The translations under genes were made by a program, and so were the position numbers. The notes under the pieces were generated by a model. It was given only the letters and a program-made list of their open reading frames with translations, did not search any database and was not told where the DNA came from. DNA of 63,204 bases, filler included, from Asterionella formosa (Eukaryota): NCBI GenBank assembly GCA_002256025.1. It is 18 parts of 18 records of this genome, joined end to end, with 100 filler letters (N's around TTAATTAATTAA, not from the genome) between each part and the next. Parts side by side here need not be neighbours in the genome. Positions count along the whole stretch, not along the records: positions 10,585 to 14,010 come from NKIB01014163.1; 17 more parts are not named here. The stretch is one strand, 5' to 3'. Shown here in pieces: positions 1 through 63,204 of this stretch (its first letter is position 1; each line of letters begins with the position of its first letter).

Positions 1-1373
1 CCCAAGAAGTGAATTTGCAAGTTGCAGTCGCTCCCTCTCGGCATGTGATGGGCGGACGCATTTTACCCAACTGATCACCAATGAGCTCCACAATGTAAGG
101 TTCCACTTCAAGCATAGGTGAGATGCAAGCTGTGTTCGTTCCTTGATTGTTTTTTCTTTTTGCACGTGTTCTAACTGTTTCGAAATTAATATTGACAGCA
201 GGAGGAATACCAAGCGCTTCCTTTTCTCTCAATATTATACAGGCAAGTGTATTTCTCTTCACTCGTGATTCTCCTCCTCCTTTTTCTTTTTCCTCTTCTC
301 TCACCCTCATATATTCTGCTGCCGAATTGGAAATACATTCTTTCACTTTTTCTGTCATGATGGAGCTGGCTACTGCGGTTGTTCCCTTTGGACGACCACC
401 AGAGGGCAGGGTTGTAGTGGCAGAAATGGTGCTGCTGCTTTCAGTTGATGCAGTAGTAGTGCTGGCAGGAGGCAAACTAGAACTTGTAGACATAATCATA
501 GTATTAATGGAAGAATGATAATGAATTTTTCTGCTATAGCTGTAATTTTCTACACCTTCCATTGTCAGCATAGATATTTCGCTTTCTTGTGATTCTTCAT
601 GCACATCCTCCTCAGCAGGCTGTTTGTCTGTGCTGGTAGCTTCTGGTGCCACCAGATAACCTCATTTTCCTTAGAAAGTATTTCACTTTCTGTGTAGTCA
701 CCCATGGGACAAGTTCTTCTACATCGTGCACAGCACGAGAAATTGCGCCATATGGTAGTTTTCCATTATTGTTCGCTTTCAACACTTCCATATTTGTAGA
801 GATGTTTAATAGGCAATGTTCAATCATCCTGGCTTTGTTTGTGCTGCTAATAGACTGAGCCGACTTGCCCGAAGGCACATTCGATTTCTTTTTTGCCATA
901 GTTTGGATGCATATTATGAGCTAAAAATTCTATACTGGTGGTATGTTCACATTTCCTTTCAAGTGTATGGGTGAAAGGGCGCTTATTTTATGATGCTCAA
1001 GTTACTTAGGCACTATCAAGTGACAGGGATAAGGATATGACAGGAATCATACAACAAATAAATCGAAGGCGATATTTTTGTATCAAGCTGCGTATATCAT
1101 ATAACAGTGAGTCCTCAAAACATGGGGTAATCCGTGTTCTGGCAATATTTTCGTCGATCGCACTTTTCAACCAATATTTTAGGAGAAACCAATTGCTATA
1201 AACTTTATCTAATGGCATACCGGTAGCTTTAGAGCGTACATGCTCAGGATTGGGGTCGAAGTTTTAAAATTAACAAATCTGCATTTTGAAGGGTCAAACC
1301 GTATTTTTCTCCTGTTCAGTGGGTCACAGTGGTTCCAAATTTTTTTTAGTGGGTCACAGCAGTTTTTTACTGG
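1..1373 (-). mobile_element. 5' part of pogo/Tc1-mariner-like DNA transposon (degenerate transposase N-terminus plus 5' TIR)
   Basis: ORF 899-612 continues after a frameshift (..GGRPKGTT..VEPYIVELI..). TIR-like AGTGGGTCACAGCAGTTTTTTACTGG at 1348-1373 is followed by TA; the same TIR closes the plus-strand transposase C-terminus at 15291-15316. Confidence 0.6.
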
Positions 1374-1697
1374 TAGCTATTTACTAACAACCATATACTG
1401 ACATGAAGTCAATTGTTCCAGGGTGGTATCCGGTAGTCTGGTACTGTACCTGGTACCAGGTACCATTATGAATCGGTATTTGATACCGGTATGCATAAAG
1501 GGAGTTCCGGAAAAGTCCGAATATTGCGAATATTTGTCAGAAGATGCAGACCGGGTACGCTATATACCGGTAATCAAACAATATAACTGTACATTGTATA
1601 AATACAGTATATAGGAGTATACCCGAAGTTTATTTTGTTTTATGATATTGTGTACATGTATTATGCCTTGTATCGGTACCTGGTACAAGGTACGAGG

Positions 1698-3430
1698 TGT
1701 TAAATTCTTCTGCAGTTTGACTGCAATGCTAGCTCTTTCTAGACAAGCTCAGTGTATTAAAACCTTCTGTTCTAATCCCACCTTATTGTGAGCTTATCTG
1801 ATCTATCTTGTAATCGTTCACATGACCAATTATTAAGGTTCTCTTCCCAAATTTGTATATAGATATTCATTGTGTTGTTAGACATTCAATTCTCAACTGA
1901 CAACTCAACTCCACTCACTTAGTAGAACAATCGTGAATATTCAATGCTGCCTATCTGCATTGCATATATACCTTTCCTTCATTGAAATATTGATTACTTA
2001 GAACATTCTCCATTCGAATATTTACCTTGGTTTGCTGATATAGTTCTTGGCAATCAATGCTGTTCAAATTCTCACAGCATTTCAATACGGGATTTTGGCT
2101 TGAATATTAGCTATTCAAGATTGATTAGTTCGACTGAACTAATATGCACGCAGTAGTACTAAATCTTGACATCCTCCCTGTTCCAGTTCCAACAATCCAT
2201 TGTCCCATTGCAAATCTTCTCACGTATAAAATGATATCTGACATCAATATGCTTTGTCCTTGATCCAACTTGTTGGTTTTTGCTTAGGAAAGCAAATCGC
2301 TCCAGTGTTATCCTCAGCAATTATTGCTGGCAGTTCCACATAGTAGACCTCATCCAATAGATTTGTAACAAATGTAGTATCCTTGACACCGTCGCTTAGG
2401 CTGACATACTCAGCTTCTGTGCTTGATGTTGTTACAACATTCTGTCCATTGGATGACCAAGTCACCAAGGAGCGTGCTCCAATAGTTCCGAGAAATGCAC
2501 TTGTACTTTTGCGAGTATCAGGGTTAATTGCAAATGCACTGTCAACAACATCCATTGGGCGCATTTCTTTAGGGGTTCGCATCTTCATACGCCGATGTTT
2601 CTTGTCTACATATAAGAATCCCAACAGACGTTCAACCGCCTTCCAATGAGCCTCTCCTGGATTCTCCAGATGCTGAGACAATTCTCGACATGCATTGGCA
2701 CAAATTGGAGATATCTTCTTTACGAAGTATAAGATTTTTCCAACCATGGATCTGTATTCACCATGTAGAACAGTGTGGGCATCATTCTTGGACAAACTTG
2801 TACCTGGCAATTCGGGAGTTGGTGCAATTGCGGGATAACATCCAAAGAGATTCTTATAGTCTTCAAACATTCCTTCATTGTAAACCTCCATAGTAGATTC
2901 AAGAAATCTTCCATCAGCATCCTCTCCCCAGTCATACCAAACTCCTAAATGTTTTTTGATTGGTCCGAGTTCCTTTATGGTGAAATGCTTCTTGGCTTCA
3001 GCCTTAAGCCAGTCAACATCGGCTTGTTCTCCTGCAACAATGCAGTCATCAACAAAGATACAAACAATTAGATACAATTTAAAATCACGTTTCAAGAAGA
3101 AAATGCATGAATCCACTTTGCTCTGTTTCATTCCAATGAGAATCAGATGCTCCACAAGTTTCTTGTACCACTGTCGCGCAGCCTGCACCGTTCCATACAT
3201 GGCTTTACTTAGAAGAATACAATTTTCTGAGACAACCTTGTTGTCTTCAAAGCCAAACTCAACAACGCCTTCAGGCCATACAAGGTAGATGTCTTCCTCT
3301 AAGTCTCCTTCAAGAAAGGATGCTTCGACGTCAATGACCTCCAAAGTCCATGTCTTCTTGTGCATGGTGATTGCAAAGACAACTCTGATACTTGTATCCG
3401 TAGCCACAGGTGCAAACGAGTCGGTAAAAT
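1698..3430 (-). mobile_element. Ty1/copia LTR retrotransposon 3' part (RT-RNase H, PPT, putative 3' LTR 1698-2171)
   Basis: RT motifs IDVEASFLEG, LSKAMYGTVQAARQW, FVDD; RNase H VVTTSSTEAEYVSL, EDNTGAI. Purine tract GGGAGGA precedes TGTCAAG at 2171; candidate LTR end ..TTAACA at 1698. Frameshifted near the C-terminus. Confidence 0.85.
2244..3430 (-). pseudogene. copia reverse transcriptase/RNase H, 5'-truncated by contig end
   Basis: 387-aa ORF with RVT_2-type and copia RNase H motifs. Confidence 0.9.
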
Positions 3431-3530
3431 NNNNNNNNNNNNNNNNNNNNNNNNNNNNNNNNNNNNNNNNNNNNTTAATTAATTAANNNNNNNNNNNNNN
3501 NNNNNNNNNNNNNNNNNNNNNNNNNNNNNN
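3431..3530. other. Artificial contig spacer (first of 17): N44-TTAATTAATTAA-N44
   Basis: An identical linker recurs about every 3.5 kb; contig lengths decrease monotonically. Confidence 0.99.
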
Positions 3531-4185
3531 GTTGTAACACGGTGCTTCCACTAGTATTTTCAGATCAATACCGTGACGGTATTAAAATGACCCAGTAGAC
3601 ACATACCAGAGGCCTACAGGAAAATACAACTTGGGTTTAATTTTACCAATTACGGTACTGTATACCAGTATACTGTCTTTCTCAAAAAAAAGCCCGCAAT
3701 ATCACTGCAGTGTAATATAACCGACCAACGTACTAGGTACTGGTAACAACAAGAAAACTCCACTTGATGCATCTTCGGGGAGAAAACGCTATCACATATT
3801 GTTTACGGGGTGCACTGAGTGGTACCAGGGTTACCCTGTACACCAGGTGTTCCTGCTAGTACCAGCACCAGGTTATAATGTACCTGGAACTAGGGTTGTA
3901 CCATCAGGGTTACAGGTAGGTACGTGCGTCGTATTTAGAAAATCAATGCTTTGGCTGAATGCGTCATACCGGGTATGTAGACGCATGATCACTTGATTAG
4001 GGAGGATTTGATGCATGGCTGGTCATCAGCATTCCATGCAAGGTACCGGTACTGCTCTTGCCAACCCGCTTCTACCTGGCTGGTACCATACCAGGTACCA
4101 GGTACCTGGTACCAGAACCGGGATCTCATGCAACTGATTGGTATGCATAGTACCATACCAGGTACCGGTAACAAGGAGTGCCTTA

Positions 4186-6447
4186 TGTCAGAGAGAGAGA
4201 GGGAGAGACGATCGCTTACAATGGATTGACAGCGATCGATTGATAGAGAAAGTGAGTTTTAGAGTGAAAGATTTAGGGATGCTATTGCTAGCTACTGGGA
4301 AAGACCTACTTGCGTATGTTCTAGTACAGGGTAACCGGTACCCTGTACTAACACCCCCCTGGAGTAGGAAATTTTCCGCGGGGCGGAACAATAATATTGC
4401 GGAGGCGGAGAAAATGGGCATCGTCCTTGTGTTCTTTGGTGAAGAGATCAGCAACATTAAGGGCACCAGGGAGGTGGGCAATGAGGAATTCGGAACAACG
4501 ATGAGCATCGCGAACAGCCATGTTGCAGATGTTTAAATGGCGCATTTTCTTGTTGGCACAGTTGTGGGAACAGTCGACCGCACCCTTATTATCATTCCAG
4601 AGGGTGGTGGGGAGTGTAATCTCTGGCATGTGGAGATCAGCGAGGAGGTGATGGATAAACTGTGTAACTTTGGTACCTTCGTCAGCAGATTTGATTTCAG
4701 ATTTGCAGGTACTACTACGGCTGACCTGAGGTTTGCGAATGACATGCCAAGCCAGTGGGCCACCAGTATGAGTACTAATGGAGCCAAGGAGAGTGAGAGT
4801 GATGAGGTCACTGGGGTGAGGTTTAGAGGCGTCCTGGCTGCTGGGGGCCCCAGTTAGCATCGGTATAGGTGGTGAGGAGAGGATCATCCTTGGGCCAACC
4901 ATAGGTAGTGGAGAGGTAGGAGGATGCAGACTGGGAGGTGAAGGCAATACCATGGTCAAGGGACCCAGAAAGGTAGCGTAAAACATATTTAGCACCAAGT
5001 AGGTGGGCCGGAGTGGCCGTAGAATTATACTGCGCAAGGAGAGTGACAGCGACAGAGAGATCGGGACGAGTGCTAATCGCGAGCCAGTTGAGAGCGCCAA
5101 TGAGGGATTGGTAGGCGGTAATGATGGTAGCATGGGCTAAGGGGCTAAGGTCAGCGCCGTCGGGGGTAATACGATTGTACACGAGACCCGAGCGGTAGGG
5201 AGTAGGCGCAGACCGACAGGTGGTGGTCATATCAAAGCGTTCAAGGAGGTTATGGAGGTAAGCCTCCTCCTGAGAGAGATGGACGGAGAGGTGGGTATCA
5301 CTAGAAGAAGGAAACCAGGCAAAGTAAATGCCCAAAAACCAGTAAATAGGCCCCATAAAATCGACACGGAGGGAGGCGGCGACGGACGCCTCAAACCATT
5401 GTTCAACGTCATCACTGACCGAGAAATAGCTAGGCGAAGTCATCAACATAGATGCCAACATAGAGAGGGGGGTAGCCAGTGAGGACAGGCCCATAGAAGA
5501 GGCAGGGTTCGTGGGGGCATTGAGCAAGACCAAGGGAGAGGAGGACGTCCCGAAAAAAGGTATACCAGTGGCGGGGGCTACGTCGGAGGCCGTATAGGGT
5601 TTTGTGAAGTCGCCAATAGGTACCAGGGGGGGAAAGGGACAACCGGGAGGGGGGCGGACAACAACCACTTCATGAGGGGGGAGTGTCGGATGACAGAAGG
5701 CATTCTTGCAATCTCCCTGTTTAAGGTGGCGACGACGTTCTATGGCAAGGGAAAGAAGGAGGTGGAGCAAGATTTGGCTTAAGACTGGAGCGTACGTGTC
5801 GGATTTTGACCAATAGCTAGGTGTCCTCAAGGTTCCCTAGGACAACAATACGGGATTTAGCGCGGACCGGATGGCCCAGTTCGTCGCACTTGATGGTAAG
5901 GACCGTCATGCAGGGAAGAACCTTGCAGGGGAGGAGTGAGAGTTGGTGCTTGGTAATAATGGAGAAGGTGTCTTGTGCTAGGAGCAAGTCATATTCTTCG
6001 CGATAGGAGTCAAGCCACACGGGGCTGTCCGGGAAAGTGGGGAGTGTGCTGAATGGTGCGGCAGGGGCGGTGCAGGATGATGTAAAGATGATGCAACATA
6101 CTCAGGCGACGACGTGGGAACGTATATGGAGGGAGGATGACCATGAGCGGCAAAGGAGTGGTGGTACAGGGCATCGCCATGAGGAGGCGGCGGCGAATCG
6201 GGGCGCCACAGTGGATCTCGATGGGCGTCGGGCGAGGTAGAGCGCATTATGAGAAATCAACCGGAAGGGATCAATAACCTGTCAGAGAGAGAGAGGGAGA
6301 GACGATCGCTTACAATGGATCAACAGCGATCGATTGATAGAGAAAGTGAGTTTTAGAGTGAAAGAATTAGGGATGCTATTGCTAGCTACTGGGAAAGACC
6401 TACTTGCGTATGTTCTAGTACGGGGTATCCGGTACCCTGTACTAACA
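4186..6447 (-). mobile_element. Internally deleted Ty1/copia element with two 168-bp LTRs and 5-bp TSD
   Basis: LTRs 4186-4353 and 6280-6447 (TG..CA, 5 mismatches); TSD CCTTA at 4181-4185 and 6448-6452; PPT AGGGGGG next to the 3' LTR; PBS-like GGTTATTGATCCC after the 5' LTR; interior holds frameshifted RT (RAKSRIVVLGN, LYGLRRSPRHW, IYVDD) and RNase H (YTDANWG, NVADLFTK). Confidence 0.95.
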
Positions 6448-6770
6448 CCTTACCGTAATAAGGTACCGGTATGCATTCTGCCACCACGAGTGTCACACGA
6501 GTTCGTCCGCCTTAAGTTCATTGAAAGGAAGAATTTATGGAGTGAACATGTGTATTGTCAAGAACAAAAAGCAAAATACTATTTGAGTTACTTTGTCCCT
6601 ACATTTTAATTATTACATCATACAGCACGACGAAGCTGATATATGAATTATCAGAGTGTAGGAGGAGCGAGAAATCTAGTTCATTGATCACTTTCGATCG
6701 GCTTTTGTATCCCTCTACGTTTTGAATAATTTATCCATCGGCGGACAATCTCAGTTCAAGCGAGAGTACA

Positions 6771-6958
6771 ATGACAAGTGATGACACTGTGTTCTCGTCC
6801 TTATTGTCAGACGTTCACGGTCGAGAACGAAGACTTGAACGTAACATTGAGAAGATTGACCTCTTACGCGCTAAGAAATATGGCATGGAGGAGAAGTCAC
6901 GGTATGGACGTATCAAGTATACCTATGGCGGAATAGTGTTCATATATGACCCAGTTGA
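6771..6958 (+). CDS. N-terminus of uncharacterised protein (possible DUF4258-like small domain), truncated by contig end
   Basis: ATG-initiated ORF open to the contig end: SDVHGRERRLERNIEKIDLLRAKKYG...KYTYGGIVFIYD. Confidence 0.45.
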
Positions 6959-7072
6959 NNNNNNNNNNNNNNNNNNNNNNNNNNNNNNNNNNNNNNNNNN
7001 NNTTAATTAATTAANNNNNNNNNNNNNNNNNNNNNNNNNNNNNNNNNNNNNNNNNNNNAGAGTTTGCAGTTT

Positions 7073-8299
7073 CTAGTTTGGTAACTTCGCTATTGTCGCT
7101 TCATTAAGATCATATTTGGTCCCATCGCGTAGCTCAAAGAGTCCATCTGTTACTCCTTCCCGCACTGGATTCGCCCAATGAAGCTTAGATTTACCGGATT
7201 TCATCTCTGCAAATCGTCGCTGTGCTAGATTGTAAGGATAGCTGCCAGGCAACGCAGTAGCATCTCCATTATCGACGACAACGTCGATGATCTCGGCATC
7301 GTTCTTCTGGACACTGAAAGAGACTCGCAGTTGACCAAAGGTAAAATCAAAAGTTTCGTTTGAAGTTTTGCCACGACCATCACGTACGGCACGAGGGTCT
7401 TGAGCAACGATTTCGGAAATCGCATTTATTGCATCGTCCACAATGGTGTACAGTGGAGCAAGCACATGCATATAATATTCTAATGCTTTCCGGGCACTTC
7501 CGCTCCACTTCACCTGTGCCAGCTCGTCATCTACCAACACCCATGAAGGAACTTTCACATGCTTCATTCGCTCCAGTAAGCCACTTCGCGTGCCCCCATC
7601 ATCACCTAGTTGATCAATGCGATCCCACGGAACGTACGGCTTTACATCGTACACAGGTGTTCCATCGACTAAATCCAAGCCTCGTAACACGAGTGTAATA
7701 TGCTTGCGTCCTTGTATAGATATGGTCATCACATCTTCCAACAAGCACAGGGACAAACCGACTGGATTTGGACGGTGCGGTGCCCGAGACGCCAAGACTC
7801 CAATTTTGGTCGGCGATCTCGGCGGCTTGATCTTCTGAGCGGTAAAACTAGATTTTGAGCCTTGTCCTTTAGCCTTGCCACGGGGATTCAAGTGAAAAGC
7901 AAATATGATCCAAACATGAGAATACTTCTCAAGACCATCGACAATCTGCTGCGAGTACGAAGGATGAAGGATCAAATGGGACCGTACATGTGGCGCCAAG
8001 ATTCCTTGGCGGGGACAACCGGCGCGTTGCGGGAAGGGAGAGTGAACAATGCCAATGTCCTTCATTATGAACGACGCATTTTTTGAGGAGTGAGCGCTTT
8101 GCGTTGACGTGGAAATGTTGCCCTTGTCGCTAGCCCTTGCTTTAGGTCTTTCAGACACCCGCCTACCTGAAAGCTTCGCTCTCAGCCTTACATTTTGTCC
8201 ATATAGATAAAGAGTTGAACCCAGTGATAGAGTGGCTACTACTATAGCCGGCAGTATTAACCATGACGAATCTCCTCCTCCATTTCTTGGTTTTGCCAT
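7073..8299 (-). CDS. trmO: tRNA (adenine(37)-N6)-methyltransferase TrmO/TsaA family
   Basis: Motifs IGIVHSPFPQRAGCPRQG, SHVWIIFAFH, GVLASRAPHRPNPVGLS, GLDLVDGTPVYDVKPY, QDPR; hydrophobic N-terminal segment. Confidence 0.93.
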   Translation of the reverse strand: MAKPRNGGGDSSWLILPAIVVATLSLGSTLYLYGQNVRLRAKLSGRRVSERPKARASDKGNISTSTQSAHSSKNASFIMKDIGIVHSPFPQRAGCPRQGILAPHVRSHLILHPSYSQQIVDGLEKYSHVWIIFAFHLNPRGKAKGQGSKSSFTAQKIKPPRSPTKIGVLASRAPHRPNPVGLSLCLLEDVMTISIQGRKHITLVLRGLDLVDGTPVYDVKPYVPWDRIDQLGDDGGTRSGLLERMKHVKVPSWVLVDDELAQVKWSGSARKALEYYMHVLAPLYTIVDDAINAISEIVAQDPRAVRDGRGKTSNETFDFTFGQLRVSFSVQKNDAEIIDVVVDNGDATALPGSYPYNLAQRRFAEMKSGKSKLHWANPVREGVTDGLFELRDGTKYDLNEATIAKLPN

Positions 8300-9253
8300 T
8301 TTGATTCAGGAGTGATATTGCTTCCATGATCAGACACTTAGACTATATATAGTCTGCTTTTGTGTATGAAAATATGCATCCATATGTATGATATTGATCG
8401 ACAATCGAGCATGCATGCTTCGAGGAGTCCTCCTACCTNNNNNNNNNNNNNNNNNNNNNNNNNNNNNNNNNNNNNNNNNNNNNNNNNNNNNNNNNNNNNN
8501 NNNNNNNNNNNNNNNNNNNNNNNNNNNNNNNNNNNNNNNNNNNNNNNNNNNNNNNNNNNNNNNNNNNNNNNNNNNNNNNNNNNNNNNNNNNNNNNNNNNN
8601 NNNNNNNNNNNNNNNNGGTACCAGGTACCTGGTACACAAGTCGCAGTTGCGGACGCGCTCTGAAATTGAAAAAATATTATTTTGGTGATTGAAATACCGG
8701 TACTGGTTTAGGTATCCCCAGGTCTACCAGCTGTATCTTACTAATTTGGGCAGAGAGTACCGGTACGTCACGGAGGAATACCCGGTATATAGGAACATGA
8801 GCGAGCGAAACGACCACGTACTGACGAGCCTGGTGCCTCCCATAAGCGATGATCGTGGCACTAGCGTAACAGCGTAATAACGTAATCATAACGAACAGGG
8901 CAATACAAGCAAGGAGAAAGAAATAAAGGTATCTGGTACCAGGTACCTGTTACAATACTGATGAATGTAGAGCAAAAATAGCAACTGGTTTGTAGGGACC
9001 GTTATAATTGTACATAAACTTATATACAGTACACATCAAAAGTGTTTACGAACTGCGGTATACTTACTACAAACCTGGTACCAGGTACCGGTACCTTGCA
9101 CTACAACTGTGACCTTCTGCAGGACATGTGTGAGTTTATTGACTCGTCGAACTGACAGCAACATTTCAGCTTTGGTTTCTCAGTGTTCGTCCTCAACTTA
9201 CTTACTTGTTCGCTTATAGAGAAATCAAAACTTGAAAGATAGTAAATTGGAAT

Positions 9254-10358
9254 ATGATGGGACGAAAAAGGAACGGATTTGTCACTCTTAAAGACGAACA
9301 AGAGGGAATATCAATAAAACAATCCAGAAAGCTCAAGAAATCCTCCTCGAAACAGCACCAATCATTCCCAAAACTCACTGGAAAATCTAAGCGAGGTATA
9401 TATTCTATTCGAACGAATGAGGATGAGAGCTTTCGCCAGCAACTGGAAGAAGATGGAACGATGTCGATCAATGAAATGGCTTCTGATGGCAATTGCTTAT
9501 TTCGGTCATTGTCAGATCAGCTGTATCATGATTACGGAAAAAGCCACGAGGGAATTAGACAAGATGTATGTGATTATATTCAGGTCATGGAAGACGAGTT
9601 TTCTGTGTTTCTAGTACTGGATGAGAATGAAGAAGACGAAGATGCTGCGAATTTTGAAGAGTACATAGCAATGATGAGATCGGAAGGAGAATGGGGAGGA
9701 AATTTAGAGTTGGTGGCGGCTGCCAAGCTATATAGACGGAATATCCAGGTTTTTTCAACAGCAGCAAATTACACGATAAATCACGGCAATTTAAAGTCAC
9801 AAGGACCAGATTTGATGGTCAGGTAAGATCTTGGAACATAAACTACAATGTTGTCTATTAATAGTCCGATTCTAACCTTCCTCACTACGCCGTACTGGCA
9901 CTTGCATCGATCATAGCTACCACGATAACGATCACTACAATTCTGTACGAAGCACAAGCGGAAACAAGCCGCCCCTGCCGATCAAATTTATGCCACGGGT
10001 GACAGCAAAATGCATTACGCCAACCTCGGAAAATCATTCAATGGACGATAGCTTGAAAACGACAGACAGCACACTAAGAAGCACGTCAAAAGATGAAGAA
10101 TCTAATTCTAAATCATCAAAAATAATCAGCAAAAGTAACCGCAGGCGAAGCGCACCTTGTCCTTGTGGGAGTGGGATAAAGTACAAGGAGTGCTGCCGAA
10201 AAAAGGAGAAGTCGATAAGCAAGACCTTTGAAATGAACAAAGAATCATCCAACCACGGCGACGAAACGAGCTACAATAAGAAATCGTCTGATCACTTGCA
10301 ACCTGAACAGGAGGAAGACCCTAAAATCGAAGGAGCCTTTCGAATGCTCAAGATTTAG
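9254..10358 (+). CDS. OTU-domain deubiquitinase (OTUD3-like) with SEC-C zinc motif; intron 9823-9916
   Basis: DGNCLFRSLSDQL Cys-box and WGGNLEL; GT..AG splicing restores the His-box SYHDNDHYNSV; CPCGSGIKYKECC SEC-C motif. Confidence 0.92.
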
Positions 10359-10584
10359 GGCATACCTGGATTAACTTCTCAATCCTTCTTTGGATTATTG
10401 CTAGCTAATAAGTAGCATCGGTAACTCACAAAAAGCCTGCCCGTCCATTATGAGTCTACTCTGTCATCCTTTGTTTAGCCTTTCNNNNNNNNNNNNNNNN
10501 NNNNNNNNNNNNNNNNNNNNNNNNNNNNTTAATTAATTAANNNNNNNNNNNNNNNNNNNNNNNNNNNNNNNNNNNNNNNNNNNN

Positions 10585-10700
10585 AGGAGCATTCGCATGC
10601 CGTTCCGAATGAGCAGGCTTTATTTCATTAATGAAACTCTTCAATTTAGTTGAATGAGCTCCAGAAAATTACGTAAACAAATTTAACATATTAAGTGAAC
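10585..10700 (+). repeat. Dispersed repeat shared with 56090-56193
   Basis: CATTCGCATGCCGTTC(C/G)GAATGAGCAGGCTTTATTTCATTAATGA...CCAGAAAATTACGTAAACAAAT is present at both places. Confidence 0.85.
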
Positions 10701-10710
10701 TTTATTCTAG

Positions 10711-10832
10711 AATTATGTGAACGAAATTACAGAATTACGTGAAGGATTTCAAATAATTATGTGAAGTATTTCAAATAATTATGTGAAGTATTTCAAATAA
10801 TTATGTGAAGTATTTCAAATAATTATGTGAAG
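10711..10832 (+). repeat. 22-bp minisatellite (AATTATGTGAAGTATTTCAAAT)n, about 5 copies
   Basis: Direct tandem copies visible in the sequence. Confidence 0.9.
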
Positions 10833-13004
10833 GTGATCACATAATATAGTGATGATCAGGAATGCATGCATGATACTTTGATCAAATATTTAACGTGATG
10901 TATTCAGATAATATATAGACATGTTCAACTACGTATTTTGATGTATTCAACTAATTCATGTGATGCATTCAAAATCAACTAGGCTTATTTACGTGATGGT
11001 CACTTCACGTAATACGCGGCTTAGATGCAGGCGATATTGAAAGATGATGTGGTTGTATCTATAGCGTATTCCACTTAGTTGTCAGTTCTTTCAAATATAA
11101 ATTAGCTCTGAATAGGTGGTAAATTTTTAAACATGTGATGCTGGAAAAAGTGAAGGGGACTCGACCTAGTTCTTAGTTCTTTTGAATATAAGATAGCGCT
11201 GGTTAGGTGCTGTTTAATTCTTATACATGTGATGCTGGAAGAAGTGAAGGGGACTCCATCAATTGACGAATTACGAGATATTCAGCCAACTCATGGAGGA
11301 GGCAGTCCTGATGAAATGGAATTAATGTTTGCATAGGAAGAAAGGACAATATAAATACAAAGTGAAGAGATGAATGAGGTCAAGCAATTTCAGGAATAAT
11401 TTTTACATACAACTGGCAAAGAACTGACTTTGAAAGAATGAGTTTATGTACGATAAGATTTGGATTTCTTTGCAAGAAACAGCTTCTTTTGAGACTAGTA
11501 AGGAGAATTTGAATTTGACTATCCAATTGACTTTGGGAATTGAGTATCAGAAGTTTGTTGTAGTCCTGCAAAAGTATGTTGGAGAAGGTCTGTGAAAACT
11601 AGCTAGGAGCAAAATGTGCACCAAACAGGAATAAAAATGATGAAGGCAAGCTCATTTTTTTCCGAAAGGGATGTCATTGAGTCAGAATATTGCAGCATGG
11701 AATCGTAAATATAATGAAGTAATGGCATCATACATAGTGATGGTTAGACCTGCAATAAAAATACTCTCTGTGCAGTTCTACTCTCACACAAGTGATTGTG
11801 CCAAAATTGATTGGAAACATCTTCTTCCTGCTCACATGTGGTGGGTTTCAATTCTAACAAGACAACAATAAGGTTACTAATTTTGGCTCACCCTCAATGG
11901 GGGCTTTCAGACTTACTGTGATGGACCTGTACAAATCTAGATTGACTTCACTAGAAGTCTTGCTATGAGACACAAGTGCCCTGAAGGGAAAGCATGTTGT
12001 AGGTGCTAAAATACAACTTATGAGAGACACGAGGCTGTGTGTAATCAGAGGAAAGAGAGGTAAACCTTAACCCTAGCTACCGTTTGGTTTTTTAATACTG
12101 GCATACTTTACTAAGAACTAAGAACCAGTACATGACGTGCCTGCCTTCTTTGCTCTCTTGTTTCTCGTCTTACATAAAATTGGTTTATGCACGGACTACT
12201 TGGACTGTTAAGTGACACGAAACCTGAAAGGAGTATATTACCGGTGTATGATTTTATACCCATAAAGAGGGGTACATTAATAAGCAATGCATTTTCCCAG
12301 CAGCAAGAAGACGAGCGGCAGCAGACTGCAATCGAAACGTGATGTTATTTGCGAATTGCATTTCGTGCAGTGAGCGTACCGGGATGCTTTAACGGTACTG
12401 GTACCAGGCCTGGTAACAGAATCATCACACTATCTTAGTGCACCATACGGTACTCATATTCTGACGTATACTTTACAGATCGCTGACGTAGGTGAGCTAA
12501 GGGAGCAAATTTTCACTGGGGGCACGATATACAGATCCGTTGGCACGATAAGATCTTCATCTCAAATACGTGACAATGACTGCAACCGGTATTTAATCAC
12601 AGCAATACCAAATCCTTTTTTGCTCGCCCCCCAGGAAATATTGTATCCTTGCGAATGTTGGCGTCATCGCCCGGGTAGGAAGCAATGGTTGTATTTACGT
12701 GTCACTGTAGCTACCTGTGTATGTAGGAATGAACAAAGTCTGTTGTTGCAGTGACGGTGACGACGATTGTGTATCATTATTATTCCCATCAGCATATCTA
12801 TACTCGAATATGTTTATGTACGGTCAGTGGAGTGAAGTACGTCAATTGAACTACCGGTACCGGCATACCGCGGAATCAGTATGTACTTAGGCGAGACGAA
12901 GTGGTTGATGCGGATGAGTTCAACGAGAAAGAAAAATATCATGATGTAGCTCATTTATCTAAGGAAATACATCCATATCGATCGTTAGATCTAACTTGCT
13001 GATC

Positions 13005-13916
13005 ATGATGAAAGTGTCCGCTGCCCTTGCTCTACTACTCGCAACAGGTTCATTGGCCTTCCAGACTTGCAATGTTCATCAGATTGCGACAAGATTTGGC
13101 TCTGTCAATCAGCCCACGGCGCTTTCATCTTATCTCAACAGCATCTCAGGGCCACCTAAAGCTAGCGCTCCTGCTCAAGGAGCTGCCTTTGGCGCTGGCT
13201 ATCTCAGTTCTTTGCCTGGGAAGATCCATTCAACTCCTGTTATCGAGGTCAAGCCAGTGGCCCCTGCTGCCCCAGCTGCTAGTGGCTCCACGTTTGGAGC
13301 AAACTATCTCAGCTCCTTGCCAGGAAAGACATTTTCTACCCCTGATTTCACTGCAACGCCTGTCGCCCCAGTCTCGACGTCCACTGGCGGAACTGGATTC
13401 GGCACTGGTTATCTCAGCTCCTTGCCAGGAAAGGTCCACTCGACTCCTGTCGTTGCAGCGAAGCCCGCCGCTCCTGCCACTGGAGCTGGATTTGGCGCTA
13501 GCTATCTGAGCTCGTTGCCAGGCAAGACGTTTTCCACTCCTGTTGTTGCGGCCAAGCCTTCTACCCCTGTAGGTGGTCCTGGTTTTGGAACTAGCTATCT
13601 CAGTTCCTTGCCAGGGAAGACTTTCTCATCGCCTGTGGTTGCAGCCACGGCTGCCGCTGCAGCACCGCCTGCAAAAGGTTCTGCCTTTGGATCTGGTTAC
13701 CTCAGTTCCTTGCCAGGAAAAGTACATTCTATTCCTGTTGTTACAGTCACACCTGCTGCTATTGCTGCTCCTGTCTCTGCTACTAGTGGATCTGTCTTTG
13801 GGTCTAGCTATCTCAATTCCTTGCCAGGTAAGGTCCATTCTACTCCTACCATTATCCCAACGCCTCCCGCTAAAGCTCGTGGTGGTCCATTTGGTAGCTA
13901 CCTCAGTGGATTGTAA
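13005..13916 (+). CDS. Predicted plastid-targeted low-complexity repeat protein (FGxxYLSSLPGK repeats)
   Basis: Signal peptide MMKVSAALALLLATGSLA|FQ followed by a transit-like segment; 7 full and 2 partial YLxx(L/I) repeats separated by Ala/Pro/Thr-rich linkers; intact intronless ORF with synonymous variation between repeats. Confidence 0.85.
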   Translation: MMKVSAALALLLATGSLAFQTCNVHQIATRFGSVNQPTALSSYLNSISGPPKASAPAQGAAFGAGYLSSLPGKIHSTPVIEVKPVAPAAPAASGSTFGANYLSSLPGKTFSTPDFTATPVAPVSTSTGGTGFGTGYLSSLPGKVHSTPVVAAKPAAPATGAGFGASYLSSLPGKTFSTPVVAAKPSTPVGGPGFGTSYLSSLPGKTFSSPVVAATAAAAAPPAKGSAFGSGYLSSLPGKVHSIPVVTVTPAAIAAPVSATSGSVFGSSYLNSLPGKVHSTPTIIPTPPAKARGGPFGSYLSGL

Positions 13917-14110
13917 GTGCACATGATGGCTACACCAACCATTTTCTGATGATTGGGTTCAAAATACCACTTGCTACTACTTTTGTAATCCTTAGTGAAA
14001 AGGGATCGTTNNNNNNNNNNNNNNNNNNNNNNNNNNNNNNNNNNNNNNNNNNNNTTAATTAATTAANNNNNNNNNNNNNNNNNNNNNNNNNNNNNNNNNN
14101 NNNNNNNNNN

Positions 14111-15316
14111 GCACCTCACACAAGCAAAGAGAGACTTACTCACCAAGAAGGCTTTGTACCATCTTCCATTTGCAATTGAGAAGACAGATGTAGTTGGAAT
14201 TGTTGCACATGCTTGGGAAAAAAGTTTTGCGAGATTACGCACAAACAAAAAAGCGGTAGCAGAGCGAGGCTGGGGACCTTTGAACTATAATTGTTTGTTG
14301 AATCCTGAAATACAGCTGACAAAATTTGGTGTTGTCCCATTGAATAGAATCTCACACAGCAACAGAACCTCTATTACACCTGACCAGCTCAACCTGCGAG
14401 AAGGACTTTCAGGAACTCTTACAAATCAAATCGTTGAATACATAAACAGAGAAGATGTGCGAAATGGTAATGATGCAGCAGAACATGCCAGGAAAAGAAA
14501 ACAAACAGCACAAGCAGCAATCGACACACACAAACGAATGACCGCAGGACTGCACTTTGCTGTTGGAAACACTTGTCTAGGACCACCGCTTTTTGAGCAT
14601 ATGCTGGAAATCAAACGCCGGCATGAAATCCAGGAACAAAACAAGGAGCAGAAATTGAATCAACGGTTTTTTGAATTGTCACAGAAGGTACAGGCCATCA
14701 GAGAGACTGGAAAGGAAGCTGGAAGCTACAACGTAGCTGAACTGAAAACAATGGTGACATGGTACAAGCGCAATGGCGATGCGCCGCTTCCAATAACCAG
14801 ACAGAACTTGTTGGCAAGATACTTGGAGACTTGTTGCCGTGGAGAAAAGCATTCTCCATATCCAATTCGGCCTCTTGATGTTGTGCTTGTGGGACGGCAG
14901 GAGCTTAGTAGGGATGAGGGCGATATTGCAGTGGTGTTGATAGGCACAAGCATTTAATGTGGCTCAATGCATTTGTGTGTGATCGTGATATAAATATTGG
15001 ATGCGAAAATTCTTAAAAATAATTTTGCGAAAACCAAACAGGGTAATCCGTGATCATAATGGTGTATAAAATTATTTACAATTATAGATAAAATTTTAAG
15101 TACTGCTGAGACCCATTACCAGCAAATATTGTCCACATAAAATGGTTCGTATCTCAGTACCTCGACCTTCAATGAGAATACCGACTGATCCGCAACCTGC
15201 TGACTCCTTTGGTTAACAAGACCTGGAAGTTTGATTCTCGCAAGGCATGGAATAGGTTTAGTCGAACTAATCAAACGAATAGGAGAACTCAGTGGGTCAC
15301 AGCAGTTCTTTACTGG
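14111..15316 (+). mobile_element. 3' part of pogo-like DNA transposon (transposase C-terminus to 14957, 3' TIR 15291-15316)
   Basis: ORF with AWEKSFAR..NKKAVAERGWGPLN (post-catalytic DDE_1-type segment, recognised by eye); TIR AGTGGGTCACAGCAGTTCTTTACTGG followed by TA. Confidence 0.7.
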
Positions 15317-15554
15317 TACCAGGATAAACGTTGTCCGTTATATTAGATGCATATGATGGCACTTAGGTTGAAGTGGTGACTTCACACAATGAGCAAATTG
15401 CAACATTAAGCAAACCAACTTTAAGCAAAACAGTTCTACATTGCTTAGTTAAGCAAAACCTATGGAAGCAAAACAGATTGGTCTCATTATTTTAGGCTAA
15501 ATCAGCACATTAAAGGTAGATATGCTAACTCACACAATATCCAGAAAAAATTTA

Positions 15555-15926
15555 AAAAATTTAAAAGCACTTATAACACGCTTCCTAAGACCATGGAGTT
15601 ACATGTGGAATTTCATAGCATGGCCTGCCAACCAGTCCTTGTGCTTCCCTAGTTTTATTAGTGTGGGTGAGTACCCCACCATCTTTTGTGAAAGGTGATC
15701 ATCTTAGCCGCAGCATTGGGGGAAACTCCGCCGACTGCCTAGTAGAAAGGCGGCACACTGCTTGTAGAGGGGCAACCCACTTTTCCTTGCACACCAGGCA
15801 AGACTGTGCGGGATGGTGAGGATTGTGGGAGCCAACCCGACAATTGCTTCTCAAGAAAATTGCGGGAATCGAACCACAAAACTTCAAATCAAAGACAACT
15901 TGCCCGACCAACTGAGCCATTCTCCC
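15555..15926 (-). mobile_element. tRNA-headed SINE candidate (or tRNA pseudogene plus body)
   Basis: A-box TGGCTCAGTTGG (15919-15908), B-box GGTTCGATTCC (15875-15865), D-stem GCTC/GGGC, unstructured anticodon arm; ~300-bp body, TTTTAAA-type tail, imperfect TSD (15541-15554 vs 15925-15940). Confidence 0.55.
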
Positions 15927-16560
15927 AGAGAAAATTTTTATGTTTGTGTGTGATGAATGAAACTCCTGAAGCATTTTCACTACCGAAAGTAGTTTGTTTT
16001 TAAAAGTTGCATAATTCGTTTTGGCTGTCCAATGTTTATGAGAAAAGCTAATAGGCAAGTGGGATCATTTTGCTTAAAAACAGAGCCTAATTGATAATCA
16101 GAAACTTCAGTGATGATATGAAAAGGAAGCTTTTTATCAAGATGATAGCTAGCTCATGAATGCAGCAGTAACCATTGCTTTCATAGCATCAAATGATTGT
16201 TGATGAAAAAGCAGCCATAGCGTAGGCCAAAACATGTCAAATCCATGAATGGACCGAAAACATGGGAAGGACAAGGTAACATGTCCCTTTAATAGGTGTC
16301 CACACACACCAAGGAACAAACGGACTTGTTTAAAACTAGTAGGTTGAGTCATCATGTTGATTAATGCCCACACCTGTTTAGACCAATGTTTGAGCCCATG
16401 TGGAGTTTGGAATTTCCTAACCAGTCAGTTTCTTGAGCAGCCCATTCACATTTGGATGGATTAACCGAAAAAGAGTTAGCTTCTTACAACACTCATAATA
16501 TATCCAATGAATGCATTCGATCTGAAACTGTCAAAGAAAAACAATCACCATTATCCATAT
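15927..16560 (-). pseudogene. Degenerate Ty3/gypsy RT-connection/RNase H relic
   Basis: Fragments QVRLFLG.., SFDAMKA.., PISFSH..KTNYATFKNKLLSVVKMLQEF with stops and frameshifts. Confidence 0.65.
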
Positions 16561-17474
16561 AATTTTCCAAATATCTGGTTCATCCAAATTTTGAAATTTT
16601 GTAACACTACTTTTTTGTGCAATTTCAGTAGATGGTTTAGCATCCATGGGTAATTATAAATAGTTGTATAATCCAAATTGAAGTAGAAATAGCACATAAA
16701 TCCTGACTTTCTGCATGTAATGAAAATGTATACTGGTAATACTGCATGGAAATGTCCAAATTGGTAATGAATGCATATCCGTTGCGTTTTGTGAGGATAG
16801 ATTGCTTTTCTCAAGAATGGCTGCCAAGTCGGGAAGTATCTGTTGGTTTTTGGAAGAATGAACAAGAACCACACGAACCTGCAAAATTACGGCAAGTTGC
16901 TCTTGCCTGGGTACCAGGTACCAGTACACCGCATTCAGCATCGATGTGCTCACCACTTCATATGTGCCGTTATCGGTATGTGCATTGTCCTGCTACCGAT
17001 ACATTATAAAAATGAAAAATTCCATTCCGCGTGGAGGCATATCTAAGGAAACAGCAAAGATTGTACCAAGTCCCTGGTACTCCTAGTACCATACCCCGGA
17101 ATTAACGGTCGCACCACTGGTACGATATTGTTGTATCACTGTGACGAGGCAGAATTGAATACAGGTACCCGGTGGACTGGAGTCGTACCAGGTACCAGGT
17201 ACCGTAGCCTTCCACTAAACGCACAAGGCTCAATTTCTAGGTAGGACATGGCAAAGAAACATCAAAAGATGACAACTCTACTGGGTACCAGGTACCAGTA
17301 TCGTACCGTGGTAGGTACCTACCGGTAATACCGGGATAGCACACCATCCTAATCCACATCCGCCGCCATAGCAAGCAACAGTGACAGAAACGTCTTCTTA
17401 TTCGCAACAGGAATTGTGAAAGATCAGCGCGTTGCTTTGGTTGATCAGATTGACGACCGAGCTGTCCATCAATC

Positions 17475-17535
17475 ATGAAGCTCCTTCCTCATTTGTCTCT
17501 CCTCCTCCTCTCACTGTCGGCCACACGGGCCAAGA
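17475..17535 (+). CDS. Possible signal-peptide start of a secreted protein, truncated by contig end
   Basis: MKLLPHLSLLLLSLSATRAK runs to the contig end. Confidence 0.35.
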
Positions 17536-18140
17536 NNNNNNNNNNNNNNNNNNNNNNNNNNNNNNNNNNNNNNNNNNNNTTAATTAATTAANNNNNNNNN
17601 NNNNNNNNNNNNNNNNNNNNNNNNNNNNNNNNNNNTTCTAGAAGTTTGGGCCTGCTGAATTCTATACTTTCCGGTACTTCCATCCAAACCACATTAAGGA
17701 GCAAGCAATCAGTGTCTCAAGGTAAAATAAACAGGAATTAGTCATTGGCTGAGTAGGATATGTGACATGCAATGGACAAATCCGTGACCTGATTCCAATG
17801 GTCTCCGAACAGAAACACTAAGAAATATAGCTATCTGTATACCCCCCGCAGATGTGGAAATTATCAAAGCCATGATGATGATCAAATCTACCTCATGATA
17901 GCTCGCTAGTAGTAAAATTCTGCCTCTGAATCCATTCTGAGGAAAATAGTTTATACTGGAGTACGGGTGGTTCACCAACTACCCTCTGAGGGAAACCAGC
18001 AAATATTCTGACAAATAAATGCAGCTTGACAATAACCAAAGTAAGACGCAAAACAATAACAGATTAGTCTAGTTTCAATTATATGTATTTGAATACCCAA
18101 TGACACTGCGCCCCTGGCACCAGGGAGCAAGGGCACATGA

Positions 18141-21058
18141 TGTTGGAGAAATTATTTTAGGAAAGAAAATCCCGGTATAAATTACCTACTACATATTGAA
18201 TCGAATGAATCAAGAAAGAATATGGTACCAGAGAATTCGAAAACAATCTACGCCAACAGTAAAAAACCCATAATTCTATTAAAACTCTTAGGAACGATTA
18301 CAATCGATCACGGAGACATCGTTGTTCATATCTACAGCCTAATTGGTCCCTGACGTGTCCTTACAGGATACAAGAAAGCATAGAGTGCTTCGGGACGCAA
18401 TTTCAACAGTTTTAATAGAATTAGCCGGCCAGGAAGAGCCGTGATATCACAATCAACAACAAGCGGACAATTGAGAGTCCGGAGACAAGATCTGAGGGTA
18501 CCAGACCATCCAGAGTCTGAAGAAGTCGCACAAGGCGCATCATGAGTGGCAAAGGAAAGTTCACCAAGAAGGCTCAAGCCAAGGGCAAGTTTCAAGCCAA
18601 GGGAGGAGGCAATATTGCTTCTCACTCCATCAAGAAGTCAGTTAATGACTATAACTACTACCTCGGATCAGCAAAGCAGGCATCTGACTATGAGAATACT
18701 ACGGAGTATCTCATAAACTACATCAAGAAAGTATTTGATTATGGCAGCGACATTGGAATCGCGCTTAAGTCATTAGAACCAATCAACACATCGGTATGGA
18801 AGCCAAGAATGCAAGTGAGCATTGCAACAACAGAAGAAGATCGCGCTGCAGAGAATCGACAATATGAGATTGAGTTCAAGGCCAATTATGACACCTACAG
18901 TAAAAGGGTATGAGTCTACGAAAATAATAATACCAAGACATTTGCGTTGCTCTGGGAAAGATGCAACAAAGCCATGAAGAACAAAATTGAGGCGAGATCC
19001 GACTACCATAGGATTGAAAATAACCCAATAACATTGCTTATGGCAATTAAAGAACACGCACTAAATTTTCAAGAAAATCGATATTCAATGTCGATCATTT
19101 TAGATGCGATGAAAACGCTTTTATTAACAAAGCAGAAGGAAGGAGAAAGTCTACAAGACTACACCAAGAGATTTCGTGTGGCACGAGATGTGCTCAAGTC
19201 ACACATGGGAGGACCCATTATCCTCACCAAGTTCATTGCAGCCATGGATGGATACAACAAGACCGACATCAAGCAACAAGATAAATTTTGTGAACAAGCT
19301 TTCAGTCAATTTATGGCATATTTCTATCTCGATAATGCCGACAAGGCCAAATACGGATCAATTATGACTGGGCGGAACACTCAACAGTCACTCGGCAACG
19401 ATCAATACCCGAAGAGCATCACCGAATCAAATAATGTTCTCAGCAACCATCGGTTTGATGTAACAAATAAAGCCAACTACAAGAAACCAGGAGATAATAA
19501 TAAAGAGAGAGAACATAAGGATGCAGGGAAGGAAGACAAAGATGTGAACTTATCGTTTGCACAGTTAGAAGGAAAATGTTACTGCTGCAGAAAAGCAGGT
19601 CACAAATCTCCTTCGTGCCGAGACAAGAATAAACCCAAAGAGGAATGGGCAATTAACAAGGCCCAAAGCCATGCACAGGCACAGGCTAATACATCTGACA
19701 CAAGTACAGTTACCTCTGTTAATTCCAACAACCCGCCATCATCACAAGCTTCACAACAAGCAAATGTCAATCAATTTGGATGGATGGGAGCTCATATGAA
19801 ACTACAATTTTACCAAGCATCTGAGATGCGTGACTGGATACTATTGGATAATCAATCAAGTGTCACAGTCTTTTGCAATCCAAAAATGGTTGAAAATATT
19901 CGAATGTCAACCAACGGAAGCATGCACCTGGCCACAAATGGTGGATCCATGGTCACAAATATGAAGGCTGATCTTCCACAATGGGGAAAAGTATGGTTTA
20001 ATGAAAAGGCAATCACAGACATCTTCAGTTATGCCGAAATGGCAGATAGGTACAGAATTACTTATGACTCTGAGAAAGAAGAAGCATTCATTGTTCATTT
20101 GCCTGACAAAACAGTTCGATTTGAAAGAATTGGGATGAACTTATATGTTTTCAAGCCAACTACAAGAATTAAAGTGGAGAATGCTCAAATGTTAAATACA
20201 CTTGAAGAAAACAAAACATTTTACACTGAACGTCAATTTCAGAGAGCTAAGCGAGCTTGTGATCTATTTCATGCCTTGGGTACACCATCAATTAACGATT
20301 TCAAGGCAATAATTCGTATGAATACGATCAACAATAATCCAGTGACTACCGATGATATCAAAATTGCAGAGAAAATTTTTGGACCTGACATCGGAACACT
20401 AAAAGGCAAGACAACTTGTCGCAAGCCGCTGCCAGTCGTGAACGACTACATCGAGATTCCTAAGGAGCTTATCCAAGCTCAACGTGAAGTGACTCTTTGC
20501 ATGGATGGAATGAAAGTCAATGGACAATCATTTCTCACAACAATTTCTCGAAACATTATGTATAGGACAGCGCAATGGGTCAAGAATCAGACAGCTGAAG
20601 TCTATCGAGATGCTTTGATTCAAGTATTCCGTGTTTATAATACCGGAGGATTTAAAATTACAACAATCCACTGTGACAACGAGTTTCGACCTTTGATGGA
20701 ACAAATTTCCAATGAATTTCAAGTCACTATGAACTACGCAAACCCACAAGAACATGTTCCTGAAGCGGAGCGAAATAATCGAGTGATTAAAGAACGCGTG
20801 CGCGCAGCTTATCATCGATTACCTTTCAAACATTTGCCACGACTGATGATTACAATTCTAGTCACAGAATCTGCAAAGAAATTGAATTTCTTTCCGGCAA
20901 AGAACGGGATATCCCCGTATTACAGTCCTCGTATGATTCTACATCAACGAAACCTGGACTATGCTCGACATTGCCAGTATACATTTGGCACTTATGTCCA
21001 AGCACATGAAGAACCTGTGTTTTCAAACACTAATGCACCTCGCAGCCTAGATTGCATT
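18141..21058 (+). mobile_element. Ty1/copia (diatom CoDi-type) element: putative 5' LTR 18141-18336, gag-protease-integrase 18542-21058 with one in-frame TGA at 18911
   Basis: Zinc knuckle CYCCRKAGHKSPSC, protease WILLDNQSSVTVF, integrase IHCDNEF..QEHVPEAERNNRVIKER; TGTTGG..CTACA candidate LTR followed by a TGGTCCCTGACG PBS-like motif. Confidence 0.9.
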
Positions 21059-21362
21059 NNNNNNNNNNNNNNNNNNNNNNNNNNNNNNNNNNNNNNNNNN
21101 NNTTAATTAATTAANNNNNNNNNNNNNNNNNNNNNNNNNNNNNNNNNNNNNNNNNNNNATACATGAATAAATGAGCGACCCTGCGCGGCTATGTCCGCCA
21201 ATCGCTCTCATTTCTTCACCTCGTCGTTTTGGCGAGGATTCTAGGCTTCTTCTCAGCCAATATGAACAATCACGTATCTTCGAGTCCGGATAGTGCATTA
21301 ACATCTAGAAAGCTTTTTCGCTCATATTTTTACTTCGACTTGAATTGGAGCAGTTCACGAAG

Positions 21363-22177
21363 ATGATGAAGTTCAGTGCCTTAATCGCTTCCCTTCTGTT
21401 GGTGCCTGCAGACGCCCTTGATATCGTTGTGGCGGGGGTCACTTGTGACAAGACCTTGCCTATCTATGCTGATACTTTCACGATGACTTGCAATGGAGCT
21501 AGCAGGTGCACCTTAGGAAACACGGCGACATTCGCTGGAACGCGTGAGTAACATGAGTGGGCACTGTGTGTTTTGAGTCTGATGCCCATGTCAGTTCATT
21601 GTATTTTCTAACCTCTCCTACAGTCGCCTACAACTCAACTGACGCAACCAGTATCGCTAACAATGTCGCGTACATCACTGCGGATCTCAATTTTGTGACA
21701 TGGACTTTTCATTTGTTGGACCAATTTCAGATTGACTTGTGCAATCAGAACTTGGTCGCTAGTGAGAATAATGCTGGAGAATGCCCTGGCGATGGCTCAT
21801 ATTCGTTCAGTATGGACTACGCACTTCCTAATTCCAAAGATGCTTCGACCTGGTTGGCAAGTGGTTGGGGTGGATCTGGAACGATCGCCATGTACTCTAC
21901 AGAGACTGTTAGCGCTGATTCCCTGGTTGGATACTGTACTTTGCCCATGACGACTGCTGTGACTTCTTCTGCCTCGTCTAATTACAATCCTCCTTCTGCT
22001 TCCACCACTACTGGACTCGTTATTGGTGCGATCCTCTTGGCCGCCTTGGCTGGAGTCTATTTGGTCTTTCGCCGCCGTGCTAGTAGTAAGCGCTCAGCCA
22101 CTACTGACGATGGCAAATCATTCTTCGATGATGCCAAAACTCACCTTACATCCAAGGCTGCGAATACTGTTTCGTAA
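21363..22177 (+). CDS. Secreted/type-I membrane protein with Cys-containing (possibly ML/MD-2-like) ectodomain; intron 21544-21623
   Basis: Signal peptide MKFSALIASLLLVPADA; a GT..AG intron joins the two ORFs in frame; TM GLVIGAILLAALAGVYLVF followed by RRR. Confidence 0.8.
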
Positions 22178-22771
22178 CTTTTTGTGTTGGTAGATCATTG
22201 ATTTGGGTGTTGGTTTGGCATTGACAGCTCATCATGGTTTTGTTTCATATGATTCGATAAGAAAATAGTTATTGTATTTTTCAGTACCTTGGTTTAATGT
22301 TTTTCAATTGGAAATAGTTACTGTATTGTGTTGTTCTACAGTGTATGCATTTCCTTTTCCTGTTAGTAGTACCTGGTATCAAATCACCAAATGTTTATAT
22401 AGATCACACAGAAAGTTTCAATGATAATTCATCAATTGAAAAAGCAATTAAGAACTAGCACCATGGACCTTAACTAAAAACTGCTTTAAACCACTAATTT
22501 CAAAACATTCGATTGACTTTACATGACTAAATTTATGTTTTTTCGCTTTGAACCAAAGAACAGGATAATCTGTGTTCATCAATGGATGTAAATTACTTTC
22601 AGGTATGATAAAATTTCATGTACTGCATTGAACCACTGAGAGCGAGTTTTACGTCTAGATGAATATAAATATCTTCTGAACCAGCTGTTCCATTTGATTA
22701 GGAACACGATCACAACATATCGACGCCTTCTGACACGAATCCAACAATATATTTCAGAGAGATGCGATTTA

Positions 22772-22834
22772 AGGTTTAGTCGAACTAGTCAAACGAATGG
22801 GAGAAAACAGTGGGTCAATTCAGTTTTTTACTGG
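22772..22834 (+). mobile_element. Isolated 3' terminus of the pogo-like family, about 200 bp upstream of the acetylglutamate kinase gene
   Basis: AGGTTTAGTCGAACTAGTCAAACGAATGGGAGAAAACAGTGGGTCAATTCAGTTTTTTACTGG|TA closely matches 15254-15316. Confidence 0.75.
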
Positions 22835-23034
22835 TACTGGTACTGGTACCAGACCAGGTAGTATATATGTCATGCATCAAATGTTTTTTCGTTTAAGATC
22901 CAAAACCACTGCATTTTCAGTTTTTTAAATTATTGTACACCTGCTCCTACATATCTTGATGAGCACATCAAGTTCAGCAAAAACCTCTCCCACAATCGAG
23001 CGCTATTCAGAACTTCAATCCTAAGAAAACGGAA

Positions 23035-24000
23035 ATGAAACTGGCTGCTCTCACGCTGATTGCGCTATCATCGCTGCAAGGGGTCTCTTGCTTCGTGCCT
23101 CTGACGCGATCGGCTCCGTTCCTAACCGCGCGCCTTCAACAATCGTTTTCTGATCATGCCTTGACCATCTCGGCTGCTGCCGCTGCGTTGAGAGGTCAGA
23201 CTGTCGTTGTCAAGTATGGAGGAAACGCAATGACTTCGCCCGAGCTTGCGCTTGGCTTCTGCCAAGACGTTGCAGCACTACAGAAACTCGGGATTCGAGT
23301 TGTCGTCGTGCACGGGGGTGGACCACAGATCTCTTCCATGTTGGATAAGGTTGGCGTTGAATCGAGATTCGAAGGAGGATTCAGAGTGTCAACCAAGGAA
23401 GTCGTCGAAGTTGCTGAGATGGTCCTTTGTGGAAGTGTCAATAAGGGCATCTCGTCGGCTATTTGCAGTGCTGGAGGTCGCGCAATTGGCCTCTCGGGCC
23501 GCGATGACTCTCTTTTGCAGTGCTCAAAGCAAATCAACGAGGATGGGTTTGATCTGGGATTTGTTGGAGCGGTGAAGACTGTGAATACCGATCTCTTGAA
23601 TCAGCTCTTAAAAATTGGAATCACGCCAGTTGTCAGCCCCATTGGGACTGGGATTGGAGATGAAGTGAACGTTGCTTTCAATGTTAATGCTGACACCGCA
23701 GCTGGCAGAATCGCCGGTGAGCTCAAAGCTGCTAGGGTTCTCTTCCTCACTGATATTGCTGGAGTTCTTGACAAGGAGAAGAATTTATTGAGGAAACTTA
23801 CTGTCGATCAAATCCAGGGCCTCATTGATGATGGGACAATTACCGGTGGCATGATCCCTAAAGTCCAGTACGCCACAAGCGCTGTTCAACTTGGAGTTGG
23901 CAGCGCGTTCATCACTGATGGCCGTATCCCACATGCATTGTTGAATCAGGTGCTTGGTGATGGTTCGGATGCCGAAGGTGGTACCATTGTTACCTTATGA
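23035..24000 (+). CDS. argB: Acetylglutamate kinase, plastid-targeted
   Basis: VVKYGGNAM, VVVHGGGPQI, NVNADTAA, LTDIAGVL, GGMIPKV, DGRIPHALL; signal peptide plus SC|FVP presequence. Confidence 0.96.
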   Translation: MKLAALTLIALSSLQGVSCFVPLTRSAPFLTARLQQSFSDHALTISAAAAALRGQTVVVKYGGNAMTSPELALGFCQDVAALQKLGIRVVVVHGGGPQISSMLDKVGVESRFEGGFRVSTKEVVEVAEMVLCGSVNKGISSAICSAGGRAIGLSGRDDSLLQCSKQINEDGFDLGFVGAVKTVNTDLLNQLLKIGITPVVSPIGTGIGDEVNVAFNVNADTAAGRIAGELKAARVLFLTDIAGVLDKEKNLLRKLTVDQIQGLIDDGTITGGMIPKVQYATSAVQLGVGSAFITDGRIPHALLNQVLGDGSDAEGGTIVTL

Positions 24001-26479
24001 AATTACCGTTTATAAATAAAAATAAGCAAGAACGAGACTGTGATTCTGGTTTGGATGCAAAAGGTCCTTGGTACCCATCAATCCTTATAAAATTGAATTT
24101 ATATTAAATTAAGAAAAGCAAGAGATTGTTAGATTTTCCATGTGATCATCCAAGAGCCAGATGGCTGGTTGCAACCTGAGGATCAATATAGTTGGATACA
24201 TGGGACTAAGTATAGAAATAATTTTGCAATTAACAATCAAATTGTGACCTTCACACCAAATTGATGCAATATGTGTTACATCTACGCCCTACCTCCTCTC
24301 ATTTCCCTGCAAAAGGTATGTAACATCGATCTGCTGTTGCTGGTTGTCATGTTCATTGATTTTGTTCCTTGTTAGCTAGCTTCACTGTATTGTCAGATAT
24401 GACAGATCATAGACATATTTCTTGGTTTGCCTTGCAAAAAGTTGTGTGGAAATCGAGGGCAGAGCGGTGTGTTTTGAATTGTTTCACCAGATTCTCAATG
24501 CTGTGGATGGGGTCTGCTTGATTTGTTGTGCCAACATTGCCTTCTATCCTGTCATCTTGCCATTTGTCAAGATCTTTCNNNNNNNNNNNNNNNNNNNNNN
24601 NNNNNNNNNNNNNNNNNNNNNNTTAATTAATTAANNNNNNNNNNNNNNNNNNNNNNNNNNNNNNNNNNNNNNNNNNNNATGCTCTCATCGCAATGATTGG
24701 TGCTTCAGCTTTCACTTCCACCTTCCCCCCCCCCCCCATCCAATTCTGAAGGGTGTTGTACTGGTTGCCTTGCCCTTGCCGTTGTTCCCCTGCGTTGTTC
24801 CATTTACTCCTGAGGGTTCTGAGTTTGCATTCACGCACTATTGAATCCGTTTCGTTGTTCCAATCAGCCATGCTAACAAAGAGAAGCAATTCATTGTTAG
24901 CTGTTCATGTTTTGCTTACACAACAACATGCATTTCGCTTCTATCTGCCTTCACTTGCTTACCACAAATTGAGGAAGTAACTGATGCATATTTCTGTAAA
25001 AGAACAATGTTTCAGTTTAAGATTGAATGAGAAGCAAAGTATCGATCAATAACTGGGCTCCAACACTGCTGTTTGTAACTTACAAATACTGTTTGTCTAC
25101 CATTATCCTGAAAGAAGCAACACATATGTGTCAGTTTTTCTAACAGTTGTAGATTGATCCAAAGATGGCTGATAGGCAGCACTTACCGATTTCTTTTGGC
25201 ATTCCACATTGATGGTTGGCCAGCCACCAATCGAAAAGGAGCTATTGAATCACTGAAAGGGACAAGTCATTCCGTATTTTTGATCCCAGCATTTGATCAT
25301 CCTGTCATTTGCTCTTGACAAACCGTGATGCTATGCAAAGCTTGTTGATTCCGCTCTTCTCCATCATATGCGCTCCTTCTTAGCCGCATGGTGTATCATC
25401 GTGCTGTATTTTCACTTCAGTTTTTCGCATCATGTGTTGCTTGAGATCCTTCATTTCAGGAAGTGGATGCAGCATGACAAGGAACATGAAAGGCATTTGC
25501 TCTTGACTTACCATCAATTGATTCCTTTTTTTTCTCTTCAAAGCCACAAGTATCATTGTGCTGTATTATCACTTTCATTTTCCATGTCATCATGTGTGAT
25601 GATCCTTCATTTCAGGAGCAAAGGTGTATGCATGACAAGGAACATGAAAACATGATTTCAAATGTTTCAGCCATGAATACATATATATATATATATAAAG
25701 ATTTGTAAGAAGTTTAAATATATATATAGTTGAACATTTGCATAGTTTTAAACACGCTCATTATACAGCATATCCTGTGTATGCTAATATCAATTTTGAT
25801 TATACATAATTCAAATATATACAATGCATGATGAGTTCATAGTTTTCCACGACCTGTTGAATTTTTTCAATTTGTTTTGTGTCAATTCTTGTACCTACAA
25901 GTCAGTGGCTGATTTAATTAAGCCCCTTAATGAACAGGAGTCACCACCAATTTTTCAAATGGTCGAAATCATACATTTATGTATATAGACATATTGACCA
26001 AAATTCATATGCCCTACCGGTAGTACTGTATACTTGCTGGGAATTGCTTCTATCATGGAAATGCCACAATAGTGCAGCGGAAGCAAAACTGAATATGCTC
26101 ATGAGTTTAGGATCATTTGATCATATTCTTAAGATCAATTTATCCTGATTCTTGTTGAAAATAAATTTTGATCTTTCATTTTCTCATCAACGACACCGTT
26201 TATCATATGATCAATATATTATGATCAAAGGTATAGGACAAATGAATCAAAATTTATTGATAAAAGATCATATTTTATACCGGAGAAGTTGCTCATGCAT
26301 GCAACCCCTTCCCCCCTGAATAGTACAGTACGGAAGTGATAACCCCCAAGCTACCAAATTTATGTCTTGTAAGAATCATCGCAGCATGCATGCATACATG
26401 ACTCCTACTGGTATATGCAATGCGGAAATGATGACCACCAGACTACCAATCCTATAGGTCCTGTAGAATAATCGCAACA

Positions 26480-27450
26480 TGGCTGTATATCCAAATATAG
26501 TCTACACAAGGAGCATTGCATCATATATGCCCTGTTATTTTAATTTCTATGAAATCTTGATCTGTTCTGCGCTTTTTCGCCACAATTGTGCTGTTTTCAT
26601 TGATTCACTGGACAGCATTCGAATTGATTGTGCTTCGAACAAAGCCATGATCAAGGTTACCCCATTGCAGAATGGTGAGTCTCACAACTACTAAGTATCA
26701 GCCAGTCGATTAAAATTGGACTGTCGTTTGTGCACCCTCGTTGTGTTTGTACTTGACTTGGCAGCTATCAGCCAAGAGCAGCCATGCTATGCCACCATTT
26801 ATTGTCTATACAAGTTTCGAATGCGTTCAGCTATATGATAACTTTTGCTCCCCTCCTTAAAAATATCTCACCACGCACCCTTGTCATAGATTTTTCTTTA
26901 TCCTTTGGCTTCACAGGCCCAGGTTACTCAATGCCTTCATCTGCAAGGAGTTCAGCCAATCATGCCCACGTTGGCGTCAAGAAAAACCTCAATCCCTAGG
27001 TATTTTCCTCACATGCTTCACCCATTGATTTCTTCATTGATGTCAGGTGGCGCAGGCTTGTGAATAGATTGATGATGCCGAAAGCATTGCTTCCTTTTCC
27101 CGTAGGTACCTATTCGTCAACAGTGTTAACATTGTTTGGGTCAATCCATTCTTGTTCTCGCAAGACCAGAAGCAATTATGCCTTTACTTCTCCCCCCAAG
27201 AACCTTCATTTCTCTTTCACAATTGTCCTGATGTTTGCAGAGCATTTTTAGCTATTTCCCTTTTGATTTTCCCACTGGTTTCGATCCCTTTTGCATTCAA
27301 GTCAAGAAACAAGCAACTCATTGAGATTTATGGAAGTTTTGGTCAGAGTCACCATACAGCAAGCAACAATCAACAGATCATGGCGGCTGTTCTCCATTTT
27401 CTGTAGCAAGTGACATTCAAGAAGGGTCTGGGATCATTGGGGAGAAAAGT
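26480..27450 (-). pseudogene. Heavily degraded DDE transposase-like relic
   Basis: Interrupted minus-strand peptides LREQEWIDPNN, AFGIINLFTSLRHL, LTPT..AELLADEGIE resemble IS630/Tc1-like transposases; many stops. Confidence 0.35.
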
Positions 27451-28195
27451 TAGTAGGATTCTCTGTGTTTGCCCCTGTCTGTTTGGCATTCTACCATTGC
27501 TTCCTTGCACAAATCAATACTAGCTAGTATAGCTAATGAAAACCGTAATTAGATGAAATGTGACTTCCGGTTTCTAATATTTTACATTGTTGCACTACTG
27601 AAACTTGAATCCATCAATGGGCATTCAACTTGTGCTTGCTTCTTGCATTTTTGCAGTATAGACTGGCTGGTGTTCGATAGGCCAAGCAAAGTGTCTCGCT
27701 TTTCATGAACACCGACAAAGTAGTGCTTTTTTCGAGGTTTGTGTCTAGATCCAACTGCTGCCATCCATTGAAATATTCCATATACATCAAAGAATACGCT
27801 CCTGTCTTCAAATGTAAGGAACTAGTACGATGACAAAGAAAATCTAATGAGACATGAAAATTACGAAACCAGAATCACAGTGTTACTATAAATAGACAGT
27901 CTCGTGCTTGTTTGTGCATATCGCCTGCTATGCTGCGTTTCAATTCTAAATGTATTACATTCTTGTTAGAGAGACGATGTTACGGAGAAGTAGATTGTGC
28001 TGTTCTATAATGGATGTTGTTTAGCTATGATTGAGGTTGTAACACTGATTGATGCTCTGGTGACAGACCGGCCGGAAATATTCGTCTTGTGTGATNNNNN
28101 NNNNNNNNNNNNNNNNNNNNNNNNNNNNNNNNNNNNNNNTTAATTAATTAANNNNNNNNNNNNNNNNNNNNNNNNNNNNNNNNNNNNNNNNNNNN

Positions 28196-30426
28196 TGGGC
28201 CAAGTTCTTCAAAAAAATTCTACCAACCATTACGGGCCCCTTCACGTCGAATGGATGGACGATCCAACTCATTGCCGAGAAAATGAGTTTTCTGAGTATG
28301 CTCCTGCAGCCCCAATCCAAGATCCCGTGGTTGTGACCAATACATCCATGTTTAATGCTCTTCTCTATTGTAGCGGCGACGAGTATCTGCCATTGCCATT
28401 ACCTCAGACAAGGTCACCTACTCAGGCTCCCAGCTCCAGTCCTTCACTTTCCGTGGCTCCATCGGATATGCCGACTTTGTCTCCTACGTCGTTTCCAAGC
28501 GCCAACCCAACTCACTCGCCAACGAAGACACCGACACAACTTCCAACCGTGGGACCAACACTGTCGCCAACGTTTTCATCTGTTGCGTTAAGGCAACTTG
28601 AAGCCCTTGCGAACTTTTACAACTCTACACAAATGTTTTCCAGCTATTCATCAGCATTGCAGAACTGGTTCATCAACAAGGACTATTGCCGTTTTACAGG
28701 CATTAGCTGTGACAGCATCGGATACGTGACGGGCATTGATTTGAACAACAAGGGTCTTGCTGGGACTCTACCACAAACTTGGGACAATTTGAATCGAATT
28801 AATAAGCTTAGGGTGACTGGGAATTTGATTGCGGGTCCTATTCCCACACATCTTTATGAGCTTGATTCCCTCAACACTATTGAGATTGCAAATAACCGCT
28901 TCACAGGTGAAATTCCTCGCGAGTTTCGTTATCTCAAAAATCTTCGTCGACTCGTCCTTTCTTATAACAAGTTAAATGGTACCATTCCCAGCGAACTTTG
29001 TGAAATGACAAGGTTGTCAGCCTTTCAAATTTCTAATAATGTTGACATGACAGGCGAAATCCCTCCATGCTTTGGAGGATTGCCGTTGGACCTCTTTAGC
29101 ATTCAAAACGTTGGTCTCGTCGGAACTGTCCCTGCCTCGCTTTGTGGCATTCGGTCCATGAATGGTTTATTTCCTAATCGTTTTGGTTGTGATGCCTTGG
29201 CGTGTCCTGCTGGAACGTACGGAATCACGAACGGTCGAATGGTCGACAACCTATCCCCTTGTGTTGCTTGCACTGTTCTATCCAATGTGCTTGCTTCAAC
29301 AAGTTGTGTCTTTTTGGAAGGCAATACTGTCGGTACCCCAACTCCGACTACAACCTTTTTTCCAAACGTTTTTCCTACTCCACTTCCTACTTTGGCTCCT
29401 TCCGTTTTATTTTTGAATTCAAGTGCTCCTGTATTATCCCCCACTATTTCCACCAACACCACCAATAATACCACCACTCCAACAGGCTCGCCAATCGATA
29501 CTGCTTCTCCAGCTCCGTCAATGTTGTACATCGACATTGAACTAACGAATTCTCCCACCTTGATGGCTTCTCAGGACACCATGTATCCATCTATAACAGT
29601 ATTGACTGCGCCTTCGAGTAGTCCATCAACAGCACCCTCCTCATTTCCATCTAATGCTCCATCGGCGAAAGCCACTACTACGGTGACGATGATGATTTTC
29701 GAAACGTTCCAGTTGGATTTGATCTTTGTTGGTGTCACCTCCAAACTAAACGACACAACTGTCTTTTGCGATGCTACCAAAACGTTCTTGGAAAACAATT
29801 CCACCACGATTAAGAATGTGACAGTGTTGTCCCATAATGTTGGCGCCTACTCTAACGAAACAGTTGCTTCTATCCCTATTGCTCGTTACTTGAAGGACAG
29901 AAGGGCCTTGTTTGTTCATGTCCTGATTGAAGGAAGTGTTTCTGACAATGGAACGTTGCTGGAAGCTGTCCAAGCTCGATTGGTGAATTTCGATGCATAT
30001 GCGGCACGTGTTGGATTGGTAAAAGTATCCAGTACGACTCTTCCTATTACTCCACCTACATTGGCCCCAGTTTCGGTATCATCAAGAAAGAAGGATTTGA
30101 ATTGGGGACTCATTGGGGCTGCCATTTGTCTCACTGTAGTGGCAATTGTGTGTGTCTATATTGTTCGACACAAGCACCAGTTGCAACGACTAACAGAACA
30201 GGCTCATTTTGCTACCAGCACTGATGTTCGTCGTTCAGTTGTGGAGGATGGCATGGATAATAATGACGACTTTTCATTGGCCACTAGCACTGGGTGGAAA
30301 TCAACAGCATCGCTAGCAAAAGAAGAAGAAGACAATAATTCTCTATGGGATGAGTGGTCTTGTGTTGACAAGAACACGAAGCGACCAATTGGAAATGATG
30401 CCACCACCTTGGAGGAGTTGCTTTAG
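28196..30426 (+). CDS. LRR receptor-like type-I membrane protein with Pro/Thr/Ser-rich stalks (5'-truncated)
   Basis: LRRNT (ALANFYNST..W..C.FTGISC), plant-type LRRs (LxxNxLxGxIP), PT-rich repeats, TM WGLIGAAICLTVVAIVCVYIV. Confidence 0.9.
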
Positions 30427-30694
30427 AATTATGTCATGGGGAGAAAATGTCATGGGGAGAAAAGAATTTATACGCAGCTTTGTAAAAGAAAGTAAAATCA
30501 AAATGCATACATGTAAAAATGCTTGTTTTCAAATTTATGACTTGATCATAATTCCACAATATTTAGTTCAGATAAATACATTAGTGAGGTTGGAAGTTTA
30601 TATACGGAGCAGTCGTTACATTGGATGCCATCTATTAGTATTATATAAGTGGTTGTAGGGCATGTGCGTCTGTACACATATATATCCTGGTCTT

Positions 30695-31611
30695 TTACAG
30701 TTGGAACCCAAAGAATGCAATGGCATTGGCTGTTGTTTGTTGAGCCACTTTTTCATGTGTCAAATCAGGGTTATCAAGTAATTTGACCACTTGATCCAGA
30801 ACCATGGGTAAAGAACTTGGTACATTGGGGTATGTTCCTTGGAGAAACTTTTTCCGCTGCTTGCTTGTTGTCGTAGTATTATGAATCATACTGTCAATAT
30901 TCTTGTCCAAGTAGGATTGTCGACATTTAGGAAATCCCATGTATGGTGCATCTGTTTCTAGCATTAATTTGTCAAGTGGGATAATATGACGTAAACATTC
31001 TTGTGCCATGACAACATTGGCTGGTTTGCAAATGTATCCTGATAACGAAATGTAATATCCTCGATCCATGTACTGTTGACATTCATCAGGTGTACCTGTA
31101 AAGCAATGAATAATCACCTTGGTTTCACCATTATTTTTATTCTGATGAAATTCTTTCAACAGGTCCATTGTTTCTTGAAATGCCCCTCGTTCATGAACAA
31201 ACAGGGGAAGATTCAATTCTTGTGCCAATTTAATTTGCAGTTGGAACCATGGGATTTGATCAATAATGGGTGGAAATCCTGGTGATGAATCAAGACCACA
31301 TTCCCCCACTGCACACACGAGGGATGAATGATGTTGTATCAATTGTTTCATTTCGTCATAATACTCATGGATTGGTGATCGTAGTCCTGTAGTAGTAGTA
31401 GTATCAATATCATTGACATGATAGGGATGTACACCAACTGTGGTGAGAATTTTCACAAAGTGCTGTTGTAATTGTTGTCGTTCCTTCAACAAGGCCAATC
31501 CATGCTTGGCTTCTTGAATTGTGGACGATGGCGACACCATGGCAATAATATTTGATTCTTCCACTGCATCCTCCAGTAGAATAGAAAGAGGTGACAACTC
31601 TTCCTTATTGT
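30695..31611 (-). CDS. tatD: TatD-family DNase (5'-truncated)
   Basis: TVGVHPY, AVGECGLD, LPLFVHERGA, IIHCFTG, LMLETDAPY. Confidence 0.93.
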
Positions 31612-31869
31612 NNNNNNNNNNNNNNNNNNNNNNNNNNNNNNNNNNNNNNNNNNNNTTAATTAATTAANNNNNNNNNNNNNNNNNNNNNNNNNNNNNNNNN
31701 NNNNNNNNNNNAGTACCGACAAAGTATATAGTATTCTAACATGAGGATTACTACCGCAATACTGGGAGGAAAAACCTTCTGTTCGAGAGTACCGACAAAT
31801 TATACAGTATTCTAACATGAATGTTAGTTGGTACCAATTCATTCGATGACTGATGGTATTGGTTGACAA

Positions 31870-32915
31870 ATGTTATCAGGTGCTACACGAAGAATCTATT
31901 ACTGGTGTCCACCACTTGGCTACAAAGTGAGGAAAAATCGGAAACCATCGAGATTGCATCACAACATTTGCTCGAATCATTCTTTTGAACCATTTGGTTG
32001 GTGTCGTGTTTGTTATCAAGAACACCAGCTAGTTCCGTCGATCGTTGCATCGTCGGAATTCTGTTTCAAAACTCCCTATGAACACCTTATCAAGAGCAGA
32101 CAAACTTTGGAAGGCATTCAGCAACCAGCCTGTGATGTTTCTTTCCCCGAAAGAAATAATAGTTTCCAAGATGATGATGATATTATCTCGACAGAGGACC
32201 GAGAAGAGACTATACACTTTGAATCGATTTCCGGAAAAACATACAGTATTTTGAAAACAATGAATGAAGAAGGACTATTATTGGATCAATCAAAGTATAT
32301 TCCTCTGCCATACAACTTGTCTATTCCCAGTAGAGAAACATTAGCAATGGACCCAATCGAGTGAGAGCTAATGTTTTTTATCAACAAACATTTTTTGCCA
32401 CCATCATACTTTGATCATATAATGAATTAGGCTTTCAAGGCTCGTGATGATGGCTATTTCCAGAAAAAGCAATGTGCACTGTCCCATCAGACATTCAAAA
32501 AAATTGAATACATCATTTATTCCATCTCTTACAGGGTGGAAGTTGTTGGTAAAACAATGGGAAATTGAACTTAGTTTAAGATTTCAACTTCCCTGCACTC
32601 TGCATTATTTTGATCCTGTTGGTTTACTGGGTGCCATGCTACGAGATCCTGACGTGATGCAACATTTTGTGTGCTACCCACAAGAGAAATTCACAACTTG
32701 CGGAAAACGCATCTACGATGAAACTACTTCTGCAGAATGGACAGAATGGTTTCACTCAGCTTTTAATGAATCCCACGCTTCAGAGGATGGGAAACTAAAA
32801 GCCGGCCACCTGTTTGTAGGAATTTGACTTTTCAGTGATGGATCCGAAATTGAAAAAATTCAGAAACATTCTGAACATCCATTGCTAATTACAATGCTCA
32901 ATTCGTCTATTTGTG
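31870..32915 (+). pseudogene. Plavaka-like transposase relic
   Basis: YFDPVGLL..MLRDP, KRIYDETTSAEW, FVGI*LFSDGS..KHSEHPLLITMLN follow the Plavaka R.Y.E..T..W / SD / HP..T..N pattern; stops and frameshifts. Confidence 0.55.
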
Positions 32916-34112
32916 ATGAAACGACTGGATTAAGCGTTGTTGAGCATAACAACATTCTTTCCACAGCATTAGTAGTCCCAGCTTTAGCACCAGCTTCAAT
33001 CAGTATATGTATGAGTACATGAGAAACCGTTGAAGCCATGGAAAATACAGATTATTATATTGCATTACCACCACGAAATCAATGGAAATTAATTGGTTGG
33101 GATATTCCTTTAAGTACAGAGAAGTAGCACCAATCATCACAATACAAATTATTACGAATATACTTCAACATTTTATAACTGCCTCCGAATTCATAGTTTA
33201 CTTATCTTTATGATTTTCCTTTTTTTTGAGAACATGACGATGAAAAAGAACTGTCATCATCCACTGATTCTTCCGAAGATTTCAAGAAACTCTTGAAATC
33301 TTTGTATAGTATATCATGCTGGCTGTCATACAACGAAAGCATGTTCGTATTCTTTTTCAAATTTCAATGTTTCTTTATTACCATGCCAATGGTAAGATTC
33401 TACGGCGGGATGATGATGAACCATTTTACAAAGATACGTCAGTTCAGTTGTAGTTAACATCGGAGATAACTCGAATTCAGGTTTGAACTCCATTGCTGCA
33501 ACTTTGTCACAACATGAACCCACAATGGTGTTGAGAACATATACCATAACTGCATCTTCAACGTCAATTTCTGAAGTACCAGAAAATGACGCACCAATTC
33601 ACACAAACCCCTCCACTCATTTGCCAACAAACAGCAAGATGCAACGCCCCGCCAGAACATTCAAATATACCTGAATACTCAATGAAACGTCGCCTAAATG
33701 CTTTCTAGTATCGATATAGGAATCTTCATGTTATAATTGTCATAGCGAGAACCAAACAAACTATCAAAAAATCTAGAGGACGACTCAGATCTACTGGAAG
33801 GTCCAGTAAAACACGTTTTTATCTTCATAGAAAGATTTAGCTAAATATCTCGATTGCTGGACCTTCCTCGTCTGCAAAACAAATCCTGCAGGAAGGAGTT
33901 GGCTTACAAATCGAATCTGCAAATCAAAAGCAACGGAAACCCGGAAACCCGGAACTCCATCAGTTACTTTAATACCACAGTCGAACGAGGATATGTATGT
34001 ATGGTACCAGTTACCAGGTACCGGTAGTAGACTTGAATATTCATCAAACATTCAGGCGAACCACCGGACACCATAAGAGAGCCAAGTACCGGTACTGGTA
34101 CCAGGTACCTGG

Positions 34113-35126
34113 TAAAGTATCTAACTAGAAGTAGTAGCACTTGTTGAATAGATGAGCTCATTAGTTAATCCTTGCTTGTGTGCAACTCATTCCATAACAA
34201 GTCGACACCAAAGTATACAATAAGGGCTAGTCGAGTTCTCTCATTATTGAGTTCTGATATGTATGATATAACACTACTAACCCTAGTATATACATCTGTA
34301 TTGATGCGCGAGATTGCTCACTCTCCCACACCAGCCAAGGGAAAACCTTTTACCTTTGAAAAGGTTTGATGCAATGAAAATTAATTTGTTCCATAATGTG
34401 CATAGTTTGTTGAAAAGTAACTGTACCATTGGCATGCACTTGAATAATAGAATAAGGACCTCGTCTATGGACTTCCAAGGTAGTAGGATTATCTAATATA
34501 GTTAGAATCTCGTCACGAACTTTGTAATGACAAAGAATGGCTGATGTTGGAAATTAGCAAGACATATACATTTGTCGATTATCACTTAATCTGTAATCAA
34601 AGGAATGTTTAATTTCATATCACATTGGAAAACCCAGCATGTTCCTGGTAAAATAGATGTAGACGTTCACAGATAGCATTTGCTTGTGGATTCTTGACTG
34701 TAATAATCCCATCTTTATTTCCATTCAACATTTACATGTGTATGAAAGGAATACCAGTAAATTCACCTTCATTATTGTCATGTATACAGCGTTCTGGGCG
34801 GAAATATCTCGCTAACCAATCATTTTCAAATCTCATTGCAATATATTTTGATGTCTTATTAGTCTATTGAAATGTGAAATTTCTGGTAAATTGGTGACTG
34901 TGTTAACTCAAGTTAGAGCACGAAATTCAATTGCTTATGCAGTCACTGTTATCTTCCATGGACCAATTAAATCCATTGTGACTTCTGAACATTGTAATAA
35001 CAATGCATTCCTTGGTGGAAGTTCACCAAAAACCAGCACCAGGTAATTTATTATGTTTTGACATGCTTCACATATGCTTACAATATATTTTTCCATTCTT
35101 GCTTTTAATGTAGGATGATAAAAATG
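34113..35126 (-). mobile_element. Ty3/gypsy 3' end: degraded integrase, PPT (34321-34330), 3' LTR 34113-34320
   Basis: Minus-strand RCIHDNEGEF, KNPQANAICERLH, GPYSIIQVHANGTV; PPT TGTGGGAGAG followed by TGAGCAATC; LTR homologous to 51982-52176 and 63073-63204. Confidence 0.85.
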
Positions 35127-35226
35127 NNNNNNNNNNNNNNNNNNNNNNNNNNNNNNNNNNNNNNNNNNNNTTAATTAATTAANNNNNNNNNNNNNNNNNN
35201 NNNNNNNNNNNNNNNNNNNNNNNNNN

Positions 35227-35386
35227 ACTGAATATGAGTCTTGACCGTATCCAGAGGATATACAAGCACATGTTCACCAACGCCTGCCAAGGAACCTGCC
35301 ACACAGTGATGCCAAAAGGGAGTTCTGCCGTCCCACTCTTCGAATTCAAGGGGATCGTCTACGTTTTCTGTTACTGCTAACGACAT
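35227..35386 (-). CDS. Mitochondrial carrier, mitoferrin-like (N-terminal part)
   Basis: EFEEWDG..HCVAGSLAGVGEHVLVYPLDTVKTHIQ (PxD/ExxK motif; 'EH' typical of Mrs3/4/mitoferrin). Confidence 0.85.
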
Positions 35387-37070
35387 GTTGGATATTGCGC
35401 TAGAATACGAGTAGCGACGTTTGTAGATCGTTGTCAATAGACTGCCAGTATGATCTTGAGTGGAGTGGACTATCAATTGGTCGACAATGTAGCTAATATA
35501 ATACCGACTTTTCAATGGAAGCAGCCTGTTCGTGTTGTTTACCTTGTTGTGTTTACGTTTCTATTACCTATAATGAAATAGTACCTATCTACCGGTATAT
35601 ACCTGCAAGTTGCGGTACCCGGTAATTTTGCTTTAACTAACATTTTAATCTGGGATTAAAATAGCTAAACATTTAGTTTAAGCAAAATTGTTGCAACTTG
35701 GTGGTCAACGTACTTGAGTAACGTACTCTGCAATATTGCATAAAATTAAGTACAGGTATGCTGTATATTTTTTGGATAGGTTCAAGAAAAGGCATTTTGA
35801 TTTTCATCAGCGAATATATTTCGTCCTCCTTTACCACCAACTCCAATTTCGGAAATGATATGGCCACCACTGGAACACGTTGCTGTTTTTGTGATTGATT
35901 TGTTAGTACGTGTAAAAATAAGATTTTATTTGTTATTTCATGCCACCTCACTTCTGGAATTTTTTGAAACAACATATGTAGCTAGGTGGATTGAAGTTTA
36001 AACTACTAATGAAATAAATGAAAATGGTTAAGTCACTAATCACTACTAGATTTAGAACATTTAGAATGATTGGGAGTTCGCTTTGTTTGGGTTCTTGTTT
36101 TTCAAAAGGGATCAAACCCCCTTCAAACAACAGTCAGGAAGTTCCTGCCAAACACCTTTTCCCAAAGGTCCACAAAAATTTCTGATCAAAAACTTGTAGA
36201 CAAGATTATGTGCTCCTGATGGCGTGATGTCTTCATCCTTGAGAATGAAATCATCTTCCAAAAATTTCTCCACCAACTCTTCAACTTCATCCCATCAACA
36301 CTGACATTCAGAGCAACCAAAATTGTAGCATTCACAGAAGATGCTTGCCTCACATCCCTCCAAATCCGACTCTACAATTTACCAGTCATTGATATGTTGG
36401 ACATGTATCATGACTGTTGTTGAATTCTAAGATGCCATTGTTGTCTAAATGGTCTGTTTTTTCACTCACAATGGATAGTTGCATTTTTTTGGTTCTCACC
36501 AGTAGTCATCAACAATATTTGCAATGCTGCCAGCTCGTATGACACATACCGGTAAATGTTTATCATATTATATGGTACTGGCACCTGGTACCAGGTACCT
36601 GGTACCATACCAGGGGTATGTATATACATAGAGCGACGGAGAATGTTTACCGGTATATGCCGGTATGAATATTTAGTGAATTCGAAAAGGAATCTATGTA
36701 CATACGCACAAATTTCCACTGATTTAAATATTTCAAATGGAATCATGCGGTCATTCAATAATTTTTCTATTGAAACTCGTAGTTCCAGAGAACTTTGGCA
36801 ACCCTAACGAATATTACATATAATTTTTGCCGAAGGGTTGAAATGCAGGAACTTTTTGGGTAGTCCCCCCTGGCACCAGGTTAACAGATACCATAATAAT
36901 TTTCCAATCGATTCCTACATAATACCTGGTACCAGGTACAAAGAAGAATCTTGAATCATTTTCCCGTATCATGTGAATATATTTACTGTACAAATCAGTC
37001 AGGCCTTCGACAATTTTGGTCACATTCCAGTGAACGCCCTCTCGAACTCTTCTGCAATGAAATTGTCACC

Positions 37071-38641
37071 ATGATGACGCCTCCTGGTTCTTCACGTGAC
37101 AGGGTACACGTCGATTTCTTGAATGATAGTGTGGTCCCGGCCGCTCAAGACGCTGTTGAGGCAAGATTGAGACGAAAAGGATCGAATCTTGTAGCTTTCC
37201 CTGTAAGTGAATTCGTGATGGAAGTCCTGATCACCGGCCTGTGGTGCAGACTATGTTAGCTTCACTGGCTGGATATCTTACTGTCAGTCCAACGCTAACA
37301 ACCCCCTCTTGTCTTCCAGGGGCGACCCCAAGACGAAGAAGCGGTCTCTAGCGCCACTACTCGATGGAGTCAACGACTCGCACAGTGCTTCCGTCAGCTC
37401 TGCTGTCGTTCTTTGCCCCCTAGAACTGATAGGAGCTCATCGCACAACAACGTAGCCGGGGATATCGAGAGTCAGGCCAAAAGGTACAATCTCCGAGCCA
37501 TCAGGCGAATGGAAATCACCTCCATTTTCTTCAGGCACTTGTGCTGCTGCGGCAAAAAGGCCACCACCACGTTGACTCGACTTGCATCGGGGATATTCCA
37601 CAATTATTCGATCTCCATGTACTTGCACTGGATTTTTAAAATGAACTTTCCGGTGTTATTTATTCTTAGTTGCTTGGTCTATTTCGGGCTCATTGTGCTA
37701 TTTACAGGGTTCATTGTCTTGGCGGGGACCGTAGATCCGACTTGCGTTAATATTGGGGGCTCGTCATTTCAAAGTGCAGGAGGAAACCCGTTTACGAACG
37801 CATTTTCATTGAGCTGGACAACATTCTCGACTGTTGGATATGGATCGGCATCTCCAGCGACCACCAAAATGTCCCCGAATCGCAACGATTGCGCGTTTAC
37901 CACTATTCTTTGTTCATTTGAATCGTTTATCGGTGTCCTCTACTCTGGATTTTGCGGAGCCATTCTCTTTGGAAAAGTCCTCAGGATTCTATCTCATGCG
38001 CAAGTCATGTTTAGTGAACCACTTGTGGTTCGATACGGGGTTGAAGGAGTTGGACAAGTCAGGCGAAGCCAGACTTTTAACCACACCCAGTCAACCCAAA
38101 TTCCGTGTCCAGTGCTGGAATTTAGAGTGGCAAACCTTCTCTTTAATGAAGTTGGAGGAGAAATTTTGGACGCCACTCTCAATGTGGTCGCAAACGTGGA
38201 TGCTACTAATGATGGCGGGAACCCACTAACAATGCAAGGCCTTGCTCGCACATTTTCTACGCCTCGAATGGATTCTGTTCTTAACATGATTTCTTCAAGG
38301 CCAGGAAGGTCACGACAGCTCTCGAATTTTTCACAATTATCAATAGATCAAAGTAGAAGATCGATGGAAACAAGAAAACCCAACAAAATAGTGCCCAAGC
38401 GAGCTTTTTCTAAAATGAGAATTGAATCACCGGAACATCCCTTCTTCAAACGAGTTTGGGTGGCCCAGCATATCTTGAACGAATTCTCTCCAATTGTTAC
38501 TCCTCGAACCCGAAAAGCAATTCGCAACAATGGAGGCTTTTGGCCTGAGTATCTCAACAATTATAAAGGCGTTCGACAATCACTGAAATTCAATCAAATT
38601 TTGGTTAGTCTGCATGGTGTGTCTAATGTAAGTGCGACGGA
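37071..38641 (+). CDS. Inward-rectifier-type K+ channel (3'-truncated); intron 37203-37319
   Basis: Two TM helices flanking the pore AFSLSWTTFSTVGYG; cytoplasmic AQVMFSEPLVV, PVLEFRVAN, H.LNEFSP; the intron keeps the frame. Confidence 0.88.
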
Positions 38642-39119
38642 NNNNNNNNNNNNNNNNNNNNNNNNNNNNNNNNNNNNNNNNNNNNTTAATTAATTAANNN
38701 NNNNNNNNNNNNNNNNNNNNNNNNNNNNNNNNNNNNNNNNNTACTTCTTTTACGATTGTATTTTCCATGTCATTCTTAAACCAGGTAGCAAGTAGCAAAG
38801 CGTCGTTCTCTATTTTCGTGGAGATAATTCGTATTTTCGTCATGGTCAAGGTTGCGACAACATCATGAAGGATTCTCCAGCTGCTCACAGCCACTACCTG
38901 TCGTCTCTTGTGTTTTGTATGTACAAAAGAATCGCAAAATGGTAGCTAAATTATTACATACTAGTGCCTACGAGGACAAAAAGAATTATGGCACGTTACT
39001 TTGTCTATGACAAGAAAATTATTGGGTGTTTGGTTCCACCTCGAGAAAAATGTACAGGGGGGTCCAGCAACCATAGGGGGGGTCCAGGACAATGAAGTAT
39101 ACGGGTAGACGTGAACATA

Positions 39120-41375
39120 CACTCTGTTTTTGTAATTAAATATTTAGCATGTAAATAAGTTAATCGAAACCAATTTAACATATATTTATACATTGGGTAC
39201 ATGTAGATAGATATCAAGCAATGCTAATGCATTGATTTTGCATCATCATTTTTGTCAAAATGGATGTTGAGCGACTTTGCCGATGCGCCCATTCCTGATG
39301 GTCAGATCCTTGGCTTGACGGCCAGAAACAATGGTCGCAGTTGCGCCCATCATCACTGTTGCGGATCAAGTGCAGTAAAGGTTGGCTCTGTGGTTTTCTT
39401 CTCTTTCTGTAGCTATTGTGTTGGACAAGATCCTCCAAGAACTCGAGGATGCTATCGAGGTGACCATGGACTGTGATCTCCATCCAGTAGGTCAAAGGTG
39501 CAGAGTTGGGTATCTTGCAAGGAGGATTGCGCATAATAAAGTCGAGGCAGCGCAGCATGTTAATTGTGCTGCTGTAGATATTGAATTACTAAAAGATTCT
39601 AAGGAGCAAACAAAATGGAGAATGAATATGCGAGGTTATGGAGTTGCTCTTTAAATGGCGCCGGAGACGAAAACCCCCTTATCATTACACCCTACTATTA
39701 AAAAAGATCATCCAGAAACGTGCTACCGGTAGCCAACTCAATTGCTCCTTCCCCAGCTGCTAGCCTATCAGGTAAAATTCCCGCCCGTTCCAGAGCCGCC
39801 TTCCCAATGTGAGGTATATTATAATTGTTGTCGCTATTAACCAAAATAATCTCTTCCAAGCAACCCTGTAATGTTAAGAAAGAACAATTCAATTTGGTTG
39901 GTTCAAAAAAAAAGAATGCTGCCTGCACTGCTGCCTCTATCAAACTGTCGATGTCGTTGTGGGCTTCTTCCACAGAAACCCATTGACCTGACTGTACTGC
40001 CCTAAAAAAGATAGATCGTTGATATTCAAATCTGGACTGTTCGCTGGTTGCTAAGTCAATCGAATATCCCATTCTTCATCTGTTGCAGCTGCTACAAAGG
40101 GAGCAAAATCGGAACCAAAATGTGTTGAAGCATTGTCGTGCTGTAGATATATTCGTTTGTTTCCATCAGGCCACTTCGCTTTTATCATAGTAGCTAGGTA
40201 AAACATTATCAACAATCATGTCAGCATATGACTGTTTTGTCACTGGGAGTGACTTTGATTCCATTGTCCCTGCCAGTCGATAAATTGAACTTCTTTGCGC
40301 TGCTACTTGGTGCACAAATGGCCAAATTCCAATTTTACCACCAAACGTACACACTTTTTCGTCGTCAAAACGCGGATGTGTCACAGCAGAAAGGAACATG
40401 ACCTTTTCGATATGCTCCTTATGTTTCGTCCGCCTTGTGGGAGCCTCTTCTCCATGAGCCAGATATATTTTCAACTTCCCTTCTGAAACAAAGAACCATT
40501 TTTCATCTATATGGACCTGGTTGTAGAAGCCATCATAGTAACCAAACAGTCTCGGATTAAAATCAACATCAGGGGAAGGATGTTCTTGATCTGGATGGTT
40601 CAATTGTAAATGATTAACAAAATACATAACACGACTTATCTTACCCTCCTCCAAAAGCATCGGCTTGACTGCACTAGTGTGCGGTCGTATTACATTCTCT
40701 CTGTTATCCTTTGCAATCCAAAAAACTGTTGACTTGGGAAGGGCAAGAGCAGCTGCTAATTTACGATACGTAGTACACTTGCGATATGGAATACCTCTAA
40801 TCGCTGCAATTATTTCTTCACGTGCTGGGTATTTGCGAGTATACCAGTCAATAATTTGCGGGAAAGCGATGTAAACACGCAAGTATCATAATTATAATAG
40901 GATTCGAGCGCGCGGTTCCAAATTCGTTTTATAGTTGTTTTATCAACTTTGAACCGGCCTGCCAAAAATTTAACGGTTCCATGCACTAAAATGAGCCGAC
41001 CATCTATTTCGTCCCCTCCATCAGGTCCTTTTTGGAGGTTCCGTAAGCAAACCATAATCCAACACGAGTTGACGCTCTTCTGGTGTTAGATCCTTTCTCA
41101 TGTGCTTGTTGTTGAGAAGAGGTGGTGGCAAGAAAAAAGGGGGGTCAGGCATCTGCATTTCGCTCGAGATGAGCAAAGGTGGAAGTCGAAAAAGCCGAAA
41201 AACGCTTTTTTAGATGTAGTTGCCAATTTTACTCTTTCTATATATAATATATGCATGGATCGGTAGCTTAGAGCAAGCTGCACCATAGGGCTATTGAGCC
41301 GGAGAAAATCGTTGAAGTCAAAATGGCCCCGGATAAATTTGAATTATCGATGCAACTGTTACTAGACAGAGGGAG
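39120..41375 (-). mobile_element. Plant-type (DD39D-like) mariner element, transposase pseudogene 39698-41100
   Basis: VHIDEKWFFV, HIEKVMFLSAV..PRFD, GKIGIWPFV, NNYNIPHIGK; Stowaway-like terminus ACAGAGGGAG|TA at 41366-41377; degenerate counterpart TA|CACTCTGT near 39118-39127. Confidence 0.8.
39260..39654 (+). pseudogene. Frameshifted small accessory ORF inside the mariner boundaries
   Basis: ILGLTARNNGRSCAHHHCCGS.. / ..EDAIEV..CRVGYLAR..GYGVAL read across two frames. Confidence 0.45.
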
Positions 41376-41865
41376 TACCAGGTACCGGGTAGACTGCTTA
41401 CCAGGAAGGTCCAGTAGCAACAGTTTTATGCACACCTTTTCAGTTTCGATGCACTAGCTACCAATGGATTGTCTCCTGCCTGCTGGATGAGATAGACTGG
41501 CTTTCCATTCCAAACTCTCTTTAGTAACTTTCTTCAATGCTAAATTATCATTCATTAAATCCAAGTCATGTTCTGATCATCTAAATTTTGTTCACTTACT
41601 ACTACTGGTAATTCTATTCAGCAACTGGATGACAGTTTGCTAATGGAATTCACCAATAAAAAAAATCAGTAGCTTCTAGTCAAAGTAGTTAGCAATTTCT
41701 AGTCGTAGTCAGCAGTTTCTAATTGCTGTCAGCAAATTTCTAGTCACATTTAGTAGTCACCAGCTGGATCAGCAATCATTAAAAAGGGGTAAATTTGAAA
41801 ATGTCAATGGACTATTAATCGACAATTCCTTAAATAGAGAATCAAACAAACCTACAGATTACCAT

Positions 41866-42155
41866 ACATCTAAGCCGCGAAATACGCCACTTTTCGAAAT
41901 TTCGTCTACGTATGAGTGTTAATTATGTGGTACTTCACATGCATTAATGCCACTCTTCACGTAAAAAAGATTAATTTTAACGGTTTCATGTGAAGTTTTA
42001 ACTGTTTCATGTGAAGTTTTCACAATGAATTTTGAACGCGAGACTGAATTAGTTGATGTTTCAAATAATTCATTTGACTTTTCGAAATTTCGTCTACGTA
42101 CGAGTGTTAATTATGTGGTACTTCACATGCATTAATGCCACTCTTCACGTAAAAA
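41866..42155 (+). repeat. ~188-bp tandem satellite; reverse-complement copy at 45768-46002
   Basis: ACTTTTCGAAATTTCGTCTACG at 41889 and 42077; near-identical inverted copy at the start of the contig beginning at 45768. Confidence 0.9.
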
Positions 42156-42255
42156 NNNNNNNNNNNNNNNNNNNNNNNNNNNNNNNNNNNNNNNNNNNNT
42201 TAATTAATTAANNNNNNNNNNNNNNNNNNNNNNNNNNNNNNNNNNNNNNNNNNNN

Positions 42256-42758
42256 GTATTGGTCAACCCAATCGGTTTGGAAGGAGCGGCCACCGTGCTG
42301 CCGTCAGGACAGACTGAGCATGGTTTGGGAACGCCTGGGCATCCACAAACTTTGGTAATGTTGATTTGTCTGTCTTTGTAGGTCTTCAAATTGGCCGTGC
42401 AAGCCGCCGTCGTGGTGGACAAGGCGGCAGTAAATCTGATTTGATTGCACGTGTTGATGTTCTCTTGCCCGAATGGGTTGGGAGTACCTCCATTGGGACA
42501 CACCTTGCAAGGAAAATTGTAGGGGGTGACGCATCCGCAGACGGTTGGGTATGGCCCTGCGTGAAAGCCGTTACATGGACCAGTGCCGAGTTTCTGAACA
42601 TCTACGATGAGTTGTTTGCAGACCGAGTTCAGCTGCGGGTCAGAGGGCAAATAAGGATTTTTGTTTCCGTTCGGACACAATTGACAAGTTTGAGAGACGA
42701 CTGTAGTCGCTGCCAGGGATAGGAGGAAGATACGGGTAGCTAGCATGTTTCTTCTCAT
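42256..42758 (-). CDS. Secreted cysteine-rich repeat protein (3'-truncated)
   Basis: Signal peptide; repeated CxxCPxG...C...C...CGC modules. Confidence 0.8.
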
Positions 42759-43020
42759 AGTCTTGGCTTGGCCTGATAGATTCTTGATTTGCTTTTGTAG
42801 AAATTGTGAGCTGACACTTCGTTTTCGTTAAAACTCATATATATATATTTAGGAGGCTGTGCCCGTAGGTACCTACCACTACTTAGACTCACAGAATATT
42901 TGGAGTACTGCTATCAGCGAGGTAAATAATCTCGTTGAGGGTATCGATTTCGCGCTTTCGGAACTCTATCTTTATTTACCGATATATCAAATAGTTCGAC
43001 ATAGCACGTAACGATGATGT

Positions 43021-45667
43021 GATGATGAGTTGCACAACCATTTTACCGGACACTGAGGTCGGTGTGTTCCGTTTGTATCAGGCATCTACATACGACAAAG
43101 TCTACACACGAGTATATAGAGAACGGAATCCAGAATCAGCTTGGATGTAATGCTTGATGTCGAAATCGAGCATCACATCATCAGCATAGCACTCACACCG
43201 AGAGCGATATGCTGGTATTACAGCTGGTACCAGTACCACGATGATACATGTCTCACCAGTGTACATACGGTATGTACTAGTAGGTATATTTTGTGAGGGA
43301 GTATAAGAAGGTAATGTACTGGAACTGTGTTTGGATTAAAAATGGAACAGCAATAATTCATTTGGACATTGTAACTACATAAAATCATACACTATTCCTC
43401 TTAACTATTACCAGTGCTCTAGAATAGATAAATGCTTTTCCTCCTTGCAAAGGAGTAACATCAGCAATGTCTACAGTCTCCACTGAAGGATGGTGGCATA
43501 TATAATGCTGATTGTTACCATAATTTGCAACCATTTTGTCTACTACTGCAGAGTATACTCTTGCCATCCAAGGATCGAGTAGCTCATCATCACTGCTCAT
43601 CCTCAAAACCTGTTAAAAAAGGGACAAAAATTCTTGTCTTGGTGATGGCCATTAAACAACTAATATTTTCAACAGCTGCTTGAATTGACATAAATACATT
43701 CCAAGTGCAAAGATTAGACAAATAACCATTGGATTGGGATAAGCAGGCCTTGAGAATCTTGACTGGTCACCTTTTAAATATTTATCCCTCAAAAGTGCTT
43801 GTTTTTGGTCATCACAACGGCCATTGCAATGGCCATCACTTACCTTCTCTTATCTTTGTTCCTTAATGTGATCTTGTGGATTGCTTGTTCACTGCTGGTT
43901 CAAGAATTGTAACTATGAGATGAAGGTTCCTCGAGGGCACTTGTTACAATTTAGTTTTGAGCGATTTTAACATTGGTTGTCAAGGCAAGGCAAAGCAAAC
44001 ATCTTGAAATTACAAAGCAAAATGCACAGGACATTTGGTCTGAGAAGGAGGAATGAACCATGACAGGTTTGATGAACCTCAAAACTGCCAAGGAAGATAG
44101 TCAATGCTAGAATATAAATAATAACATACATTAGAAGTGGAAAGGATTAGTAAGTTCACTTATATAGCACCATTATGAATCATATGTGGATGAGAACAAG
44201 TATTTTCATTGCTTTGGTCTACCTAGCTTGCTTTGTGTACTTCGCAACAATTATATCAAAGTATGTATGGCCATTAGTTGAAACCAAAATGCAATGCATT
44301 CAAGATTTAATTGCTTTTCTTTTTTCCTTCCTCCAAAGATGTTTATAAACAGAAATTATCGTGGTACATCAAATATGTTGAGCCCACTCAATTTCAGAAA
44401 TGAATTTGCGTGGGTACATGTTCCTGTTTCAACAAACAATAAAGGAGGACCCACATTCCCCATGACATCAATCTTGCATCCTTGATTGATGCAAGGCATT
44501 CTCTTGTCACCACGAAAATCAATTCTCTCAATTCCAAGACTCTCTTATCAATTGCATCATTTTAAATTACTTCGAAATGGATCAAATCCTTCTTGTACTT
44601 TTCGTTGAAACCTGTAGATATCTTTCTCCTTTTCTTGTTTTTGGTTGAAACTTGTAGACAGAACTCACCACAGCAAGCTTTTGGCAATTTTGACAAATCG
44701 CCTGCAACTCATCAAGACAACTACTGCATATGTAAAATGCCACGAGAAAACAGCTACCAGAAAAAAAACGGCCGTTCGTCAGGTATATTTCCCTCAAATG
44801 ATCAAACTTCACTCCAAGTTCAACATAGTGGTACTAGATATACCGTGTTTAATTATGAAATGGGAATGAACGGAAGTTCAGACTTCGGCTGAAAAACCGG
44901 CCTACTGTCCGAACATTTCTACGAAAATCAGCGTAAGTGTCCGGTAGATGTCTGATGATGAGTTGCACAACCATTTTACCGGACACTGAGGTCGGTGTGT
45001 GCCGTATGTACCAGGTAGCTACATACGACAAATTCTACACACGAGTATATGGAAAAACGGAATCCAGAATCAGCTTGGATGTTATGCATGATGTCGAAAA
45101 TGAGCATCACATCTTTAGCGGATTTACCGGGATTTAGCGGCTGGCATGATGCATGTCTCACCTGCATACTGATATAGGTATATTATGTATGGCTGATGCA
45201 CTGTGGCTGGTCAGATTAAAGATTGTACTGAAATACCTGCATTTGGACTTAAGTAATGGTAAAAAATCATACACTATTCTTCTAGCATGCCCATGGATAA
45301 ATGCTTTTCTTGCTTGCGAAGGATCAACACCAATGTCTTCCATCTTAACTGAGGATGGCGGCATATATGATGCTGATTGTTACCATCATTTACCACCAGA
45401 GTTTCTGCTACTTCAGCCATAATACATTGCCAGAACTGAGGACAATGTATGAGTTTCAACCCACTTTCCAGTAGCCCTGACTTTGTTCTCTAAGTATACC
45501 ATCAAGAATCTTATGTCACACAGAATTTTGCAAGCCTTTCTAGTACCACGACCCTCCTCTGCCATTATGAAATCTAGATGGTAGACATCTCTTCCTTGCA
45601 AAATCTTAAGGGGAGGAACATCATTCCTCACATCTCCCAACCACCATTGCATCCACAAGTCTAAGGG
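43021..45667 (-). mobile_element. Two diverged copies of a TE segment (43021-43530 and 44953-45400); the second lies next to a Crypton-like C-terminal ORF fragment (45413-45667)
   Basis: Direct repeat GATGATGAGTTGCACAACCATTTTACCGGACACTGAGGTCGGTGTG..; peptide LWMQWWLGD..VPPLKILQGRDV..RKACKILCDIRFLM resembles stramenopile Crypton C-termini (recalled, not searched). Confidence 0.45.
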
Positions 45668-45767
45668 NNNNNNNNNNNNNNNNNNNNNNNNNNNNNNNNN
45701 NNNNNNNNNNNTTAATTAATTAANNNNNNNNNNNNNNNNNNNNNNNNNNNNNNNNNNNNNNNNNNNN

Positions 45768-46002
45768 TACGTAGACGAAATTTCGAAAAGTCAAATGAAT
45801 TATTTGAAACATCAACTAATTCAGTCTTGCGTTCAAAATTCATTGTGAAAACTTCACATGAAACAGTTAAAACTTCACATGAAACCGTTAAAAGTAATCT
45901 TTTTTACGTGAAGAGTGGCATTAATGCATGTGAAGTACCACATAATTAACACTCATACATAGACGAAATTTCGAAAAGTGGCGTATTTCGCGTCTTAGAT
46001 GT
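45768..46002 (-). repeat. 188-bp satellite copy
   Basis: Reverse complement of about 41866-42101. Confidence 0.9.
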
Positions 46003-48010
46003 AGGCCTGGATTTGAGGATGAGGGATCCAGGAGGTGAATGTGACGGTGACACTGATTGGAGGGAGAGTGTCGAGGAACTGATTGGAAATGGGAGCAAAG
46101 CGTAGACGTACAGTGCGACGGTAAGGAGAGAAAAGGGAGGGATCCTGGTGCAGACGGCAATAAAAGGTGTTGGTAAGAAGGTCAAGGAGGGTGGGCCAAA
46201 GCTGGTGAGACGTTCCAGCAGGATACCATTCCTTAAGGTGATGCTCAGGGCGGAGGTGTGGGGACCGTTTCCTGATTGTGTACAAATAGGCCAGGATGCG
46301 ACGCCAAATTGTCCAGCTGGACTGACAGGGACGGGATTGTTTGGGCCATTGGAGGGTCGAGCGGCGAGAGGAGCTCTTGTTTCCAGCTCAGGCGTCTGAG
46401 GTGATCGAGCGCCCTGAGTTGTCAACTAGGTCGGAAAGAGTGAGGACCTGAAGATATAGTTGGCATCGATTAAACTTAAGAATGTCCGCTTTGGAGAGAA
46501 TGGGAGTGTTTAGCAGTGCAAAAACTGCTGGCATTAGAATGTTGTCATCCATTCTGTCTAGGGGAAGGACCCACAGGCCTATCAAAGCAACCTTGCCCTG
46601 CACCCCATGGAGAAACATCCAGGTGGTGGTCACCCAGGAAGTCTCGACATACTGCTCGATCAGGGAGTAAGGATATGTAAATGGAGGTTGAGGAAAGCCA
46701 AGGTGAAGTTGCAAAGTATCCATAGTGATGAGGAGGAGACGTCCCACATTGTCTGTGGCGCACAAATGCCCTAGGAGATATGAAAGGTGATAGGTGCCTT
46801 GCATAACCCACAGTTCTGGGATTTGAAAACCACTGTGGTGGAAAGAAGAACCGAAGATTATGGCGCGGGCAGTGTGTGAAGGATGTAACAGAGAGAGTGT
46901 ATGAGATAACTGGACTCCACGTTGCACTAAATGCGGTGTAGACTTCTGTTCTTGTGAGTGGTGCAAGGGAGATATTTGATGCCCATTTTTTTGCTTTGGT
47001 GAGACGAAAATGAAATTCTTGATGAAACGAGCCATCAGGGGCTGCTCTGACGCCGAGAGAGCGTTTTCCAGTTTGACATTCTATTTGCGGGATTGGAAAG
47101 GAAAGAGAAGATCTTCCGGAAGTCATATTGAGAGTCAAATGGGGGGAGGCCGAGTTTGGTTGCAGGGAGGGGCACCCGTGGCGATCCCAGGTCCAGTCCG
47201 CCCATTAAGTAGAAGAAATTTTTTTGCAGGGCTATAGCGCCACTACTAGTAGCATAAAGAAGGCGCTCCCAATGTTGTGCAACTTCTGCCATTGAGGCGA
47301 CTAGCTCCGAACCAGTAAGGATGTCAGAGGTTCGTCACAGGTCAGTGTCATCCACAAATGCTTCGCCTGGGCATTGAGAGGAGATAAGTAAGCCACGGGG
47401 GCAACATGCGTAGAAACCATCTGTTAAGGAGCTGAGGGCATGTAGCAGGACATTGCTAAGACACATCCAGATGCAAGGTGCCGCACCACTCCCATGGAGG
47501 ACGCCAAGGATAAGGAGGGTGGTAGTGGTCGTGAATGATGTGGTAGAGACACCACCATGATATGCTGTGCGGACATAGAAGGTCACGGCAAGAATTATTG
47601 CTAACATGCATTTTCTGCGGATTTTGGGATCCCAAATCGTTCTGTGGCCATAAGACCTAGGGAGGGTACTATCCGGTCATAGCAGGCTTTGGCATCGTTA
47701 TTGAAGATCACTGCGGTGATGCGACGAAGGCGGATGTAGTCGTAGGAAAGTACTTTTAGTAACAAGGCACTTAGGCAGCTGGAGATTCCCAAAATTCCAT
47801 TTATTAAGAGCATTGTGATCAAGAGCATGGTACACCAACCGTCTGCCCCACAGAAGGCGAAACGCCAAGTTCATGTCTGCCTCTAATAATTGTATGACAT
47901 GGAGAGATGTAAAGAGAGGGTTTCCCACATCTTTTTCGAGCATAATCTGGATCGCGCTTGTTCACCGAACTGGAGCAAAACCTAGTTGAAAGGGAAGAGT
48001 TATCATCGTC
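46003..48010 (-). mobile_element. Degenerate non-LTR retrotransposon RT (diatom Ambal/L1-like)
   Basis: MLEKDVGNP..LHVIQLLEADMN, NDAKACYDRIV, GVLHGSGAAP, AFVDDTDL, KRSLGVRAAPDG, NRCQLYLQVLTLSD; many frameshifts. Confidence 0.88.
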
Positions 48011-49278
48011 TGCAAATAAAAAGTATCATGCATATAGGATCAAGGGTATCGTACGCTAAGTGGCGCAGGATTTTCGTATATATGATAATTTTTGGATCAA
48101 AAATATGATCAAGGTATCTTTTGTCTATGATGATTTATTAATATGTTACCGACCTTGAAGTATAATGATAATAGGAGCATTATCATCACACAATGTATAT
48201 AAACTGATCAACAACATTTCTCGTCAATATCATAAACCTTCTCATATTATTTTCACTTCTCGTGATCGCCCGATGTAAATTTTTACTATAATGCATCCTA
48301 AAATCAGCTAAACTATATGCTATCATTTGAATTATTTCATCGTATATCTATCTTAAACATGATCATATTTCTAATTACAAGGATTGTTAAAAAAGGATTG
48401 GAACGGATCTTAATTTAGCTATCAAATTTAGCATTGCTATCTATGATTTTACAGGCCAGCAACCCAACGTTTCTTTCTCTACTCGGGTCAATGTGTATTG
48501 TTCCTGTCTCGCCCTTTCCTTCCTCTATTCTGAATCTTGCGCCATGCAGTGCTTAATGTCTCGCATTTCTCCCTGCAACTAGTGACACTCTGAACTCACC
48601 GACATCTACAACGCCAATTACTGGTGCAGGCGCCACAAAAAAAAACGCTAGTCAAATATGATCACCCAAATTAATTATTTGGGTGGCCCAATATGACGAA
48701 TTTAGCTACGTACATAATTTAAGGGTATGACATCACATAAAAAATATGATGCATCATACAATATATATGAACGGAGTGAACTAAAATAGTTTCGACAACT
48801 TCCATAATTATTTTAGAAACCCACATAATTTTTGGGGCCAACTGACAATATTTTCTGGCGACACGAAGAAAAATTTGTTCAGTAATAATCTCTATAATAT
48901 GGTACTTTTCTTGACAATTCGCAACATTTCCGTTCACAAATATTCTTCACTCTGACTACCGTTAATTCTGTGAGTTTGCTCCCATTTTATCTTTACTTTG
49001 ATCACATTAATACCTCAAGGTTAAACAAATATATATGCTAGTCAAACAAATAATTATGTGTAACCAATCAACATTTTAATTAAATTCTAGCTACAATCGC
49101 AAAATCAATCAAATTAATTACTTCGCTATATAGTTTATATTGATACTTTCTATAGAACGTGATTCTCAAACCAATACGNNNNNNNNNNNNNNNNNNNNNN
49201 NNNNNNNNNNNNNNNNNNNNNNTTAATTAATTAANNNNNNNNNNNNNNNNNNNNNNNNNNNNNNNNNNNNNNNNNNNN

Positions 49279-49600
49279 GCTCGTTGGCTGGGTGGTAGGA
49301 AATCTAGTTGGCTGGGTGGTGGGCTCCGTGGTAGGTTTGCTCGTGGGCTGGGTGGTGGGAAATCTAGTTGGGTGGGTGGTTGGCTCCGTGGTAGGTTTGC
49401 TCGTGGGGTGGGTGGTAGGAAATCTAGTTGGCTGGGTGGTTGGCTCCGTGGTAGGTTTGCTCGTGGGCTGGGTGGTGGGAAATCTAGTTGGTTGGGTAGT
49501 GGGCTCCGTGGTAGGTTTGCTCGTCGGCTGGGTGGTAGGAAATCGAGTTGGTTGGCCGGTAGGAACAGAGGTAGGTTTGCTCGTGGGTTGAATGGTAGGA
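49279..49600 (-). repeat. Coding tandem repeat, 60-bp unit (PTTQPTSKPTTEPTTQPTRF)
   Basis: About 5 visible copies. Confidence 0.9.
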
Positions 49601-51320
49601 AAGTTGGTGGGCTTACTGGTTGTTGGGGACGGAGTAGATGGCGGAGCAGCAGGACAAGTAGAAGCCTGATTAGTCAAGCGAATTGAGAGGATCATATATT
49701 TTGGTTCGGTGGAAGTGGCGGCCACTATTTCACAAGCTTCAATGATGTACAAGCCGATCACAACACTTTGCGTAGCCGAGAGACCCCTTAGCATTGATGA
49801 TTCAGAAGTGCTACTTGGAGCCGTCACGATCGTGACCATGTCTGCCTTCTCTTGCACTTGAAAGTTAAATCCAGCCGCAAGGTTGTACTGGATGTAAAGT
49901 TGATCAACAATGATCAGAACATATTCATTGCGAGACGTAGCTGATGCATTGGCATAATCTACGAAACCCACAAGTTTGCCAGTCCAGGCTCCATTTGTTG
50001 CTGGTTGTACAGTGATTTGTTTGTCAGCATACCACCCGAGGACATAGTTCTTGTGTCCATTGAAGCACATCAATGGTGATCCAGTTCCAGAGTAGGAGTA
50101 ACCCATCATGCAGCTCTGGTCATCGTATGAATAACCATTCTCATTGGAGTGTTGAAGACCTAAGTTATGTCTGTTAACAATGGATTAGAGTGAGAGATAA
50201 GAAAAAAGAGCGACAGAAAATTTCATGTGAAATATGCACCCTTGGACTTACCCAATTTCATGCATTTTTCCACTGAGACTCAAACACTCACCTACAATAA
50301 TAGATCGACAAATAGAAGAGGATAGGTAAGCCCTTTGGATGAAGATGTTGAATATTTGGATTACTGAGACTGCACTCACCATCGTTATGATATGAATATT
50401 GTCCTGGAACGTATGCATAGGCGCCCCATTCTTTCGAACCGCCTGCAGTGAAAGTCGTGCCGTATGGCATGCAAAACATGATGTTGGAGAAAGTTTTCCC
50501 GAGATCAGCAACACCAAGCGAAGTCTTAACCGCATTTTTCAAGGAGTTTTCAAGGTCAAAGATGTTGATGTTGTTGACGGTTCCAGGAAGTAGGATGTCA
50601 ATGACTCCATTTGTCACCTTGTCTGGGTAACCACTTGCAGCAACAAATGTCAGTTTCCCTGCAGAGCATGAACTGAATTGGGCAGCCATAGAGTACTGCT
50701 GACCTCCAGTACCAAAAGCTGTATCTGCCAGGCTTGTGGACGAGGCGGATTGGGTGGATGAAGGGGCAGAGACACGAACAACAAGGAGTGATCGGGATCC
50801 TGTTTGAGCTAAATGACGGTCACGATTGGAAAGACTTGCAACGAAGTGAATTCCAGCATTTGGTGGAATAACAATGTAGTCTGGTTTTCCAAAAGCTGTA
50901 CGAATGGCAGAACCACCAATGATACAAATACTAGAAACGCCGGTGTCCAGCTTTTCCTTATGTGCAACGACAAAAGCTGTCGGGAGGTTGATAGAATATG
51001 CCATCTCCGATTCTCCATCACCCTCCTGGGTCTCGTCAGTTATACAGCGGTAGATTGAGGTGGGCCCTCGATCAGCCATCATGACATGGACGACTCCAAC
51101 ATTACAGTAGAGACATACTCCGACTTGCTTTTCAACTCCGGGAAGGCCCTACAGTAAGATGAAGGGAATGACGAGGAAATGTTATTTCCTGTTTCCAGTT
51201 AAGACTTTAATGATTAACAAGCATAGAGTGCAATAACGGACTTACCGATTCGTCCTGTGCAGTAGTGAGAACCAAGAGCAATGCCAATGCTGCACCGATG
51301 AGTGGGTGTCCAATTTTCAT
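49279..51320 (-). CDS. Secreted M11 (gametolysin-like) metallopeptidase with PT-rich tail; multi-exon, 3'-truncated
   Basis: Signal peptide from 51320; HEIG|HNLGLQH split by an intron (~50172-50251); YDDQSCMMGYS, CFNGHKNYVLGW. Confidence 0.9.
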
Positions 51321-51981
51321 TTCTTTTGCTTTCTCGGTTTATAATACGGTATTTTTTTATTATTGCGAGCGCGAATGCTTTGATTTATGATCAGGAACAA
51401 AAAGTACGATGTTCTGATTTATTTACTAGGTACCCTGTATGTTTTTAAATACCATAGATGCCAGTTCGAACCCAGATGCGATTCGGTGAAACTTGCAACA
51501 GTCATCCTACATTCGCATTTACCGGTTGTCGTGTGTGATAATGACCAATCTAAGTAATTTGAAACGGGGCATACGAGTTAATAGATACCGACAGTAAGTA
51601 CCGGTACCGGTAAATTGTCGATCGTATCGGACGATAATCAGTAATCAGTACTGTAACTATTCTGTAGACTGGACCTGGTGCATTATTCATACCGGTATTC
51701 TGATTCGTTATACCGGTACTTACATCTGTTCGATAGGCCCGGTTTGCGAGGGCTTGCAATCCCACGCCTGCCACACTCACTGTATACGCACACATGCAAC
51801 ATTTTCTTGGATGCTGTTGGCCGATACGAAATCCAGGACCTCGTACCAGGTACTGGTACCGGAAGCCGGTAGCTTATTATCTTTGTTCATAGGAGTGTAC
51901 GCGTAAGATACATACAGGTACCGGTAGTATAAATACGATAACAAGTGATATGTATGATATTGCAAATAGTATACTACCAGG

Positions 51982-52687
51982 TGAGCAATCCTGCACATCG
52001 ATACAGATATATATAGAGTTGGGGTTATGTCAAATATATCGGAATTCAATAATGAGAGAACTCGACTAACACCCATTCTATACTTTGATGTCAGTTCAGG
52101 AAATGAGTTATACATAAGGATTAATTAATAAGCTCATATATTCAACAAATACTACTACTTCTAGTTAGATACTTCACTTTGAATTCAAAAAGAGTCGAAT
52201 TAGAAGACAACAAACATGGCAATGTATTCAAGGGTTCCTGTGATTCCTTTGATCAAAGACTACAATGTATTGACTATCAAGACTAAAACGTTCAGAGTTG
52301 CTTTAACCGGTGGAAGGTTTGAATCGTTTGATCAAGATATGATCGATGGAAGCTCAGTGGAAGCATTGTTAATTGGAGTTAGTCAATTTCGTGATATGGC
52401 TAACACATGTGACTTTAGCCCTGCAGATACCTTTTCCTATTTTAAAAGGTGTTTGACAGACATTGCCTTATCGGATTGGTTGAATGTGGAAGTACACCCA
52501 GAAGATCAATCTTACGATAGTTTCGAAGAAGCGATGGCTTTATGGTTAGACGATCGTTTGCCAAATGAGAGTTTTCAACATCAACGACAATGGATGCTAC
52601 GTTATTTATCTAAACCCTTTTCCATGTTGGTAATGGATTACGGAGCTCGTATTAAAACTTTAAACAGGCTACTTCAACTAATGCCTC
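51982..52687 (+). mobile_element. Ty3/gypsy 5' end: LTR 51982-52176 and gag ORF from 52216
   Basis: TGAGCAATC...GATACTTCA LTR; gag-like FKRCL..ALSDW..FEEAM..QRQWM..LSKPFSM..RIKTLNRLLQLMP. Confidence 0.82.
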
Positions 52688-52811
52688 NNNNNNNNNNNNN
52701 NNNNNNNNNNNNNNNNNNNNNNNNNNNNNNNTTAATTAATTAANNNNNNNNNNNNNNNNNNNNNNNNNNNNNNNNNNNNNNNNNNNNCCCCCCCCCAGCG
52801 CTTTGACTTTC

Positions 52812-53006
52812 ACAGCCTCTCTAAAGAGCTGCGACAGAAAATAATAGGGATAAACATAGTACCACCATAACTGTACATGGCAGCCTCTACAGAGCTGCGA
52901 CAGAAAATAAAAGGGAAAAACATAGTACCACTATAACCGTACATTGCAGCCGCTACAGAGCTGCGACAGAAAATAATAGGGAAAAACATAGTACCACCAT
53001 AACCGT
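52812..53006 (+). repeat. ~66-bp minisatellite, 3 copies
   Basis: GAGCTGCGACAGAAAATAA(T/A)AGGGA(T/A)AAACATAGTACCAC is repeated. Confidence 0.9.
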
Positions 53007-53119
53007 AGGTGCTACTTAAAGGTGCTGATAAAAGATGTAGACGTATCACCTGGTACCGGTAGGAACTCGTCAGCCTGGCTAATTATCACGCCAGTTAAAT
53101 TCATAAAAGCAAGGAAGCC

Positions 53120-53491
53120 ATGACAAAACGTATGGAACGTCATTACCTGACAGTTCCCAAAGAACACCAAGAGATGTTAAAGGCAAACAACAACTATAAA
53201 GCATTCTACCAGATGACTATGGAGGATCTCCATGACAGTGACATTCCTGAGTATAGGCGACTCGATAAAAAAAGATTCAAGAAATATTTCATTGAGTGCT
53301 ATGCTGAGACATCGGGCAATTTCTCTGCTTACAATATAAGGGAACGAGCTTGCCATACTGAGGAGCTGAACAGAAGATATGCTGCTGCAAGAGAAGAAAA
53401 TGTTCATCTACCTTATGAACATTACCTTACTACGGGTAGTAGTGTTCGGAGAAATATGATGCAGTTTGAAGGAGAAATGGAAGAGATCTAA
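53120..53491 (+). CDS. Hypothetical protein (123 aa)
   Basis: ATG-initiated ORF with protein-like composition; no recognised motif. Confidence 0.35.
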   Translation: MTKRMERHYLTVPKEHQEMLKANNNYKAFYQMTMEDLHDSDIPEYRRLDKKRFKKYFIECYAETSGNFSAYNIRERACHTEELNRRYAAAREENVHLPYEHYLTTGSSVRRNMMQFEGEMEEI

Positions 53492-53709
53492 CCGTAACAC
53501 ATATACCTAGCTGTTAGTAAATGATAACTAATTTCGTATCTATGAAACAATGCATTTGCAGAGGATGTTATTTCTATATATCTCCAACGTCTGCGCGTCC
53601 TGCCAATATCTACTCATTACCTCAATCGTTTCGACTGGTGGCATTGAGTAAAACATTTGCAAGAACGAATGGATCGATGGGATATTGATCACAAACAGGA
53701 AGAAACATT

Positions 53710-54075
53710 CATGACAACCATGTCAGATCCGTTCCATTGCAAATCTTCCTTCAATAGGTCAAACTCATCATCCTTGAGCATTTGCCTTCCAGTGGCATAG
53801 TAGGACTGAAGCGCGTCCAGAAAGATACGCTCCTTTTCGGCTACTGTGAGACGAATGAGTTCCCCACTTTCCGGATCGACGACACAGTATTCCTCGTCAG
53901 GAATGCATTCTTCTTCCTGCAAGTTATTCTCAAAGAATCGTCCAGATTTGGCGTCGTACTTAGCGATTTCTCTCGTTCCGCTCGTAATGGTGATCTTTTT
54001 GTCGCTTCCTTCTTCGGCCATTAAAAGTGGACCAGCAACACGACCAGCTGTTGTCGTTGTCTTCCTTAAAGTTCA
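53710..54075 (-). pseudogene. PGRL1: PGR5-like 1 (PGRL1) gene fragment
   Basis: DEEYCVVD..LTVAEKERIFLDALQSYYATGRQMLKDDEFDLLKEDLQWNGSDMVVMN; no signal peptide upstream and no recognisable continuation downstream. Confidence 0.75.
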
Positions 54076-54099
54076 ATGATCTTAAATTCATTTACCGGT

Positions 54100-54515
54100 A
54101 CTGTCTCGCTGTAGTAGCAACAGTCATAGACATATGGTGTTCTATTTATACAATCCTAAAACTATGATGATTTACTATGGTGTTCTATTGCTTGCTTATA
54201 ACTCCGACTACAGGTACCACTTTTCAGTTTCACAATCATACGATCCTAAAACTATGATGATTTACTGTCCCACTGTAATTGCAACAGTCATGAACATATG
54301 GTGTTCTATTTGTTTTTAGTTTTACGATCAAACAATCCTAAAACTATGATGATTTACTGTCCCAATGTAATTACAAGAGTCATAAACATATGGTGTTTTT
54401 TGTTGTTTTTTACGATCATATGATCCTAAAACTATGATGATTTACTGTCCCACTGCAGTAGCAACAGTCCTGAACATATGGTGTTCTGTTGCTAGTTTCC
54501 TACTCCGACTACCCC
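54100..54515 (+). repeat. ~90-bp minisatellite, about 4.5 copies
   Basis: ATCCTAAAACTATGATGATTTACT at about 54153, 54243, 54335 and 54423. Confidence 0.9.
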
Positions 54516-55400
54516 CAGTATATAACTTACTACCTGCTACTGGTACTCTGTATATATATATGATATATTGTTATTGTCATACCGGTATGATGTACCGGTA
54601 CACATGAAGAGCTCCCGCCCAAAAAAAAGGCTTAAACAATTTGCAACCAAAACCCTGGCGGCTATTTAATGGTCTAAATAATTGGTTTCAACGGACGTAG
54701 AAAATATCGAGGCAAACAAATTTCAGAAACAATTCCGGTACACGTAGTCGTGGAAAACAATGGACATATAGTGCATTGAGTATTTTCGAATTATGTATAT
54801 TCGAGTATGATCATTTTAACCATATCAGATGTTCCATATCGAGAGCGCCTTTGAATTTTATAAATGTATAACACTTAATATATATATATATTTACAAATT
54901 TTATTTCTATATTCATGGCATATATATTTTGAAATCATTCTGTCATGTTAACAAACAATGCCTGCTGCTTCATGAAAAGATACGTCGTAGTAAAGCACAT
55001 TAAAAGCAAAGAAAATTTTCGCAATATATAACGAAAAACATTGTGACTTCGACACATTGCGCATTCGAAGGATGGAGAATGTTAAAGTTAATGAAACGAT
55101 CAATGTGGTAGCTACTTGGATGACAATCGTTGGGAGGCAGGCAGCACAACAACAAATTGTTGACTAAACGCAGCCACATTTTCTTTTTTCTCAGTTGATT
55201 AAACAGCTCGTTTCGCTTGTTGGGGAGCACCAATGTAAAACAAAACCAAATTGCGTAAGTGCTCTTGTCGCTCGTTGGACCTATTCACTTCTGTTGGAAA
55301 AAAGCTGACAAAACGTTTATATTCTCTCAAAGTTAAGATGACAAAAATGAACCGGTAAGTTTTATTCCACGACATTGGATACCCGAAACTTACTTATTCA

Positions 55401-55985
55401 AGAATTTACTGACAGGTTACTATTACAGACTTATGCATCAGTTGCATTGATTTGTGGTAAGTGAAGCAAGAGGATACAATGGAATTGCGTGTTCTTGTGT
55501 CAATGTAATATGACTAGCTAACAAATCATTCCTTCTCATTGTTTCTGTAACTGCATAGGACCATAAAACCAATCAAACAACGGAATAGTCGGCGAAAACT
55601 TTTAGTATGGCTTGTCAGCTCACGCATTATTGTTGACAACAGGCAGGGACAATGAGGTCCGGAATGGAAGTTGTTCTGGTAGAATTTACTGACAATTTAC
55701 TATTACAGACTTATGCATCAGTTGCATTGATTTGTGGTAAGTGAAGCAAGAGGATAGGATGGAATTGCCTGTCGTTGTTTCAATGTATCATGACTATCTG
55801 TAACTGCATAGGTTGCTGCAATGTCAATTGAATCCTCGACTCAAATAAAAGAACTCTGCAATACAGTTGAATGGTATGTGTGTTCTTGTTGTGTACCTAA
55901 ATGCTAGTATGGCTTGTCAGCTCAAGCATTGTTGTTGACAACAGGCAGGGACAATGAGGTTTGGAATGAACGTTGTTCTGGTAAG
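55401..55985 (+). repeat. ~280-300-bp tandem duplication
   Basis: AGAATTTACTGACA..TTACTATTACAGACTTATGCATCAG at 55401 and 55681; TAGTATGGCTTGTCAGCTCA at about 55603 and 55905. Confidence 0.85.
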
Positions 55986-56995
55986 ATTACTGCGCTATTT
56001 TGACGGCTATATGAGCAACGCTACTGATAACTCACACTGATCTTCCTCTACATTCAATTGACATTGCAGCAAACCCTTTCAGTGCAGGATCATTCGCATG
56101 CCGTTCGGAATGAGCAGGCTTTATTTCATTAATGACACTTTTTAATTTAGTTGAATGAACTCCAGAAAATTACGTAAACAAATGTTACATATTNNNNNNN
56201 NNNNNNNNNNNNNNNNNNNNNNNNNNNNNNNNNNNNNTTAATTAATTAANNNNNNNNNNNNNNNNNNNNNNNNNNNNNNNNNNNNNNNNNNNNTTCCGTT
56301 TTCGAAGTTATTGATTGGAAATGGCAGTCAATCTTAAAGCACCAATCAAGCGAGACCTACATCTATCTCAAAATTCTCACCTAGAAAGTTCGACTCAAAA
56401 GAAGTTTAACTCCGAACTTCCGAGAACGTCTGCGTCGAGCTGCATTTGCCGTTGGATCCACTGTGGAGACACTTGCTATCCATACGCTTGGATCGACCAA
56501 GAAAATACAGTCGGATAAATGTTGGCAAAACCGAATGATTCCTTGCGAGTTTTCCTAGATCCCACCAATGCATTGCTCAATCATATGGGTGCAATCACAA
56601 GGGCGATAAATTCTGGGAAAGGTCCCATATTCTTGTGCCCTTGATTTATGCTTGGATTTGGTTGCCATGATTGTCCAAATGGATTTGGGAGCTTCAAGGG
56701 TTTTGCCCAGCGTAACATGGGCGGAGGGAGTTCACCATTGATTTCACAATGACACAGATGATTCTCAGGTGATTTCTCAAATTGGCGGAATTCGACCTCC
56801 TAGGCTTCGAGTTCAGCCAAAGATCCCAGTTGATTTGGAAGTATAGGAAGGAGCAAAGGCAGTAGATAGGCTAATCGAATATGTATGCTAAGCAACAATG
56901 AATTGATCTTATTAAAAGACATCTTTTATTGTTTCTATTGCACATGCCGAACAAACTCAACAGCACCCACCCACAAATTTCGGCTGGATGGCATG

Positions 56996-57523
56996 TTACA
57001 TAGAAAGGCGAGATTGGCTAGAGTACCCCAGTGGCTCTCTATCCTTTCCATAAGAGCTCCTTGACGAGCGAATCACATCAACACTTTCATTGTGAATGAT
57101 GGAATTTTCATCAATATCCTCCTCCAAGTTCCAAACATGATCCCCACCAATGACAGTATTGGTGTGTGTCTCGTCGCTGCATGTCAAGCCATCGTTTTCC
57201 TCGTCACTTGGCCACTTCATGAGTTCCACCGATCCCATGTACCAAGTCTTGGATGAATGTAAATTCAAAAGTTCCTTGTCAATGCTGACATCTGAATCTT
57301 CACCTTCGTTATTGTGGACTTGGACCACAGTAGGAAGATCAGCCCAGTGACAAGGATCATGTGGATAGTGAACCGGTGGCACTCTGGTCTGATGAACTCT
57401 GGATATAGTATTCGCCTTGCGTTGCTTCACTGGAGGCAAGCTCTGAGTGACAGTTTTGTCATTAGTTTGACAACGAAGCTCATCAGTGGCGAATGGGCGA
57501 TGGCGACGAAAAAGTTGAACCAT
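56996..57523 (-). CDS. Hypothetical protein
   Basis: 175-aa acidic ORF divergent from the LSm gene; start uncertain. Confidence 0.35.
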   Translation of the reverse strand: MVQLFRRHRPFATDELRCQTNDKTVTQSLPPVKQRKANTISRVHQTRVPPVHYPHDPCHWADLPTVVQVHNNEGEDSDVSIDKELLNLHSSKTWYMGSVELMKWPSDEENDGLTCSDETHTNTVIGGDHVWNLEEDIDENSIIHNESVDVIRSSRSSYGKDREPLGYSSQSRLSM

Positions 57524-57853
57524 GGTGCTGGTTGAACAAGCTTTGGGAGTGAGAATGTGCGACTTTCATCCATTCGGATTTTGGACTTGCCGGGTTTGCT
57601 ATGGATAGCTTCACCACCTCCGTACGAGAGACTCCGCTCTTCATCAGGTTAGAGTGAGACCAAAAGTGGTGCAAGAAAGTTGCCGCCCACTAATAGACGA
57701 GAAACATGCAATGCCGATGAGAGATGGGATTGGTCCAAATGAGTGGCAAATTGTGAGGGACTTGTTCGGTACCACGAATTTGTTGATTGCGGCTGTATGA
57801 CAATTTGGATGTTGTGCTACATGCTGATGGACGATGCCTCCACTCTTGTGAGA

Positions 57854-58240
57854 ATGGCGACAGTATCAACGGGTTTAAAGCTTTCGAAACCTTCCCATCG
57901 GACACTTGCTTCTCTACTCAAATACTTTCTTGGCGTAACATTGTCCGTGGAGCTGAAGAACGGCCGCCAATACCGCGGAGAATTGACGGAGGCCGACAAG
58001 TGCATGAATTTGACTTTGGAAGGAGCCCAAGACATTACGAGCACCACAACAAGTAGCAGCAGTCGCAGTTGCACTCAGGAAAGTTCAGGACTGTTTTTGG
58101 AACTGAGTATTCGCGGAAGCACAATCAGATACATTCAATTTCCGGACGACTGCGATATTCCGTTGGCAATCAAGCGTGGTCAAGATCGCGAGCGAAGCCT
58201 AACAAACAGATATCAACGCGGTGTACGCAAAACCAAATGA
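57854..58240 (+). CDS. LSM10: Sm-like protein, LSm10-like
   Basis: TLASLLKYFLGVTLSVELKNG..YRGEL..AD..MNLTL (Sm1) and LSIRGSTIRYIQFPD (Sm2); start could be 57827 or 57854. Confidence 0.7.
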   Translation: MATVSTGLKLSKPSHRTLASLLKYFLGVTLSVELKNGRQYRGELTEADKCMNLTLEGAQDITSTTTSSSSRSCTQESSGLFLELSIRGSTIRYIQFPDDCDIPLAIKRGQDRERSLTNRYQRGVRKTK

Positions 58241-59699
58241 GGGTGGCACTGCTGGTGGCAAAATCTTTCATGATCGTCGCCAATTGCAGCGCTTTTCAAC
58301 TTTCGCTTGATAGAGCAACAATTATTCTGGGAAGGCTCACGATGTCAAGGTCTACTGCGTCCTACACAGCATGCATCAAGTGTCGCGGCGAAGGGAACCT
58401 CAAACGACCCATGTCCAAAAAAGCTCGCTCTCAAGCAAAAAGAAAAAAAATTGATGATGAACCACCATCACCAACACTGGCACCTTGCGTGATTTGCTCT
58501 GGATCTGGTCTTGTGGAAGGCGTACCCCCAACTCCTTCAGGACCAACGATCGCTATTGTTGGAGGTGGACTGGGAGGCTTAGCCCTGGCCGTTGCTTGCA
58601 AACATCGATCCATCCCTTTCACAGTATACGAACGTGATGCCGACTTTTCCGAACGATCACAAGGGTACGGTCTAACCATGCAACAGGCCAGCAAGGCGTT
58701 CAAATCGTTCGGGATCACGTTGGAAGGTGGTGTTACCTCCACTCAACATTTTGTGCATACACCGGACGGTGAAGTAGTCGGGAGTTGGGGCTTGAGAAAG
58801 TGGGGAAGACCAGACAATAAAAAGGAAGCGAAGCGTCAAAACATACATATAGCTAGGCAGTCGCTGCGCTGGCAATTACTCGAGGCCATGGGTGGACAAG
58901 TGGAATGGAATTGTCAATTGGTGGATTTAAAACAAGGCAAGGAGGGGGTCAAGATGACTTTTCTCAAAGGAAGCGAAACCCTGGAAAAAACTGCTGACTT
59001 GGTGGTTGGAGCAGACGGAATTCGAAGTACAACAAGGCGTCTATATGTGGGTGATGAGACCAGCCCACTTCGGTATTTAGGATGTTTGGTAGTTCTGGGC
59101 ATTGTACCCCTTTCCAATGTAGTCAGCACGTCAGGCCTTCTTGACGGAGCCACTGTCTTCCAAACTGCAGATGGAACAACTCGCATCTACGCGATGCCAT
59201 ATTCACCTGACAAATACATGTGGCAGCTTAGCTTTCCTTTGGAAGAAGAAGAGGCCAAAGTTATCAGTTTTGGTGGGTCTTCATCTCTAAAAGATGAAGC
59301 TCTAAAACGATGCGGCTCCTGGCATGATCCCATTCCTCAATTACTTAAGGCAACACCAGAATCTCTCGTATCAGGATATCCAGTATACGATCGCTCAAAT
59401 CTATCTCGACACATCCTAGATCCAAAGTCAATGATAACTCTCCTAGGCGATGCAGCTCATCCCATGAGCCCTTTTAAAGGTCAAGGCGCAAACTGTGCTA
59501 TTCTCGATGGTTTGGATCTAGCCAAGGCCATCTACAAATCACCCGATAATCTTGAAGTCGCTGTGCAAAAGTATGAAACTGCGATGCTGGCAAGAAGTGC
59601 CACCAAAGTCAAGGCATCGGCGGAGGCAGCGCAATTTCTTCATTCGGAGATTGCTATCCAAGTGGGGGACGTGACTAGAGGATGTGCAGCTCATACCAA
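58237..59699 (+). CDS. FAD-dependent monooxygenase with N-terminal CxxCxGxG pair, predicted plastid-targeted (3'-truncated)
   Basis: IAIVGGGLGGLALA, LVVGADGIRS, TLLGDAAHPMSPFKGQGAN; MRVALLVAKSFMIVANCSA|FQL presequence; CIKCRGEG and CVICSGSG. Confidence 0.9.
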
Positions 59700-59980
59700 N
59701 NNNNNNNNNNNNNNNNNNNNNNNNNNNNNNNNNNNNNNNNNNNTTAATTAATTAANNNNNNNNNNNNNNNNNNNNNNNNNNNNNNNNNNNNNNNNNNNNG
59801 TACCAGTAGGCAGAAAGGCCAGTACGATGCCTGCATTTCCCGAGCGAGATCGAACGCTGTGTTGTTCATGTGCGTAAAAACACCTGTGTGTGACGCAACG
59901 GTATGTTTTCGATCAACATCGTGTCGTTCGTAATCTTTATGGGATGGGAGCTGCAAAAAAGGGCGCCGGAAGGGATGCTC

Positions 59981-62187
59981 TCACTTGTCCTTCTTGATTT
60001 CATCGGTTTCGCAAAACAATGTGGCTGGAGTCGACACGGTACGGTGCATGTCTCGGCGATTTGGCTCCTGAGGGATCGTTGAGAACGACATGGAGCGGAC
60101 TGCATGCTTTTTCCATCGGTCGACGCGACCGAATAAACTGCCCCACTCTCGAGCGGAGACAAGAGAGAGTTGAAGCACAGCAGAAACAAGCATAAGAAAT
60201 GAAACCGCACCAAGGGCACTTGTTAGTGACACAAAGTTCGTAGAGATAACTCCGATTGAAACAGCAATGTTGACAATAATGCGAGGGAATGTCATCAACG
60301 AGCACCTAGCGTCTGATGGGATGTAAATAGACCGAATCACGCCCTCGCAAGGCATGTAAATTCCAACAATGAATTCATAAACCATAAAGGCTAGAAGGGA
60401 AGCGGGGAACGTTATGGCGCTTTCATCTGGTAAAATAGTTGGAACGATTAAGAGTACTGCACACATGAGGTAACATGTTGCAGCCAAGAACTCAACTGCC
60501 ATTGGACGGATCGCTTCTCCTTCCACTTCAACTATTTCCAGTGTTCCAGCTGTCAATGGTGAAATAAGAGCAGTGATTCCATGTCTAACAAAGGGCGACA
60601 CAAGCCCTCCAAGGACTCCACAAGCCATAAACGATCCAAAAATGAGCCCATATGCAGGCTGACCGTCGCTGTCGACCCCGAGAATGTTTGTTGGTGCGTG
60701 CTGAGCAAATTGGCGCAGAACAGGCGACCAAAGGAAGATGAAAATCTGAATGGAACCTGTCGTCAGTCCCTGAATGATTCCCACACGCAAAACCCTTGAG
60801 TCAGACTTGAAGGTTTGGATAGCTTCTGATAGGTAGCCACCGATGCTTTTCGCTTCTTGCCCGTCAGATACGCCATAATTTTCTGTCCACACAAATGCAA
60901 CAACAGCGAATGCCACCGCAGTGCAAGTCACAGCTCCCTCAAAAGGACCAACAGGTCCAAGCCGAACAGCTAAATGATGCGCCAAGTAGCCGGACGCAAT
61001 CGCCGCGAGATTACTTACAATTGCAGAATCTCTCATGATGATCTCATATTTTTCTTTGTCGAATCCCCGTCGACGATATTCAGTATCCAACCATGTCTCA
61101 AAGACGGAGGACAAGAGGTTTGTTGTAATCCCTCCGACCATGCGACAAAGAATTAATCCTGCTAAAATAGGGTATTGCTCGAGAATATTGATTCCCATCT
61201 CCAGCGCACAATATATCAGTGCTGCCTTCTTTCGACCAAGTTTATCCACCAGTGCGCCAGTAATGGGAGAAGTAATTGCACCGGTCACAAAGCCAAGGCA
61301 ATACAACGACGACACCGAATAGCCATATCCTTCATACAGAACATATAGGTGAGTTCCTAGTATGAGCGAGAAAGGAAGCAGGTTGTGAGAAAAATAATAG
61401 ATCAATAGAAGAATCAAACTGTCGGTAACAGCTACCGTGCCATACTAATCAAATCATAGTACCCGAGAATCGCTTACTTACCTTGCAGGCCATCAGCGAG
61501 CATGATGGCCATGGTAACGATCAAATAGTTCATTCTAAACGCAAAAAATGCCGACTGGGTTGGCTTATCTGAAAAATTATCAGGAATCTCGTCCGATGGG
61601 TCGGCAATCAATGATTCGTCCATGGAGGATGCATCTGAAAGGTCAACTAGTGACAAAGGATCGACGAAGTCTTGTTCTTCTTCGCCTCTCGTTTCTGAAA
61701 TCGTACTCTTCGATTTTCTTCTCATATGAGCCTTAAAAGATTCCTGTTTTCTCGGAGATTGCATAGGTTCATTTCGAATGTTGCGGGACAGTAGCGCTAT
61801 GAACCGATCCCGCACCTCCAGCTGGCGATTCTGCATTCTGCTTCGTCGACGACAATTGGAGGCTTGTATCGACAGGAAGTCACCAAGATCGTCAAATGTG
61901 CAATCTTCATATCCCTCTGGAGAAAGAATGAAATCGTCATCGTCTTCTTCAAAATTTGAAAGGGCTTCCATTCTGGCGGCAACCGTCGGGAGAGCTATGA
62001 CGACAATTTCCGTTGGCGCCTTTCCATGAATAGGCATTGAGTTAAAAGTGGTTGTATATTCGTCCTCATTAGTTAAAACTGCGATATCTGAGACCTTTCT
62101 TGCCATTGGCGGACAATAGCCATGAAATCTTCGATGTGTCATTTTTCTTCGTTGGTGATCTGAGTTGCTGGATAATGTTTCCAGCAT
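59981..62187 (-). CDS. MFS transporter, MFSD5/molybdate-anion transporter-like, long N-terminal extension; intron 61357-61481
   Basis: YLIVTMAIMLADGLQG|THLYVLYEGYG, GGITTNLLSSVFETW, IFIFLWSP, multiple TM helices; start may be 62241, 62187 or 62139. Confidence 0.9.
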
Positions 62188-63072
62188 GATTATATGTTTC
62201 GAAAATGTATATTTATATTTGGCTGAAAAAATTATGATCAAAACTTGAGAAGCGTACCAGTAATCCTGTTTACATACCGGTATTCTTTTTTTTCAACACA
62301 TTTGTATGTGCCGGTAATTTTAAATAAACAAATGGTACTTCCTTCGAATGCCGTTGAGCGTATGTAGAAAAATTAGAAAACATGAATTTTTGATGATGCC
62401 GGCATGCGTCAGCATACTGCTTCAGAAAACAGTTTATATGTATATGAATATGTAGGAATCATCGCCTGCAAAGGGCAAGCGATGCACGAGGCTGTCGTGT
62501 GAAACATAAGAACCGTCGATCTACTCCGTTTAGTATGTCTGGGTACTGGTACCTCGTACCTCGTACAACCACATACTGGTAAACAGATTGCAATCAGGAT
62601 CTTGTAAAATAACAACAGCAATACCGGTGGCTTTTGCTGAAAACCGGTACCAGGTACCACGTACCCTGGCATGAAACACAGTACCAGGTACCCGGTACTG
62701 TAAATGTTCATTTGTGTGTACCGGTTGGCCTATATACATATTGAGTCAATACTGCGTGCGTATATCTGCATGTGGTTTTGGATGTAAGTTGTGCTGCTTT
62801 GCAATCAGACGTGGATTATTTTGAGAATGATGTACACGATCGTATTTTGATCCCGTTTGATGCGCACAATGTGCAGGTATCCATTGATTAGAGAATAAAT
62901 GATTATATGTAAAAACGTTAAACAAGACCTCCGGCACGCACCACATGAGGCCTACCTAAATTTCGGTATGTATCTGGTTGCAAATTGCCGGGACATAAAA
63001 CGAAATGCAAACCAAGAATCGAGTCCTTCAAAAATGATGAGTAGAAAGTAAATTTGGAGTACTGGTACCAGG

Positions 63073-63204
63073 TGAAGTATCTAACTAGAAGTGGCAATAT
63101 TTGTTGAATATATGAGCTTTATTAATTGATTCTTATCTACGACTTGCTTCCTAAATCGACATCAAAGTATACAATAGGTCTTACCGGTACCTGGTAGTCG
63201 AGTT
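63073..63204 (-). mobile_element. Third copy of the gypsy LTR (3' end, cut by window end)
   Basis: TGAAGTATCTAACTAGAAGT..TTGTTGAATA(T/G)ATGAGCT matches 34113ff and the reverse complement of 52176. Confidence 0.85.

Follow-up and report, generated by a model that had tools for sequence, protein, structure and literature searches.

Analysis of a stretch of the genome of the diatom Asterionella formosa (assembly GCA_002256025.1) showed the presence of a gene for a 303-residue protein, P0001, which carries seven copies of one short motif. Taken as a whole, P0001 is best explained, with a probability of about 0.45, as a plastid-imported, DPC2-like chain of several stickers that would condense the pyrenoid matrix. 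The same estimate jointly covers the probable placement of P0001 in a divergent, charge-reversed branch of a DPC2-like family that appears to be built from the motif ΦxSYL(D/S)xΦ.

The intact, intron-less open reading frame of 303 codons and a stop codon is located at positions 13005..13916 of the plus strand and starts at the first ATG of the stop-to-stop frame 12963..13916. The coding sequence was assigned as a single exon on the basis of this frame, its first ATG and the unjoined RNA contigs. These contigs, originating from four runs of two studies (X9, X10 and X7 of one study and X14 of the second), are colinear with the DNA, run without a joint from 12966, 12970 or 12972 to 14005–14010 and place the 5′ end of the transcript near 12966–12972. 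The mRNA is accordingly annotated at 12966..14010 on the plus strand, as far as the DNA contig reaches; its 3′ UTR continues past position 14010, by 90 nt in X9 and by 76 nt in X7. The stretch of the open reading frame was found in eight RNA-labelled runs, with complete coverage in the four that were aligned to the DNA, and eight variants were detected in the RNA contigs, five synonymous and three conservative (N23T, S279T and I284V). The gene is real and present in RNA libraries. Continuation of the reading frame by splicing via the GTAAGT overlapping the stop codon was ruled out: this site is not used as a splice donor, since the RNA contigs are colinear without a joint, and the homologues likewise end in FGSYLxGL.

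The window, i.e., the whole stretch of DNA analysed (63,204 nucleotides), is made up of 18 contigs, each about 3.4 kb long and separate from the others, and only positions 10585..14010 are physically linked to the gene. Upstream on the same contig (10585..12960), only short open reading frames and AT-rich repeats are present. A six-frame search revealed no further copies of the motif elsewhere in the window. An acetylglutamate kinase encoded elsewhere in the window has its best named matches in Cylindrotheca (75–79%), Nitzschia (75%), Seminavis (72%) and Chaetoceros (68–71%); unless the assembly is mixed, so that this other contig may stem from a different organism, the genome belongs among the diatoms but has no close named relative.

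The N-terminus of P0001 is represented by a presequence of the bipartite type. An ER signal peptide was assigned to aa 1–18 (13005..13058, plus strand) from hydropathy, a predicted helix and the sequence: the N-terminal segment is the only one with a Kyte–Doolittle mean above 1.6 over 19 aa, with its hydrophobic core within aa 1–22, AF2 predicts a helix at aa 3–20, and the cleavage site (SLA↓F) has S at −3, A at −1 and F at +1. The transit-peptide-like stretch that follows, aa 19–40 (13059..13124, plus strand), was recognized from its sequence and from the features of diatom transit peptides (PMC4329603); its 22 residues comprise one R, one H and four S or T but neither D nor E, and it includes the single Cys of the protein (aa 22) and the sequence NQPTA, invariant in the alignment of P0001, P0002 and P0003. 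According to the ASAFAP rule for diatom plastids, the residue at +1 after the signal peptide must be F, W, Y or L, while diatom transit peptides are hydroxylated, poor in acidic residues and net positive (PMC4329603). Judged from its sequence, P0001 has both features of such a presequence, namely F at +1 after the predicted signal peptide and the transit-like stretch. In the listed relatives with complete N-termini, A↓F occurs in P0002 and P0003, and A↓L in P0004, P0005, P0007, P0010 and P0019; ANAF, ASAF or APAF is found at about residue 17–18 in many DPC2 proteins. Import of P0001 into the plastid is thus regarded as very probable.

A classical signal peptide at the N-terminus would also suit a product of the secretory pathway, such as a frustule-associated, mucilage or cell-surface protein, and the mature part, in which Ser, Thr, Pro, Ala and Gly are abundant, bears Lys, has no fold and resembles many extracellular diatom proteins; a PT-repeat protein of this type is encoded on another contig of the window. 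This origin is quite improbable, however, because all seven listed relatives whose N-terminus is complete have retained A↓F or A↓L, with A↓F frequent in DPC2 proteins as well, because the stretch after the cleavage site is conserved and free of acidic residues, and because the protein that gave the related family its name is localized solely to the pyrenoid. Clusters of Lys are expected in silica-associated proteins, whereas none are present in the sequence of P0001.

The part following the presequence is organized as stickers and spacers. The regular expression FG..YL.SLPGK..S.P matches seven of seven motifs, starting at aa 62, 97, 132, 163, 194, 228 and 265, with spacing of 35, 35, 31, 31, 34 and 37 aa. 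All of them are encoded on the plus strand: motif 1 comprises aa 62–78 (13188..13238), motif 2 aa 97–113 (13293..13343), motif 3 aa 132–148 (13398..13448), motif 4 aa 163–179 (13491..13541), motif 5 aa 194–210 (13584..13634), motif 6 aa 228–244 (13686..13736) and motif 7 aa 265–281 (13797..13847). They are preceded by a degenerate first motif, SSYLNSISGP, at aa 41–50 (13125..13154, plus strand), which aligns with the first TALSxSYLDxL of DPC2 in BLASTP and hhalign, and are followed by the short C-terminal motif FGSYLSGL at aa 296–303 (13890..13913, plus strand), directly before the stop codon; homologues have FGSYL(A/D)GL at this end, and the relatives P0002, P0003, P0006 and P0007 terminate in this manner. 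Nine YLxS(L/I) elements are present in P0001, seven of them being the full 17-residue sticker FGxxYLxSLPGKxxSxP. The spacers between stickers, 14–20 aa long and rich in Ala, Pro, Val and Thr, differ in sequence. At the DNA level, the array corresponds to seven copies of a 101-nt unit, 62–74% identical to the reference copy, with a TRF period of 93 nt.

The 285 residues after SLA↓F are dominated by S, A, P, G and T and contain only one D and one E, versus 13 K, two R and five H; W is absent. P0001 is basic, with a pI of 10.0 and a net charge of about +13. From two to four different codons are used at nine of the 11 invariant positions of the motif. In the 21 pairwise comparisons of copies, the 11 invariant codons gave a pS of 0.49 and a pN of 0, and all 17 motif codons gave 0.57 and 0.127, respectively. 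The motif is under purifying selection.

Structure predictions for P0001 revealed no fold. The AF2 model has a mean pLDDT of 41.9 and a pTM of 0.14, with 257 of 303 residues below 50, and contains no helix at any of the motifs; the alignment behind this prediction comprised only 12 sequences. For the ESM Atlas model, the pLDDT is 0.47, its structural neighbours have TM values of at most 0.39, and no usable feature match for P0001 was obtained there; the PDB sequence search gave a single match with an E-value of 0.2. With pLDDT as a proxy, P0001 is predicted to be an intrinsically disordered chain. The preliminary description of this locus had already reported a signal peptide ending in SLA↓F with a transit-like segment, seven FGxxYLxSLPGK motifs with degenerate first and C-terminal copies, a near lack of acidic residues, synonymous codon variation pointing to selection on the motif against drifting spacers, and a disordered sticker-and-spacer design with a motif unlike that of PYCO1; the hydropathy, motif search, residue counts, codon comparison and disorder prediction given above bear out these observations, and the profile comparison with PYCO1 agrees.

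Features used in searches for Rubisco linkers are at least three repeats, a spacing of 20–120 residues, a pI above 8 and a largely disordered chain (PMC11570498; bioRxiv 10.64898/2026.07.16.738900). Of five features of the FLIPPer set that were checked, four were found in P0001, namely the number of repeats (at least three), the spacing, the pI and the disorder (pLDDT proxy); for the fifth, a repeating structured (helical) sticker, AF2 with its alignment of 12 sequences predicted no helix at the motifs. EPYC1, CsLinker and SUPA1 likewise have at least three repeats spaced within 20–120 residues, a pI above 8 and a largely disordered chain, and SUPA1, with 291 residues and six repeats, is close to P0001 in size and valency. 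These three proteins, however, belong to another plastid lineage (green), have no sequence similarity to P0001 and possess stickers predicted to be helical, whereas no helical stickers are predicted by AF2 for P0001.

PYCO1 of Phaeodactylum tricornutum is the only known diatom Rubisco linker. Its pI is 10.03, and its authors found by BLAST no homologue in other sequenced algal species (PMC10288592). Like P0001, it is a mostly disordered, positively charged diatom protein with aromatic residues in short repeated stickers and a pyrenoid context. Its stickers, KWSPRGGS and GTGYNP, recur with repeat units of about 80 aa (PMC10288592; PMC13655443), and form IC Rubisco does not demix with PYCO1 (PMC13655443). 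The PYCO1_repeat profile gave only 8.3 bits (E-value 2.7) with P0001, i.e., no sequence relation, and the KWSPRGGS sticker is absent from P0001, since the protein has no Trp. The two proteins also differ in period (31–37 aa in P0001 versus about 80 aa in PYCO1) and in the number of sticker types (one versus two or three). Rubisco binding and phase separation have been demonstrated for PYCO1, while P0001 is a candidate known from sequence.

In a search of 1.84 billion representatives for homologues, 17 proteins reached E ≤ 1e-3; the close relatives all originate from environmental data. Relatives at 45–49% identity keep the motif, the N-terminus and the C-terminal end; a few environmental relatives are likewise basic, with the motif likewise extended by LPGK(T/V)(F/H)SxP. 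The Pfam profile PF25195 (DPC2, “Diatom pyrenoid component 2”; Nam et al., bioRxiv 10.1101/2023.10.26.564148, Cell 2024) matches P0001 with 21.1 bits and an E-value of 4.3e-4, over profile positions 62–99 of 105 only and below the curated gathering cut-off of 70 bits. Scores of the relatives P0002 and P0003 are 40.8 bits (E-value 3e-10) and 46 bits (E-value 7.5e-12), respectively. P0016, found in the profile search, is a full member of the family, with 228 bits in five stretches, and BLASTP between P0001 and P0016 gave an E-value of 3e-5. Comparison of P0001 with DPC2 by hhalign resulted in a probability of 94.2%, an E-value of 1.2e-7 and a score of 58.9, versus 12.8–13.2 for two reversed and 8.1–15.5 for 20 column-shuffled controls, none of the 22 exceeding 15.5.

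The motif core (G, Φ, x, S/N, Y, L, D/S, S/G/A, L/V/I) has 128 instances in nine DPC2 proteins and nine in P0001. Both share the tyrosine at position 0 and the leucine next to it (+1), together with S or N at −1 and one of L, V and I at +4. Judged from these alignments, P0001 is related to the DPC2 family at the profile level, but distantly and with a score below the cut-off. The idea of a sequence orphan with no relation to known pyrenoid proteins is not borne out: the PF25195 and hhalign matches point to a relative of DPC2.

The small size of the family, with its environmental close relatives, and the Pfam score below the cut-off would also be expected of a repeat gene that evolves rapidly within a restricted lineage and has no specific function; its likeness to DPC2 would then be due to convergent low-complexity composition. 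Such an origin is very improbable in view of the lack of nonsynonymous differences at the motif core, the retention of the motif and both ends of the protein in relatives at less than half identity, the low scores of the composition-preserving hhalign controls, and the occurrence of the stretch in RNA-labelled runs, including those with full coverage of the reading frame.

According to the accessible part of the preprint by Nam et al. (bioRxiv 10.1101/2023.10.26.564148), DPC2 of Thalassiosira pseudonana is an abundant, Rubisco-interacting hub protein of the pyrenoid matrix, localized solely to the pyrenoid; it co-purifies with Rubisco, and both the matrix location and the co-purification are established for the T. 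pseudonana protein only. In the same text, DPC2 is called a “strong candidate” and a prime target, the mechanism of condensation in T. pseudonana is stated to be unknown, no linker is known in this species, and no repeat of the expected frequency of about 60 aa is reported for any of the pyrenoid proteins. A 2026 review, in its accessible part, names no T. pseudonana linker (PMC13655443). In the literature searched on DPC2, diatom pyrenoid linkers, Rubisco-binding motifs and matrix condensates, neither the motif nor the function of DPC2 was found to be described. Since P0001 is a distant relative of DPC2, the founding member of which resides in the pyrenoid matrix with Rubisco, a pyrenoid role is independently supported. 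The earlier interpretation of the protein as a pyrenoid scaffold stands in part: its plastid-type presequence, its disordered sticker-and-spacer build, the constraint acting on its motif and the lack of the PYCO1 motif are supported, and the kinship with DPC2 favours a pyrenoid role, but the supposed lack of relation to known pyrenoid proteins does not hold. Location of P0001 in the pyrenoid matrix is considered somewhat likely.

The likeness to DPC2 was judged by the PF25195 profile and by full-scoring members other than the T. pseudonana protein. DPC2, like P0001, is encoded by a diatom nuclear gene and has an A↓F presequence of the bipartite type, a first motif directly after a “TAL” stretch and many ΦxSYL(D/S)xΦ cores in a chain of low predicted structure. 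Four full-scoring DPC2 proteins, however, are acidic (pI 4.0–4.4, net charge from −17 to −37), whereas the pI of P0001 is 10, and the cysteines invariant in the DPC2 alignment (C80, C89 and C249 of P0016) have no counterpart in P0001. P0001 has Ser or Asn at +2 in place of the Asp found in 94 of 128 DPC2 instances, and its motif continues with LPGK(T/V)(F/H)SxP. Its period is regular (31–37 aa), while the motif tyrosines of P0016 are about 18–26 aa apart. All 18 motif tyrosines of P0016 lie in AF2 helices, at a pLDDT of 33, unlike the motifs of P0001.

Because the net charge is opposite, P0001 need not share a partner with the full-scoring DPC2 proteins. The reversed charge on the same motif core would fit a plastid or pyrenoid protein which is not a Rubisco linker, and which docks on acidic DPC2-type proteins by basic–acidic co-condensation, on the pyrenoid shell or on the traversing thylakoid, or is a client recruited by a targeting motif. 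The motif was also found in P0066, a protein of the DPC1+DPC2 fusion type, and in P0004, P0010 and P0012, which have an internal hydrophobic segment, and this distribution suggests a general address or docking tag more than a sticker peculiar to linkers. RbcS-GFP was localized as before when the sister component DPC1 was disrupted, so a protein of the matrix need not have a structural role. Against such a non-linking function, a client needs only one or two copies of the motif, while P0001 has seven, evenly spaced and under purifying selection, which argues that valency itself matters; on balance, this alternative is rather unlikely.

For the preferred reading, a matrix-condensing chain, the following sequence of events may be proposed. 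The product of the nuclear, intron-less, expressed gene would enter the ER by means of the 18-residue signal peptide, and F at +1 with the transit-like stretch would direct its passage into the four-membrane plastid. The mature part, of about 260 aa, would act as a disordered, strongly basic chain with seven full stickers, each of which may make weak contact with a site that recurs on a multimeric partner in the matrix, with the 8-fold symmetric Rubisco as the prime candidate. One chain bridging several partners could thereby condense or organize the pyrenoid matrix, as EPYC1, CsLinker, SUPA1 and PYCO1 do. Direct cross-linking of Rubisco by P0001 is a possible but doubtful part of this scheme.

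A broader proposal is that ΦxSYL(D/S)xΦ corresponds in diatoms to the Rubisco-binding motif of Chlamydomonas, i.e., a pyrenoid address or docking code shared by DPC2, DPC1-type proteins and membrane-anchored relatives, with P0001 as an EPYC1-like Rubisco condenser in a lineage without PYCO1. The two motifs are unrelated in sequence, but the recurrence of the Chlamydomonas motif across protein types, in linking and targeting, as given in the accessible parts of the sources (bioRxiv 10.1101/2023.10.26.564148; 10.64898/2026.07.16.738900), resembles that of the diatom motif in soluble multi-copy proteins, a DPC1-type protein and relatives with a hydrophobic segment. In its full extent, this proposal is unlikely.

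Diatom pyrenoids account for roughly one fifth of global CO2 fixation, as stated in an abstract. The DPC2 family is seen here to be built from one short repeated motif, and a charge-reversed, evenly spaced, seven-valent form of this motif exists in nature, with physical parameters like those of proven linkers. If confirmed, P0001 would represent a compact linker of the red lineage, and its motif would serve for finding more pyrenoid proteins.

The open reading frame of the protein under study (P0001; 13005..13916, plus strand, 303 codons, starting ATGATG) is covered by RNA contigs from four runs of two studies, all of which begin at 12966-12972, which leaves about 35 nt as 5' UTR, and are colinear with the DNA contig to its end with zero joints; in two of the four runs they extend 76-90 nt past 14010. 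The stop codon is overlapped by GTAAGT, but as the RNA contigs run through it without a joint, this is not a used donor and the gene consists of a single exon. Relatives of the protein likewise finish with a C-terminal FGSYL(A/D)GL. Of the 24 runs listed, 20 contain the stretch, whole or in part. These 20 come from 11 studies and include eight recorded as RNA; the labels are freshwater, lake, riverine, algal or estuary metagenomes. It is practically certain that the gene is real and expressed.

The window is composed of 18 contigs in descending order of length (3430 to 3405 nt), joined by spacers of the form N44-TTAATTAATTAA-N44 (3431-3530, 6959-7058, 10485-10584, 14011-14110 and so on). Since these are separate contigs, genes on either side of a spacer are unlinked, and the gene is linked to 10585..14010 alone. 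Upstream on this contig, at 10690-10845, there are nested palindromes rich in AT, together with direct repeats of 22 nt (ATTATGTGAAG...); nothing else of note was found in the rest of it. An additional N run (8439-8616) lies inside one piece of the window. The other pieces contain ordinary eukaryotic genes and retroelement fragments at 2244-3365 (minus strand), 4348-5836 (minus) and 18914-21058 (plus). One fragment matches a reverse transcriptase of the Copia type (RVT_2, 83.5 bits), and the other two contain long ORFs resembling retroelement polyproteins by eye; a Pfam scan of the retroelement-like ORFs 4823-5494 and 18974-21058 gave no match at E<=1e-5. Acetylglutamate kinase is encoded at 22963-24000 (plus strand), with a signal peptide ending VSC↓F, a further presequence of the plastid type; its best match overall has 86% identity, and its best named relatives are diatoms, namely, Cylindrotheca (75-79%), Nitzschia (75%), Seminavis (72%) and Chaetoceros (68-71%). 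A Thr/Pro-rich tandem repeat at 49279-50109 (minus strand), with units such as PTTQPTSKPTTE and a match to the Pfam PT repeat (49 bits), resembles an extracellular stalk of the mucin type and lies C-terminally in an ORF truncated where the contig ends.

Scanning of the protein with the regular expression FG..YL.SLPGK..S.P revealed seven motifs, starting at aa 62, 97, 132, 163, 194, 228 and 265, with spacings of 35, 35, 31, 31, 34 and 37 residues. Two further copies, SSYLNSISGP at aa 41-50, which comes first and is degenerate, and FGSYLSGL at aa 296-303, which is short and C-terminal, bring the YLxS(L/I) elements to nine. The linkers, of 14-20 residues, are composed of Ala, Pro, Val, Thr, Ser and Gly and differ from one another in sequence. 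After the predicted cleavage SLA↓F, the chain of 285 residues contains one Asp and one Glu versus 13 Lys, two Arg and five His, and no Trp; its pI is 10.0 and its net charge about +13. The signal peptide is the sole structure predicted by AlphaFold2 (mean pLDDT 41.9, pTM 0.14), and the ESM Atlas model agrees (pLDDT 0.47). The preliminary description of a sticker-and-spacer protein was thus right in every checkable detail.

At the DNA level, a repeat finder detected seven copies of 101 nt with an identity of only 62-74% to the reference copy, and TRF reported a period of 93 nt. Nine of the 11 invariant motif residues use two to four different codons across the seven copies. Over 21 copy pairs, the synonymous proportion is 0.49 and the non-synonymous proportion 0 for the 11 invariant codons, and 0.57 and 0.127, respectively, for all 17 motif codons. 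This synonymous-only divergence of the invariant codons indicates that the copies are old and that purifying selection, not recent duplication or homogenisation, keeps the amino-acid motif the same. Eight variants of the gene, a small sample, are carried by the RNA contigs: three are conservative (N23T, S279T at motif position 15, and I284V) and the other five synonymous.

Strong hydrophobicity is confined to one segment at the N-terminus, within aa 1-22. The likely cleavage site has Ser at -3, Ala at -1 and Phe at +1, and the 22 residues after it include no acidic residues, one Arg, one His and four Ser/Thr. According to a description of diatom bipartite presequences, +1 must be F, W, Y or L, and the transit peptide is hydroxylated, with few acidic residues and an overall positive charge (PMC4329603); by its sequence, the N-terminus matches this description. 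The A↓F or A↓L junction is retained in all seven relatives listed with complete N-termini, and ANAF, ASAF or APAF occurs at about residues 15-18 in many full DPC2 proteins (Diatom pyrenoid component 2). A signal peptide taken alone would also suit a secretory or cell-wall fate, which is less likely beside these presequence features; import into the plastid is probable.

A word-indexed search with the protein returned three proteins, and an exhaustive profile search of 1.84 billion representatives returned 17 at E<=1e-3. The closest relatives, P0002 and P0003 (45-49% identity, 200-215 aa, environmental data), have its presequence and its C-terminal FGSYLxGL, and the stretch NQPTA is invariant across all three; the two relatives contain four G(S)YLDGLPGKTF(S/T)TP motifs and are basic (pI about 10). 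The environmental proteins P0004 (483 aa), P0010 (578 aa) and P0012 (525 aa) have the presequence and first motif of P0001 and contain YLDGLP(G/R)K motifs, one or two per protein, ahead of an acidic spacer; beyond this come a hydrophobic internal segment (Kyte-Doolittle 1.9-2.0) and a C-terminal domain that is conserved. Such proteins may carry the motif on a membrane anchor. Another environmental protein (P0007, 129 aa) matches the last 77 residues of P0001 identically, with a different, shorter N-terminal part and only three full motifs; it may come from a paralogue, from an allele that has fewer repeats, or from an assembly that collapsed. The exact YLxxLPGK extension is present in 15 of the 75 proteins collected from the searches, and in none of the 49 new proteins retrieved by the full DPC2 query.

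The one meaningful Pfam match was to DPC2 (PF25195; E 4.3e-4, 21.1 bits against a curated cut-off of 70), spanning only profile positions 62-99 of 105; P0002 and P0003 score 41-46 bits. PF25195 is tied to the DPC2 of T. pseudonana through Pfam's family name. The profile search also yielded a full DPC2 member, P0016 (228 bits, five stretches), to which P0001 aligns by BLASTP with E 3e-5, a second alignment covering the presequence and the first 'TALS-SYL' motif. When P0016 served as the query, 51 proteins were returned, among which 50 have PF25195 as a precomputed label; the named entries belong to Skeletonema and Cylindrotheca, with one under the label Alexandrium. Profile-profile comparison of the two sub-families gave a probability of 94.2% and a score of 58.9, versus 12.8-13.2 for two reversed and 8.1-15.5 for 20 column-shuffled controls; as all 22 controls are far below 58.9, composition does not explain the match. 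The common motif core is G, Φ, x, S/N, Y, L, D/S, S/G/A, L/V/I, with 128 instances in nine DPC2 proteins. The protein is probably a relative of the DPC2 superfamily.

Among the proteins retrieved, P0066 (506 aa, an MMETSP transcript ending GGYLDSLTP) carries both the motif of the sister component DPC1 (PF25193, 85 bits) and a DPC2 domain (127 bits), and therefore the SYLDxL element is common to two named pyrenoid components. P0013, P0048 and P0050 (about 580-606 aa; P0050 from Cylindrotheca closterium) are SYLD-repeat proteins with A↓F presequences, all ending in a conserved ETFGGGF(I/V)I(S/N); the N-terminus of P0013 has a cathepsin-propeptide-inhibitor (I29) match (E 0.0015, 19.2 bits) under the 24.4-bit cut-off.

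Several features separate P0001 from DPC2. Whereas P0001 is basic, DPC2 proteins with full scores have an acidic pI of 4.0-4.4 and a net charge of -17 to -37; motif position +2 is Asp in 94 of the 128 DPC2 instances and Ser or Asn in P0001. Its motif is extended by Pro-Gly-Lys, an aromatic residue or His, and Ser-x-Pro, the motif spacing is regular, and P0001 lacks equivalents of the Cys positions that do not vary in the DPC2 alignment. P0001 is modelled without structure past the signal peptide, whereas all 18 motif tyrosines of P0016 lie in short helices, which make up 48% of the chain in a model with a pLDDT of 33, below that of P0001, a weak hint that the motif core can be helical.

In Nam et al. 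(bioRxiv 10.1101/2023.10.26.564148), T. pseudonana DPC2 is described as solely pyrenoid, predominantly in the matrix, a relatively abundant Rubisco interactor by affinity-purification mass spectrometry and a network hub, with unknown function; the authors name it a strong candidate for matrix assembly. They found neither a homologue nor an analogue of EPYC1 or PYCO1, and the expected repeat frequency of ~60 residues was absent from all their pyrenoid proteins. No linker of T. pseudonana is named in the accessible portion of a 2026 review, which describes PYCO1 as specific for diatom Rubisco (PMC13655443). Disruption of DPC1 left RbcS-GFP localisation unaltered, according to a 2026 commentary (PMC13524088). 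Neither a description of the motif nor a function of DPC2 was found in literature searches.

Features used in linker searches include a minimum of three repeats, pI >8, disorder over most of the chain, spacing of 20-120 residues and a structured sticker (PMC11570498; bioRxiv 10.64898/2026.07.16.738900). The first four are present in P0001; for the fifth, AlphaFold2 predicted no recurrent structure at the stickers. Its pI equals the 10.03 reported for PYCO1 (PMC10288592), and in size and valency it is similar to SUPA1 (291 residues, six repeats; bioRxiv 10.64898/2026.07.16.738900). The earlier proposal of a possible pyrenoid Rubisco linker is supported in part. On the favoured reading, P0001 would be a plastid-imported, disordered, multivalent scaffold, with a probability of roughly 55% for location in the pyrenoid matrix, and its stickers would attach to a site that recurs on a multimeric partner, for which Rubisco is the most plausible candidate; a role as direct Rubisco linker is itself doubtful. 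The main rival keeps this location with another partner, for example acidic DPC2-type proteins, the shell or membranes, and the motif could even be a mere address tag. As a scaffold candidate, P0001 is a new charge-reversed, regularly spaced variant inside a known, functionally unexplained pyrenoid family, and, for diatoms other than Phaeodactylum, it ranks with the more concrete candidates for a scaffold that organises Rubisco.
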